Shown here: piece by piece, positions 1-64,000 of the stretch | Layout of the letters: every line of letters starts with the position of its first letter | Position numbering within the stretch: the first letter of the stretch is position 1 | Position numbers and translations under genes: made by a program | The notes under the pieces: model-generated | The model's input: the letters and a program-made list of their open reading frames with translations, nothing else | Told to the model about the DNA's origin: nothing | The model's database searches: none | Assembly: GCA_041740355.1 (NCBI GenBank) | Contig: JBGSMD010000011.1 | Coordinates: 57,462-121,461 of the forward strand | Length of the DNA stretch: 64,000 nucleotides | From: Bdellovibrionota bacterium | Lineage (GTDB): Bacteria; Bdellovibrionota_C; UBA2361; CALJRW01 | Reading direction: 5' to 3'

Positions 1-2824
1 CTAATTGACCATTTTCATTAGCTAGTTCTCCAGCAATATTTCTCCATGGAATTAGTAGACCTGCAAGTGGATTTGTATGCCATTCCCACCAGGGCAGAGC
101 AGGTAATTTAGCTTCTATCTCAACTTTTGTAGGTGCTCCATTTGGAATAGGTAATTTTTTAAATACATCATAATTAATCATGCTTTTGTTCCATCTAACA
201 CGACGGTCAGTCCCATATGGAGCGGGTCGAAAACTTCCTATTGCTGGTTGGGTTGCTAAGACTGTTAAGACAGCAACGGTTTCATAATAGCGTGGGTATA
301 TCTGTGAGTTTGTTATTGAGGATACTAAAGCATCTCCAGCCTGAAGAACAAATGGAAATGATCTAGCTATGTTCAAGTCCTTATTATAGCTGATCGTATC
401 AAATGTTGATGCAAAATTATCAAAGCCTTGCTTATTATCCCCAGCAACCGGATTTTTCATCGATCCGCTTGTAACAATTGGCGAGGTGATATTAGTTTTG
501 GGATTAATATCCGTTATAGTCACAGGACCTAAAACCCACGGCTCCCCATTTGCAAAAGTTCCCATAGGACGAGGACTAGTAAATGTCCAGGTAATGCCAT
601 AATGAGTTACGGTGGACACTGAGTGTCCGTAAACAATACAAGAAGTATTGCCAGCGTTTACAAATCCTTCATTGCAGTATTTAACATTACAATCACTCCA
701 ACTGCTCCAACTACTGTTACTGCAAGTTCTTACTTGTTCACCAGTACCATTAACCATCGGGCAACTTTTTGTATCATCACCAATACAACCTAAAACCGGA
801 GTACTACTCGGTGTTGGAGTTGGGGTTGGGGTAGGAGGTGGTGGTGTTGGAAGAACAGGCGGAGTTGAAATTGATACAGGGTCAGAGAAATGGGTAATGT
901 TCTGACTTCCAACAGGAGCAAAGTATCCAAAACGGTTTAACGCCGAGATTGCACTTTGTGTTTCGCGAAAGGGGTAATTAGTTGCGATCTGAAATGATTG
1001 TCCAGTATTATTTTGAATTACTACTGAATAAATTTTATAAGCCAAATGCACATCCATGGTAACTTGGTATTGTTGACCAGCAACATAATTTACATTTTGA
1101 ACTGCGGCATAAACATTTCCTTTTCTAGCATCAATAAAACCGTTGCTATTAAACCTTAAAGTCGTCGCTAAGGAGTCATAACCAGTAGCATTGTTATTTG
1201 ATAATCCTGTTAATGAATCAATATTATTGCTTAACGGAATTGTCTTATAAGTAATTCTAAAACTACCAGTTTGATTGGTAATATTTTTATTCTTCCATAA
1301 ATTTGAAGTTACAAGTTCTTCCCCCGGAGGTACTGAAGGTGCTGGGGTCACTGTCGGAGTTGGAGTAACTGTTGGTGTCGGGTTAACACCAGGCACTGTG
1401 AAAACTACTTCACTAAGACTACTAAAGGTGCTTGGATCATTTTGATCATAAACATCCTTTCTGGCTCTTATCCAGAACCTATAGGTATTTCCAGCAACAA
1501 CATTAAGGTTGTAAGAATTCCCTGTGTAGTTAAGTTCAAACAATATATCTGTATTAGTGGTAATATTTACTGCTCCAAGTAGAAATTTCGTGTTGGAAGA
1601 TTGCCAGTTAATAGTTACTAAATTTGTAACATTCTGCAGATTAGGCGCAGATAATACTGGGACAGGAAGTTGTCCTGGAGTAGGTACAGGCGTGATGCTT
1701 GGAGTTGGTGTTGGTAGAGGTGTGTTAGTAGGATTAGGAGTTACTGATGGATTTGGAGATGGATTCGTTACAAGAGAATTTGTGGTAACCCTAACCTTTA
1801 GTACTGAGGAGTAATCAGATACTAAGTGAACATTTTGCAAATTCTTAAATGCTACAATCTTAACAAAATAATCAAAGTTAGAACTTAAATCAGATAGGAT
1901 AACTTTATGATTATTAGTTTTTGCTACTTGTTGATAGCTTATTCCACCATCTTTGCTTAAATATACAATATAGCCATCAGCATTGCCTCCCCACTTAAGT
2001 TCTTTTGTGCTGTTAACAAAGCTAACTCCAGTTGGGGTACTAGGACTACTCAAATCTTGTACTTCAGCACAGACTGACTCATAAGCCGTAGCTAAGAGCT
2101 GTCCGTAAGTTGTATAAAATAGCGCATATTCTTTAGCTAGCTGTGCTTTTAAGATCTCTTGATTTACTGTTTTAAGATTAGCCTTATTATCCTTTGCACG
2201 TATTTTCTGACGCTTAGCTTCTAACACTCTTAGTTGTTTCTCTACCTTCTTGGCAATCTTATTATCTGATAAATAAGTAATATAACTATTAATGGAATCG
2301 CTAATAGAATATCCCGTAGATTGGTGAGTAGGGTTTACTTGTGGTGTAGTTCCACAGGTTAAGATCTGATTATCAAGGAGTAACTTTACTCCTGATTCTA
2401 ACTTACTTTTGTTGCCACCAAGCACTAAAGGCGGAAGGCATTTTTTGGTAGTAGCTTGTGGCTCAACATTTAAAATCTTACCAACTAAGCTAGTAAAACT
2501 ATCCTTGTTAAAATTCTTTAGTAGTTTAGTCTGAAAAGTATTTATTCCATTAAAGATCTTCTTAGCTTCACCTGGTTTCTCAGCAGCTAGATCGATAAAC
2601 TCATCTGTACAAATACTTAAATTATAGGCACTGGCTAATTCAACAGAGGGTAATGTTATTTCAGTTAGTTCTGATTCTGCTTTAATTACTGCTGTGGTGT
2701 TTTGAAATAAGGAGAAATTCGGAGATCCAAGAAAGGATAATAAACAAACTCCAATGATAAGTGTTAATGCTACCTGTAGTAGGTGATATTTAGTACCTGA
2801 TATTTTCCTAGAAGAACTATTCAT
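1..2824 (-). CDS. Large secreted/surface multidomain protein (FN3-like domains, Pro/Thr linkers, Cys-rich module); 3' end runs off the window
   Basis: Missing from the ORF track because its stop is outside the window. Manual translation from ATG 2824 gives MNSSSRKISGTKYHLLQVALTLIIGVCLLSFLG (signal/TM), then FN3-like LKWGGNADGYIVYLSKDGG..YFVKIVAF, PTPTP linkers, GEQVRTCSNSSWSSWSDC and HYGITWTF..FANGEPWVLGPV. Frame is consistent at every point checked down to base 2. Confidence 0.85.
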   Translation of the reverse strand, partial: MNSSSRKISGTKYHLLQVALTLIIGVCLLSFLGSPNFSLFQNTTAVIKAESELTEITLPSVELASAYNLSICTDEFIDLAAEKPGEAKKIFNGINTFQTKLLKNFNKDSFTSLVGKILNVEPQATTKKCLPPLVLGGNKSKLESGVKLLLDNQILTCGTTPQVNPTHQSTGYSISDSINSYITYLSDNKIAKKVEKQLRVLEAKRQKIRAKDNKANLKTVNQEILKAQLAKEYALFYTTYGQLLATAYESVCAEVQDLSSPSTPTGVSFVNSTKELKWGGNADGYIVYLSKDGGISYQQVAKTNNHKVILSDLSSNFDYFVKIVAFKNLQNVHLVSDYSSVLKVRVTTNSLVTNPSPNPSVTPNPTNTPLPTPTPSITPVPTPGQLPVPVLSAPNLQNVTNLVTINWQSSNTKFLLGAVNITTNTDILFELNYTGNSYNLNVVAGNTYRFWIRARKDVYDQNDPSTFSSLSEVVFTVPGVNPTPTVTPTPTVTPAPSVPPGEELVTSNLWKNKNITNQTGSFRITYKTIPLSNNIDSLTGLSNNNATGYDSLATTLRFNSNGFIDARKGNVYAAVQNVNYVAGQQYQVTMDVHLAYKIYSVVIQNNTGQSFQIATNYPFRETQSAISALNRFGYFAPVGSQNITHFSDPVSISTPPVLPTPPPPTPTPTPTPSSTPVLGCIGDDTKSCPMVNGTGEQVRTCSNSSWSSWSDCNVKYCNEGFVNAGNTSCIVYGHSVSTVTHYGITWTFTSPRPMGTFANGEPWVLGPVTITDINPKTNITSPIVTSGSMKNPVAGDNKQGFDNFASTFDTISYNKDLNIARSFPFVLQAGDALVSSITNSQIYPRYYETVAVLTVLATQPAIGSFRPAPYGTDRRVRWNKSMINYDVFKKLPIPNGAPTKVEIEAKLPALPWWEWHTNPLAGLLIPWRNIAGELANENGQL

Positions 2825-3253
2825 CGAACCAACCTTTAAACACCTGCGTAGCGAAGATAACCAAAAAACTTAGGGACAAAAATATCCTGATATTTGTGGA
2901 TGCAAATAATTTAAAAGCGATTCAAATCAAGAGGTTAGGAAAAGCCAAATTAGCCATTACTCGATATCAGTTTAGTAATAATACAAATATAGTAAGTCCA
3001 AAAAGTAATTTCCGAAGGATATTGCTTTTTGGGGTTTACTATCCGCCGCAAGCGTAATAAAATCATATAGTTATGATAAAAATACCGTTTCAATATTCGG
3101 AAATTAGTTTTTGTCAGCACTATATAATCTAGGATTTTACAATTTTTTACCTAATTTTTGGGATATTAAGTGAGAAACTGAAAGTAGTAGGTATTACTTT
3201 CCATAAATCTAACAAAGATTAGTTTTCATTTTTGAGGCTTTCTTTTCTAATAT

Positions 3254-4774
3254 TTAGGCTAATAAACTTCTTCCTGTCATTACTTCTGGCTGCTTAAGTC
3301 CCATTAATTCTAAAACAGTAGGGGCGACATCGCCCAAACAAGCATCTGCCAGCTGTTTAATATTTCTATTAGTATTAAATAGAATTACCGGTACTGGAAA
3401 AGTGGTATGTGCTGTGTGAGGACTTCCGTCCGCTTTGATCATCTGCTCAGCGTTACCATGATCGGCAATAATTACAGCCTGACCATTCTTAGCTTTTAGT
3501 TCTACTAAGATTTCACCAAGACAGCTATCCACATACTCCACTGCCTTAATTGCGGCTTCTAAAACTCCAGTATGTCCAACCATGTCGCAGTTCGCAAAGT
3601 TTACTACAATCAAATCGTAAGTCTCACTGCTAATCGCGTTTAAAACTGATTCTTTAACTTCCAAAGCACTCATCTCGGGCTTTAGATCGTAAGTCTTAAC
3701 ATCACGAGGAGATGGTTGTAGTGAGCGATATTCTTCTTTATTGATCTCATCCGTTAGTCCATTAAAGAAGTAGGTTACGTGGGGATACTTCTCAGTTTCA
3801 GCAATTCTAATTTGTTTCAGGCCAGCATCCGCTACGACTTCTCCTAGGCTATGAGTAACGTTTTGTTGTTCAAAAAGAAAATTGAGTCCAAAATCTTTTT
3901 CATACTCTGTAAAGCAGAGTACTCTTTCCTTTTGAGGAAGAGAATTTTCTCTGGCAAAACCAGCAAAGTCTTCTAAGCACAATGCGCTAACAAGTTGCCG
4001 CATTCGATCTGCTCGAAAGTTCCAAAAGAGCACAGCACTATCCGCAGCAATGCTTGGCGCATTATTAATAATGGCAGGTTCAATGAATTCATCAAAAATA
4101 TCTTGGCTGTAAGATGTTTGAATAAAGTCTGAGGCTCTTTTAGCTTCTTGTCCTTCGCCACAAACATAACAGCGATATGCTTTTTCAGTTCTGTCCCAAC
4201 GCTGGTCACGATCCATGCTGTGGTAACGTCCACAAACGGTAGCGATTTGTACTTGATTTTGGTTTCTTAACTTGTCTTCTAAATCACGGATTTGATCTAG
4301 TGATCTAGTAGGGGAAACATCACGACCGTCAGTAATTAAATGAAGGTAGATTTTACCTTTAAATTCTTCTTTTAAGATTTCGATTAATTGAATTAAATGA
4401 TCCTTATTAGAATGTACTCCACCATCGCTAAATAATCCCACTAAATGAATATCACGCGCTGTTAATAAGCCATTAGCAAATCTTTGATAGTGGTTATTAG
4501 AGTTTAAATAGTTTTGGTTTAAGCGACGAGCGATTAGGACTAGCCACTGCTCGATTACTCGACCCGCACCAATATTTAAATGTCCAACTTCTGAGTTGCC
4601 CATCTGTCCTGCGGGCAAACCAACTAATTCACCATGGGTTGTTAAAGTAGAGTTAGGTGAAGTTTTAAATAATTCATCGAGCGTGGGAGTCTTTGCAGCT
4701 TTGACGGCATTGCCATAGGTGTCAGGATTTAATCCCAGTCCATCAAGTACGCATAAAAGTGTAGTTTTTTTCAT
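3254..4774 (-). CDS. gpmI: 2,3-bisphosphoglycerate-independent phosphoglycerate mutase
   Basis: LDGLG, GQMGNSEVGH, DGGVHS, DGRD, AETEKYPHVT, NCDMVGHTG, ADHGNAE, HTAHT motifs. Confidence 0.97.
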   Translation of the reverse strand: MKKTTLLCVLDGLGLNPDTYGNAVKAAKTPTLDELFKTSPNSTLTTHGELVGLPAGQMGNSEVGHLNIGAGRVIEQWLVLIARRLNQNYLNSNNHYQRFANGLLTARDIHLVGLFSDGGVHSNKDHLIQLIEILKEEFKGKIYLHLITDGRDVSPTRSLDQIRDLEDKLRNQNQVQIATVCGRYHSMDRDQRWDRTEKAYRCYVCGEGQEAKRASDFIQTSYSQDIFDEFIEPAIINNAPSIAADSAVLFWNFRADRMRQLVSALCLEDFAGFARENSLPQKERVLCFTEYEKDFGLNFLFEQQNVTHSLGEVVADAGLKQIRIAETEKYPHVTYFFNGLTDEINKEEYRSLQPSPRDVKTYDLKPEMSALEVKESVLNAISSETYDLIVVNFANCDMVGHTGVLEAAIKAVEYVDSCLGEILVELKAKNGQAVIIADHGNAEQMIKADGSPHTAHTTFPVPVILFNTNRNIKQLADACLGDVAPTVLELMGLKQPEVMTGRSLLA

Positions 4775-4812
4775 TTTTAATTATGATAATAAATATTAAA
4801 AGAAATATCTGA

Positions 4813-6135
4813 CTAAGGAGTTGAAAATTTTGCTGGAAGTTGCTCCCTAGTAAAAATAGTTTTATTTTCATCTGTGACCAAGGACTGATCTAGTTTGAAA
4901 TCTGTTCCACTTAATTTAACCCAAAGCTTAGTTGCTTCTTGATGTTTACCTAGGCGGTTCAAGCAAATTCCTTTTAAGAAAGTATATTCCTTCTGCAGAT
5001 TCTTTGTTAAGGATATCAAAGAGTGATCTTTAGCAAATAAGTCCAATGCCTTTTCGCTTTCTTCTACATTACCAAGAGCTAAATTAACTTTGATCAAATT
5101 TAATTCTGCTTGGGCTAGCTCTAAACCACTTAAGTTTTTTAGTGCTGCTTTTGTAGTAACTAATGCTTTATCAGAATGCCCTTGATCAATAAACATTTGA
5201 ATTGCCTTGTTCCAATGATCTGGGTTTTTACTAATTTTACTTGCTCGTAAGAATAATTCAGCAGACTCAAGATAATTCTGATTTTTCTCTTCTAGCTCCG
5301 CAATCGCTAATATTGCTAAGAGATAGTCTTTATATTTTTTAAGAAATTTTTGAAGTTCTTTAACTTGAGTTATTCTGCCATCTACTGTTTCCGGATAGGC
5401 ATCAAAACGAATCTTTTGAAATTCCATTCTTGCTTTAAACTCTTGATAGTCAGAAACATTGCCAAGTTCCACGGCACGTTCATTATATTCCAAGGCATCA
5501 GCTAATCGATTTATTTTTTCAGATAAATTGCGTGCTAATAGAGCAGCCTTTTGGTTGGGGTGTTTTACAAGAATCAGTGCTAAGTTGTCTAAGGCAGCAG
5601 TATAGTTAGAATTGGCAATATTTAAATCTGCAGCTCGAAAGAGTACTTCCACATTTTCTGGAGCTGTCATTCTTGCCTGATCAATTCTTTTTAAAGCATC
5701 ATTGGGTTTTCCTTGTTGTTCTAAGATTTTAGAAATTTCTACGTTACTTAAAACTTTTGAGGGGTCTAAGCTTAAGATTTTCTCCCAAATACTCTGTGCT
5801 TTAGTCCAATCTTTGGCTGCCATAGCTTCGCGAGCTTCTAGCATTGTCTTAATGAAGTTATCCCTTTTCTTAACATCATATTCGACAAACTTTCTCTGAA
5901 TCATGCCACGAAGCATCATCCACGAAGTAAATATCCAAGCGAAGATAAATCCTAAGGAGAAGAAGCCGATGACAATAACACCTAAGTTAAAGTTTTCTAA
6001 CTTTGTGCCGGATAGTAATCCAGGAATACTGGGAAGCAAGACAAAGTCGACTGCCGTCGAATTGGCGATAACGAGAAAAGCTACTATCGCAAATACTGAG
6101 ATGATGGTGAGGATGAAAAGAGTTTTCTTGAACAT
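4813..6135 (-). CDS. LapA-like membrane domain fused to TPR repeats (LapB/HemY-like)
   Basis: Two N-terminal TM segments with a LapA-like pattern (ANSTAVDF..LGVIVIGFFSLGFIFAW), then TPR-like helices. No C-terminal CxxC rubredoxin domain. Confidence 0.6.
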   Translation of the reverse strand: MFKKTLFILTIISVFAIVAFLVIANSTAVDFVLLPSIPGLLSGTKLENFNLGVIVIGFFSLGFIFAWIFTSWMMLRGMIQRKFVEYDVKKRDNFIKTMLEAREAMAAKDWTKAQSIWEKILSLDPSKVLSNVEISKILEQQGKPNDALKRIDQARMTAPENVEVLFRAADLNIANSNYTAALDNLALILVKHPNQKAALLARNLSEKINRLADALEYNERAVELGNVSDYQEFKARMEFQKIRFDAYPETVDGRITQVKELQKFLKKYKDYLLAILAIAELEEKNQNYLESAELFLRASKISKNPDHWNKAIQMFIDQGHSDKALVTTKAALKNLSGLELAQAELNLIKVNLALGNVEESEKALDLFAKDHSLISLTKNLQKEYTFLKGICLNRLGKHQEATKLWVKLSGTDFKLDQSLVTDENKTIFTREQLPAKFSTP

Positions 6136-6438
6136 TGCAGTGTAAGCTAAATTTATCTGCCTGATTTATAGCCTACTTTTACAAAGTTGGGTATCTTTTC
6201 AGGTGAGCCTTCAGCCTTGGCCTATCTCGAAAGAAAATTGGTTAAAATACTCGCAGTAATATGTGAAGCCCTGTTTTAATTATATTTTTTTAATTAGACC
6301 TAAGCTCAAATTTTAAACGCAGGGAGTGATTGAAAGAGATTCAGCCTAGGGCTCAATTGATATTAAAAGTTGATATAAATTAATATAAAACCAATATTTT
6401 TAGGTAGTTAAGACTAATCGAGTAGCAATCAAGGTTGA

Positions 6439-6960
6439 TTACTTAATCATCAAGATATCTTTAAAGGAAGAGATGAAGCTAGTAAAAACGTTTTTATAAT
6501 CTTCATTAAATTCAGCTACACGGGCAGTAGTTTCAGCAGTAATTTTTTCTGTCGTGGAATTTAGCACAGTCGTAACATATTCATTAACAGCTTTCTGACG
6601 ATCGGCAAAAGTTGTAAATTGCTTACGAATTTGAACCAATTCGCCCAATTCAAACCAAATTCCACCGCAACCCCAGCATAGATCGATTTCTACTTCATTT
6701 TTAGAGTCAAAGAACTGGCGGTAAAGCTGTTGGGATTGGCACACAGGGCAATCTAGTAACTTCTTTAAGTCTCGTTTTTTTGGGTGAGGATTTGCTGCAA
6801 GCGAAAGAATTTGTTGATTTAATTCCTCATGTGGCTCATCAAAATGTTCTATTTCTTTGCGATCAAACCAAATTCCACCACAACCAGAGGTACAAGATTC
6901 AAATACAATTGTGTTGGTACAAAACTGATCCATTAATTTTTCACACGCAGGGCATTTCAT
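6439..6960 (-). CDS. Tandem zinc-ribbon (zf-TFIIB-like) protein
   Basis: Two CPxC...CxxCGGIWF(D/E) units. Confidence 0.8.
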   Translation of the reverse strand: MKCPACEKLMDQFCTNTIVFESCTSGCGGIWFDRKEIEHFDEPHEELNQQILSLAANPHPKKRDLKKLLDCPVCQSQQLYRQFFDSKNEVEIDLCWGCGGIWFELGELVQIRKQFTTFADRQKAVNEYVTTVLNSTTEKITAETTARVAEFNEDYKNVFTSFISSFKDILMIK

Positions 6961-7146
6961 GTATTTTACTTTAGCAAGAATATCAGTCGTTTACTAGAAT
7001 AAATTTAGTAAAACTGTCTATTTTATTAATTGTTTAACATTAATGAAACTGGGTTATTTCGCCGAAATGTTATTATCGTTATAACAAAAAGTAATTCTCT
7101 ACGGAAATTGCTTTTTGAACTTACTATATTAGTAACTTATCGCTGC

Positions 7147-9105
7147 ATGAATTCTTCCAAATTTATATTTTTAATAGTTTTGTTCCTTTTTTGTAATCTA
7201 GGAGAAGCACAGTCGCGTATAAAAGTAGATTCACAAAATGTTAGCTTATTTCAAGTCCTTACCAAAACTAATCCCCCGATAGCTTGTTATTCTGGAGATT
7301 TCACTCTGGGAACACTTTCCACCAAGAAATTAAAAATTGGTAGTGTCTGGACTCAAAAACAATTGACTGAAGTTCAAGCAAATTTACTAAAATTTCAACA
7401 AAAATTAAAGAAGGCCAAGAAAAATAAAAATGATCTGGCAGCAACTCGACTTAAAATAAAAGTTAAAACACAAAAGCAATTAGTAAAATCTCTAAATAAT
7501 TCAGTTTCAAAATGTATTAATCTTATTCCTGATGGAGAGTTTGCTGGAAGTGCTAGTAGTTTAGCTCCCTACCGGGAAAATTTAACTCCTAATGAAATTA
7601 AGCATATCTTAAAAAAAGTAGCTTTTGGTGGAGATGAAAAATTAGTACAGATTGCCCAAGAGCAAGGACTTAGTGCATTAGTTGATGCTTTAGTAGATGG
7701 AGATGACCAAGAAGTTGAACTAATGTCTAAGGCGATGGAGTTTGGTAGCCAAGGATTACATTATCAAGATGAGAATCCTAATTATCCAATTTACACTCCT
7801 TATGTGTTACGTCCTGCTCAGATTTACCGTTTTATATATTCTCCAAAACCATTTAAAGAATGGATGTTATTAAATTTAAGTGGACATTTTTCGGTTAACT
7901 TAAATCGAATTGGCTTTGCTTACAGTAGCTATAGTCACCTAGGGATGAAAGAACATTGGGATTTATTAATCAATAATTCCATGGGTAGTTTTAAGGATTT
8001 AACGTTAGCAATGTTAGATGATAAAGCAATGAATTTTTGGTTAGATAACAAAGACAATCAGATTGGTGCGCCAAATCAAAACTTTGCTCGCGAATTATTG
8101 GAGCTATTTATTCTTGGAAAAGTAGATCCAGTAACAGGTATTCCAAATTACGAAGAAGAGTCGGTGATTGCTTCCACTGGTTTTCTAAGTGGCTACTACG
8201 AAGATGCTGATTATGATGCTCCTTATGATCAGTATCGCTTAAAGATTAGCTTTGAAGAAGAACTTCACGATTCTAATAGTTACCAACTCTTTACTGGTTT
8301 TTCAGAGGCAGAAGTTTTACAAACATTTCATCCGGCAGGTTTTATTAATCATGTTTTTAATAATCATCCCGGAGCCTCAAGGTTTATCGCTGAACGTTTT
8401 GCCGGGATGATGTTATATTCTGGCTTACCAGAAAATGTAGTTGCTGAGCTCGCTAGTTTATTAAAATCCTCTGATTATCAATTAAAACCATTCTATAAAA
8501 AAATTCTTAAATCTCAGTCATTTTTCTCTAAAGCTTCGGTTGATAGTTGCTTTAGTTCGCCAATCGAACAAATCATAACATTGGCGCGAAAAATATTTCC
8601 AGAAAATTTAGTTTCCTCTGGAGACTTTGGAAAACGCGCTTTTCATGCCTTGATTAATATTGCCGATACAGCTGGAGCTGCGGGGCAATCCTTATTCGAG
8701 CCACCGTCAGTGTTTGGATGGAAGGGAGCGTGTAATATAAATCGTAATGGATCTAATGCGTCAGGGGAGGGTTGGATCAAAACCCAACGTTTATTGAATC
8801 GCGCTACAGCCTGTGGGGAAATGATGGGTTATTTAAATTGGTATGAGCTTGATTACTTAGCTGCAATTGATTTAGCTGAGGATGCCTCTCCCGAGGAAAT
8901 AGTTGAGCACCTAGAAAAAAGATTTTCTGCAAAGCCACTTTTGTTTCAAGAAAAGGAATTATTAATAACTTACTTAAGAACATTTAAAGGTGATGACTAT
9001 GATTATGTAGCTGATCCAGATTTGTCTGAGAATTGGGTGGTCAGGGCAAAAATCCCGAGAGCAATCTGTTTGATTTATGATTTAGGTTTTAATAATTTTA
9101 GGTAA
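7147..9105 (+). CDS. DUF1800 family secreted protein
   Basis: AMNFWLDN..N..PNQNFARELLELFILG and LFEPPSVFGW motifs; signal peptide from ATG 7147; adjacent to DUF1501. Confidence 0.85.
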   Translation: MNSSKFIFLIVLFLFCNLGEAQSRIKVDSQNVSLFQVLTKTNPPIACYSGDFTLGTLSTKKLKIGSVWTQKQLTEVQANLLKFQQKLKKAKKNKNDLAATRLKIKVKTQKQLVKSLNNSVSKCINLIPDGEFAGSASSLAPYRENLTPNEIKHILKKVAFGGDEKLVQIAQEQGLSALVDALVDGDDQEVELMSKAMEFGSQGLHYQDENPNYPIYTPYVLRPAQIYRFIYSPKPFKEWMLLNLSGHFSVNLNRIGFAYSSYSHLGMKEHWDLLINNSMGSFKDLTLAMLDDKAMNFWLDNKDNQIGAPNQNFARELLELFILGKVDPVTGIPNYEEESVIASTGFLSGYYEDADYDAPYDQYRLKISFEEELHDSNSYQLFTGFSEAEVLQTFHPAGFINHVFNNHPGASRFIAERFAGMMLYSGLPENVVAELASLLKSSDYQLKPFYKKILKSQSFFSKASVDSCFSSPIEQIITLARKIFPENLVSSGDFGKRAFHALINIADTAGAAGQSLFEPPSVFGWKGACNINRNGSNASGEGWIKTQRLLNRATACGEMMGYLNWYELDYLAAIDLAEDASPEEIVEHLEKRFSAKPLLFQEKELLITYLRTFKGDDYDYVADPDLSENWVVRAKIPRAICLIYDLGFNNFR

Positions 9106-9106
9106 A

Positions 9107-10453
9107 ATGCAACACTTAACTAGAAGAAGTTTTTTAACATTATGCGCTCAGGGAGCAGGGCTAGTTGCATTATCAAGCATGCTCAGCCCAAGATTACTGA
9201 TGGCACAAAGCCCGGCTGGAACAAATAAGAACTTTGTCATTCTTAATCTGTATGGAGGAATGGATGGACTTTCAGCCATGCCATATTATTCTGGTTCAAT
9301 TGCAGATTTGCTAAATTCCCAACTTCGTCCAACACTTACGGTAAACCCTGCGAGTGTAATTCCAGCACTAGGACAGGGAGGTAGTGCCAATAAAATTGGT
9401 TTTCACCCGGCGCTCAAACCACTGACGGACGTAGCGCTTAACAAATTGGCAATTGTTCAAAGTTATGGAATTCCCGGAGATCCTGGGCGAAGCCATGATA
9501 CTTGTCAGATTTTAATGAGTTTAGGCGCAGCGAAAATTCAAGGGACAGAGATGGTTGGGTTTTTAGCGCGACTAATGGATTTAGAAAGTTGGGATTCCTT
9601 TCAGTACTGGGCCTTTAATGTTGAGAATAATTCTGATGTAAACACAAAGAAAAACACTCCGATTATCTTAAACGATCTGTCTTCTTTATCATTTCCAGGT
9701 GTTGGTTGGGAGAGCGATCAAGAAACAGCTTTTGCCTCAGAGATTGCGGAAGCTTTAGTACAAGTTAGAACTTCACAAGCAGGCTTAGGCAAGCTTCATG
9801 CCGATACTTCGGATCTAATGTATAAAACAATTGCCTTAGTTAAGAATGATATCGCTAGCCAGACAGTTGGTAATAATCTGGCTGGTAACTATAATCAAAG
9901 TCCACTGGGTAAAAGTCTGCGTGATGTTGCCAAGATTATAAAAGCAAAAAAATCTGGAACGTCGGAAGATCTTTCCGGAAAAGATAATTTATTTTTACTA
10001 GGGCAAGGTGGTTATGACACTCACAGTGACCAAAATAATCCCAATGCTAGTGAGGGGAATATTTCTGGTTTACTAGGAACATTAGGAACTAACCTTGCTG
10101 TGTTTTATAAAGACTTAGAGGCGATGGGAGCGCTAGAGGATACCGTAATTGTTGTCTATTCTGAATTTGGAAGAACTTGTTTTGAAAATGGAACCTCTGG
10201 TAATTTATCAGTTGGTACTGATCATGGGCATGCTAGTAATACTTTTATACTTGGCGGGCCTGTTCGTGCTGGCGTCTACGGAGATGTTCCCACTTCTAGT
10301 GAATTATTAAATGACAATTATAATGCCCTACTTCCTAAAGTTGATTTTCGGGACATCTTTTCAGATGTTTTGCAGTGGTTAAATGTAACTCCAAGTGAAG
10401 TGTTTACTGATGATGATTACAATCCACAGAAAGTGGGGTTTATCCAAACTTAA
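9107..10453 (+). CDS. DUF1501 family Tat-exported protein
   Basis: TRRSFL Tat motif, GGMDGL, GGYDTH, YSEFGR, GTDHG, DFRDIF; usual partner of DUF1800. Confidence 0.9.
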   Translation: MQHLTRRSFLTLCAQGAGLVALSSMLSPRLLMAQSPAGTNKNFVILNLYGGMDGLSAMPYYSGSIADLLNSQLRPTLTVNPASVIPALGQGGSANKIGFHPALKPLTDVALNKLAIVQSYGIPGDPGRSHDTCQILMSLGAAKIQGTEMVGFLARLMDLESWDSFQYWAFNVENNSDVNTKKNTPIILNDLSSLSFPGVGWESDQETAFASEIAEALVQVRTSQAGLGKLHADTSDLMYKTIALVKNDIASQTVGNNLAGNYNQSPLGKSLRDVAKIIKAKKSGTSEDLSGKDNLFLLGQGGYDTHSDQNNPNASEGNISGLLGTLGTNLAVFYKDLEAMGALEDTVIVVYSEFGRTCFENGTSGNLSVGTDHGHASNTFILGGPVRAGVYGDVPTSSELLNDNYNALLPKVDFRDIFSDVLQWLNVTPSEVFTDDDYNPQKVGFIQT

Positions 10454-10598
10454 ATCAGGTGGAGCCTGTCTTTTCAAAAATAATTTGAACGCAACAAATA
10501 TCAGATTTTGGAACCGTGTTTATTGAGGTAATAATTTGTATCCGATTTTTTTTATTATTGGAGATATTTGACATCTGGGATGCCTATTTTTATGAATA

Positions 10599-12293
10599 TT
10601 AATTCTTACGCATCCAATATCCCCAAGGGGTCAGATTATAATTCTGTTGAATATAATTGCTAGCTTCCTTCGACATGGTTCTAAATATTCCTACATTTGT
10701 ATGTAGCTTAGGTGAGGAATGTCCTTTCATTAAACTATCCTCATATTTTTTTATCTCTTCTTTAGATATCATTCTAAGTATTGGTCCGTGTGTGGACCAA
10801 TAATACCATTGATGTTTGCGAAATACTCCGTATACCGGCCAGTGCTCTACTACAAAATCTTCAGTAGAAGTATTTCTCATAACCCATTTAATTTTAGCTA
10901 GGTCTCTTTTATTTGTTATTGTTTTGGATATTTGCATACTCTTTAAATCAGGTGTCTGATAAAAGATAAAGCTACATTGTAATATTGCTACAATCGTAAG
11001 TACTTCTGCCGCTTTTAACCTGAAAACTAATTTGTTGTTAGTCCTCAATGCTACAATATAATTAAGAGTAATTAGGCTTACTTTAACGATATTGTAAATA
11101 ATTGTAGTAATGAAAGTTGCAGCAAAAATTGCAATAAAAGGCAGGAGATATTGGTAGCTTTGCAAATATGGTTCAGGATGAAACCAAAGGCCCACAAAGG
11201 CGCTACTGGCTATTAGCAAAAGTAGTGCATCCTGACGATCTCTTGCTGCCTTAGTCGCACAACAGATACACAAAATTATATATCCAAGTGCTGCCAAATT
11301 AACTGTTAAGTTACTACTTTTCCAAAGTCCATTTAAGTATTTATAGGGATAAAGCTTTGTTTGCCAATTAAAGTTAAAAAATAAATTATAATAATAAAAT
11401 TCGAAGAGTCCGTTATGATAGGCAAAGTATGCCGAGATCCAAATTATTGGAACGATGAATCCAAATGTTGCAGAACATAACTGCAATATTCGTTTTTTAA
11501 AGGTTAGCCCCCAGCGAGGATCGGCTACATACCATATCCAGAATAAAGCCATTCCTGGTCCTACAAATAAAATCTTTTGTGTATGTAGAAGTGCTATCGA
11601 AAGCAGGAAGCCTGCTACAAATAGTAATACCAGATTTAATTTAAATATATTCTGTTTATCTTTAGATTGAATGCTAAAACTAGTTTTCAGTCCAACTAAG
11701 AACAACAAAACTGCTGCTAGATAAAAAGTCACTGCTGGCACATCAGGTCGAACTTCAATCATTTTAGTCCAGAAGTACGGCATATTTGCTAGTAGCGCAG
11801 CCGCAGTTACCCCCACTAAAAGACCTCTTCTACCACCAATCCAAATCCAACCAATTGCGATAACTAATAAAAAAGTACAGGCTACCCAAAGTGACATAAG
11901 TTGTCGCAAGACTATTAATGTTGATTTAGCCGCTTCAAAGGAAAGCTCTGGCTTATAATAAGATAAGACAGGAGCGAGTTGAAAATAGAGCAAAGGTGTG
12001 TGGTGCTCAAAATAATCTCGATATGGCAAATATCCCTTAGAGAGATACCAAGAATTATGAGAATGTTGCAATTCATCCGGATCGAAATATCTAATTTCTA
12101 AAATATTTCTACTTTGTAACCAAGGATGCAGGACTCGTTGATAAAATATAAAAGTGAGTGACAATATAAATAATATTGTTAGTAAGGATTTAATTTTAAT
12201 ATTCATTATAGACAAAAGGCGAGCCATGCGATTTGGGGCTAGTATTAGTGATAGAATGATAGACTCCCATATTCTTTCGCCATCTTCAAGCAT
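10599..12293 (-). CDS. Polytopic GT-C/ArnT-like glycosyltransferase (true start may be downstream)
   Basis: DPDE..H, G.LPYRDYFEHHTPL, EVRPD motifs and many TM helices. Confidence 0.7.
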   Translation of the reverse strand: MLEDGERIWESIILSLILAPNRMARLLSIMNIKIKSLLTILFILSLTFIFYQRVLHPWLQSRNILEIRYFDPDELQHSHNSWYLSKGYLPYRDYFEHHTPLLYFQLAPVLSYYKPELSFEAAKSTLIVLRQLMSLWVACTFLLVIAIGWIWIGGRRGLLVGVTAAALLANMPYFWTKMIEVRPDVPAVTFYLAAVLLFLVGLKTSFSIQSKDKQNIFKLNLVLLFVAGFLLSIALLHTQKILFVGPGMALFWIWYVADPRWGLTFKKRILQLCSATFGFIVPIIWISAYFAYHNGLFEFYYYNLFFNFNWQTKLYPYKYLNGLWKSSNLTVNLAALGYIILCICCATKAARDRQDALLLLIASSAFVGLWFHPEPYLQSYQYLLPFIAIFAATFITTIIYNIVKVSLITLNYIVALRTNNKLVFRLKAAEVLTIVAILQCSFIFYQTPDLKSMQISKTITNKRDLAKIKWVMRNTSTEDFVVEHWPVYGVFRKHQWYYWSTHGPILRMISKEEIKKYEDSLMKGHSSPKLHTNVGIFRTMSKEASNYIQQNYNLTPWGYWMRKN

Positions 12294-12898
12294 AAGTATA
12301 AAGTCATATCAGTATAGTTTTATCACAAAAGCTATACTGATTGACTATACCAAACTCGAAAGTGTATGTAGCGACCCTTAAGGGTCGCTTAGGTAGAGTT
12401 TCGGTAATATAACAATATTGAGGAATATAAAGGTAAGTTCAGCAAGTAAACCCTTTGATAAATTAGAAGTTTATAGTTATACAAGTGAAAATTTTTAGGA
12501 ATAAAAAAAGATCGCTCCAAATTGTTGTTGATTGAAAATTGGAAAGCTCGTTTTGTTAGATACAGTGGAGAATTAACAATAACTTTTTTTGATCAACAAG
12601 CATTTAATATTGCTGCTCCATTAATTAGAGCTTACAAAGAGATCCTTCCACAAGCGGGTCAAAATAACATTGTCGTTAAGGCTTAATTAGCACTTCTTGA
12701 ATCCCGGTAAGATTGTTTATTGGAAAATTTCTAACCCCTTTTGTTCAGTTTGATTTAATACTGGCTATTACTGCATATTTGCGTCTTTACTTCTAATTTG
12801 CAGAAGTAATATAAACTCAATGGGGTAATGCCATAGGATTTTTATACTTGAATTTTACTATAACATAATTGGGTAGTCTAGGAGTTTAATGTAATAGC

Positions 12899-13639
12899 AT
12901 GTGGAGTAGCATGAAAGTATTTTTATTAGTTATCGTAACTATCAGTTGTTTTCTCTATTTAGCCATTAGGGAAGATCCTTCCTCTCTAACCAAAGTTGAA
13001 TATCTTAGCTACATTGTCGATCCAAAGTTACAGGAGTTGAAATTTTTCTCAAGAGATGGAGAAGGCAAAAAACTACTGAGCTTTAAAAGACTTGCTGAAT
13101 ATTTAGTCGCGCAGGATCAAGAATTAGTATTTGCAATGAACGGTGGAATGTTTGAGATGGGTTATACCCCTAAAGGCCTATATGTTGAAGAAAGCCAGAT
13201 TATTAACCCGATAGACCGAACTACAGGACAGTCCGGGAACTTCTACCTTGAACCTAATGGAATTTTTTATTTAACAATAAATAAAGGCGCTGTAATTTCT
13301 AAAACTGAGGATTATATAGATTCGTCAGAAGTTGAATATGCCACGCAATCTGGACCAATGTTGTTAATTGATGGTGCAATTAATCCGCTCTTTAAAAAAG
13401 ATTCCCAAAATTTAAATATTCGTAATGGGGTCGGGATACTTCCAAGTGGACATTTATTATTTGTAATGTCTAAGGGTATGGTTAGCTTTTATGACTTTGC
13501 TAATTATTTTAAAGAGCGGGGGGCTATTAAAGCCTTGTATCTTGATGGTTTTGTATCTAGGGTTTACCAACCGTCAGAAAACTGGACTCAGCAGGACGGC
13601 AATTTTGGGGTGATTATTGCTGAGATTAAAAAACAATAG
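12899..13639 (+). CDS. Phosphodiester glycosidase (NAGPA/YigE-like) family protein
   Basis: FAMNGGMF, GNFYLEPNGIF, ATQSGPML, IRNGVG, ALYLDG. Confidence 0.85.
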   Translation: MWSSMKVFLLVIVTISCFLYLAIREDPSSLTKVEYLSYIVDPKLQELKFFSRDGEGKKLLSFKRLAEYLVAQDQELVFAMNGGMFEMGYTPKGLYVEESQIINPIDRTTGQSGNFYLEPNGIFYLTINKGAVISKTEDYIDSSEVEYATQSGPMLLIDGAINPLFKKDSQNLNIRNGVGILPSGHLLFVMSKGMVSFYDFANYFKERGAIKALYLDGFVSRVYQPSENWTQQDGNFGVIIAEIKKQ

Positions 13640-13643
13640 AGCT

Positions 13644-14015
13644 TTATCTTAGGAAGATGAAGTCTAGAAGAGGAGAGTGGTAGAGAAAAAAGACAAGGTA
13701 TACGCCCACTGTAAAGAATTGTAATCCACAAAGTATCCAAAGATTAGATTTAAAAAATTTCCGAATTATTAAGATTGAAATCAGAGAGAGGATTAAAAAT
13801 ATTGATAAGCAAATTATTATATACGGAAAAGCCCAGGTTCCAGAGTAAGATAGATGAAATGAATCCATTCCATATAAACAGAAATACAATAAAAAGTTAC
13901 AAGAGACGAATAGTAGTAGCCCAGAAAGCCCGCCGAGGAGATACCCTAATTTCTTTCTTTCATTTTTAGAGTTGGAGGTAGGGGATATTTGCTTAGGTGA
14001 GTTTTGTGAAGGCAT
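13644..14015 (-). CDS. Small hypothetical membrane protein
   Basis: 123-aa ORF with three hydrophobic segments, directly downstream of hppA. Confidence 0.55.
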   Translation of the reverse strand: MPSQNSPKQISPTSNSKNERKKLGYLLGGLSGLLLFVSCNFLLYFCLYGMDSFHLSYSGTWAFPYIIICLSIFLILSLISILIIRKFFKSNLWILCGLQFFTVGVYLVFFLYHSPLLDFIFLR

Positions 14016-14054
14016 AGAAAAAAAATACTTGTATTTCTATGCCTTCACAAGAGA

Positions 14055-16283
14055 TTACTCTCTCATCAAGTCACGCTCTACTACTTGAGCAGTAGGAGCT
14101 TTGCTATGGCCATGACCATCGCCATAAATTTGACCTAAGATTGGAGCAATAGCTAAACCTACTAAGCAAGTAAGTTTAATTAAGATGTTCATGGAAGGTC
14201 CAGAAGTATCCTTAAATGGATCCCCAACTGTGTCGCCAGTTACTGCTGCTTTGTGCGCATCAGAACCTTTGTATTCCATCTTACCGTTAATCATAATCCC
14301 TTTTTCAAAAGATTTTTTAGCGTTATCCCAAGCACCACCAGCATTAGACTGGAAGATTGCCCAAAGGACACCACTAACAGTAACCCCAGCCATGTAACCA
14401 CCAAGAGCTTCAGGTCCCATGATGAACCCAACAAGAATCGGAGTGATAATTGTGATTGCACCAGGCATCATCATTTCGCGAATAGCAGCTTTAGTAGAAA
14501 TTGCTACGCACTTATTGTATTCCGGCTTTCCAGTACCTTCTAATATTCCTGGAATCTCACGGAACTGACGGCGAACTTCTTCCACCATGTCCATTGCCGC
14601 ACGACCTACAGCACTCATTGCTAAGGCTGAGAAAACAACTGGAATCATACCACCAAGAAATAATGCTGCTAAAACTTTAGCATCAAAAATATTAATTCCA
14701 TGAATGCCTGTGAATGTTACGTAAGCAGCAAATAACGCCAACGCTGTCAAAGCAGCAGAAGCAATTGCGAAACCTTTACCAATAGCAGCAGTTGTATTAC
14801 CAACTGAATCTAAAATATCAGTACGCTCACGAACTTCTTTTGGAAGCTCACTCATTTCCGCAATACCACCAGCGTTATCAGCAATTGGTCCAAATGCATC
14901 AATTGCTAACTGCATTGCAGTTGTTGCCATCATTGCCGAAGCCGCAATACCAACACCATAGAACCCAGCCATTGCATAAGCTCCCCAGATTGCTCCAGCA
15001 AAAAGTACGATTGGCATCCAAGTAGACATCATCCCAGTAGCAAGACCAGCAATAATGTTTGTCGCTGCACCAGTTGCTGATTGTCTAACAATCGCTAGTA
15101 CCGGCTTAGTTCCAAGGGCAGTGTAATATTCAGTAATAGCTGAAATTGCTCCACCAACTGCAAGACCAATTAATACAGCGTAGAAAACTCTTGTAGATGT
15201 TGTTGCCATATCAACAAACTCGTTCCCTGAGAAAACTGTCATTACAATATTTTCAGGTAACATCCACTTAATTAGGAAGTAAGAAGCTACTGCAGTAAGA
15301 ATTAAAGCAATCCAGTTACCACGATTTAAAGCTCCTTGAACTGCTTTGCCATCAGCGTTGTCATCTTTAACGCTAACAAAGTTCATCCCAATAATTGATA
15401 ATACAATTCCGATACCAGCAATAACTACTGGTAAAAGAATAGGCCCCATTCCACCGAACGCATCAGTGTAGTTAGGATTAGTAATTAAGATATCTCTGAT
15501 TACATAGTTACCAAGAACCATTGAGGCTAATACAGTAGCAACATAAGAACCGAATAAGTCAGCACCCATTCCTGCTACATCCCCTACGTTATCCCCTACG
15601 TTATCTGCAATAGTTGCTGGGTTGCGGGGATCATCTTCCGGAATACCAGCTTCTACTTTACCAACAAGGTCAGCACCAACGTCAGCAGCTTTAGTATAAA
15701 TACCACCACCAACACGAGCAAAAAGTGCTATTGATTCAGCACCAAGAGAGAAACCAGCAAGGGTTTCAAGAATCATAGTCATGTTCTCTACGCCAGACCA
15801 AACACCATTTGATAACCAATAGAAAAGTATGGCAAAAAGTGAGCTAAGACCAAACACGGCTAATCCTGCAACCCCAAGTCCCATCACACTTCCACCGCGG
15901 AAAGAAACTTTCAGTGCTAATGATAAGCTTGAGCGTGCAGCTTGAGTTGTACGAACGTTAGCTTTCGTTGCAATTCGCATTCCGATATTTCCAGCAACTG
16001 CCGAGAACACCGCACCAATTACAAAGGATACAACGATAAACCAATGCGTTGATTCGACCAATGTTGAAAGGTAACCAAGTGTAGCACCAGCAATCACTAC
16101 GAACACCGCTAACACGCGATACTCTGCAGCTAAGAATGCCATAGCACCTTCGGCAATTGCGCTAGCAATCCCTTTCATTTTGTCGTTACCAGCATCCTGC
16201 TTAACAACCCAAGAGGACAAGAATGCCATGTAAACAAGGCCTAGAATCCCAAAAAGAGGGAGAATGTAAATTAATTGAGACAT
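14055..16283 (-). CDS. hppA: K+-dependent membrane-bound ion-translocating pyrophosphatase
   Basis: [64 protein letters not shown]. Confidence 0.97.
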
Positions 16284-16655
16284 AATTTATTTTATAAAAT
16301 ATTGATAATAAAAGACCTGTATGGACTATATAGAATATTAAGTTCAGGCAGTAAGCCTAGAAAAACTGCTGTAATAGACATTTTTTCCAGAATTGCTGAC
16401 TTAATTGATATTAAATAGCTAGGCATAAGTCTTAATTGACGAGCTTTTTTAGCATCTTAAGCCGATCCTGACAACCTTTGTGGATATTTTCCTAATCAGC
16501 TTATTTTCATGTTTTTTATTGTAATTTCATATAGTTGGAAGCGGTCATTATTCGGAGCTTAAATGCTCATTTGAGGATTTGCAATTTTAAATATCGAGAC
16601 ACTGCGAGAGAAACAAACTGACAATCGGAGGGGGGTGGAAGACCACTGTAATTTT

Positions 16656-17078
16656 CTATTTTTCTAATCCGATTCTTTTTCTTCTGCAAAGAAAGACAGA
16701 GGTAGAAAGGCCATGGCAAAACAAGTCATTTTTATCAAGTTCTCGATGCGGTTGTGTGGATTGCTTGACTTCCCATGCAACGCAAATGGAAAAGGCTGCT
16801 ATCGCACAGGCAACTGGCCGCGAGACTAAAGGTGTATTGTTAAATTTGGAAAAATACATTTGTCCCAGATTCAGCATGCTGGCAAGCGTAAATGAATCTC
16901 CAAGATTTGATAAATGATGTCGTATTAATTCTGGGATAACGAAATCACCACTACTAGTTTTTATTAATCTGCAGAGTTGACCAGGGATCACAACATGCCA
17001 ACCATTCCTAATGTCTTTATTAGTACTATCTAAGAGAGCTTTTTCTTCTGGAGAAGGCGGGCTGGCATTTTTGAACAT
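16656..17078 (-). CDS. Hypothetical protein, VanZ-like C-terminus
   Basis: WEVKQ...PHR..D.NDL pattern after a hydrophobic helix. Confidence 0.45.
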   Translation of the reverse strand: MFKNASPPSPEEKALLDSTNKDIRNGWHVVIPGQLCRLIKTSSGDFVIPELIRHHLSNLGDSFTLASMLNLGQMYFSKFNNTPLVSRPVACAIAAFSICVAWEVKQSTQPHRELDKNDLFCHGLSTSVFLCRRKRIGLEK

Positions 17079-17265
17079 GAAAATTTACTTACTTTAATAA
17101 TGCAGTAATTACTGTAATAAATTAGTACTCAAATTAACAAAAATCAACTAATCTTTTTAACTGCTAGTAAGTTAATCTTATATGTGACGCTAGTTAATTT
17201 AATAGCTTATACAAACACTCTGTTTAGAATAGGATGAGTTTACATTTCTACATTGTCACAGAAAC

Positions 17266-20200
17266 ATGAATCAATCGCCAGCTAAAAATCGCTTTGGAAA
17301 AAGTTTTAATTCCCTTTGTTACGCCTTAACTGGTGGAGCCTTTAATGATAATTTTTTTAAGACAGTGTTGGCACTGTTTATTACCAGTACCTACACTGGG
17401 TCAGAACAAACTGCCTTAATTAGTTTAACGGGAGCGATGTTAGTCTTGCCATTTATTCTTTTTTCTCCGTTTGCAGGTTGGTTAGGAGATAAATTTAGTA
17501 AAACAAAAATAACTATCGGAACCAGACTAGTTGAGCCTGTCTTCGTAATCGTAGGTAGTTATTTTTTATTTCAGGGGAATACATTTGCCTTACTAGCTGT
17601 GCTGTTTATGTTTGGAACACAGAGTGCCCTGTTTAGCCCCAGCAAATATGGACTAATTCCTGAACTCTTAAAGAAGGAACAATTATCTGAAGGGAATGCT
17701 TACGTCGAGATTGCCACCTTCGTTGGTATTTTGATGGGTACGATGCTCGCCGGACAAATCCAAGGATTTGAAAGTCGTAATATTATTTCTACAATTATTT
17801 TGTTTGCCGTTGCCTGTGGCTCGGTCTATTTTGCTTTTAGGATCAAAGCACAGCCTGCTGCGAATCCAAATGCTAAATTTGAAAAAAATCCTTTTAGTTT
17901 TTTTTGGAGGACACTTACAGAGCTTAAGCAAGATCGACCCTTGTTTTTAGTACTCTTAGCTAGTGCCTGGTTTTGGTTTGTGGGTGCTTTAGTGCAGCTA
18001 TCAATTTTTATTTATGCCCGCGAGTTTTTAAATGCAACAACCTATCAAACGGGAGTTCTGTTAACATTTATGACGGTTGGTGTAGGACTCGGAAGTTTCA
18101 TAGCAGGTCGGCTGTCACATGGCCGTGTAGAGTTGGGGATAGCACCTGTCGCACTTTTTGGAATGTCGCTCAGTAGTTTTGTTATCGGACTTATACCCCT
18201 AACTTTTTTCTATGCTGTGATTGCTTTTGGAATCCTTGGTTTTTGTTCGGGATTATTTATTGTTCCACTAAATGCTTATTTCCAAATGGCTAGTCCAAAT
18301 GAGCGTAGAGGGGCATACTTAGGAACAGGGAATCTTGTTTTTAATATTGCAATTGTTTTAGCTAGTGTCACTCTGTGGGTTTTTACTGGACTAATTGGCC
18401 TGCCAGTTACATTTTTATATCTAGTAGTAGGCGTAAGTTCCTTAATCTTAATCTCTATGGCATTTCGAGTGATGCCAGTGCTAATTTTTCGTTGTTTTAG
18501 TTGGATACTTTGTAACAGTCTTTACCGGCTAAAAATTATTGGTGAAGATAATATTCCTAAAGTTGGTGGAGCTCTGTTAGTTTGTAATCATATTTCTTAC
18601 CTTGATGCGGTTTTTATTTTAGCAGCAGCAAAACGTCCCGTACGTTTTATTATGTATAAACCTTTTACCGAGTTACCAATAATTGGAAGACTTGTAAAAG
18701 CAATGTCTGTAATTCCAATTAATGAAAATGATGCAACTTCTGAAATACGGAAAGCTTTAAAAGAAGCTAAGGAAGCTATTCAGCAGGGGGAGTTAGTTTG
18801 TATATTTGCTGAGGGGCAACTAACGCGACATGGCAACATGACCGCCTTTCTTCGGGGAATGGAATTAATTACAAGAGGCTTAAGTGAACCGATAATTCCA
18901 ATTCATCTAGATCAAATCTGGGGAAGTATCTTTAGTTTTGAAGGTGGTAAGACAATTTGGAAATTACCGAAGCAGATTCCCTATCCTGTTACGGTCAATT
19001 TTGGAAAGCAATTACCATCTAGTACTGCTTCCTTCCAAGTCCGCCAAAAGGTAGCAACCTTGGGCGTTGATTCATATTATTTAAGAACAATTTATCAGGA
19101 ACGTTTAGATTATCGTTTCTTGCAATCTATTTCGCGATTGCGCTTTAAAAGAATTATGTCGGATAGTTCTGGAAAGAACTTAACAGGCTGTAAATTTTTA
19201 GCAGCAACTTTAGCACTCCGTGAATACTTAAAAAAACATTTGCTTAATCAAACAAATGTGGGGGTACTGCTTCCTAGTGGGATAGTGGCGGCAGAAATTA
19301 ATGTGGCTTTAATGCTAGCAGATAAAGTTGCGGTAAATCTTAATTATACGGCATCGGCTGAAGGTTTAGCTTCCGCAATTAGACAGTCAGGAATTAAAAC
19401 AGTCGTTTCAGCTAATAAATTTTTAGAGACTTTAAAAATTGTATTACCAGAAGATGTTCAATTAATTGATCTCGAGCAAAGTATTTCTGAAATTTCTACT
19501 ACTAGCAAATTGAAATCTTTTGCTACTAGTCTCTTACCACTTTTTGCTTTAAAGCCAATTTTGCTTAATCGCCAAGATTCTTCGCAAGCCACCGCTACAA
19601 TTATTTTTTCTAGTGGAAGTTCTGGAGAACCGAAAGGTGTAGTCTTAAGTCATGCCAATATTAGTTCCAATATTCAAGGTGTCTTTCAGGTAGGGGAGGT
19701 TACAACTAGTGATTCAATGCTGGGGGTTTTGCCATTCTTTCATTCTTTTGGTTATAGCGTAACCCTTTGGTTTCCATTACTAGCCGGTATTCCGGTTGTT
19801 TATCATAATAATCCGATGGACGCTGGAGTTATTGGAGAGTTGGCTGAGAAATATAAAACAACAATGCTACTTTCTACGCCAACATTCTTAGGAGCTTATA
19901 TTCGTAAGTGCAAAGAAGAACAGTTTAAATCCTTACGTCTAGTAATTGTTGGAGCAGAAAAATTACCGGAAGTTACTGCTAATAAATTTGCCGAGAAGTT
20001 TGGGGTTATTCCTTATGAAGGATATGGGTGCACTGAGTTAGCACCTGTGATTAGTTTAAATGTACCAAACCGAGTTGGTGCTTTAATAAATCAAATTGGT
20101 AATAAACCAGGTAAGGCGGGGCATCCACTCCCAAACATTACTATTAAGGTTCTTGATCCTGAAACCAAAGTGGAGCTGGGAGTTAATCAGAATGGTTTAG

Positions 20201-20697
20201 TGCTTGTAAAAAGTCCTAGTGTCATGAAGGGATATTTAAATAATCCAAAAAAGACAGCAGAGGTGATGGAGGGGGATTGGTATATCACAGGTGACATTGG
20301 TAATTTAGATGAAGATGGATTTTTAGAAATTACTGGACGCGTAACTAGGTTTAGTAAAATTGCGGGAGAAATGATTCCGCATGAAGCAATAGAAAGTGCA
20401 ATTTTAACAGCGTTAAATACAAGCGATAAAGTTGTTGCGGTGACTTCTGTCGGGGACGAGAAGCGGGGAGAGAAAATCTGTGTGCTTTATTCTTGCGAAT
20501 TAGTCATTAAAGAAATGATTGAATTTTTAAGTACACAGGGATTGCCCAATCTCTGGATTCCAAAAAAAGATGCTTGGATTAAAGTTGCCGAGATTCCGGT
20601 TCTTGGTAGTGGCAAATTAGATCTTAAAGCCATTTGCCAATTAGCAGAAAATCACGAGCAAAGCTTTAGCAAGAAATCTTCTGAGGGTAATGAATAA
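17266..20697 (+). CDS. aas: MFS-acyltransferase-acyl-ACP synthetase fusion (LplT-Aas type)
   Basis: N-terminal MFS (GAFNDNFFK, FSPSKYGLIPE), acyltransferase NHISYLD/FAEG, AMP-binding FSSGSSGEPKG, YEGYGCTE, TGD, RFSKIAGEM. Confidence 0.93.
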   Translation: MNQSPAKNRFGKSFNSLCYALTGGAFNDNFFKTVLALFITSTYTGSEQTALISLTGAMLVLPFILFSPFAGWLGDKFSKTKITIGTRLVEPVFVIVGSYFLFQGNTFALLAVLFMFGTQSALFSPSKYGLIPELLKKEQLSEGNAYVEIATFVGILMGTMLAGQIQGFESRNIISTIILFAVACGSVYFAFRIKAQPAANPNAKFEKNPFSFFWRTLTELKQDRPLFLVLLASAWFWFVGALVQLSIFIYAREFLNATTYQTGVLLTFMTVGVGLGSFIAGRLSHGRVELGIAPVALFGMSLSSFVIGLIPLTFFYAVIAFGILGFCSGLFIVPLNAYFQMASPNERRGAYLGTGNLVFNIAIVLASVTLWVFTGLIGLPVTFLYLVVGVSSLILISMAFRVMPVLIFRCFSWILCNSLYRLKIIGEDNIPKVGGALLVCNHISYLDAVFILAAAKRPVRFIMYKPFTELPIIGRLVKAMSVIPINENDATSEIRKALKEAKEAIQQGELVCIFAEGQLTRHGNMTAFLRGMELITRGLSEPIIPIHLDQIWGSIFSFEGGKTIWKLPKQIPYPVTVNFGKQLPSSTASFQVRQKVATLGVDSYYLRTIYQERLDYRFLQSISRLRFKRIMSDSSGKNLTGCKFLAATLALREYLKKHLLNQTNVGVLLPSGIVAAEINVALMLADKVAVNLNYTASAEGLASAIRQSGIKTVVSANKFLETLKIVLPEDVQLIDLEQSISEISTTSKLKSFATSLLPLFALKPILLNRQDSSQATATIIFSSGSSGEPKGVVLSHANISSNIQGVFQVGEVTTSDSMLGVLPFFHSFGYSVTLWFPLLAGIPVVYHNNPMDAGVIGELAEKYKTTMLLSTPTFLGAYIRKCKEEQFKSLRLVIVGAEKLPEVTANKFAEKFGVIPYEGYGCTELAPVISLNVPNRVGALINQIGNKPGKAGHPLPNITIKVLDPETKVELGVNQNGLVLVKSPSVMKGYLNNPKKTAEVMEGDWYITGDIGNLDEDGFLEITGRVTRFSKIAGEMIPHEAIESAILTALNTSDKVVAVTSVGDEKRGEKICVLYSCELVIKEMIEFLSTQGLPNLWIPKKDAWIKVAEIPVLGSGKLDLKAICQLAENHEQSFSKKSSEGNE

Positions 20698-20948
20698 ACT
20701 AATTAGGGTAAGTAATTTCTTTAATGAAATAAAAAAGTTTTTCAGCTAATTCAAATCTTGGATTTAGTACGTAGATTAAGGCAATATAGAAAAAAATATC
20801 CCAAACTTTAATAGCTAAAAAACTACAATAATTCTTAACTCTTTGAAAAAACTTTAAGTTATACGAAAATATTGAGAACCCAAAAAAAGGATTTCCGTTA
20901 AGGAAATTTTTTCTTGAGTTTACTTTAATTACTCTCGTTTAATTATTA

Positions 20949-21539
20949 TTATCCGTTTGGAGCTTTATAGGCCCAGCTGCCTTGCACAAAGTAATCACCG
21001 GCAGCACTCGATCTACAGATAACGGCGAAGCCTTCAGTTGTGGCACTGCCATCAAGCTCTTCATGTGTACTAGAATTCCACCCGATAATATTATTAGAGA
21101 TTCCTTCGTACAAACAAAGAAATCCGGCAGCAGCACTTGGATTAGCGGCTGTTCCGGGACAATTTGTCGTAGAGGCATTAAGTGAAACTTTTTCTACTGC
21201 AGGTGTACTTGGAAGTTGGGTTATAAATGAAGTACTGCCATGAGCTAATTCAAAAGCAGTGGTAGCAGTTCCAGCGCAGGAGAAATATCCCACAATTTGT
21301 TGACCACCTTGCAGTGTAGTGGAGAAGTTCCCATCATTTCCAGGATTACCTTGGAACGTATCCGTGCTTAGTAATTGAACGTAACCAGCTGGACAGGCCG
21401 TTGCATTAACTAGAAGTGCATTTTTAAGCTTTACTCGATTATTTTTAACTAAATTATTTTTTTTGATACATAGCAGATCTGCTGAAATTGATGTACTTGT
21501 GAATAATATAAGAAAAATAAAAATAAGGTATTTATTCAT
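20949..21539 (-). CDS. Secreted hypothetical protein
   Basis: Signal peptide, Cys-flanked Lys-rich segment, short GNPGNDG collagen-like remnant, CPGTAANPSAAAGFLCLYE domain. Confidence 0.7.
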   Translation of the reverse strand: MNKYLIFIFLILFTSTSISADLLCIKKNNLVKNNRVKLKNALLVNATACPAGYVQLLSTDTFQGNPGNDGNFSTTLQGGQQIVGYFSCAGTATTAFELAHGSTSFITQLPSTPAVEKVSLNASTTNCPGTAANPSAAAGFLCLYEGISNNIIGWNSSTHEELDGSATTEGFAVICRSSAAGDYFVQGSWAYKAPNG

Positions 21540-22016
21540 AATTTAGTTTGTAAAATAAGATTATTTATCAGGATACTAAAATTAGTATAAAGTTTAACTT
21601 AATTAATCTTCATCACAAAGAATAATTTGTAATACCTTAATCCTAGGATCAGCATATCAGAGCATTTAGAATTTGGAACTAATGATAGTTATTCCAGAAG
21701 ATTAATTATGTATTAATAAAATTGAATAAACTGTTTTTTGTAATAACTATGTGATTTTATTATCCCTCCCGGGGGATAGAAAGCCCCAAAAGTGATTTAA
21801 ATTTTTTTGTAATTCCTAATTGATTGACTATCTATGATGTTTTAGACAATCAAACTTGGATATCCGCCAGATTTATTTTCACCAAATCTATCTATACTTG
21901 CTAGCTTCTTGGAACAAAAGGTATGATTTGCTTAATGCAAATTATAATTTGGACTAGTTTATTAAATTAATTTGAATAAGTATTCGATTAGTTAGTTGTC
22001 GACAGTTAAATAATTT

Positions 22017-24095
22017 CTAACGATTTTCAATGCTATTGATCAATGCTACTAAGCCAAAGATACAAGTTAACCAAGAATTGTTACTTAATGCCGTCGGTTG
22101 TTTGGCTAACATTTGACCATATTGTAATGGGTCCTGATAAATTTTTACTGCTTGTTGAATTTTAATACCTAAATCTGTTGTGAGTCCGTTGTAAGTTGGT
22201 ATTGCCATGCGATCGTAAGGACTAGATGCCGATAGAATTCCTCTCCAATCTTCAGCATTATTATAACCAGAATCAGAGAATAATAAACCATCAACACTAT
22301 CTTTAATCTGCTCTCCTAATCCCCCTGTATTATGAGCAATAACCGGAGTGCCAATAGAATCTCTTCCCGATCCGCGCCATTCAGGAACCATGCCAAAAGG
22401 CTCATAAAGTGATGGCATTATTGCCCAACTCGATCCCGAGAAGAGTCCTTCGCGAAGATTTCCCTCTAACCAATCTGTTAGGAAAACTAATCGACCAGCT
22501 GAGCGCATTGCGACTTCCTCCATTTGGCCAAACATAACATCGCCATAAAGTTCGCGAGAAAAGCCCGCAGCTCCAATAACGAAACGTGCATTTAAATCTT
22601 TTGGAATATGATCCGCAATTGCTTTTAAAGCCAAGAGGTGACCTTTTTGATTCCAATCAAAACGACCCATCATGGAAAAAATAGGAATATCATTTGCTAA
22701 ATTACAAATTCCATCTCTAGTATCTTCTTCCTGCCAATGACCGATGACTCTTCGTCCACCATCTTGCAAATCAGATCTTCTTTGTGAATCTAGAAATATT
22801 GCTAAGGTTTTTAATAACTCCTGTTGGGAATTGAGTTTTAGTTTGACTAATTGAGTGACATCACCAGAAAGTGCATTGCGTGTAGCCTCCACAATTTCTG
22901 GCTTAGTTCTAACTCTTCCAAAGACACCATTTGGCAAACCAGTGACTCCATGAAATTTCATTAAAAAATGTAAATTAGTGTCGATTGGTAATTTATAGGG
23001 ACGATCTACTATTTCTGCCGCAAACCCTTCGCTCACAGCCATTAAGGGAGCAGATGTTAGTCCAATCATTCGGGATAAATGAGTATGTCGTTTAGCTGCA
23101 CCTTGTTCATCAAGCCAATACTCATCTGCAGAACGATCGGTAATATGTCGTAATTCACCAGGAGTTAAATCGAAGTCAAAAACATTATGTAAGCCAATAG
23201 CAGCATGCCCATTTTTAATATAACCACCGGCAATTTGTTCTGTAAAAGTTAAGACCGAGGCGGCTAAATGAAAGTCTTGAGGAAGTAGAACTATATTTTC
23301 AGAAATACCAATTGCTTTTAGTACTTCAGGTATTGCCCTAGAACCAAATAAAAAATCTTTTTGTGACTTCCAATGAGAATCATGATCGCCATGGTAAGAG
23401 TAGGGAGGAGTATTTGCTTCAAAAAAACCTTTCGCTTCAAATAAATACCAGTCATTAATACTACCATCTTTTTTTATATCTAATAAGCGATAAATATTAG
23501 TATCGACTAATGAGCGTTCCCAATTATGGTCTGGCTCACCAAAGGGAACTTGACAGGTACCAACATGAAATAAAAATTCATTGGAACGACTAGCGACTTG
23601 TGCGCAATCACTTAGTGGAATTTCATTTGCTTCGCATCTGGCAAAGCGAGTAAATGCTGCACTATCTCTAGATGTGGACATCTCTAGCACTGCCTCGCGA
23701 GCCTCGCGATAATGGGAGGCATTTCCACCTTTATGGAAAGGGCTAACTCGAATCATATGATCGGGTTCGGGAGTTGAGATCGCAGTTTCTCGTAAATCCC
23801 TAAAGGCACGAGGTAGATTCTCAGCAACAGGATAAAGTCCCCCAGCTTTTCCAGTTGGATTTTCGTAGGCCGCGTAGACAAACATTCTACCAAATGGCAA
23901 AAGAGCACTTGATTTTAATACTCGTTCTAAACGTTCCAGGTCACCCTTTTGTCTTTCATTTCCAGCGGAATCTAAGAATAGATTTCTTGTGGTGTGAGGA
24001 TTCCATTTCCATTCATCTGGTGTGCAGGTCGCATCGTAGACTTTGGGGGTAGGAGTAGATCTTCCAGTGGATACAACAAACATCAAATACATCAA
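22017..24095 (-). CDS. Divergent glycogen/starch synthase-like GT-B glycosyltransferase
   Basis: YENPTGKAGGL (KxGGL motif), QDFH, MGRFDWNQKG, MPSLYEPFG, HNTGGL. Confidence 0.75.
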   Translation of the reverse strand: MMYLMFVVSTGRSTPTPKVYDATCTPDEWKWNPHTTRNLFLDSAGNERQKGDLERLERVLKSSALLPFGRMFVYAAYENPTGKAGGLYPVAENLPRAFRDLRETAISTPEPDHMIRVSPFHKGGNASHYREAREAVLEMSTSRDSAAFTRFARCEANEIPLSDCAQVASRSNEFLFHVGTCQVPFGEPDHNWERSLVDTNIYRLLDIKKDGSINDWYLFEAKGFFEANTPPYSYHGDHDSHWKSQKDFLFGSRAIPEVLKAIGISENIVLLPQDFHLAASVLTFTEQIAGGYIKNGHAAIGLHNVFDFDLTPGELRHITDRSADEYWLDEQGAAKRHTHLSRMIGLTSAPLMAVSEGFAAEIVDRPYKLPIDTNLHFLMKFHGVTGLPNGVFGRVRTKPEIVEATRNALSGDVTQLVKLKLNSQQELLKTLAIFLDSQRRSDLQDGGRRVIGHWQEEDTRDGICNLANDIPIFSMMGRFDWNQKGHLLALKAIADHIPKDLNARFVIGAAGFSRELYGDVMFGQMEEVAMRSAGRLVFLTDWLEGNLREGLFSGSSWAIMPSLYEPFGMVPEWRGSGRDSIGTPVIAHNTGGLGEQIKDSVDGLLFSDSGYNNAEDWRGILSASSPYDRMAIPTYNGLTTDLGIKIQQAVKIYQDPLQYGQMLAKQPTALSNNSWLTCIFGLVALINSIENR

Positions 24096-24933
24096 TAAAA
24101 CTAAGGGCGCGTATAATATTACTTATTGTATTACTATGCAAATTAAATAATATTATGAGTAATGCAGTAGTAAATATAATTGAATGACATGGACGGAGGA
24201 TACTTAATATAGGGGAGTTGACTGTCCAAAAATGCGGGGAAGGTCAAGGAGTCTATCTGAATCTTGAATTTGATATTAGAGGTGTAGTTTATTTTTCAGT
24301 AGCTTTATATTGCAAAGGTTCAAAAGCTGCCAATCAATCTGCCCCATATTTTTCGAGACCAGCATGGTATTTTCTTGATAGTCAAGGAAAAATAACAAAA
24401 GAAATAACAGTAGAAAGTGCAGGAAGTATGTCCTGGAAATGTAGGTCATAACGCTCATTTGTTTCACGCTTCATTTCTTTAATTTGTTTTCAGAAACAGT
24501 CCATTTTATAATTATAAATTATAAAAACCGACTAGATCACAATGTTTTTTTTGCAGTTAGTTTCAATTTGTTAGCTTAAATCGCGAAGACTTTTTTCTGA
24601 ACAAACTCCTACATGTCCCAAAGACTTTGTAGGGAAGGGATATCGTCAACAACCGACCTAGCTTCAAAAGTTTACTTGATTTTAACAATCAACTTGACTT
24701 GCTTAAAAAGGGGAATTTCAAGCATAGCCTTGAGTTTTACTTTAGACTAAGAACTTAGCCTAGGTAATGGGCCACAAAAAGTAATCCTAGTTTAATTTGA
24801 TAAGTTTAGTTTCGGTATGATGAATGATTCTATTTTGTTGAAAGTTAAGTACTTCTTAAAGGTTAAAATCTCGATTATCCTTCGGTTATCATGTGTTCAG
24901 ATTTAGTCTTAACAAATATTTTTTCAATATAAT

Positions 24934-26223
24934 ATGAAAAATCATATTTTTAAATATTTAATTTTCTTCTTCTTTTTCTTTATCTTTTATACTCAATTTA
25001 AAGTTCCTAGATTAAATTACATCGATAATAATTCGGGAGTTTATAAAATTCACGGGAAGATTGCCAACTCCCATGAAAGGGGTTTGTTTAGTCATGGCGG
25101 GCTTCTTGGGTGGTGCTATGTTCATCCATCAGAATTAAGTGAAACACTAAAGGATTTTGACTCTGGTCCAAGAAATTGGAACGCTCAATTTCATTTTTAT
25201 AACAACCAATCTTGCCGATTATTTAATCCTTATTTATCTCAGTCCGGTGGCCAAGGGATATTATTTAGCATTATTGATATGCTTATCCAGTACGAACAAC
25301 TTTATCAAATATTTTCAATTTTAATTCTTTCCTTAGTTTTGACCTTGTGGTCAATTTGGATAAAAGTCACTTTCGGTTCATTAGTAGCATCTATCAATTG
25401 TTTAACCTTTTTGCTCCTCGACTGGGTTATTATGTTTAGCTCAAACATTTCCCTCTTACTTGGTTTGAACTACCTACCTTTTGTCGCAATACTTTGGTGT
25501 TTGAATAAAAATTCTGACAAATTAATTTTAATAACGGCAACTACAGTCTTAATAAAGTTTTTCTTAACGGGACCTGAATTTTTATTCCCCTTGTTTTTTA
25601 TGATCTTTCTACCCCTTATTTTTTTCACAATTTTAAGAAAACAAGACTATCAGTTCTTCTTAAAATCTTCGGCAAAGATTTTTGCCGGATTTGTTATCGC
25701 AAGTGTTCTTAGTGTAATGATTCTGACAATCCAGATGTTGGATTTTATGACATTTGATCAGGTTATTCAAAGATATATTTACACCTTCGAAAAACGTAGC
25801 TTCGGAGATCCAAATATTCATATTAAATACTCTAAATCTTTAAATTACCCAATATTTGAAGCTATAAAATTATACTTTAGTATACCTGCAATAAGTTTTT
25901 CAAAGCTCTTTAAGATCAATTTTGCTGAATTAACTTTTTTCTATTTGATAATTACAGCAATCTTATTGTGGATAGAACAGAAGCTTGCTAGAACATCGCA
26001 GGCCTTAATGATCTGCACGTGGATTAGTATTCTTTGCCCGCTATCTTATATTATCATTACAAAGCCTCATGCTGTTGCCCATCAACGTTTTGGTCCTATA
26101 GCTTGGCATTTACCATTTATCTTATTTGGAATGTTGCTAACATCCGTAACTATAATTTGCCTATTAAAGAAATTTCAAAAATTTGGAAAGTATTTAGAGA
26201 GTCCAAAAACTAATTTCACTTAA
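24934..26223 (+). CDS. Polytopic membrane protein, possibly GT-C-like
   Basis: 429-aa ORF, about 9 hydrophobic segments, PYLSQSGGQG periplasmic motif. Confidence 0.65.
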   Translation: MKNHIFKYLIFFFFFFIFYTQFKVPRLNYIDNNSGVYKIHGKIANSHERGLFSHGGLLGWCYVHPSELSETLKDFDSGPRNWNAQFHFYNNQSCRLFNPYLSQSGGQGILFSIIDMLIQYEQLYQIFSILILSLVLTLWSIWIKVTFGSLVASINCLTFLLLDWVIMFSSNISLLLGLNYLPFVAILWCLNKNSDKLILITATTVLIKFFLTGPEFLFPLFFMIFLPLIFFTILRKQDYQFFLKSSAKIFAGFVIASVLSVMILTIQMLDFMTFDQVIQRYIYTFEKRSFGDPNIHIKYSKSLNYPIFEAIKLYFSIPAISFSKLFKINFAELTFFYLIITAILLWIEQKLARTSQALMICTWISILCPLSYIIITKPHAVAHQRFGPIAWHLPFILFGMLLTSVTIICLLKKFQKFGKYLESPKTNFT

Positions 26224-26337
26224 GGAGATTATGTTTGTGGACTCGGGCTTTTTAAAGCCTGATTTTACTATATTTTCAGAATTGATTAAATTTAATTAAT
26301 CTTGTTATTCCTTGATTGTCGAAAGGGGCGACTGCGC

Positions 26338-28573
<2,236 letters not shown>

Positions 28574-28591
28574 TTAATTTTTGATAAATTA

Positions 28592-28894
28592 TTACGCTTC
28601 TAAAACGCCATAAACATCATCTTCTTTCATGATCAATAATTCTTGACCATCGATTTTGATTTCATTTCCAGAATATTTTCCAAAAATTACTGTATCACCA
28701 ACTTTAACATCAACTGGACGAACAGAACCGTCTTCTGCAATGCGTCCTTTGCCAATTGCAACTACTTCGCCTTTTTGTGGTTTTTCCTGAGCAGAATCAG
28801 GGATGTATAAACCAGATTCAGTTTGTGCACTGCTATCAAGTCGTTTAACTAGGATACGTTCGCCTAATGGACGAATCTTTCCGTTTTTGCTCAT
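28592..28894 (-). CDS. groES: Co-chaperonin GroES
   Basis: IRPLGERILV, SGLYIPDSAQEKPQ, VKVGDTVIFGKYSG; AGGAG RBS upstream. Confidence 0.98.
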   Translation of the reverse strand: MSKNGKIRPLGERILVKRLDSSAQTESGLYIPDSAQEKPQKGEVVAIGKGRIAEDGSVRPVDVKVGDTVIFGKYSGNEIKIDGQELLIMKEDDVYGVLEA

Positions 28895-29023
28895 TTTTAT
28901 CTCCTAATAAATGTTTTAACAAAAAAATGAATTCCAAAAGTTCTATGATATAGAACAATTCACTCAATTAAATTTGAGTCTTTCAGTCGATGATGGATAT
29001 CATCTAAATATCGACCCCCGTAT

Positions 29024-29052
29024 TAATGGACATGATTAAAGCAAAATTCAAG
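29024..29052 (-). promoter_or_regulatory. Putative sigma32-like heat-shock promoter of groESL
   Basis: Minus strand CTTGAA-N15-GTCCATTA compared with consensus CTTGAA-N13-15-CCCCATNT. Confidence 0.45.
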
Positions 29053-29523
29053 GTTTTAAGATAATTTTTTTCCTGATTGTTGTCATAAAAGTTCAGATAA
29101 TGATTATAATTCGTTTAAAATCAGCCTAAGTACTATAATTTCTTGTAACTTTTTGAATAGCCAGAGGTATGTAATTGAAAAATTAAAATTTTCAGGTTTT
29201 TCCAAACTCTTTATTCCAATTTATAAATGACAAAATTTAAAGTCAGTTTTTTGCTAAATTTAGCAAGATTGTTTAATATATTTCTTCTGTAGTGGTTTGG
29301 CAGTTAATAAGTTAAAAGTTAATACTATTTGTGTTGTCTTTGCCGTGCGAAATTGGTGCCCCAATATTCACACTCTCTGTAAAGTGTTATTAATCCTGCA
29401 ATTCTTGATGAACTTTACTCTAGAACTGCTTCAGCAATTTCTAAGTTCTTAAGTCAGTAGAGGATTAAACAAGCAATCTCTATTAATAAACCAGCATAAG
29501 ATTTAATATATTTAACAAGCTCT

Positions 29524-30687
29524 GTGGCAAATAAAAGTCCAAATAATTTCAATTATTCATTACGTAACGATCTGATTCAACAAATAATCGCTGAAGGTTT
29601 GGGGCAGGGTGTCTTTCCAGGTTGCTGCTTGTCGGTCGGTTCTCGTGGTCAAACACTTTTTCATAATGCTTACGGTAACTTTTTCCCAGAATCTGAAACT
29701 GAGAAAAATCCCACTGTTACAACTGATACAGTTTATGATTTGGGAACATTAAGTTCTGTAATTGGAACTGTAACTACGATTTGGTCTTTAATTAATCAAA
29801 ATTTTCTAAGCTTTGAAGATCAGGTTATTCGATTCCAACAAAGTTTTTCTGTACATGGCAAAGCCTCGATCACCGTGGGAGATCTTTTATACCATCTTTC
29901 TGGTCTTGCCTCCGAGCAAAATTATCATGAGGAAATTAGTAAGGATAGTCTTAATAAGTCTCTCGGACTAATGACAAGTCCTGGTGCCAAGGAATATGTT
30001 TACAATCGTATTAATCGGGCTCGCCTTAGATCAAAGCCACATGAGGTGCAAAGATTTAGTTCTGTTGGTTTTATTCTTCTTGGGAGGATTATTGAGAATC
30101 TTACCGGTAAAAGTTTAGATGATTCCGTAACTGAGCATGTATTCAAACCGCTTAAGTTAAATTCTACCGGCTATATTAACTTAAATCGTTTAAAAACTGG
30201 GATTCGAACTGATTTGGATATGGTTGCTCCAACAGAGGATTGCACTTGGAGAAAGAAACAGCTTTGGGGGGAAGTACAAGATGATGTTGCTTGGACTATG
30301 GGTGGTGTAGCAGGGCATGCAGGTATTTTTTCGACACTTGAGGATTTAAGTTTGTTTTGTGAAGCAATTCTTTCTGCTTATCGGGGAAATTCGGAAGTAA
30401 TTAAACCTGAAATATTAAGACAAGCTTGGAACTTAGATGCTTCTAACCAAGGATTAAGGTACGTTGGTGGCTGGGAAAAGGCACATAAGGAAAACCAATT
30501 ATTAAATTGTGGTTTTAGCGAACAAGCATTTGGGTTTTGTTCTAATAGTGGTTGTTTGATTTGGATTGATCCAGAAGTTGATTTGCACATCGTTTTCCTT
30601 TCTAATGCTCTATGTCCAAGTCGTAACAATAAACGAATCATGAATTTTATGCCGCAATTGCTTAAAGCCATTCGTGAGAGTTTTTAA
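29524..30687 (+). CDS. Beta-lactamase-family serine hydrolase homolog with degenerate catalytic motifs
   Basis: FPG, DTVYDL, ITVGDLLYHLSGL, LLGRIIENLTG, GEVQDD..GGVAGHAGIFST. The SxxK position reads TLSS. Confidence 0.85.
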   Translation: MANKSPNNFNYSLRNDLIQQIIAEGLGQGVFPGCCLSVGSRGQTLFHNAYGNFFPESETEKNPTVTTDTVYDLGTLSSVIGTVTTIWSLINQNFLSFEDQVIRFQQSFSVHGKASITVGDLLYHLSGLASEQNYHEEISKDSLNKSLGLMTSPGAKEYVYNRINRARLRSKPHEVQRFSSVGFILLGRIIENLTGKSLDDSVTEHVFKPLKLNSTGYINLNRLKTGIRTDLDMVAPTEDCTWRKKQLWGEVQDDVAWTMGGVAGHAGIFSTLEDLSLFCEAILSAYRGNSEVIKPEILRQAWNLDASNQGLRYVGGWEKAHKENQLLNCGFSEQAFGFCSNSGCLIWIDPEVDLHIVFLSNALCPSRNNKRIMNFMPQLLKAIRESF

Positions 30688-30798
30688 AGACTAAGCCGGT
30701 AAACCCTCTGCTCGTTATTTTTGAAAATATCAAAGATAACCAAGGAGGGTTTTATGTTGTTTTCTACGGCAAAAATGGCATAGCCATTATTTTGCTCG

Positions 30799-30837
30799 CC
30801 CAACGTCATTTATTTTTTATTAAAAAATGACGTTGGG
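30799..30837. terminator. 13-bp inverted repeat just upstream of prfA
   Basis: CCCAACGTCATTT-N13-AAATGACGTTGGG followed by TTTATTT. Confidence 0.5.
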
Positions 30838-30855
30838 TTTATTTGAGTTATACAG

Positions 30856-31926
30856 ATGTTAGATAAATTAGCAGAACTAGAAAGAAAATTTGAAAGTATC
30901 ACCGAGAAACTTTATTCTCCAGAAGTTGGATCACAACCAGACTTACTTAGAAAATATTCCAAAGAACAAAAAGATCTTAAGCCCCTGATTGAAACTTTTC
31001 GTACTTATAAAGCTGCTGTAAGTGAATTAAAAGACATCAAAGAATTATTAAATACTAGCAAGGATGCTGATATTATTGAAATGGCTAAGGAGGAATTAAA
31101 TCCTCTGGAAAGTACAGTGGCGGACTTGGCGGAGCAACTAAGGGTTTTATTGATTCCTAAAGATCCCAATGATGATAAAAACATTATTTTAGAAATTCGC
31201 GCTGGTGCAGGTGGAGATGAGTCGGGGATTTTTAGTGGGGATCTTTTTAAAATGTATACCCGCTACGCAGAAGCTCGTGGTTGGAAAGTGGAACCATTAT
31301 CTCTTAGTCAAGCTTCGGCGGGGGGATTCAAAGAAGTTATAGCCATGATTAGTGGAGAAGGGGCTTATAGCCGTTTTAAATTTGAACGTGGTGTACACCG
31401 TGTTCAACGTGTTCCAGAAACAGAAACTCAAGGCCGAATTCATACTTCCACTGTAACTGTTGCAATTCTTCCCGAAGCCGAGGACGTAGAAATTGAAATT
31501 AATCAAAATGATTTAAGAATTGATGTTTATCGTGCTGGTGGCCACGGTGGTCAGAGCGTTAATACAACTGACTCAGCTGTTAGGATTACACACTTACCAA
31601 CAAATACAGTTGTTTGTATGCAGGATGAAAAATCTCAGTTGAAAAATAAAGAGAAGGGGATGAAAATTCTTAAATCCCGACTACTCGAAGCTAAAGAAGC
31701 TGCAGCTCATGCCGAGCGTACTGCGGATCGTCGTTCACAAGTTGGAACGGGAGATCGTTCCGAGAAGATTCGAACTTACAATTATCCCCAATCAAGAATT
31801 ACCGATCACCGAATTGGACTTTCTATCCACAGTATCGATCAAGTAATGAATGGTGACTTAGATCAGCTTGTCGATCCACTTAACTCGCATTTCCAAGCAG
31901 AAGCACTAAAGAATAATGAGAATTAA
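30856..31926 (+). CDS. prfA: Peptide chain release factor 1
   Basis: GVHRVQRVPETE (PxT motif), GGQSVN, RSEKIRTYNYPQ. Confidence 0.98.
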   Translation: MLDKLAELERKFESITEKLYSPEVGSQPDLLRKYSKEQKDLKPLIETFRTYKAAVSELKDIKELLNTSKDADIIEMAKEELNPLESTVADLAEQLRVLLIPKDPNDDKNIILEIRAGAGGDESGIFSGDLFKMYTRYAEARGWKVEPLSLSQASAGGFKEVIAMISGEGAYSRFKFERGVHRVQRVPETETQGRIHTSTVTVAILPEAEDVEIEINQNDLRIDVYRAGGHGGQSVNTTDSAVRITHLPTNTVVCMQDEKSQLKNKEKGMKILKSRLLEAKEAAAHAERTADRRSQVGTGDRSEKIRTYNYPQSRITDHRIGLSIHSIDQVMNGDLDQLVDPLNSHFQAEALKNNEN

Positions 31927-32070
31927 TTATTAACTTATGACCGAAGGTCATAAGTTAATAATTATCACGCCGTAGCTTTCTTGTCCGTTGTAGCTTTAGC
32001 GAAGGTGGAAGCGAAGGCGGATTACTTGGGAGAAGAAAGTCAAAGACCGAAGGTCATAAGATAATAATTA
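31924..32070. repeat. Hairpin cluster after prfA: perfect 19-bp stem, nested 30-bp element, second partial copy
   Basis: TAATTATTAACTTATGACC-GAA-GGTCATAAGTTAATAATTA; nested CCGYYGWAGCTTTAGCGAAGGNGGA elements; 25/26 repeat at 32045-32070. Confidence 0.85.
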
Positions 32071-32139
32071 ATAATTAAATAGTTATTACCCAATAGAACT
32101 CAAAAATGTTATTATAAACTAAGCCATCAATGATAAGTA

Positions 32140-32562
32140 ATGCCTAAACTGACTAATAATACAGATATTTCCCAAAAAATCGTCCTGATAGATGGAGTTT
32201 GTAATCTTTGTGTTGCAGTAGTTCACTTCATTCTCAAGAACGAAAAAAATCACGATATTAAATTTGCAAGTATTCAAGATTCTATTGGTGCAAAATCAAT
32301 GCAAAAGTACGGATTAGCTAAAGATGATTTATCCTCCGTTGTCCTAATTAAGAATAATCAAATCTATCAATACTCTGATGCCGCATTAGAAATTAGCAAA
32401 GACTTGAAGGCACCTTGGTCATTACTTAGTTATTTTAGATTTCTCCCTAAGCCTATTCGTGATTTTTTCTATAACATCATAGCTACAAACAGATATAAAA
32501 TTTTCGGCAAAAAAGACTCCTGCTTTATGCCAACTGCAGAATTAAAGAAAAGATTTCTCTAA
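32140..32562 (+). CDS. DCC family thiol-disulfide oxidoreductase (YuxK-like)
   Basis: DGVCNLC, FASIQ, YSDAAL, RD..YN.IA.NRYKIFGK..C. Confidence 0.92.
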   Translation: MPKLTNNTDISQKIVLIDGVCNLCVAVVHFILKNEKNHDIKFASIQDSIGAKSMQKYGLAKDDLSSVVLIKNNQIYQYSDAALEISKDLKAPWSLLSYFRFLPKPIRDFFYNIIATNRYKIFGKKDSCFMPTAELKKRFL

Positions 32563-33413
32563 TGAATTCCTTAGAAGTAATTAATCAGACCAATAAGTCG
32601 CTGATACTATCCACTACTCCTAGGCTTGATGTCGAGATCTTATTAGCTCATGTATTAGGATTGACGCGCAGTCAATTATTAATAGATAGCCGTAGAGAGA
32701 TTACAGCCGACGAATATAATAGTTTCATGGCTCTTGTTACCAAACGAAAAGAGGGGATTCCAGTCGCATATCTCCTAGGTAATAAAGAGTTTTGGGGTTT
32801 AGAATTTAAAGTTAGTCCTGCGGTACTAGTGCCACGACCCGAAACGGAACATTTGATTGAACGGGCACTTGAGATTATTGAAGAAAATAATTTATCGCCT
32901 GTTAAAATTTTAGAACTAGGTACTGGGTCAGGTTGTATAGCGATAAGCCTTGCCTATGAATTGCATAAATCCCAAATTGAATTTGAGATTTTGGCTGTAG
33001 ATTTTTCAAAAGATGCATTGCTTATCGCTGAAGAAAATTATCAAAATCTAATTCCCACTTTGCCTGTGAATTTTATTTATTCCAATTGGTTTCAGAATAT
33101 TAAACAACAAAAATTTGATTTGATTATTAGCAATCCACCTTATGTTAATGTTGACTTGCCTGACCTTTCTCCAGAGTTAAAATATGAGCCTGCTACTGCT
33201 CTCTTTTCTTCTGACTTAGGACTTACTGATATTTTTAAAATTATTACAGAGAGCCGAAATTATTTGAATAGTTCTGGGCAACTTTTAATAGAATTTGGTT
33301 CAGAGCAGCGATCTTTAGTTCAAGAACGCTTCAAACAATTATATCAAGATGCCCAGATTAATTTTATTCCTGATTTAGCAGGTAAAGATCGTATAATTGA
33401 AATCAAATTCTAA
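32562..33413 (+). CDS. prmC: Release factor glutamine methyltransferase
   Basis: PVAYLLG.KEFWG, VLVPRPETE, ELGTGSGCI, SNPPY. Confidence 0.96.
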   Translation: MNSLEVINQTNKSLILSTTPRLDVEILLAHVLGLTRSQLLIDSRREITADEYNSFMALVTKRKEGIPVAYLLGNKEFWGLEFKVSPAVLVPRPETEHLIERALEIIEENNLSPVKILELGTGSGCIAISLAYELHKSQIEFEILAVDFSKDALLIAEENYQNLIPTLPVNFIYSNWFQNIKQQKFDLIISNPPYVNVDLPDLSPELKYEPATALFSSDLGLTDIFKIITESRNYLNSSGQLLIEFGSEQRSLVQERFKQLYQDAQINFIPDLAGKDRIIEIKF

Positions 33414-33518
33414 ACTTCTCCAATAATAATTACTGTAAGTAGATCGCAAGAGTCCTTTTTCTTTAAATAAAATATCAGAACAAAACCTGTTTGCAGACCT
33501 CCTATGAATGTAATTTAA

Positions 33519-34016
33519 TTAGAAAGAAACTTTTGCGTTCATCTCCTGGCTATTAAGCTTAACCTTTTCACCTGTTACTTTAGCTTTAGTAGTCTCAATT
33601 AGATACTTAATCTTCATCATTCCACTATTGTCCCAATACTCGCCAGAGTTTGCTGTGAATCGTATTAGCGTAGCCTCCGGATCTTCCATTCCATCTTCGA
33701 ACCAGACATCGTATGCCGATTTCCAGATTGACTTAAGCTTACTAAGATTATTAACTTCCTCAGCTTGTCCATTTAATGTTAGGGAAGTTGTGAATCCATT
33801 CTGGGCAGTGATTAAAGCTTCGTCCGAAACATCAAGTACTTTAATTTGTTCACTTCTTTTATTAGTTATAAACCAAATATCATCGTCCTCATCAATTTCA
33901 GCAACTGCCATGGGTCTGGAATAGAATCCGTCGCTTTGATCATGAGTAGTTAACATACAAACTTTAAATTCATGCAAAATTTCGAATAATTTCTTTTCTT
34001 TTTCTTGATTATCCAT
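33519..34016 (-). CDS. General stress protein 26 / pyridoxamine 5'-phosphate oxidase-like
   Basis: CMLTT, SRPMA, IWFIT, W..WF.DG..DP, EYWD. Confidence 0.85.
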   Translation of the reverse strand: MDNQEKEKKLFEILHEFKVCMLTTHDQSDGFYSRPMAVAEIDEDDDIWFITNKRSEQIKVLDVSDEALITAQNGFTTSLTLNGQAEEVNNLSKLKSIWKSAYDVWFEDGMEDPEATLIRFTANSGEYWDNSGMMKIKYLIETTKAKVTGEKVKLNSQEMNAKVSF

Positions 34017-34052
34017 TTTTTATAATATTTGAAAACAAAATTGAATTTTAAA

Positions 34053-34616
34053 CTATCTTTCCAGTAATTGTTTCTTGTGTTTACCTTCCGAAAATTCTTC
34101 AATCATCTTAGCTACAAAAGCATTCAGATCTTGAGGAGTTCTGCTTGTGACCAATCCAGCATCACAGACCACTTCCTGATCTATCCATTTTGCACCAGCA
34201 TTTTCCAAATCTTTTCTAATGCTTATGAATGAAGTCATCGTTCGGTGTTTAACAACTTCAGCATCAATTAGAATTTGAGGTCCATGGCAAATTGCGGCAA
34301 CAGGTTTATGTTCTGCAAAGAAAGCACGCACAAATTTAACAGCTTCCTCATTACGTCGAAGTAAGTCAGGGTTAATTACTCCACCAGGTAAAAGGAGGGC
34401 ATCATATTCAGAAGTTGTTGTTGAAGAAAGAGTCTGGTCAACTTTATAAGTTTTCCCCCAGCTGCCATTAACCCAAGATTTAATATCACCAATTTCTAGC
34501 GAAACAATTTCAGTAATAGCACCTGCTTTTTCTAAAGCTTCTTGAGGTACCCTTAATTCTGACTCTTCAAATCCGTCTGTAGCTAAAATTGCTATTTTTT
34601 TGCCGTTTAAATTCAT
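34053..34616 (-). CDS. PfpI/DJ-1 family type 1 glutamine amidotransferase-like protein
   Basis: ATDGFEESEL, LPGGVINPD, AAICHGP, LVTSRTPQDL. Confidence 0.93.
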   Translation of the reverse strand: MNLNGKKIAILATDGFEESELRVPQEALEKAGAITEIVSLEIGDIKSWVNGSWGKTYKVDQTLSSTTTSEYDALLLPGGVINPDLLRRNEEAVKFVRAFFAEHKPVAAICHGPQILIDAEVVKHRTMTSFISIRKDLENAGAKWIDQEVVCDAGLVTSRTPQDLNAFVAKMIEEFSEGKHKKQLLER

Positions 34617-34768
34617 AGTATATTTCTCACTCTAAAATTTTCTTTTATTATAAACTTTAAGCTGTTGAGTGATATGATGAGTATCATAATCTTTTAAAAA
34701 TAATTATTTTTCATTGAATCTGTAATAGGCATTTACAGTCGATTAGAGTAAATAGTAGAATAAACTTT

Positions 34769-35302
34769 ATGAAAGCAACTGAAAGAGATTTATTACAAAT
34801 TGCCTATCTGCATAAAAAATTAGGTATTCCCGAAGATTATGCGGACTCCAGATTATTAGTGGCCTTCAGTGAATCTACGGAATTAGTCAAAGTTGAAAAT
34901 GATTTAGATCCGCGATGTTTTTATTTGGCACCTGACGCTAAGATTGCACTAAGCCATATGCAAGAAGCTGCGCACCATGAAAAAATTGATCTTCAAGTTT
35001 ATTCAGGATTTAGATCTTATGAATATCAAAAAAGATTGATTGAAGATCGCGTTCTAAATGGCGAATCAATTGAGCGAGTCTTAAGTTATTTAGCTGCCCC
35101 TGGTTTTTCGGAGCACCATACTGGATTAGCGATTGATTTAACAACTAGTGGTTGCACAGCTGGCTGTGAAGAGTTCGAAGCAACAGAAGCATTTAGATGG
35201 TTAAAAGCAAATTCCGACAAATATAACTTCAAAATGACTTATCCTAGAAATAATCCTTGGGGATTTGTGTATGAGCCGTGGCATTGGGCTTATCAAAATT
35301 AA
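34769..35302 (+). CDS. M15B (VanY-like) D-Ala-D-Ala carboxypeptidase
   Basis: SGFRSYEYQ, APGFSEHHTGLAID, YEPWHW. Confidence 0.92.
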   Translation: MKATERDLLQIAYLHKKLGIPEDYADSRLLVAFSESTELVKVENDLDPRCFYLAPDAKIALSHMQEAAHHEKIDLQVYSGFRSYEYQKRLIEDRVLNGESIERVLSYLAAPGFSEHHTGLAIDLTTSGCTAGCEEFEATEAFRWLKANSDKYNFKMTYPRNNPWGFVYEPWHWAYQN

Positions 35303-35501
35303 TTGCTTAACTTTTGATGTTTATAGAAATAAATATAGATGTACAGTATTCACTGTAAAATAAGTATACATGTGTTTTTAATTCATTTTGTTTTAGATCG
35401 CCGCTCAAATCTTGAACGATAGTCGATCATGTCCTCTTTCATGAAGCTAAATTTTTAAGTTATAAGTCAGAATGCTGGGCGAAACAAAAGGGTAGAATAA
35501 A

Positions 35502-36173
35502 TTATAATTCCTCGTCCCGAATGTGATTTATTCCAAGTTGCCTTATATTTTCTACTTCAATATCAAACTCGGTAGTAAAATTTTGAATGAGAATGCCGAA
35601 TTGTGGTCTTAGGATACGAATCATTTGCTGATGAATATTAGCTTTTAGTTCTATCCAATCAACTTTCCTCTCCTGTATAACTTTCATTGCAGATTTTGTT
35701 GGAAATTTATCGATGTTACAGAAATCAAATTTACCAGTTGGTAAAAAGGAAAGTGAATCTAAGATTGTTAAATCAGCTTGATAAGCATCAAATTGTTCAT
35801 CTATTTGAGGAGCAAGATCTACTCCAACTGGGATCGCCCCAAGTTCTAAAAGTAACCTTGGCATCCATGGGTCAAAAGCATTTTTAGTTTTATTTTCATA
35901 GACTCTAGAACCACAGGCTAAATCAAGTGTTAGCTTTCCACGTAGATCTGTGAGATTAGGATAAACAGATTTCAGCAAATTTAAATGTCGTAAAATTGAA
36001 CTCTGACATTCATACGCATTAGACTCTTCTAACAGAGGATAATACTTTTTCATTAATTGAAATGCGAGATCACAATCTACCTTATCTATAAGTGGTAGTT
36101 TCATGTCTGGTAAAGTTGGTAATGTTCCAGTCGTTGTTAAATCAATTTTATGAGTTTGACCTGTGGGATTCAT
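35502..36173 (-). CDS. Class I SAM-dependent methyltransferase-like protein
   Basis: TLDLACGS motif I, VGVDL, QADL, FDF, RILRP. Confidence 0.6.
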   Translation of the reverse strand: MNPTGQTHKIDLTTTGTLPTLPDMKLPLIDKVDCDLAFQLMKKYYPLLEESNAYECQSSILRHLNLLKSVYPNLTDLRGKLTLDLACGSRVYENKTKNAFDPWMPRLLLELGAIPVGVDLAPQIDEQFDAYQADLTILDSLSFLPTGKFDFCNIDKFPTKSAMKVIQERKVDWIELKANIHQQMIRILRPQFGILIQNFTTEFDIEVENIRQLGINHIRDEEL

Positions 36174-36311
36174 TTTTTGTTAGCTAATTCACATAAGTTA
36201 TGGAATTAACTAAGTAATGTGTGCTTACTTTTTATAGACTAATTTCCGATCGGATTAACCTACCCTATAGTCTGTATTCCTTTAACAGAATGATATCGTA
36301 TTAGAAGAATC

Positions 36312-36614
36312 CTATCTTAAATTTAACTTATTAATAATATTCATCATAATCTGAAACTTTGAGCTAAGAAACTCAATTGCTGATTGCATAGCAACTGTTA
36401 AGGTTTGGTATTTATCTTGTGCTTTAGCAATATCAGCTTGATTGCCACTGGCTAGGGCATCGAAGTAGGATTTCTTGGCTGTTTCAAGGTTATTGCCAAT
36501 CTTATCAAAGATTTTTCCATCTTCCGCTACACTTTGATTAATATTTTTAATTAATCCTTCTCCATTATATTGATAGTTTGTGATTTGATTTGGGCTGATT
36601 CCGGTGATTTCCAT
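36312..36614 (-). CDS. Small helical hypothetical protein
   Basis: 100-aa ORF with AAGGAG RBS and an amphipathic helical hairpin. Confidence 0.7.
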   Translation of the reverse strand: MEITGISPNQITNYQYNGEGLIKNINQSVAEDGKIFDKIGNNLETAKKSYFDALASGNQADIAKAQDKYQTLTVAMQSAIEFLSSKFQIMMNIINKLNLR

Positions 36615-36755
36615 AATTATTCTCCTTGCTCTAAATGTTTGAATTTCCTAGTTTATCGTAGAAAAATAGGTGGAGTTGTTAAGCCTTTATAGAAAAATGA
36701 CTTTTTATTGATATTTTTCTATATTCACTCTGGATTTTGTTATTTCAAATTTATC

Positions 36756-37994
36756 ATGGAAAAAAGACGCGTAGTTATTACTGGTATTGGAATGGTTACC
36801 CCCTTAGGGAATTCTACTAAGGAATCTTGGGATTCTGCTGTAGCAGGGAAATCGGGGATTGCTCGGATTACGCAGTTTGACCCTTCGCCCTTTGCTGCTC
36901 AAATCGCTGGTGAAGTTAAAGGCTTTAATATCGAAGATTTCATGGATCGCAAAGATGCTAAGCGTTTAGATAGGTTTTCACAGTTAGCCATCGGAGCTTC
37001 TGATGAAGCGTGGAAAGATTCCGGATTAACTGCAGAAACTTATCCGATGGAAAAGTTTGGTTGCATTGTTGGTTCTGGTGTCGGTGGACTTAAAACTCTG
37101 GAAGAAAACTATGAGACTTTTCGCACTTCTGGGCCACGTCGAATCTCTCCTTTTCTAATTCCAGCAATGTTAGATAACTTATCCGCCGGTCACATCGCCA
37201 TTCGCTTTGGACTTAAGGGTGTGAACTTTATTACTAGTAGCGCTTGTACCTCCGCTTCTCACGCCATGGGCGAATCAGCTCGGATGATTGCTTACGGAAT
37301 GCAAGAAGCAATGGTGACAGGTGGCTGCGAAAGTACTGTTACATATTTAGGTATCGGTGGTTTCGCTGCGATGAAAGCATTATCAACACGTAATGATGAG
37401 CCAGAGAAAGCTTCTCGACCATTTGATGTTGATCGCGATGGTTTCATTATGGGTGAAGGTGCCGTGATGTTTGTGCTTGAATCTTTGGACAGTGCCAAGA
37501 AACGTGGTTCCAAGATATATGCTGAAGTTGTTGGTTATGGTGTTTCTTGTGACGCTAGCCACATTACCGCACCAAGTGGGATTGGAGCAGAAAACTGCAT
37601 GAAGTATGCAATTGCTGATGCCGGACTTAACTTAACAGATATTGATTATGTCAATGCTCACGGAACTTCAACTCCAGTTGGTGATGCACAAGAAACAAAA
37701 GCTATCAAAAATGTATTTAATGATTATGCTAAAAATGGTTTGCTTGTAAGTTCTACTAAATCGATGACTGGACACTTGCTCGGTGCTGCTGGAGCCATCG
37801 AAGCAGCGTTTTGCGCATTAATGTTAGAGAATCAAATAGTACTCCCAACAATTAACCTTGATAATCCTGATCCAGAATGTGATTTAGATTATGTTCCGCA
37901 CGAAGCTCGACAAGTAAAACTTAAAAATGTTCTTTCTAATTCTTTTGGGTTTGGTGGAACAAATGCGAGTCTTGTCCTACAGAAAATGGATTAA
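36756..37994 (+). CDS. fabF: 3-oxoacyl-ACP synthase II
   Basis: RRVVITGIG, SACTSASH, SRPFD.DRDGF, NAHGTSTP.GD, KSMTGHLLGAAG, SNSFGFGG; ATG at 36756. Confidence 0.97.
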   Translation: MEKRRVVITGIGMVTPLGNSTKESWDSAVAGKSGIARITQFDPSPFAAQIAGEVKGFNIEDFMDRKDAKRLDRFSQLAIGASDEAWKDSGLTAETYPMEKFGCIVGSGVGGLKTLEENYETFRTSGPRRISPFLIPAMLDNLSAGHIAIRFGLKGVNFITSSACTSASHAMGESARMIAYGMQEAMVTGGCESTVTYLGIGGFAAMKALSTRNDEPEKASRPFDVDRDGFIMGEGAVMFVLESLDSAKKRGSKIYAEVVGYGVSCDASHITAPSGIGAENCMKYAIADAGLNLTDIDYVNAHGTSTPVGDAQETKAIKNVFNDYAKNGLLVSSTKSMTGHLLGAAGAIEAAFCALMLENQIVLPTINLDNPDPECDLDYVPHEARQVKLKNVLSNSFGFGGTNASLVLQKMD

Positions 37995-39322
37995 TGGATA
38001 AAAAAGTTACACATCAGATTGTTAAGCCAAAAACTCTAGCAGGATTTCAAGATTTACTTCCCGCTGATGCAATGGCACAGAATCATTTAATTGATCAAAT
38101 CAAAACAATCTTTCATAGCTTTGGTTTTAGTCCGATTCAAACTCCGCACTTAGAATATAGCGAAATGCTCTTGTCGGAATCTGACGGAGAAATTGGCAAA
38201 CAACTTTTCCGCTTCCAAGACAATGGCGATCGCGATGTATGTTTACGTTATGACTTAACAGTTCCCCTTGCTCGTTTTGTGGTGGAGCATTTAAGAGAAA
38301 TTGGCTTACCCTTTAAACGTTATGCTATCGGTAGTTGTTTTCGTGGCGAACGTCCACAGCAAGGAAGGTATCGTGAATTTACCCAATGCGATTTTGACAT
38401 TCTTGGTGTGGATTCAGTTTTTGCGGATTTAGAAATTCTTCAAGTTATTGCCGCAGGCTTTCAGAAACTTGGACTTCGAATTATCTTAAAGTTAAATAGT
38501 CGAGAATTACTAAATTCTTTTATTGCCATGATTGGTTTAGCAGATCATTCGATTGATTTTATTCGCCACCTTGATAAGAAAAATAAAATTGATGCCGAAA
38601 CCTTTGAAGCAGGTCTTCGAGAGCTTGGATGTAATGATGATCAATTAGAGCAAGTTTTGCTATATTTAAATTACGCTACTAGTGCCTCTTCGAATTTGGT
38701 TTTAATTGAAAATTTAAAAACTATTCCCGGAGCATCAGCAGATTTTTTATTTGCCGTGGAGAAGACGGAAATACTTTGCACTTTAGCAAATCAAACTAAT
38801 GCTAAAGATAGTTTATCCCTTGATTTGTCATTGGCCCGCGGATTTGGTTATTACACTGGGCACGTTTTTGAAACAGTCTTAGTGGATGTTCCTGAAGTTG
38901 GGAGTGTTGCTGGTGGTGGAAGATATAATAATCTCACTCAAAATTTCTCTAAAGAATTAATTCCAGGAGTGGGGGCGTCATTTGGTGTATCCCGAATTTT
39001 ATATGCGCTAAGTAAATTAAACACCAATCAGCAATTAACTTCAGCTGATATATTAGTCGCTAATCTTGATATAGAAGTTGCTCCAAATATTATTGAATTG
39101 GCTTCGAAGCTGCGTGAGCAAGGTCTGCGTGTTGAGCTATACCCAGAAGTAGCCAAGCTGAAAAAGCAATTACAGTTTGCTGATCGCAAAAAAATTCCTT
39201 ACATCTTGATCTTTGGTGCAACCGAAGCTGAGAAGAAAATTCTAATCTTGAAAAATCTTTTAACTGGAGAGCAGTTAGAAATTAAAGATATTTCTGAAGT
39301 TACTAGTAAAATTTCTGTTTAA
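37994..39322 (+). CDS. hisS: Histidyl-tRNA synthetase
   Basis: LRYDLTVP, FRGERPQQGRYREFTQCDFD, LARGFGYYTG, GGGRYNNL. Confidence 0.96.
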   Translation: MDKKVTHQIVKPKTLAGFQDLLPADAMAQNHLIDQIKTIFHSFGFSPIQTPHLEYSEMLLSESDGEIGKQLFRFQDNGDRDVCLRYDLTVPLARFVVEHLREIGLPFKRYAIGSCFRGERPQQGRYREFTQCDFDILGVDSVFADLEILQVIAAGFQKLGLRIILKLNSRELLNSFIAMIGLADHSIDFIRHLDKKNKIDAETFEAGLRELGCNDDQLEQVLLYLNYATSASSNLVLIENLKTIPGASADFLFAVEKTEILCTLANQTNAKDSLSLDLSLARGFGYYTGHVFETVLVDVPEVGSVAGGGRYNNLTQNFSKELIPGVGASFGVSRILYALSKLNTNQQLTSADILVANLDIEVAPNIIELASKLREQGLRVELYPEVAKLKKQLQFADRKKIPYILIFGATEAEKKILILKNLLTGEQLEIKDISEVTSKISV

Positions 39323-39325
39323 TAA

Positions 39326-39592
39326 TTATTCCGAGTCTGCATTCTTCATAGCATTCGCTAAAAAATGGATTGCGGCCACAGTTAAGCGATAATCCACACC
39401 ATCTTGAGTTGCAATCAATTTAGCATTACATAAAGATGGATCTCGATAGAAATCAGGATTTCTAGGGTTAAGAAAGGAAGCAAGCACTGCGCCATCTTCA
39501 GTCACAATCGGGGAGTATCCAGTTTCGAGAACAAGCTCTCTAGCCCGCTCTAAAGTAACAGTGTGTGGAGAGTATAGAGGTCCTAAAAGCAT
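39326..39592 (-). CDS. Small hypothetical protein
   Basis: 88-aa ORF convergent on hisS, filling the gap without overlap. Confidence 0.45.
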   Translation of the reverse strand: MLLGPLYSPHTVTLERARELVLETGYSPIVTEDGAVLASFLNPRNPDFYRDPSLCNAKLIATQDGVDYRLTVAAIHFLANAMKNADSE

Positions 39593-39909
39593 TAATTCGT
39601 TACAGTTTAAAAGGTCGCTTATGTTATGTTATGTTTTAACTCGATGTTACATAACTCTTTTTAAGTCATAATTAAGAGTCATCTCGCACTTTCCTTATTA
39701 ATAAATCTTACCCAGAAAATCTAATTCATCTTAGTTAATTATATTAGTCACTTAGAATAACTTGAAGTTAAAGTTAAATTGGAGGAAATTCTTAAACCCA
39801 ACTATTTCAGAATCAAATTAGCAGAAAATACCGAATAATACTTTAAGTTAGTTCTTAATAACTAGCTTTCTTCTTCCTTAGGTTTCTTGTCATGTTTTAA
39901 GGTATTTCC

Positions 39910-41145
39910 TTGATGGTTAACTCAGCATTAGCAGTTTCGATTGCGCCAACTCCTGTAGTTGAGTGCGACCGATTATTCTTGGGAGAGAGTAACCTCAGAC
40001 GGATAACTACCGATCAACAGTTAATTCAAGAAACTTCCATATCAATTACTGGCTATCTCCAAAATGGTTTCCCCACAACGAACCAAGGATTGCAAGAATT
40101 AACTGAAGTCTTAGGAATGCGAAAACTCTATTTAGATCCAGACCCTAATATTACAGCAAGTGATCGTGCTAGTTTGGTGTTTCCTAAAGCCACAGATAAA
40201 TTTCTAACCAATCTTACAAGTAAATTAGAAGCCGAGAGTTTTACGGAGAAGGATCTTGATAAGTTGAAGTTGCTTAATCTGCATATACAATCAAAAGATC
40301 AGATCGCAATTGATTATATCATGATTGATTTTGATCGAAAATCAATTGGACAATTAAATTCTGTAATTAATGGACATCAACATTTTCAAAAGCTTTGGAC
40401 ACCAGAGCCAAGTCAATTAAGTATTGATGATCAATTTCAACTAGTAAATGCTAGGGGAGTGTTAACTAAACAATTCCAAGAAAGTGGACTTTCAACGGAT
40501 GTTGTAAATTTTCGTTTATCAGAAATATTCACAGTTGCTAATGAATTAACTTCACTGGGTATTAAAGTTCCCCAAGTCATTGGGTTTTTAGTTAATGATG
40601 GTAGAAATACCGTCCATTCCAACTTTTCGTTCGAAGAAAGGTATCAATTTCTGTCAGGGGTAGCTAAGCTCTGTCAGCAGCCTATTCCACCACTTGGACT
40701 TGCCCCATATGTTACCCATATTTTTAATTCCAAGCAGGATATGTCAGGAAATATGCAAGAAGCAATAGTTGCAGCTTCGTTACTTAAATCTGGTTGGAAC
40801 ATTCGGGCAATCTCACAGCCAGTGTATTCACCTCGGACAGAGTTAGATATTATTGCCAGCCGTGGAGGAGAAAATTATGTAATTGAGGTTAAAACTTCGA
40901 CTCAAACATTGATGCATAAAAATGATCAGCGGGATCATGATAATCAAATCACCAATTTGCTGACACATTGTGATATTCGACGAGCACATCTTGCTATTTA
41001 CTGTTTAGATCAACCTCGAGTTCATATTTCTGGAGTAATTAAAGCAGTTACTAATGCTCTTCAAAATCCAGAAGATGCCTATAAAGTTTTAGTCCTTTCA
41101 TTTGAGGGCTCGGTATTTAATCTTGAGGGACAAAAAGTCGCTTAG
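39910..41145 (+). CDS. Hypothetical protein with C-terminal PD-(D/E)xK nuclease-like domain
   Basis: QEAIVAASLLKSGWNI..TELDIIASRGGENYVIEVKT (YraN/Hjc-like E..D..ExK). Confidence 0.65.
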   Translation: MMVNSALAVSIAPTPVVECDRLFLGESNLRRITTDQQLIQETSISITGYLQNGFPTTNQGLQELTEVLGMRKLYLDPDPNITASDRASLVFPKATDKFLTNLTSKLEAESFTEKDLDKLKLLNLHIQSKDQIAIDYIMIDFDRKSIGQLNSVINGHQHFQKLWTPEPSQLSIDDQFQLVNARGVLTKQFQESGLSTDVVNFRLSEIFTVANELTSLGIKVPQVIGFLVNDGRNTVHSNFSFEERYQFLSGVAKLCQQPIPPLGLAPYVTHIFNSKQDMSGNMQEAIVAASLLKSGWNIRAISQPVYSPRTELDIIASRGGENYVIEVKTSTQTLMHKNDQRDHDNQITNLLTHCDIRRAHLAIYCLDQPRVHISGVIKAVTNALQNPEDAYKVLVLSFEGSVFNLEGQKVA

Positions 41146-41147
41146 GC

Positions 41148-41777
41148 TTAAAATGATTGAATGTCATTCTTTGGGCATAGACTAATTAAGAGACACTCGG
41201 AGCATGCTGGGTTCTGTGCTTTACAAACACGTCGCCCATGAAAAATTAGACGATGGTGTAAATCCTGCCAATCACTTTTAGGAAATAAGTTTTTTAACTC
41301 CTGTTCTACCGTAACAACATTTTTGCCATGAGCCATGCCAAGTCTTTTTGATACTCTAAAAACATGGGTATCAACTGCCAGTGCTGGAATATTATTTTCA
41401 CTTAATATTACACTTGCTGTTTTATGACCAACGCCAGGTAAGCTTTCTAGGTCTGTAAAGTTTAAAGGTAATTCTTTGCTAAACTCTTCGCACACTCTAG
41501 TAGCCATTGCCTTAATATTTTTTGATTTTGTTTTGTAGTAATTAACTTCTTTGATGATTTTTTCGATCCGCGTGATTGGTGCAGATGCTAAAGTGGAAAA
41601 ATCAGGGTAACTAGAGAAAAGCTTTTCTGTTACTTGATTAACTTTTTTATCTGTACATTGGGCTGAAAGGCTAACTGCAACGATTAATTGATAGTTATCT
41701 TTGAAATTTAGTTCCGATTTGGCAATTGGATAAAGTTGCTTTAGAATCTTAAATTGTTGTTGATGTACTTTACTCAT
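41148..41777 (-). CDS. nth: Endonuclease III
   Basis: LSAQCTDKKVN, HhH LPGVGHKTA, VDTHV, C-x6-C-x2-C-x5-C 4Fe-4S motif. Confidence 0.96.
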   Translation of the reverse strand: MSKVHQQQFKILKQLYPIAKSELNFKDNYQLIVAVSLSAQCTDKKVNQVTEKLFSSYPDFSTLASAPITRIEKIIKEVNYYKTKSKNIKAMATRVCEEFSKELPLNFTDLESLPGVGHKTASVILSENNIPALAVDTHVFRVSKRLGMAHGKNVVTVEQELKNLFPKSDWQDLHHRLIFHGRRVCKAQNPACSECLLISLCPKNDIQSF

Positions 41778-41823
41778 GACTGCCAAGTATCTAACACAGT
41801 TAGCTAAGTTGTGTCATATTTAT

Positions 41824-42076
41824 TATTCGCTTCGCGAATACTTTTTTGACTAGCTATAGTAAGATATTAAAACTCCGCCGCCGCACTGTGTGCTTTGGCG
41901 CGACTTGTCCGCCGAAGCTTAAGCGAAGGAGGATATAATTTACTATATTTTATATTCGCTTCGCGAATACTTTTTTGACCAGCTATAGTAAGATATTAAG
42001 AATCCGCCGCCGCACTGTGTGCTTTGGCGCGATATAATTTACTATATTTTATATTCGCTTCGCGAATACTTTTTTG
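41824..42076. repeat. 99-bp tandem repeat (about 2.25 copies); first copy carries a 30-bp insertion
   Basis: TATTCGCTTCGCGAATACTTTTTTG at 41824, 41953 and 42052 (spacings 129 and 99). Confidence 0.95.
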
Positions 42077-42084
42077 CAAATTAT

Positions 42085-42432
42085 ATGTTTCGTAAAGTTT
42101 TAGCTAGCAAGATTCATCGAGCCACAATTTCTGAGGCAAATCTAGAGTATGAAGGTAGTATTACTATTCCAGAAGAGTTACTTAAAGCTAGTGGTATTTT
42201 GCCATATGAAGCTGTGGCAGTTTGGGATATCACTAACGGGAGTCGTTTTGAAACTTATGCTATCACTGGGGAGAAACCTAGATATATTTGTGTTAACGGT
42301 GCCGCTGCCCATTTAGTCAATCTGGGAGACTTGATTATTATTGCTAATTTTAATTATCAAACAACTGAAACATTAAAAGATTACCATCCAAAAATTATTT
42401 TTGTAGATGCACATAATAATATCACTAACTAA
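42085..42432 (+). CDS. panD: Aspartate 1-decarboxylase
   Basis: KIHRATI, YEG-SITI pyruvoyl cleavage site, NGSRFETYAI, NGAAA; real start ATG 42085. Confidence 0.96.
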   Translation: MFRKVLASKIHRATISEANLEYEGSITIPEELLKASGILPYEAVAVWDITNGSRFETYAITGEKPRYICVNGAAAHLVNLGDLIIIANFNYQTTETLKDYHPKIIFVDAHNNITN

Positions 42433-42438
42433 GAAGCT

Positions 42439-42918
42439 ATGAATAAACCATCTGAAAACAAAGAAGCACCAATTAAAGTCATCGCTCAAAATAAAAAAGC
42501 AAGATTTGAATATCATTTTATCGAAACTTTTGAAGTTGGAATCGTCTTGACTGGGGATGAGATAAAATCAATTCGGGCCTCTCAGATAACCTTAACTGAA
42601 GCTTATGTTCGAGCAATTGAAGGAGAATTATTTTTAATCGGATCGCATATTGCCCCTTATTCTCATAGTTCCGCAAGGGAGTATAATCCAACAAGAAGTC
42701 GAAAATTATTAATGCAAAAAAAACAGATTATTAAGCTGCAAGTTCAAGTAACTCAAAAAGGCTTAACCATTGTTCCTGTTCAAATATATCTAAAAAAAAG
42801 CTTAGCTAAATTAACTATTGCTCTGGCAAAGGGTAAAGATGCGCCAGACAAAAGGCGCACTGTTCAAGATCGAGAGCTTAAAAAGAGAGCGGAGCGAGCT
42901 GTTAAAATGAGTCGATAA
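42439..42918 (+). CDS. smpB: SsrA-binding protein
   Basis: NKKARFEY, GIVLTGDEIKSIR, RSRKLL, LAKGK..DKR. Confidence 0.97.
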   Translation: MNKPSENKEAPIKVIAQNKKARFEYHFIETFEVGIVLTGDEIKSIRASQITLTEAYVRAIEGELFLIGSHIAPYSHSSAREYNPTRSRKLLMQKKQIIKLQVQVTQKGLTIVPVQIYLKKSLAKLTIALAKGKDAPDKRRTVQDRELKKRAERAVKMSR

Positions 42919-43441
42919 TTTGGTAGGGGAGAGCCTGTAAATATTTTGATTAAGTTAAGTGTAATTGCTCCAAGGGAAAGTTTTGAGGAATTAGCTCATT
43001 TAATTACTAGACGATATTAAACCGATGGTTTCTCGAGCTTTTAATTCAGCCGCAATATAACTAAGAGCACAAACTAGTTAATAAAAAGGCAATCTCTACA
43101 CCTATATTCTAAAAATGAGCGAGAAATTCATCCCTGATTTGAACTCAGTATCTTGTTAGTGTTCTTAATAAACACTTAAATCAAGGTTTTTGATGGTTAT
43201 TTATGTAAATCAGAAGCATCCCGTTGTTTTCATGGGATAAAACTAAGGAGCCTTTATTAAGGCTGTATTTCCGATATAATAGTTGACGGTGAAAATTACT
43301 GGATAAATTCTAGCTGTCTATTATAAATTTAGTAATTTTGAAAAGTATTACCAGATTACAAATTACTTATTTGTCTCTTATGTTACACAAATTTAGAACG
43401 TTGCATAACGTTACCAGAAGATTTTATTTTAAGTTGTTTTT

Positions 43442-46255
43442 ATGACTGCTGTCGCTACTACTAATATTAACCAGACCGAAATCAATTCGGTTCTAAAGAA
43501 ACTTGAAAATTATGATTCAACACAACCTCTGGTGTGGGATCAGTCAAAACCGAATATTGTTAGCTTAACTTTAAAGGATGGTGAAAAACTTACTTTCATT
43601 TTTCCTAAAGATACTAATTTAGGTGAGTCCTATTTGCCTGGTAGAATTCCTAATAAACTTGAAGAACTCTTAGCACTTACCATAAGTAATTCTGTTGTAG
43701 GTCTTGGTGTACAACAACGAGCATTAGCTGCTGCATTAAATAATTACTTTGAAAAACATCAAGCAGTTGAATCAAGACAGATACCTAAAGCAGTTGCCGT
43801 GGTGGAGTCTTCGGAAGCTCAACCCGCAGTTCTTAGTGCTTCGGCTTTACCAACTTCTCCCATAACAGAGGCTTCATCGACGAATCCAAAAGTTGAAGCT
43901 ATTTTAGAAACATTTCAAGAAAAATGGGGTGAGACCGAAGTCGTTGAATCAAAAACCAAAAGAGGCGGATTTTTCTCTGGAATTAGATCATTAGCAAATA
44001 AGGCGACAAAAGCTGTGGGAGATTACTTTAAGAAATCAGAACCAACTATTGTGACTTCTGATGCCCAGCCACCAGTCTCAATTGCTAGCTTAGTTCCAAC
44101 TAGAACAACAGCAATACAAGTAGAAGTAGATCAGGTGTTGGCTAAGGGAGTTTCTTCTCTTGTTAATCCTAATATTAAAATTGATTGTACTGTTCTTGCA
44201 CCGGCAAATGAAATTTCAGTTTTGGTGAAAAGTCTTGCCGCGGCAGGTCTTAAAGGGTCAACTCCGCAAGATATTTCTACAGTAGCTCTTGCTCTTGGGC
44301 TAAACCCTTTAGAACTTGATCGTAAACAAGGTATGATTCTAGTTGCTCCAGAAATTGCCGAGTTAAATCAATTTCGTCTGAGTACTGGTGCTACAAATTC
44401 TAATACTTTAAGAGCCAAGAGTGACCAGCTTTTTAACGCTCCAATTGTTGATTGGAGCGCATTAGAATCGATGCGTCTTAAGAATTCAATTGCACCAGTC
44501 AAAGTTATTGTTCCTAAGCCTATAACCAAAGAAGATTTAGTAGTAAAAGAAAATACTGTACTTACTAATTTTAGCAATTCGGATGTTACTTCTAGGTTTT
44601 CCAGACTGGTTTCACGGATTAGCGATCAAGCTGGTGATTTATATTTTATTGCTGCAACAAAAATAGAGAATAGTTTAAAGGCTTTACTTCCAACTGCTAA
44701 ACCAGCTTATGTGACAGCTTCGCTTGATGATTCTATACTTAAAAAACGAACTTGGTTAAGTGCTGGAGCTGCGGCGCTTCTGAGTACCTACGCATTACTT
44801 CCTTTCGTATCTACAAGTACACAAACTCAAGCAAAAAGTTCGGGGGATTCTGATCTAGATCAAAAGCCTGTTCCAGCTATGAATTTAGCTGGTAATACTC
44901 CGAAAGAATTTGACCTAAAAGGTTTAGTGGCGGCCTGGCAGGGGACTGTTCAAGTAAAGGAGATTGCTCTTGGAGAGACCTCGTTCTCCGGACTAAATGC
45001 TCTTAGCAAGAACGTAGCAGAGAAGTTCAAAGTAGTAGCCGAACAGCATACCAACGCAAAGCCGTTAGCTGAAATTCCAACAGTTACTAATAATCTCGAG
45101 AGTCCTAGGGTTCTTCCAACTAAATTAAAAGCTAACGAGGCTACTGCGATTGTTAATGCAACTCCAGCAACTGCAAATGAAGTTGCCCAAGCTTCTGTTT
45201 CAATTAAAGACTTTATCAAGATCGCTTACTACGCAGAAATAGGAAATAACTTAAAATCAAATGGAAAGAAAGAATTTGAGAAAGCTAACCTTTTTGCAAT
45301 CGAACAATTTGGCCCTGAGTTTGATTTAAGTAAACTTCTTGCCAAGGTAAAAAAAGATTCTTCACTTACTGTAAATATTGCTCCTGAGTGGAAGAGTTTT
45401 TTAGATACTGTTCGCACGGGAGCACCAAAAAAATCTGCTGAGAATATTGCTTTAGCAAATTCTGTAGCTAAAGAACTTATTGGTCAAGCTGCAGTTGCAG
45501 AAAAATCTGTAACGCTAACTCCTCAAGTTGCACCGACTCCAGAAGTAACGCCGGTTCCAGAAGTAGCTCCAACTAAGCCACTTGAAAATAAGCCAACAGT
45601 CGATTCTGGGAATTTAGATAATCTTCCTGATGCTACAGTTGATTTAGAAGAAGTTTCGCAAAGAGATCTTGGATTATTAATTCGTCGCTTAGCAGGAGTT
45701 AACCGCGTAGGAGTTGATTTAGGGCCTAGTTATTTAGTTGCAAGTAGTATTGGAATTTCTGCGGAAACTTTAGAGCTTATTTATAGTAAGAAGGAAGTTG
45801 TGGCGGAAGTTAGTTCTGGAATTTCTTCTTTGATTAAAGAGATGAACTCTGGAGTAGTTTCGACTAAAGCGCTTCGTGAAAAATTTGATAACTTAGATTC
45901 CCAAAAGGAGAACAAACAAATTAACTGGGCACAAGTAGATCGCCTTGCGAAAGAGAATCCTCATGTTGCAACTCGTAATTCTAGTGAGCATCGAGTAGTT
46001 GATAGTGTGAAGCAGATTAAAACTGATATTCAATATCAGTACAATCGCCCGAAAGGTCTTTTTGCTAATACAGCAAGAACTATTGTTTTAAGTGAAAATG
46101 GAAGCCCAGTGGCAGCTTATACGGAAGAGGGAATAATAAGTAGGCAGGGAACATACCTCTTTGCTAATGGAGTAGAGAATCCAAGACATACACAAATCTT
46201 AAATGAAAAATTTGAAAAGTTTTCTGGAAAAAAACCTAATCCAAAAGAATTTTAG
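43442..46255 (+). CDS. Large orphan protein with a central TM helix and Pro/Thr/Glu-rich segment
   Basis: 937-aa ORF; KKRTWLSAGAAALLSTYALLPFVS; TPQVAPTPEVTPVPEVAPT. Confidence 0.8.
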   Translation: MTAVATTNINQTEINSVLKKLENYDSTQPLVWDQSKPNIVSLTLKDGEKLTFIFPKDTNLGESYLPGRIPNKLEELLALTISNSVVGLGVQQRALAAALNNYFEKHQAVESRQIPKAVAVVESSEAQPAVLSASALPTSPITEASSTNPKVEAILETFQEKWGETEVVESKTKRGGFFSGIRSLANKATKAVGDYFKKSEPTIVTSDAQPPVSIASLVPTRTTAIQVEVDQVLAKGVSSLVNPNIKIDCTVLAPANEISVLVKSLAAAGLKGSTPQDISTVALALGLNPLELDRKQGMILVAPEIAELNQFRLSTGATNSNTLRAKSDQLFNAPIVDWSALESMRLKNSIAPVKVIVPKPITKEDLVVKENTVLTNFSNSDVTSRFSRLVSRISDQAGDLYFIAATKIENSLKALLPTAKPAYVTASLDDSILKKRTWLSAGAAALLSTYALLPFVSTSTQTQAKSSGDSDLDQKPVPAMNLAGNTPKEFDLKGLVAAWQGTVQVKEIALGETSFSGLNALSKNVAEKFKVVAEQHTNAKPLAEIPTVTNNLESPRVLPTKLKANEATAIVNATPATANEVAQASVSIKDFIKIAYYAEIGNNLKSNGKKEFEKANLFAIEQFGPEFDLSKLLAKVKKDSSLTVNIAPEWKSFLDTVRTGAPKKSAENIALANSVAKELIGQAAVAEKSVTLTPQVAPTPEVTPVPEVAPTKPLENKPTVDSGNLDNLPDATVDLEEVSQRDLGLLIRRLAGVNRVGVDLGPSYLVASSIGISAETLELIYSKKEVVAEVSSGISSLIKEMNSGVVSTKALREKFDNLDSQKENKQINWAQVDRLAKENPHVATRNSSEHRVVDSVKQIKTDIQYQYNRPKGLFANTARTIVLSENGSPVAAYTEEGIISRQGTYLFANGVENPRHTQILNEKFEKFSGKKPNPKEF

Positions 46256-46279
46256 GAGCTAAAATTCATTTTTAAATTA

Positions 46280-46328
46280 CCTCAGAACACAAAAAACCTC
46301 TTATTTTGGGGTTTTTTGTGTTCTGAGG
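46280..46328. terminator. Long stem-loop after the 937-aa gene
   Basis: CCTCAGAACACAAAAAACC..GGTTTTTTGTGTTCTGAGG inverted repeat. Confidence 0.7.
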
Positions 46329-46476
46329 GCAAAAATTCAATTTAATAATTTTTAAAAAAACTTTAAAAAAGCATCACATATTTTTGCTTAGCTCCATAAC
46401 TTGTATATACTTATTCCAGACTTTCATAGAAAAGTTTGAAAAAAAAGATTTTTTATTTATTAACAAAGGTAACAAC

Positions 46477-47088
46477 ATGAACACAGCAATGGCCAGATTA
46501 GGCGCAGTATCATTGGCAGCAGCGACATTAGCAAGTTGCACGAACTTAGGAAAAATCGCTCCAAGCTTGCAGGATCCTGCCAAAAGAGCAACTCCATATA
46601 GCCCACTAACTGCAGAGTCTACTGTGCAAGTTAAAGAAGGTTCAATCACAACAATTCATGCTGATGGTACAAGATGTGCAACTAGCAAAAGTACAGTAGT
46701 GTATCAAGAAACGATTGCTGGCGTTAGAAATCCTTCTCCGCTTGAAGCTATTGTCTCTCCAGCGCTTAATGGTGCAGTAGGTATGGCACTACTTAGACCT
46801 TCTACTACAACTAATAACAATAACAATAATAACAGGAACGCTAACGACGTTAATAACACTAATAATAATAGCAATCATCAGAACCAAGGTCAGAACCAGA
46901 ACCAAAAGCAACAACAGCAGCAACAACAACAGCAACAACAGAACCAAAATCAAGAGAATTGTCCCCCACAACAAGGTGGATCAGGAATTGGTCAGCCTCC
47001 AAGAACAACATCATTAGATACTAAGACTGATGTCTATTTAGTGAACTTAAGTGGCGCTGAAATGCCAAAGATTACTCTTAACGCTTAA
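46477..47088 (+). CDS. Lipoprotein with Asn/Gln-rich low-complexity tract
   Basis: Lipobox LAS-C after ATG 46477; poly-N and poly-Q runs. Confidence 0.8.
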   Translation: MNTAMARLGAVSLAAATLASCTNLGKIAPSLQDPAKRATPYSPLTAESTVQVKEGSITTIHADGTRCATSKSTVVYQETIAGVRNPSPLEAIVSPALNGAVGMALLRPSTTTNNNNNNNRNANDVNNTNNNSNHQNQGQNQNQKQQQQQQQQQQQNQNQENCPPQQGGSGIGQPPRTTSLDTKTDVYLVNLSGAEMPKITLNA

Positions 47089-47113
47089 TTTATTTAAGTA
47101 CTAAGTGTCATTT

Positions 47114-47151
47114 AAATCCTGCATGCTTGCAAAAGTGTGCAGGATTTTTTT
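47114..47151 (+). terminator. Intrinsic terminator
   Basis: AAATCCTGCA..TGCAGGATTTTTTT. Confidence 0.8.
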
Positions 47152-47214
47152 ATTTGTGCTATAATTATTTTAAGTTGAATAAAACTTAACAACTATTCAT
47201 CTATATACTTGATT

Positions 47215-47242
47215 GGTGTCAAGGTTTCGACTGGATTCTGAC
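47215..47242 (+). repeat. Exact 28-bp copy of the tmRNA 5' region
   Basis: GGTGTCAAGGTTTCGACTGGATTCTGAC is identical to 47428-47455. Confidence 0.95.
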
Positions 47243-47424
47243 TCAACGCCTGCCTCAAGTTTAAAGTGGCGATAAATTTAATAGTCAGTCTATCGACTGC
47301 CAATTAAATTTAAATCCAACTAGTTCTATTTAGATCTTAATTTTGCAAAGACCTAGCCGGCAGGCCAAGTGTCAGAATTGTTAAAATTGAAAATGAGCTA
47401 GCAGATTTAAGTTATTAAGATAAT

Positions 47425-47777
47425 GGGGGTGTCAAGGTTTCGACTGGATTCTGACACTTTAGTAAGCATACCGAGGGTTCCGTTGGCCTCGTAAAAAAGC
47501 GGAAAAAAGATAATTGCTAACGAAGATAATTATCAACTAGCACTAGCTGCTTAATCAGCCGGTGCGGCGTTTAGGGGGTTCGCCTGTGACTCTTTAAAAG
47601 CTTAAATAATGCAGGATGGCAACTGACATGCCTTTGGTTCAGTTGTGAGAAAGAAAAGGCTGGCTTAACGCTTTCTGTATTTGCGAACACGTTAAGTGAG
47701 AAACAAAGCAACTACTAAGTATGTAGAAAGCTAAGGTAGACGCTTCTAGGACGGGAGTTCAATTCTCCCCACCTCCA
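47425..47777 (+). ncRNA. ssrA: tmRNA, tag ANEDNYQLALAA
   Basis: GGGGGTG/CACCTCC-A acceptor stem with G3.U, TTCGAC 5' motif, tag ORF GCTAACGAAGAT..GCTGCTTAA, T-arm GGGAG-TTCAATT-CTCCC. CCA is not encoded (ACTA). smpB lies about 4.5 kb upstream. Confidence 0.97.
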
Positions 47778-48051
47778 CTAATTTGGATTCTTCTCGCCAT
47801 ATATATCTGTGTGGGGAGAATCGAACGCCAAAGAATTCACTGCGATTTTGGTTTTTTTTATGCAAAAAAGATTTCTCTACCTCCATTCGAATCCTCGTTT
47901 CGTAGCTCGCTAATGGCAGGCCTCCTTATAACGAGGCGAATGCGCGGAGCTTCTCAGAAGGCATGATTGTAATGCCATAAATTTAGTTGGAATTATGGAT
48001 GGATTAGCTTTTGTTTCTTAGAATCAAAGATTAAAATTAATCAAAGTGTGC

Positions 48052-48480
48052 CTAACTCCAGCCATAGATCTTATATCCTTTATCTGCCAAACATTGTTCA
48101 ACAAATTTCTGCCAGTTAGGATCTTCTTTGGCAGAATTTTTCATGCCGTTATAAATACCATAAAGTGCACCAGTAGCAGCACCCACTCCAACTCCACGCC
48201 CTGTATTGCCTACAATGGCGCCACCCAATGCTCCCGCGGCCGTTCCTAAGGCAGTGCTCTCGACAGCCGTTCCGCCAACGTCCTTCCACTTAGAGCCTTT
48301 TGGTACGTGATGGTTTGCTAAGTCTTTGCATTCTACAACATCCCTCTGTAATTTATCTTGGCTGGTTTTCTTATAGTACTCGTTTGGATAGAAATTAGGG
48401 TTAGAGTCTTTAGTTGCACAAGATGATAGTGCTAAGAGTAGTAAACATAGAGAAAGTGATTTTATCATGTTAGTCAGCAA
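48052..48480 (-). CDS. Glycine-zipper lipoprotein
   Basis: Lipobox LSS-C; GTAAGALGGAIVGNTGRGVGVGAATGALYG; C..C..KGY. Confidence 0.85.
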   Translation of the reverse strand: MLTNMIKSLSLCLLLLALSSCATKDSNPNFYPNEYYKKTSQDKLQRDVVECKDLANHHVPKGSKWKDVGGTAVESTALGTAAGALGGAIVGNTGRGVGVGAATGALYGIYNGMKNSAKEDPNWQKFVEQCLADKGYKIYGWS

Positions 48481-48567
48481 TTAAAGTTATCATGTATTAT
48501 AATATTATAGGACTCTGCAATTCACAAGTAAAAGCAAGATTGCTGTATAATCTGCTAAGCAATTCTA

Positions 48568-48606
48568 AGATGCCAAGGAAAGTATCAAATACTTTCCTTG
48601 GCATCT
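48568..48606. terminator. Perfect 18-bp inverted repeat
   Basis: AGATGCCAAGGAAAGTAT-CAA-ATACTTTCCTTGGCATCT downstream of the collagen-like gene. Confidence 0.65.
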
Positions 48607-48663
48607 AAATGTATCATCGTTACAAAAACCTCTGCACTTAAAGAGCTGTTTCTACACTTAAAA

Positions 48664-49578
<915 letters not shown>

Positions 49579-50480
49579 TGTTATTTGAAAAATTAAAGTA
49601 AATTTTGGTTTTTTTGACAGTTATCTCTGAAAAGATTTTTTAAAAAACTTTACGAGACTAAATTATAATTAGATTAGTTTAAAATTATAAAATAATTAAA
49701 TTTTAATTATAAAAGAGTACGCTACTAATTCATTAGTGTCATCAAAATATTATTTTTGTAATAATTATAGTAAGTTGAATAAGAATCAATCTTATTACAT
49801 TGTTATGCTAGCTCTGCTTGCAAGAAAAGCTTTAAATATACATTAAAATATTTGGCTCTAAATTTTTTAGTGTTGGATATTCTTCACTGTAAATCTCACC
49901 AGATACTCCCGAGTATTTAACCGTTCGTTTTATAAAATCAACATCATAAATAATTACCCCAGTATCCTAGATGCTCTTTAATAATCAGGGAATTAACATC
50001 AACTTGCTTTGTTCCTATTACTCGTATTTATCTTCTGACTAGCAATTTTTATGCTAAAAAATCTAACTGTAAATTGTTAGCTCAACTTCTATCAATTATC
50101 ATAAAATTTAAAAAAATTGATTGAGAATTTCAAATGCAACGATTGCAGTTCCTCCTTAAGGATTTTACTAATAGAAAATTAGCTTGTTAGGATAGGGGGA
50201 AATGGAACTGATTAAAGTAGATAATTAATCTTCATTAATATTAACTAATCAAATCTTTACTTGATTCAGTGGTCTTTTAAAGGAGAAATGTAATAATTTC
50301 TATACAACTGGGCAGCATAGTTTCTAAGGGAAGTAAATCTAAAGTAATTCCAGGTATAATTAATTAACTTGTTAAAATTATTAGTTAAATAACTCTTTGC
50401 AAATGAAAATTCATACTAACTTTAAAGTTATTTAATCCTTAAACCGAAAGATATCCTAGATTTACTTTATTACCTACGAA

Positions 50481-50942
50481 ATGAAGCAATTAATAACTTT
50501 AGTCTTAATCTTAGCTCTACCTATAAATTGTTTTGCAGGACCGGGAGCTTATTTTGGAAAGCATGATCGTGATACAGGTGCGCTAATACTATTTAAAGTG
50601 AATCGTAATAATATTTCCGGATTAGATTTTAATTTAACATTGCCTGGGCTTTGTATTTATGACGATGAGACAATTGCGGAAAATACATTCTCATTTGGTG
50701 GAGAGAATTTTCTGGATCTGTTAATAGATCGTAACCTGAAAATTAATACTGAATTTGAAGTAGAGTCTGATTCTGGCCATCTTGGCATACTTACTCTTAA
50801 TTGTACTTTTAAAAAAATTGGTCGAAGATTAAGTAAGGCTAAATGTGACGTAAATTTCTCTTCTCCTGTTAGGCCAATAATTCAACTAGATCAATGTTCT
50901 GCAGGGCAAACAATTAAAGGTATAAAACGTGGAGCTAACTAG
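50481..50942 (+). CDS. Secreted hypothetical protein
   Basis: Signal peptide, beta-rich, several Cys. Confidence 0.7.
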   Translation: MKQLITLVLILALPINCFAGPGAYFGKHDRDTGALILFKVNRNNISGLDFNLTLPGLCIYDDETIAENTFSFGGENFLDLLIDRNLKINTEFEVESDSGHLGILTLNCTFKKIGRRLSKAKCDVNFSSPVRPIIQLDQCSAGQTIKGIKRGAN

Positions 50943-51224
50943 CCTTAAGGAGTTAAGTAGTTTTTCCTTCCTCTAGTTTCTAGTACCTTTAGTGAGGTAA
51001 TTCCTAGAGATTAACTCTCTTTGGATTTTGATCTATAATACTTTTAGAATGCGTAAAGACCAACAAAGATAACAATAGTTATGTTTATGGACTGTTTTAA
51101 GCAATAAAAAGCTTTAAGAACTAATAGAGGTGTAGTTTCCTTAATTTACTCTTCAAAAATCAATTATAAAGTCACGGTTACTCAATTATATCAATAACTA
51201 GTGTAAATTATAATTTTTAATCTG

Positions 51225-52049
51225 ATGAATCCTTCACTACTTAAAGAAGTAAAAAACGCCATCACCTCGCCAGCAGTCTTAACTGGTTTAGGGGTCAATT
51301 TAGTAGGACAAGATCTTAGTTCTGTATCAAAATCATTTTTATTAATTTCTTTGATAGTGGCAATTAAAAATACTCAATCAGATAATAATGTAGAACAAGC
51401 TGGTCTTTCAAAAGAATCACCGAATACATATCAAAATATACGTCATGAAAAGCTACTTTCACCAGGCTTGCCATTTATCATTCATTCCACAGTCTATTCC
51501 TTGGAAGGAGTATTGATAGCAAAACAAAACCCGATGCTTTCAACTTGCTTTTTTTTATATGGACTTGGGTCTGCTGCTTATGCAAGCATTTCAAATCAGT
51601 CATTTAATACTCAACAATCCCGCACCCGATCAACTCCTGAGAAGCTATGCAGAAAACTTTGGGGTTTTATTCCAAATAAAGTTCAAACAGTTTTGGAGAA
51701 TCCTGGATTTTCACTTTCTTCAGGAACACTAATTCTTAACGTGTTATATTTTAATTTTACCGATTTAGCGAAATCACCGCTGTTAATGACAACCACGGTA
51801 GCTTCATTAATAATTATGGGCAGTGGAATTTTAAGTAGTATGAAGCCTTTATTAGGTAAAGACAATCAGCTTACAGGTGACTCCTGTCTTTTAGGTGGAG
51901 TTGCAAGAATCGGATTAGCTGCTACATCATTATTTTCTGGTAATGTTTTAGTTGGTTTAGGAACATTATGCTTTGCTGGTGCAATGATAAAAATGGGGTG
52001 TGATTTAAAATCAAAGTTTTTAACTTTATTTCAAAGAAGAAATCGCTAG
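51225..52049 (+). CDS. Hypothetical membrane protein
   Basis: 274-aa ORF with several hydrophobic Gly-rich helices. Confidence 0.65.
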   Translation: MNPSLLKEVKNAITSPAVLTGLGVNLVGQDLSSVSKSFLLISLIVAIKNTQSDNNVEQAGLSKESPNTYQNIRHEKLLSPGLPFIIHSTVYSLEGVLIAKQNPMLSTCFFLYGLGSAAYASISNQSFNTQQSRTRSTPEKLCRKLWGFIPNKVQTVLENPGFSLSSGTLILNVLYFNFTDLAKSPLLMTTTVASLIIMGSGILSSMKPLLGKDNQLTGDSCLLGGVARIGLAATSLFSGNVLVGLGTLCFAGAMIKMGCDLKSKFLTLFQRRNR

Positions 52050-52463
52050 TTTTAACTTGTGTGTTTTAATTCCTGTCAAAGTGCTTGCAAGCAGATCATA
52101 AATCGGTATTCAGTAATTCCCAAAATGATTTTGATGAAAAGAACTGATTCATTTTAATTCCAGCTATCTAATCTCTTTGCGCTGTAGGTGTGTGTGCCGC
52201 TCACACATCTTATTTTTACCTAAAATTTAACTAAGTCTCAGTTGCTAATAGGTCGGCTAAAAACTACAATATATTTGATACTTTAAGAGAACATTTCCTA
52301 TCAATTTTACCTAGTCCAAAAATTAAAATGTGTTTTCTACAGTGAGTGGAAAGATGATGCTCAAGTTAAGCTAGAACAGTCATATTATAATCTCCAAAAT
52401 GAAAGAACACTATTTAATTAGTATGTTATAACACTCTATAGTTAATCCTTTTGGAGCGTATTT

Positions 52464-53147
52464 ATGCAAGCATTAGATCTCAGAACTAGTGTTACACCTT
52501 GTTTGGAACTTAAAAATTTTAATTTTGAAAGAGGAGAAGATCGAGCTGCACTACTAAGCCACATTCCCTTCTTTAGGAGTCGTCTTGAATCTGCATATAA
52601 AGTTAGTGATTTAATGGAAGCTGCTGCTGAAAATGCTAATAAAAAATTATTAGGCACTGGCATCGATGTCTTTCGAACTACTGTTCATGCTGAAAAAGAA
52701 CAAGAAGGCAGTCTCACATTTTTGGCAAGCGAGAGAACTTTTACATTTAAATTTAATCCTAGTGGAGATCCAGATTCTAAGTTTTTTATTGTTCAAAGAA
52801 CTGATTGGGAGAGATTAAATCTTTTAATTGTTAATCTTAGTAAAGATTTAGGTATAGATCTAAATAAGGAGTTCCACGATATTCCTAAAGCTGATTTTAG
52901 GTTTGATTCAAAACAAGTTGCTCTTGCCAAAGAGGAACTTGTTGGGGTTAGTTATGAATTAGTTATGCCAGGAAAAGCTTGCTTTAGTTCAGCTAATGCC
53001 AAGAAACTTTCTTCTGCACTTACAGATATTATTGAGCAGGCTCTCCCGCAGCTGAGATTAATTGGCCAAGAAGTATTAGAGCTTAATTCTGAGGCACAAG
53101 ATTTAAAAATGAGAATTCAGGGTGGTAATCTTGCAGCAGCAGCCTAA
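52464..53147 (+). CDS. Hypothetical protein
   Basis: 227-aa ORF, GGAG RBS, ends NLAAAA. Confidence 0.75.
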   Translation: MQALDLRTSVTPCLELKNFNFERGEDRAALLSHIPFFRSRLESAYKVSDLMEAAAENANKKLLGTGIDVFRTTVHAEKEQEGSLTFLASERTFTFKFNPSGDPDSKFFIVQRTDWERLNLLIVNLSKDLGIDLNKEFHDIPKADFRFDSKQVALAKEELVGVSYELVMPGKACFSSANAKKLSSALTDIIEQALPQLRLIGQEVLELNSEAQDLKMRIQGGNLAAAA

Positions 53148-53268
53148 CTAAACAGATTTAACCGTATGATTTTGCCGATAGCTTATAAATAAAGGTTAAG
53201 TAGGCTGGTTGTAAAGAAAATACAGAAAAATTGAAGCATATTAAAGTATTACACTGATTAACTGTAGT

Positions 53269-54360
53269 ATGGCTCAGTTGAACAGTGAAAAAGTACTAGC
53301 AAATTTACTTGGTGATGTAATCTCTTTATCAGACGCCAAGTTACCGCTAGCAGATCAACCACCAGAACTTTTTCCACAGGCTTATCAGCGATGCTCTGAG
53401 TGGCTAAAAGATCCTACCAATAGATTAACTTTAAGGTATGTCGATCAAAGTTCTTGGCCAGGTGTAATTAATGCGGCAATAAACGCTAATCAATCTACTA
53501 TCGAAGGCACTGAGTACCATCATTTATCTCAGCGAATAAATCGGAATGAAAGCGGGATTATTTTTAATTCGTTACATAATAAAATTACGGATACTGAGCA
53601 AGAGTTTAACCGTATAAATAATTCAATCAATGTAGAATCTGACTATCAAAAAATAAAAGTATTTTCATCATGCTCATCTTTGATATCAATTACTGAAGAT
53701 ACTGTCTCTATATTTGAAAATGGAAAACATTTAAGGATTGGGAGAAATATAAGTGAAAGCAAATTCAGTCTTTTACTGAATAGAATTGCCGACCGTGCTT
53801 CAGATGGTTATCAAGGAGTATTAACTGCTATTGCAGAATTTGATGCATGGCACCAAGAGAAATTTTCAGCAAAAGCACTTTATACAAATTTCATTGACCC
53901 ACAAGAACAATTAAAAAATCTAAAACTAGCTTTACTCGCTACTCAATACCAGTTCAACTCATTGCCAGAATTATCTACCTTTAAATTAAACTTAGCATCT
54001 CAGCCAATGGTAGATCTTCAAGAATTTCAAGCAGCGCCAGTTAGGGAATATAGAAAGCTTGGTTTATCGAGAGTGAAAGTAGCTGATATTATAGCTTTAA
54101 AACCAGAGGGTAAAGGATGGGACCTAGAAGATCGAGGTCCTGATTATATTTTTAAAATGGCAGAAGCAATAGTAGCGGGGGATTTCATACCAACTTATCC
54201 AAAGCAGTTAAGTAGTCCAACTAATGATAATGGAGTTGTCCTAGAAAAGCGCGGTAATTATTATGGCATCACTGTTAATGGACGACACAGAGTCGCTGCA
54301 CTTAAAGGAATGGATCCTGAACTAACTGTATGGGCAGAGGTGACTGAAGCGCTAATCTGA
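53269..54360 (+). CDS. Hypothetical protein with C-terminal ParB/Srx-like domain
   Basis: C-terminal YYGITVNGRHRVAALK resembles the ParB-N GxxR motif. Confidence 0.6.
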   Translation: MAQLNSEKVLANLLGDVISLSDAKLPLADQPPELFPQAYQRCSEWLKDPTNRLTLRYVDQSSWPGVINAAINANQSTIEGTEYHHLSQRINRNESGIIFNSLHNKITDTEQEFNRINNSINVESDYQKIKVFSSCSSLISITEDTVSIFENGKHLRIGRNISESKFSLLLNRIADRASDGYQGVLTAIAEFDAWHQEKFSAKALYTNFIDPQEQLKNLKLALLATQYQFNSLPELSTFKLNLASQPMVDLQEFQAAPVREYRKLGLSRVKVADIIALKPEGKGWDLEDRGPDYIFKMAEAIVAGDFIPTYPKQLSSPTNDNGVVLEKRGNYYGITVNGRHRVAALKGMDPELTVWAEVTEALI

Positions 54361-54466
54361 TCAGTACGATTTTAAAATTTCTGTAAAAATCAAAGTAATT
54401 ATTAGTTAAATAATCTCTTACATCATTTGTTACAAATCAATTTTTAATGACTTAGTAAGATCTTAA

Positions 54467-55273
54467 CTACTTTGGAAATAAAAATTGAACAACAAATCTC
54501 AAGCCCCATTCCGGACCACCATCAGGACTCATCGCGTAATAACGTGGGCCAAAACTTACACTAACTGGTTGGCCGTAAACATTTAACAGTTGGCTAACCA
54601 GTAGATTTAAAGGAACTATCCAATCACTATTTTCCCAGTCATAGATCGATTCCGTATTGATCGTAAAGGTTGTTTGAGTTTTAGTAATATAAGCAAAAAA
54701 TGGTTGCATAAAAGTTGCACTAACATCTTGTCGATCGCTATCTCCAGCATATGACCAAAGGTGATTTCCCAAAAATCCGTAAGTGAAGGCACCTTGTTGT
54801 TTTAGTAAGACTACTGTTGGACCAGCAGACCATTTTTGCGAGCCTAAATCGTTTTCTGAGGCAGTGTCATATTGTAACGCTGGGCCAAAGCCAGTAATCC
54901 AACCATTAGCAGTCGGTTCTTTAGGGGAGAAGAAAAAACTTTGTAAAACATCTCCAGTGCCACTACTAGTGTCACCACCAACAATTGGGGAATCAGCACG
55001 AATGATCGGAATGATTGTACGAGTAATTAAATTCCAATCGTCATTTAGAGTGAATGGGATAACTGGTTGAATGTTTACAACATACTTTTTGGCATCGGCG
55101 GGGCCAAAACCTTGGTCCCAGTTGTTCTGAATTGGTACGCTAATTAAACTTGCTACTGGGTTTGCTAATTTTTTAGCTAACTCTGCAGAATCATCGGCAA
55201 GAAGTGGAGATGAAAAAAAGACTAAGAAAAAAGATAATAATATATTAATTAACAATTTTTGACTTACTTCCAT
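54467..55273 (-). CDS. Putative outer-membrane beta-barrel transporter
   Basis: Signal peptide, ELAKKLANPVASLISVP, QPVIPF, alternating beta strands, C-terminal WGLRFVVQFLFPK. Confidence 0.8.
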   Translation of the reverse strand: MEVSQKLLINILLSFFLVFFSSPLLADDSAELAKKLANPVASLISVPIQNNWDQGFGPADAKKYVVNIQPVIPFTLNDDWNLITRTIIPIIRADSPIVGGDTSSGTGDVLQSFFFSPKEPTANGWITGFGPALQYDTASENDLGSQKWSAGPTVVLLKQQGAFTYGFLGNHLWSYAGDSDRQDVSATFMQPFFAYITKTQTTFTINTESIYDWENSDWIVPLNLLVSQLLNVYGQPVSVSFGPRYYAMSPDGGPEWGLRFVVQFLFPK

Positions 55274-55427
55274 TTGAGTTTTGCCCTAAATTAAAATTTA
55301 AAATCTAAATAGGGAGCATTCGAAGAAATATCTCTTGCGCCCATTCATTCTCCAGTTCGAAAAAGCAGTCAAATTCCAAGCTGAGCTGCGATCAAGTGAT
55401 GAAGTAAAAATTACTATTCAATCAGCT

Positions 55428-56801
55428 TTATAAGTAACCTTTATTCTCTATTATTTGTGTTGTACCTAATTTTTTCAATTCCGCTTGGCATTTTTTTGTT
55501 ACGGTACCTGCCAACTGAATTTCTACCGATTTAATTTTTACCTGATATTTTTTAATTACTCGCTCTCTAAAACCATGGAAAATTTTACTTACTTCTTTAG
55601 TCCAAACTAAGTGGTCTACTGGGATGGGAATAAATAAATTACCACTTTTGCCAATTCCCGCAGGTAAATTAGCCTCCATCACTACTACTTGTAAAGGCTC
55701 TCTCTTCTGGTGAAATGCTAATAACTGGGTGCTTGCAACCATATAGTATCCAGCAATTTCACGATCCTGTGCATTGCTAGCTGATTCAATAAAACTACTT
55801 AAGCCTGGAACGCCGGATAGGAGTTTTAAGTTATTTAGTAAAATTGATCGGGTAATTGGTGTATAAGCTTCATTACTCATAAATTTTGATTCCCACCCTG
55901 GCTTTTTACCCTCGGCACTGCCAATCGCATCTAACATTTTCTGATTTAGAGTAGCAATTTTTTTAGGATCTTCATAAGCAGCAAGGGAATTAGCTTTGCC
56001 AACATAACTGTTAAAGCTACCAACAACTGGGAGGGGAATTCCAGGGACAAATTTTCCTGACACACCAATACTAGACTTAATCGAAGCAATCCGGCGAATC
56101 TCCGAAAGTAATACTTCATTATCAGTGTATGGATTGAGCGCGTATTCTTTCATTAAATCGGATACAGCACGATTGTATCCAGAGTAATCAAGTGCTTTTT
56201 CTGATATGTAGTCTACTGCATCACCAATAGTGTTCTTCTTTGACGAACTAGAATCTTTTTCTTCATCATTAAAGGCATTTTTACTAGTATCATATAGATA
56301 CTCTGCTCCTGAGGATACTGCTGACGCTGCAAAACTAAATAGTTTCTTTGCTCCTCCTGGGATTGCTCTTGCCGTTTTCTTTAATGCCTCTGGATCAGAA
56401 ACTGTATCAACAGCTTTATTAACTGCCTTAACAGGTGCCGTCAAAATTTTTTCACCTGTTTGAAGTGCAGCATCCTTTGCGACTGTAGTACTAGGATACT
56501 TCTTTTTTATTTCAGAAATTACGGCAATCTCATAAACTTTACTTTCCAAATGAAGTTTACTGCGAGCGGAGAATTCTCCAAAAGGAGAAGTAATTCGATA
56601 AGTATTCATGTACCCATCGTTACTGACATTTTCTGCAACTTGATGATTTGCAGATTTTAAAAGTTCTTTTGGTAGAATCTTACTAGCGATCAGTGTTGGC
56701 GGAATTTCAAACTGATCCTCGGCAGATAGATTTGAAAAATTAAGAAGTAAAAAAAATGCGAAACAAGAAATTTGAGTTAAACAAGCACGGGGTATCATCA
56801 T
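55428..56801 (-). CDS. Secreted hypothetical protein
   Basis: 457-aa ORF with signal peptide. Confidence 0.75.
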   Translation of the reverse strand: MMIPRACLTQISCFAFFLLLNFSNLSAEDQFEIPPTLIASKILPKELLKSANHQVAENVSNDGYMNTYRITSPFGEFSARSKLHLESKVYEIAVISEIKKKYPSTTVAKDAALQTGEKILTAPVKAVNKAVDTVSDPEALKKTARAIPGGAKKLFSFAASAVSSGAEYLYDTSKNAFNDEEKDSSSSKKNTIGDAVDYISEKALDYSGYNRAVSDLMKEYALNPYTDNEVLLSEIRRIASIKSSIGVSGKFVPGIPLPVVGSFNSYVGKANSLAAYEDPKKIATLNQKMLDAIGSAEGKKPGWESKFMSNEAYTPITRSILLNNLKLLSGVPGLSSFIESASNAQDREIAGYYMVASTQLLAFHQKREPLQVVVMEANLPAGIGKSGNLFIPIPVDHLVWTKEVSKIFHGFRERVIKKYQVKIKSVEIQLAGTVTKKCQAELKKLGTTQIIENKGYL

Positions 56802-57085
56802 TCAAGCTGTAATAAAAAGTTCCTCAAAATAAGATTTATCCTAATAACTTTAATACTTGGGCAAACCTAGCTCTATTCAACAAAGCAAAAGAACTAGTTT
56901 TCTTTCCTATGATTAATAGTAATTTCAACTAGAAATCTAAAAAAATAACTGCAGACATTTAATTTATTGAAACCACACAAACAGGTAATGACAAAGCTGT
57001 AATTAGACTGCTAAGAACAGATTTAGCTTTTTAGTCTGACTGGTTTTTGCAAATCTTTAACTAAATCAACGTTAGCAATCTTTAA

Positions 57086-57646
57086 TTATTTAGGGCATCT
57101 CTTGAAATTATTATCAGCAGAAAATCCTTTAGGTATTAAGTAGCCCATAGTTTTTGTAACTAATGGGTTCTTAGAGTTTTTAACTGCTAAAAATGGATAG
57201 AAAGGAAATACCTGACCTGCCTCTAACTCGAACTCCACACCAGAGCTAACTTTTGATAATACGGAAAACTCTCCATTAGAATCTGTGGCAATAGAGAATA
57301 CTTGTTTGGTCGTTCCCATATCGTCTATCTTTTTATCTTTGAATAACTTGCCAACAAACGGAGTCTTGCGAGCTTTTAAAACTTTGCCAGTTATCTCATA
57401 TGATTTCTTTTCTTTAACACAACCATCATCTTTAATTTGTTTTCTTGCCGCCGGTGTAAAATCCCATTCCATACAATAACCAATCGTATTTAATTTTCTT
57501 ATCTCTGGATCCTCACTGTTATTATTATCTGCGTTAATTTTATTTACTTCAGCAAAAAGTTCTTTGCAGTTTTCATAATTACATCCGCTAAATCCAAACA
57601 GCAGGCATGAAAAGATTATACAGAGAAAAGGTTTCTTAAAATTCAT
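57086..57646 (-). CDS. Hypothetical lipoprotein
   Basis: Lipobox FSG-C. Confidence 0.7.
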   Translation of the reverse strand: MNFKKPFLCIIFSCLLFGFSGCNYENCKELFAEVNKINADNNNSEDPEIRKLNTIGYCMEWDFTPAARKQIKDDGCVKEKKSYEITGKVLKARKTPFVGKLFKDKKIDDMGTTKQVFSIATDSNGEFSVLSKVSSGVEFELEAGQVFPFYPFLAVKNSKNPLVTKTMGYLIPKGFSADNNFKRCPK

Positions 57647-57853
57647 AGAGATATGTAAAAGTTCAATTATTACTAAATACTAATTATTTTTTTGTTTGTT
57701 TGCAACTTACTTTGCTAAAGGCAATCTGATCAAGTTAAATGCCTCTAAAGACTAGGTTTTAATTTATTTTATAATATTTGTTGGGTTGGTATAACTTGTG
57801 GATTTTATCAAGATCGTCTAGTTTTATAGGGTAAATTTTATAATGGAATATCT

Positions 57854-58513
57854 ATGCGTAAGTTAATTATTGTTTGTGCATTAGCACTATTTTTTGCACC
57901 AACCTTCGCAATAGCGGAAAGAGTTTTTGGTTGTGATTTTGATGCTGATGGAACTGAAGATTTTGTAAACTCCAGGACTTGTAGATTTAATCAGGATCTT
58001 CAGCGTATTGTTTGTACAAAATTGGTTGTAAAATTATCATCAGATAAGATTCGACAAAATATTGATTTTAACGACAATAAGGCTCGTGCACGAAAAGGTT
58101 ATTCTGGATTCGCTTGTGTAGCCCGTACTGATCGTGCTGGAACAGATCTATTTGCTACAAATAAAAATAACTTAGTTGAAAAGATTAGAAAGATTAGAGA
58201 CGCTGCTCTTGAAAATAATTTCATCGGAACTTGGTTGATTGAGAAGGAAGGCACTTATGCTTATTGGATCTTCAAAGATGACGGAACATTTACTAAGAAA
58301 CGAGCTGGAGAGTCGCTTAATGGAACAACTCACGTTGTCGGGACATACTCTGTGAATGATGGTTTTATAACTGGTGATTTCACTAACCCTGGTGTTGGTC
58401 GAGGGGAGATTGAAGGTGAAATTAATTCACAGGGCAAATTCCTAATGGACTTTATTGAATACTGGCATTCTCCACGAAAAGTTGTGCCGTGTGTTGGCGT
58501 TCGTCAAAATTAA
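57854..58513 (+). CDS. Secreted protein with DxDxDG motif and lipocalin-like C-terminus
   Basis: Signal peptide, CDFDADGTEDF, FIGTW..FKDDGTF. Confidence 0.7.
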   Translation: MRKLIIVCALALFFAPTFAIAERVFGCDFDADGTEDFVNSRTCRFNQDLQRIVCTKLVVKLSSDKIRQNIDFNDNKARARKGYSGFACVARTDRAGTDLFATNKNNLVEKIRKIRDAALENNFIGTWLIEKEGTYAYWIFKDDGTFTKKRAGESLNGTTHVVGTYSVNDGFITGDFTNPGVGRGEIEGEINSQGKFLMDFIEYWHSPRKVVPCVGVRQN

Positions 58514-58911
58514 GCGAATTTGTGCACCCCGAAAAACGCCAAGAATTATTATCTAATACGACTAGAAATTGTTTTTAGGTAATTATTTGGCAAAGCCAAG
58601 AGACATTGAATCAGTTCATACATTTGACATATGTAGCTGGTTCAATGTCGACAGGGAAAGTACTTCTTACTAAGCCACCCTTTTTAAATTAGTAATATGC
58701 TGAGTTTTTTTGACAGTCAGCACAATTTCTCTGTAGCCATGTGGTATATTACATTAAGTATTAAAGTATCGCTGCACGAGAGTTAGTTAAAAGTAGGGTG
58801 CTTCTATTTAAAAAGAGCACAAAAAGGCTCATCCTAGTCATAATAATTTCTAGAAAGTTTTATATCCTTATTTTTCATTCATTAAATAAGGGGAGATACA
58901 TTAGAGATTGA

Positions 58912-59907
58912 ATGCAGCAAGCTATACTAAGCAGGAGAGATTTCTTATCAACTGGAATGTTGGCAGCCTTTAGTGCTGCGACTATCGGTTGTCGACCATC
59001 GGAAACCTCACCAGAACCAAAGATACCCGAAGTAATTGATCCAAAGATAAGTGATGCAAAGGCGCTTGCTGATTTTTTAAACCGAAATCAAACAGCAGGA
59101 GTATCGCGTCAGACGCTTAACAAAGAACCTATTTTATATCATATTTCCAAAACGATTGATGGACGAACAAGAACATCGGGGTGCGCAATACGTATAACAG
59201 AAAATTTATTTTTAACCGCTTATCATGTGGTAGATGAGGACACACCTATACTTTCTCTAGTTCCCCAGATGGGTAGTGAAAAGTTGGCTACCAAAACCAC
59301 TGATTTTGAAGTTGTGGCCTCAGATCCTGAAAATGATATTGCACTACTTCGAGCTACAAGTGCATACACAAGTGAGGTGCAAAGTCAGCAAGCTTTCTGC
59401 TCGCTTACTGCAGTTATTCCAAATGAAAGTGATAGAGTAGTTAAATTCTCACGTCTTTCCTCACACAGATTATCAAAAACTGATTATTCCCATACAGTTC
59501 ATGCAAAAGATCTATATTCAGAAACATCGGAAGAAGGCCTTTTTACAATTTCTCTACCCTCTGGGACATTACTACTAGAGGAAGAAGGAAAGATTCTCCC
59601 CTACAGATTCGACGAACTACAAAAAAAATATGCCAAAGATGTTGATCTTTTACCTAGTGCAGAACACACACGACTTTGTACAATTTTTGCTTATAATGGT
59701 GAAAGTGGTTTGCCAGTATTTTATAAACGTGAAGATGGAAGTTTTGATGTGTGTGGAATAATTACTAAGGCTATGGGCCTTGCCGAATCAGTTAAAGTTT
59801 CAGGTCACCCACTTGGTTATACAGAGATGCAATTAACTACTAGCTGTTTTACCCATCGAACAGCGGTTGAAGCTCTAATTTTAGAATTTTTAAATAACGG
59901 TAATTAG
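58912..59907 (+). CDS. Tat lipoprotein, trypsin-like (S1) serine protease
   Basis: SRRDFL, TIG-C lipobox, triad motifs LTAYHV / DIALL / NGESG. Confidence 0.8.
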   Translation: MQQAILSRRDFLSTGMLAAFSAATIGCRPSETSPEPKIPEVIDPKISDAKALADFLNRNQTAGVSRQTLNKEPILYHISKTIDGRTRTSGCAIRITENLFLTAYHVVDEDTPILSLVPQMGSEKLATKTTDFEVVASDPENDIALLRATSAYTSEVQSQQAFCSLTAVIPNESDRVVKFSRLSSHRLSKTDYSHTVHAKDLYSETSEEGLFTISLPSGTLLLEEEGKILPYRFDELQKKYAKDVDLLPSAEHTRLCTIFAYNGESGLPVFYKREDGSFDVCGIITKAMGLAESVKVSGHPLGYTEMQLTTSCFTHRTAVEALILEFLNNGN

Positions 59908-60133
59908 TAATTAAGTGATAAAAATAAAGTTGTAAGTTGGATCTTGTGCCACCCAACTTTCAAATGAGTCCGTTGTAATATCGTGATGTCAGCATGTGGA
60001 AAATATGAACATGTCTGGGAATAATTTCCACAACTTCTAACTCCTAAAATCAATGGCTGTGAGCCTAGCACTAGGTAACTAGGTAAAAAAGTAGGGTGAA
60101 TCCAGATTAAAACAAGTTTGTATTTTGCCTGAG

Positions 60134-60230
60134 GTTACATTGTAACTTGTTATTATAATCTCAAATCTCATTTTCGATTCTTTATTCATATATAATATTA
60201 GCCCATCTACGCCTTTAGTTACATTGTAAC
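60134..60230. promoter_or_regulatory. Pair of identical palindromes GTTACATTGTAAC (putative operators)
   Basis: Copies at 60134-60146 and 60218-60230. Confidence 0.5.
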
Positions 60231-60329
60231 GAAAGTTGTGCTTACGATTATACGGCATACCCCTATAATTCTTAATGTGGATAGTGAGTTTTAATCCAAA
60301 AAATATTTTTAACTTTTTTTAGGGTATTT

Positions 60330-60971
60330 ATGAAATTTATAAAGGATTGCGCTAGTGAGTTAAGCAATAAGGTTATTATGAGGCTTATATTGGTCGCTTA
60401 CTTAGTTTCTCTTAGTAGCTGCGCTGTAAATGTCTTAAACAAGTGGGGAGTTTCAAATTGTAATATTACTAAAGTTAAGTCAGTTAAGGAAGTAAAGGGT
60501 AACTATGTTGGGAATATGGATGCGAACTGTGATCGCACCCTGAGAATGGCATGGTTCAGTGTTAAAAAAGATAAAATTACTAATTATCTGCCAGTTAAAA
60601 ATTCAAAAGTTGGTGAAATGAATAATGTTGATTATAGCTTAGGGAAGGCTCCTAAATCTTTCGACTCCTACGAAGCAGTCTCATTACCTATATTAGCTTC
60701 GCCTCCCGTTACTTCCCAATATTTAGCTGAGCCAGTGTTTGTCCTCAGTTCTGACTGGCAAGGTTTTGTTCGTAGTTGTGATCCCACAAAAAATTACTGT
60801 GAGAGACTAACTTTGCCACCATATTTTCAAGTTCGTAACAAACTTGTGCGTGCTACTGCGATGCCATTTTATCCTGGGGCTTATTTAATAGATGGAGTAG
60901 TAGGAACAGTATTAGGTTCAGCGTTAATAATTTACATAGTATTTGGAGGGGACATTCGTTTCATGCGATAA
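60330..60971 (+). CDS. Hypothetical lipoprotein (start probably at the downstream MRLIL)
   Basis: Lipobox LSS-C and a C-terminal hydrophobic helix. Confidence 0.7.
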   Translation: MKFIKDCASELSNKVIMRLILVAYLVSLSSCAVNVLNKWGVSNCNITKVKSVKEVKGNYVGNMDANCDRTLRMAWFSVKKDKITNYLPVKNSKVGEMNNVDYSLGKAPKSFDSYEAVSLPILASPPVTSQYLAEPVFVLSSDWQGFVRSCDPTKNYCERLTLPPYFQVRNKLVRATAMPFYPGAYLIDGVVGTVLGSALIIYIVFGGDIRFMR

Positions 60972-61355
60972 ACGGAGTTATTGCTTAAACACCTTATTTT
61001 TATAAAAGCACTGTACTGATTTTCCTATAGACCACGCCTGTAGAAGCTACTACAGGCGAGTGGAAAATTTCATTTGTAATATTAGTATTCGAGTTGGAGA
61101 TTTGCGTTAAGTAAGGTGCAGGCAGGGTGACTCTGGTAAGCTATGATTAATTTGCAACGCTACTTAAAAAGAAGATAGATATTTTCCTAATTTATTTCAA
61201 TAGCTTACAGGAATAAGCCCAGGCTGATTTTCCAACACTTCAATGGTGGTAAGGATTTTATGTATAGCTAATCTTTCTAAAGCTACTTTTTTTAATAACT
61301 AAAGTAGTAGGTACTCTTTGACGATATAAATACTTAATAATTGTATTATTTCATA

Positions 61356-61877
61356 ATGTATAAAAACAATAATAAAGCCTTTTCTTTGGTTGAATTACTT
61401 ACGGTAGTAGCGATTTTAGGAATTATTTCAGCGATGGCAATTCCAACTTATAAAGAGATTAGACAACAAATTTATGATAAAGAAGCTTTTATTTTAGCTC
61501 GTGATGTAATTTCTGCAATTGAAGCTAGGTTGGCAGACGTTGGTGGTATAAAGGCATTAAATGCGCAACTTACTCAAAAATATGGCATAACATTTAATTC
61601 AGGTTCAACTAGACTCTATGATAGTATAGGCCTTCAACCAGTTTTTACTGATATTCTTGCCCCTGTTACAATCAAAGAAGACTTGTATGTCATACTAGGG
61701 ATTGGAACAACTGGATATCTAGTGCAAGCTTCAAACTGCAAAGGATCAATTGGAAGTATTGGCTCTAGTGGTGGTTGGTTCACTTTAGCACCGCCAAGGA
61801 CAACGGTATATAACTACAGCTCGGTAAGTGGTGGCAAAATTGTCGATGGTGGTGGCTATGGAATTGATCCTTGTTAG
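61356..61877 (+). CDS. Type IV pilin-like protein
   Basis: KA-FSLVELLTVVAILGIISAMAIP N-methylation motif; C-terminal Cys pair. Confidence 0.88.
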   Translation: MYKNNNKAFSLVELLTVVAILGIISAMAIPTYKEIRQQIYDKEAFILARDVISAIEARLADVGGIKALNAQLTQKYGITFNSGSTRLYDSIGLQPVFTDILAPVTIKEDLYVILGIGTTGYLVQASNCKGSIGSIGSSGGWFTLAPPRTTVYNYSSVSGGKIVDGGGYGIDPC

Positions 61878-62083
61878 CCAAAATATGTCTACTTAAGATA
61901 GTACATCTTATAACTATAACTTCCGTGAAACTTTTGTACTAGAGCCTAGTTCGAATGTCACTTGCCTTCATAGAACTAACCTCGTTTTCCAAGAGCTAAG
62001 TGATCGAATTTAATCTAATTTTATTTAGTTCTCTACATAGCAACTCAATATGAAATGGCATTATTAGTTAATTAAATGGCTAT

Positions 62084-62608
62084 TCAAAATACACAAGACA
62101 TACCAGGACAACAAGAGCCTTCCAGATCAGTAAAATAATCATACGTTCTTCCATTTCCAGCGATCAGGAACATTCTTCTTGCTGTTGGTCTTGTCTCTGC
62201 TGCATATAAATTTACATCTCCAGAAGTTCCTTTACAGTGGGCAGATGCAGCCGATATCGTTACATTTGTACCTGTCTGCATAAAATGTACCTGGCCAACC
62301 ATTTCTTTGTTTCTATCGTAAGGATATCCAGGTAATAAACTTGAAATATTACCTGAAACTCGATAGAGAATAGGGTTTCTACCTGGGTAAAAATTAATCT
62401 GATAAAAGTCACCCGGAATAAGATTAGTTTGGTAATTTGAGGCATAAGCAGCGGTATATAAATTCCTGGCATTTACAGAGGCTTCTGCTTCGTAAGCTTT
62501 TTGGCGATACTGCTCAAAAAATGCGGTAGACATTGCTGCTAATATTCCAACTATGCTAATAGTCACTAAAAGCTCTACTAGTGTAAAAGCGGTATAGTTT
62601 TTAATCAT
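62084..62608 (-). CDS. Type IV pilin-like protein
   Basis: TA-FTLVELLVTISIVGILAAMS motif; HCKG and C-terminal Cys. Confidence 0.88.
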   Translation of the reverse strand: MIKNYTAFTLVELLVTISIVGILAAMSTAFFEQYRQKAYEAEASVNARNLYTAAYASNYQTNLIPGDFYQINFYPGRNPILYRVSGNISSLLPGYPYDRNKEMVGQVHFMQTGTNVTISAASAHCKGTSGDVNLYAAETRPTARRMFLIAGNGRTYDYFTDLEGSCCPGMSCVF

Positions 62609-62821
62609 CAAATTATACAAAAACTCAATATCTGTATCTACCTTTTTCACCTTTTGCATTACTTAAATTTTATCATCGACATATTGAAATATCAATAGTT
62701 TTATTGCTAACATGGTATGTCTTAACTTATATCTGATCTTCGCCAGTTTTCTGGACAGTAATCCCTATTAAAAGACTAAGGTTGCCGATTTTGGTAAACT
62801 AATTTTAATAGGAGAAAACAG

Positions 62822-63094
62822 ATGGGAAAGAGATTAAGCCAAGAGCTAAAAGATGAAGCGATTCGCCTAGTTGAGCAGCATGGTGTTAAGCATGATCAGG
62901 TAGTTAAAGAACTAGGAATTGGACGTTCCACTCTTGATAAATTGTTAAAAGAGTACCGAACTGTCGAAAGTAATGGCTTAACAGTAGATGAAAAAGCTGA
63001 GCTTAAAAGGCTGAGGGAGGAGGTCAGAATCCTAAAAATTGAGAAAGAGCTTTTAAAAAAAGCGACGGTATACTTTGCAAAGCACTCAGAGTGA
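62822..63094 (+). CDS. IS3 transposase OrfA
   Basis: HTH (ELGIGRSTL) plus zipper ELKRLREEVRILKIEKELLKKA; slippery A-AAA-AAA at 63055-63061. Confidence 0.93.
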   Translation: MGKRLSQELKDEAIRLVEQHGVKHDQVVKELGIGRSTLDKLLKEYRTVESNGLTVDEKAELKRLREEVRILKIEKELLKKATVYFAKHSE

Positions 63095-63969
63095 GGTGTG
63101 GTTTTGTTGCCGAGCACTGCAAGCTAGATTTGGGAATTCCAAGGCTGTGTAATTTAGTTCAAGTTTCTAAGTCTAGCTATTATCATTGGTGCCAAGGATT
63201 AGAAGATCGGGAGCTAAATGTCCAGGCTGAAAAAGAATTGTATTTTAAGATTAAAAGAATCTTTATTGAAAGCCTGAAGAGTTATGGAGTTCCTAGAATT
63301 CACACTGCATTGTTAAGATCTGGTGTTGCTTGCAGTCGAAGACAAATTGGCAGAATAATGCGTAAAAACAAGCTTATCTCTGTTCATTGCAAAAGATCTT
63401 TTATTACAACGACTGATTCAACGAAGACAAAAGCACCTGCTGAAAATTTATTAGATAGAAACTTTAAAGCAAAGTTTCCTAATGAAAAATGGGTTGGCGA
63501 TGTGACTTACATTCGAACTGGCGAAGGTTGGGTTTACTTAGCAACTGTAATTGATTTGTTTTCTAGGAAAATAGTTGGTTACAGATTAGGAGATAGGAAT
63601 GATGCTGTTCTTGCTTGCTCGGCATTTCAGATGGCATTAGCCAGAAGAAAACAGCCAAAGCAATTACTGTATCATTCAGACAGAGGAAGTGTTTATGCAA
63701 GTAATGAATTTAAAAAGTTACTTGTGGACAATAAAATCACACCAAGTAAGAGTAGAAAGGGCAACTGCTGGGATAATGCAGTCGCTGAATCTTTCTTTCA
63801 TACTTTAAAAGTTGAGCTGATTTATCAAACTAAATTTAGATTGAGAATATCAGCATTATCTAGTATCACTAACTGGATAGAGAATTTCTACAATCCAAAG
63901 AGAATGCATTCTTCTCTAGGGTATTGTAGTCCTGATGAATTTGAAGAAATTCACAAGGAAAGTTTATAG
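63091..63969 (+). CDS. IS3 transposase OrfB (DDE), -1 frame
   Basis: WVGDVTY, HSDRGSVY, GNCWDNAVAESFF. Confidence 0.95.
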   Translation: MRCGFVAEHCKLDLGIPRLCNLVQVSKSSYYHWCQGLEDRELNVQAEKELYFKIKRIFIESLKSYGVPRIHTALLRSGVACSRRQIGRIMRKNKLISVHCKRSFITTTDSTKTKAPAENLLDRNFKAKFPNEKWVGDVTYIRTGEGWVYLATVIDLFSRKIVGYRLGDRNDAVLACSAFQMALARRKQPKQLLYHSDRGSVYASNEFKKLLVDNKITPSKSRKGNCWDNAVAESFFHTLKVELIYQTKFRLRISALSSITNWIENFYNPKRMHSSLGYCSPDEFEEIHKESL

Positions 63970-64000
63970 GGATTGGTGTCCAAGATTTTGGCGAAGCTCA

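Follow-up and report, generated by a model that had tools for sequence, protein, structure and literature searches.

The ssrA gene of this Bdellovibrionota bacterium is preceded by a partial copy of its own 5' end, which opens a short, structured unit ending next to the mature tmRNA. Our preferred reading, put forward tentatively, is that positions 47212–47424 hold one copy of a genus-specific repeat of about 213 nt, which lies within the leader of the ssrA primary transcript and would act in cis through its fold. The evidence comes from the arrangement of the locus, from compensatory changes in a sister species and from comparable arrays elsewhere in the order.

A copy of the tmRNA 5' end upstream of ssrA

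The window analysed here is a stretch of 64,000 nt from the source genome (G000). It carries smpB at 42439–42918 and a standard one-piece tmRNA, called at 47425–47778 by ARAGORN and at 47425–47780 (208 bits) by the Rfam model RF00023, with two ORFs without Pfam matches between smpB and ssrA. An ordinary 3'-side repeat unit was also seen in the window behind the tmRNA, at 47781–47888. The first-pass annotation had reported an exact 28-nt copy of tmRNA nt 4–31 lying 213 bp upstream of the original, and we recovered it: 47215–47242 is identical to 47428–47455, and none of 100 shuffles held two matches to this string. In the spare block, the first three G residues of the acceptor strand are changed to ATT (ATTGGTG versus GGGGGTG). 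The features of the locus are the following.

47114..47157, + strand, intrinsic terminator of the upstream gene, made of a hairpin (47114–47147) and a T run (15-pair stem followed by the T run)
47157..47165, + strand, extended −10 promoter-like site TGcTATAAT (read from the sequence; conserved in the sister species G001)
47204..47209, + strand, TATACT hexamer, a second and weaker promoter candidate (not conserved; AGTTTA in G001)
47215..47242, + strand, copy of tmRNA nt 4–31 (the 5' block), covering the D-loop analogue and the 5' strand of helix 2a (repeat search)
47234..47242, + strand, predicted 5' strand of helix 1, which pairs with 47371–47379 and closes the unit (minimum free energy fold of the whole precursor; three-sequence alignment)
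47248..47254, + strand, predicted 5' strand of helix 2, GCCTGCC, with its partner at 47359–47365 (inverted repeat, predicted fold, alignment)
47273..47312, + strand, predicted inner A/T-rich hairpin (inverted repeat; 16 pairs in the alignment)
47320..47356, + strand, second inner hairpin, weakly supported (predicted fold)
47359..47365, + strand, predicted 3' strand of helix 2, GGCAGGC (inverted repeat, alignment)
47367..47379, + strand, putative switch strand, whose partner is either its own 5' block (47234–47242) or tmRNA nt 24–35 (complement search, covariation)
47380..47424, + strand, A/T-rich spacer ending in TTTAAGTTATTAAGATAAT before tmRNA G1 (TTTAAGTTATTAA is invariant in three aligned units)
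47425..47780, + strand, tmRNA gene with the tag ANEDNYQLALAA (ARAGORN, Rfam)
47448..47459, + strand, tmRNA nt 24–35, the putative target of the switch strand, covering an internal loop and the 5' strand of helix 2 (complement search)

Downstream of the preceding gene, whose last position is 47088, come its intrinsic terminator and, directly 3' of that, TGcTATAAT. The same order was found in G001, where a homologous terminator hairpin and T run precede the array and TGcTATACT occupies the equivalent place. Although TGcTATAAT did not appear in the list of a consensus promoter scan on account of its weak −35 region, it is likely the ssrA promoter, with a start expected near 47172. The TATACT noted earlier in front of the copy is also present, ending 5 nt before the block; TGcTATAAT lies 40 nt upstream of it and is the stronger and the conserved one of the two. 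A third hexamer, GATAAT, adjoins the tmRNA (ending at 47424) and is too close to it for a full-length product. We found no terminator-like sites in 47148–47900. In relatives from the order that have only one tmRNA 5' end, TATAAT-like hexamers lie 15–65 nt before G1, indicating that 5' leaders are normal in this group. Since the unit lies between the conserved promoter and the start of the mature tmRNA at 47425, it is most likely part of a pre-tmRNA leader of about 250 nt.

Ten RNA runs were found to hold small shares of the window. In two of them, assembled contigs contained a near-identical tmRNA (47435–47693 and 47480–47760) and nothing in 47100–47434; being assembled contigs, they are uninformative about the leader, neither supporting nor refuting it. 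The layout itself is not an assembly artefact, since contigs from a second run of the same study reproduce 47100–47283 and 47333–47562 with zero differences.

Predicted fold and alternative partners of the 3' strand

All of the pairing elements that had been described for the unit, namely the closing arms, the inner arm and the 12-nt antisense, are present. The arms at 47235–47254 and 47359–47378 (20 nt, 80% complementary) contain GATTCTGAC/GTCAGAAT(T) and GCCTGCC/GGCAGGC, and the inner arm joins 47273–47290 to 47295–47312 (18 nt, 89% complementary). The segment 47367–47378 is a perfect 12-nt complement of 47448–47459, and none of 300 shuffles of the unit body produced 12 nt complementary to tmRNA nt 1–60. 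The predicted fold of 47215–47424 is a three-way junction composed of helix 1, helix 2 and two hairpins, with an energy of −48.8 kcal/mol (z −2.27; one of 200 shuffles folded as well). Taken alone, this predicted fold beats chance only moderately.

The switch strand can in principle form 12 perfect pairs and one U–G pair with the real tmRNA, versus an antisense of 8–9 nt to its own block. It extends 4 nt past the repeated block, and this extension matches only the real tmRNA; around the target (tmRNA nt 24–35), the Rfam alignment marks non-standard pairs in helix 2. The closed unit, in turn, gains helix 2: the calculated duplex energies are −24.1 kcal/mol for the own block plus helix 2 and −20.5 kcal/mol for the real tmRNA, and the minimum free energy fold of the whole G000 precursor contains the closed unit. 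We also asked where the unit body might come from. Local alignments to the rest of the tmRNA and to the 3'-side unit were no better than those of shuffled sequences (115–278 of 300 scored as high), and a derivation from the tmRNA or a relationship to the 3'-side unit was rejected at this shuffle level.

Tandem units and compensatory changes in a sister species

In G001, the homologous terminator and promoter are followed by at least three tandem units, the last of which is cut by the contig end. Each begins with a full tmRNA 5' end including GGGGG, the first carries a 29-nt hairpin inserted after nt 11, and two types alternate in the order A, B, A. Tandem Repeats Finder returned 0 rows for this array, as the units are too diverged. 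Type-A units are 82.7–88.9% identical to the G000 unit and type-B 75.8%, compared with a nucleotide identity of 91.6% for the tmRNA and of 65.9–73.6% for the flanking protein-coding DNA. Between these two species, judged by sequence identity, the unit is kept much better than its surroundings. The same genome contains a 5.4-kb insert that separates two tmRNA copies.

The G000-type unit has a narrow distribution. Among the 91 genomes of the order, members were found only in G000 and G001, two other matches covering just 30–39 nt, and two metagenome scans gave 0 loci. The unit body has a single match in G000 and occurs in G001 as array copies only. In an unrelated compost DNA run, one contig is identical to 47268–47322 (55 nt) and diverges beyond; from its sequence it is a further variant of the unit, and the tmRNA of that organism differs at 3 of 337 positions.

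Covariation in relatives, proposed earlier as a check on the fold, yielded compensatory changes in an alignment of three related sequences from two genomes. In this three-sequence alignment, the inner hairpin has 16 pairs, 2 of them compensatory, with 100% of cells paired, and helix 2 has 7 pairs with 1 compensatory change (G–C to U–A) and 90.5% of cells paired. Helix 1, formed by the switch strand and its own block, has 9 pairs, 2 compensatory, and 88.9% of cells paired. The junction helix between the switch strand and the next block scored higher, with 13 pairs, 5 compensatory and 94.9% of cells paired, and its covariation score was reached by none of 500 shuffles. The two helices of the second inner hairpin have 71.4% and 91.7% of cells paired and 0 compensatory changes. 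These patterns support two claims of the first-pass annotation: the sister-species covariation backs the inner fold of a self-contained structured element, and the covariation in G001 backs the pairing of the 3' strand with the 5' copy, consistent with alternative partners for this strand.

The alternation of types in G001 bears on the second pairing. The 3' strands of type A match type-B blocks and the G001 tmRNA, which has a B-type block, and those of type B match A blocks. This fits pairing with the next block and fits equally well a super-fold of two units, in which an A 5' strand pairs with a B 3' strand; the latter is the minimum free energy fold of the G001 array, and pairing with the next copy is thus not proven by the A/B pattern.

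Non-canonical pairs add information on strand and molecule. The G000-type structure contains 6 G–U cells versus 0 A–C cells, and units of the genus g10, compared across five species, contain 27 versus 0. Because G–U pairs are present and A–C pairs absent, this asymmetry points to an RNA of the tmRNA-sense strand rather than to DNA or to the other strand.

Tandem 5' blocks across the order

A pattern search identified at least two tmRNA 5' ends close together on one contig and strand in 11 of 91 genomes, whereas a control pattern with up to one mismatch gave 0 matches. Two cases were added, G007, in which the copy is split by a 35-nt insertion, and G008, in which the second copy stands at a contig end, bringing the total to 13 of the 91 genomes of the order and 6 of its 21 families. 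Blocks are spaced by 100, 109, 127–133, 141, 185 or 213–217 nt, and there are 1–4 units per locus (one in G000, at least three in G001 and up to four in G037). Every array genome has the real tmRNA as its last copy, with a single strong TATAAT-like site ahead of the first. The repeated block usually ends between nt 23 and 31, except for nt 37 in the type B of G001 and about nt 64 in G008. From family to family, the unit bodies are different. Outside the order, 33 genomes of the same class were searched; 8 match the search pattern once and 0 twice, and as the pattern fits the 5' ends of these orders poorly, the absence of a second copy applies to those 8. Scanning the whole collection for two 5' ends 100–130 nt apart retrieved nine loci. 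Seven are arrays of this kind, in records titled Bdellovibrionota, Oligoflexia, 'Deltaproteobacteria', delta proteobacterium or Pseudomonadota MAGs; the other two, a 60-nt repeat from Gordonia and a CRISPR array from an Anaerolineae MAG, have nothing to do with them.

The genus g10 allowed a second comparison between species. Its unit bodies are 72–92% identical across five species, compared with 79–98% for the tmRNA, 49–66% for the leader and 42–60% for downstream DNA. RNAalifold predicted a rod of 42 pairs with 5 compensatory changes, all five in one hairpin. The units of G037 and g10 can form an acceptor-like stem between their 3' half and the block, the G3–U pair being kept in g10, and by sequence they look like internally deleted tmRNA copies. 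ARAGORN placed the start of the tmRNA at the upstream block in 8 of 11 array loci, showing that, at the level of sequence, a spare block can formally take the role of the acceptor strand.

Antisense to the tmRNA start was found in further arrays. G025 and G007 carry a 16-nt antisense that corresponds to nt 16–31 of the real tmRNA (reached by none of 300 shuffles) and matches only 8–9 nt of the spare copy; it stands before both the spare and the real block. In these two genomes and in G014, the sequence before the first block repeats the unit end. Leader antisense is not a general feature of the order: when 21 loci with a single 5' block were scored, 19 had none that was significant, and only G006 (10 nt, 0 of 200 shuffles) and G026 (9 nt, 4 of 200) stood out. 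Given these 19 loci, tmRNA evidently matures without such a device in close relatives.

Comparison with known RNAs and repeat families

The unit does not belong to the RNA families to which it could be compared. A tmRNA identity was rejected, as the unit has no CACC-type 3' strand or T-arm, its block starts with ATTGGTG and it stays below the gathering score of 47 bits (which applies to both RF00023 and RF04321): RF00023 gave no match in 47215–47424 even at E ≤ 10, and the G001 units reached 11.5 and 15.9 bits through the 5' block alone. The same features speak against the suggestion of a tmRNA-derived RNA or SmpB decoy: the T-arm and the acceptor 3' strand are missing, and the acceptor 5' strand has decayed. 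The suggestion of a 6S-like RNA also found no support, since an Rfam search of 47090–47900 returned no 6S family among 10 matches at E ≤ 10, and the predicted fold is a three-way junction and not a long rod with a central bubble.

Tandem duplication followed by decay is a proposed route to permuted tmRNA genes. Matches to the permuted tmRNA model RF04321 span the last unit and the real start in G000 (31.1 bits, E 2e-4, 47371–47554, T-arm columns unfilled), G037 (33.7 bits) and G054 (31.3 bits). In the latter two, the 3' half of the unit aligns as T-arm and acceptor 3' strand, followed by the next block. Nevertheless, all scores are below 47 bits, a complete one-piece tmRNA follows, and the G000 unit has no T-arm, acceptor 3' strand or CCA; a permuted tmRNA was rejected for it on the score. 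Reduced tmRNAs of jakobid mitochondria, which are limited to the tRNA-like domain, resemble the acceptor-like closure of the G037 and g10 units. That a reduced tmRNA exists in these mitochondria is documented in the available part of PMC3590771. The G000 unit differs in having no 3' half of the tRNA-like domain and a decayed acceptor strand.

Among repeats, the closest described class is that of tRNA-linked repeats, of which the unit is a 5' mirror image on tmRNA. In E. coli, according to the part of PMC8144298 available to us, these repeats (the 178-bp tyrT repeats, rrA, rrB and rrF) lie downstream of tRNA or rRNA genes in 1–5 copies per locus, their last 18–19 bp equal the 3' end of the gene, they are co-transcribed and in some cases processed to small structured RNAs, and their function is, in the same text, largely unknown. 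The likeness consists of short non-coding units beside a stable-RNA gene, one to several in tandem, with an exact copy of a gene end. Unlike them, our unit lies upstream, copies nt 4–31 of the tmRNA start and carries an antisense to the copied block. Membership was rejected because, of three defining features, the unit shows the tandem arrangement and lacks the downstream position and the 3'-end copy; the Rfam family RtT did not match it either.

The known islands of ssrA use its 3' part, and the att repeats that islands leave at the 3' ends of ssrA and tRNA genes share with the unit a partial gene-end copy as a direct repeat around an insert that leaves the gene intact. Targeting of a 5' end does exist in dusA islands, as described in the available part of PMC4482086. 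In contrast to genomic islands, the insert here measures 185 nt, carries neither genes nor an integrase and has no second copy in the genome. Of the marks of an att scar or mobilisable remnant, the direct repeats (28 nt) are there; a recombinase, looked for with Pfam in seven ORFs, and related elements, looked for in G000 and in two metagenome scans, were not found. A dispersed palindrome of the REP or MITE kind was rejected too, given the one match in G000 and the array-only copies in G001, in contrast to the dispersed module of g10 considered below. Finally, transient structures of the rRNA-leader type resemble the unit in that a leader is complementary to a mature strand that awaits a distant partner, but here the leader also holds a decoy copy of the target. 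No such leader device for tmRNA is described in the literature searched, nor are 5' repeats of ssrA, which agrees with the earlier remark that a 5' copy is unusual.

Proposed mechanism and competing explanations

On our preferred reading, that of a repeat folding in cis within the ssrA leader, transcription would start about 7 nt past TGcTATAAT and pass through the unit into the tmRNA, and RNase P would cut at 47425. We infer these steps from the conserved promoter, the missing terminator and general knowledge of tmRNA maturation. A spare 5' half in the same transcript might rival the real 5' end as a partner for the tmRNA 3' half, and the antisense of the unit would lock this spare copy in the closed fold. 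If the spare half is hazardous, units would persist only when an internal antisense locks it. Such a hazard would explain why units fold back on the block in all lineages and why the first block is damaged in some of them, by ATT in place of GGG in G000 and by insertions in G001 and G007. As the antisense also matches the real 5' strand, and does so better in G000, G025 and G007, the switch strand may in addition cap the real 5' strand of helix 2 during transcription of the 350-nt body, to be displaced once the 3' half is made. This capping may never occur, however, as the closed unit is predicted to be the more stable of the two. Selection on RNA of this strand is indicated by compensatory changes that keep the pairing and by a unit sequence much better preserved than its neighbour genes; the high identity between species could instead reflect a recent spread of a mobile element. 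Of the options listed by the first-pass annotation, a maturation switch in the precursor fits best, because the sole conserved strong promoter lies upstream of the whole unit, the 6S-like RNA and the SmpB decoy are not supported, and a neutral insertion scar is unlikely.

One alternative, which we regard as rather unlikely, is the footprint of a very small mobile or integrative element entering ssrA at its 5' end. It would insert near nt 26–31 and resupply the gene start, keeping the gene whole and leaving the old start upstream as a stub, with a fold that is incidental or serves the element. The succession of direct repeat, insert and direct repeat is what this predicts, as is the nearly constant end of the block (nt 23–31) in six families whose insert bodies differ, and dusA islands do target a 5' end and resupply the gene start (available part of PMC4482086). 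A hairpin module of g10 is dispersed, with 30 matches in five genomes, some of them in tandem units that follow a tRNA-Gly gene and others in units lying past the tmRNA and ending in copies of its 3' end; likewise, CCGCTCGGCGCT occurs after spare 5' blocks (G037, G014) and after spare tmRNA 3' ends (G059). These distributions link the 5' arrays to the repeat families that build 3'-side units and leave room for a mobile or recombinational origin, as does the 5.4-kb insert between the G001 tmRNA copies. Against it, Pfam found no integrase in the seven ORFs tested (42439–52049), the G000 body occurs once in G000 and, like the G037 body in its genome, only within the array in G001, and the metagenome scans gave no loci for the G000-type unit. 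The similarity to the tmRNA that reaches nt 37 in G001 type B and about nt 64 in G008 does not suggest a fixed att-like length, the pre-block sequence of G014, G025 and G007 repeats the unit end as a plain tandem duplication would, and the G–U/A–C asymmetry points to a constraint on RNA. Separately from function, the origin is probably a partial tandem duplication of the ssrA start and possibly a small insertion element.

That the unit is a stand-alone small RNA, made from the TATACT promoter or released by RNase P, stable and acting in trans, for example by pairing with tmRNA nt 24–35 or by binding a protein through the A/T-rich hairpin, appears improbable. In its favour, the unit has a compact, self-contained predicted fold and a strongly conserved inner hairpin, with 55 identical nt in the contig from an unrelated habitat; TATACT stands 5 nt ahead of the block, and the available part of PMC8144298 describes some tRNA-linked repeats as processed to sRNAs that bind Hfq and CsrA in vitro. 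However, no terminator or other defined 3' end was found before the tmRNA, TATACT is not conserved in G001 and no Rfam family matches the unit; the RNA contigs of two runs, which do not contain it, are uninformative rather than negative. Least probable of all, in our view, is a neutral history, in which a partial tandem duplication of the ssrA start left a remnant that is tolerated through removal by RNase P and kept similar to the tmRNA by gene conversion. Conversion can homogenise tandem repeats, the identity covers the 28-nt block and is lost on either side of it, and the copy number varies by species (one, at least three and up to four units in G000, G001 and G037). Yet conversion cannot explain a 185-nt body that has been kept and has no counterpart in the tmRNA, nor does neutrality account for the compensatory changes or for an identity of 83–89% between species versus 66–74% in flanking genes, which also makes the neutral insertion scar proposed at first unlikely.

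Implications for tmRNA genes in the order

More broadly, and with less confidence than in the local reading, we propose that these arrays form a hitherto undescribed class of "5'-linked repeats" on tmRNA: structured, co-transcribed and selected units in one Bdellovibrionota-type order, each opening with the 5' half of the tRNA-like domain of tmRNA. As a cis switch, they may set the timing of tmRNA folding and of its maturation by RNase P, and they may be released as abundant sRNAs pairing with helix 2, tying the capacity for trans-translation to a regulator borne by the leader. Within this speculative class, the units of G037 and g10 would be mini tRNA-like domains, maybe intermediate on the way to permuted tmRNA. 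A practical consequence concerns automated annotation, which, given ARAGORN's choice of the upstream copy in most array loci, yields tmRNAs that are 100–150 nt too long.

Few bacterial RNAs are as abundant or as well studied as tmRNA, yet the literature searched holds no description of long structured leaders that consist of copies of its 5' end. If the units act at the RNA level, they would provide a natural case of a precursor equipped with a decoy of its own end and an antisense to it, with a bearing on how misfolding is avoided in a 350-nt RNA that has to pair its two ends. With these units, the long-unexplained tRNA-linked repeats also gain a counterpart on the opposite side of a gene, and the units may record how tmRNA genes become permuted.

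Repeat units and genes around ssrA

The tmRNA gene of the window is followed by a repeat unit of its own, and the features to which we refer on its two sides are as follows:

42439-42918: smpB
47781-47888, directly downstream of tmRNA: 3'-side repeat unit of the ordinary kind
48664-49578 (-), downstream of ssrA: protein of the exosporium-type fibre kind, in which a collagen triple-helix repeat is combined with a BclA C-terminal domain

The 3'-side unit repeats the T-arm and acceptor 3' strand of tmRNA in inverted orientation (47811-47829 against 47754-47772; 19 nt, 89% complementary), and it ends with a degenerate version of the 3' end of tmRNA (47874-47885 against 47766-47777). The sister species G001 carries two clean 3'-side units of ~120 nt each (L002:1857-2065), both with a terminator-like hairpin. 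Each unit ends by repeating the final 13-15 nt of tmRNA, with one base changed in the second copy. As the window tmRNA gene ends in ...CCTCCACTA (47774-47780), its terminal CCA is not encoded as such; the 3' end encoded by the G001 gene is ...CCTCCACCA.

Another contig of G001 carries sequence from two tmRNAs (L031, G001:C33:1-7800). Its first 104 nt are the final part of one tmRNA, which may be the one behind the array of 5' units on contig C2. Next come ~5.4 kb whose genes include one of AbiEii type and one that is kinase-like; these are followed by a 17-nt piece from a tmRNA 3' end, a further 260 nt and then the second tmRNA, which is complete. The five ORFs scanned in this locus included no integrase.

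On the other side of ssrA, two ORFs of 937 aa and 234 aa, the latter Q/N-rich, lie between smpB and ssrA (region 42439-47088), and neither had a Pfam match. In several relatives, the end of smpB directly precedes the ssrA promoter. Within the terminator hairpin of the upstream gene, 16 nt (47123-47138) are 88% complementary to tmRNA nt 30-45 (47454-47469); this stretch lies upstream of the proposed promoter, and its complementarity is probably due to chance.

tmRNA starts and repeats in other genomes of the order

In eight of the 11 array loci, where tandem spare copies of the tmRNA 5' end stand before the real tmRNA, ARAGORN calls begin at an upstream spare 5' end and are 492-553 nt long (L053-L062). 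Rfam placed the true tmRNA start in both such loci scanned (L061 and L062). A ~33-nt repeat (AACATCTAACGATGTTGG...) occurs three times in tandem directly upstream of tmRNA in G008 (L057, G008:C194:1-124), and the leader of G025 contains a 38-nt tandem pair.

Finally, genomes of the genus g10 (L073, L074, L075 and L076) contain a dispersed bulged hairpin module, TATTCGAACTTGGC..GCCAAGATTCGAATG and variants, which is followed by a G+C-rich hairpin and then by an ACC-type tail. Tandem units built from it stand downstream of tmRNA and also behind a tRNA-Gly(GCC) gene, and it likewise makes up the body of the 5' units that precede tmRNA in this genus.
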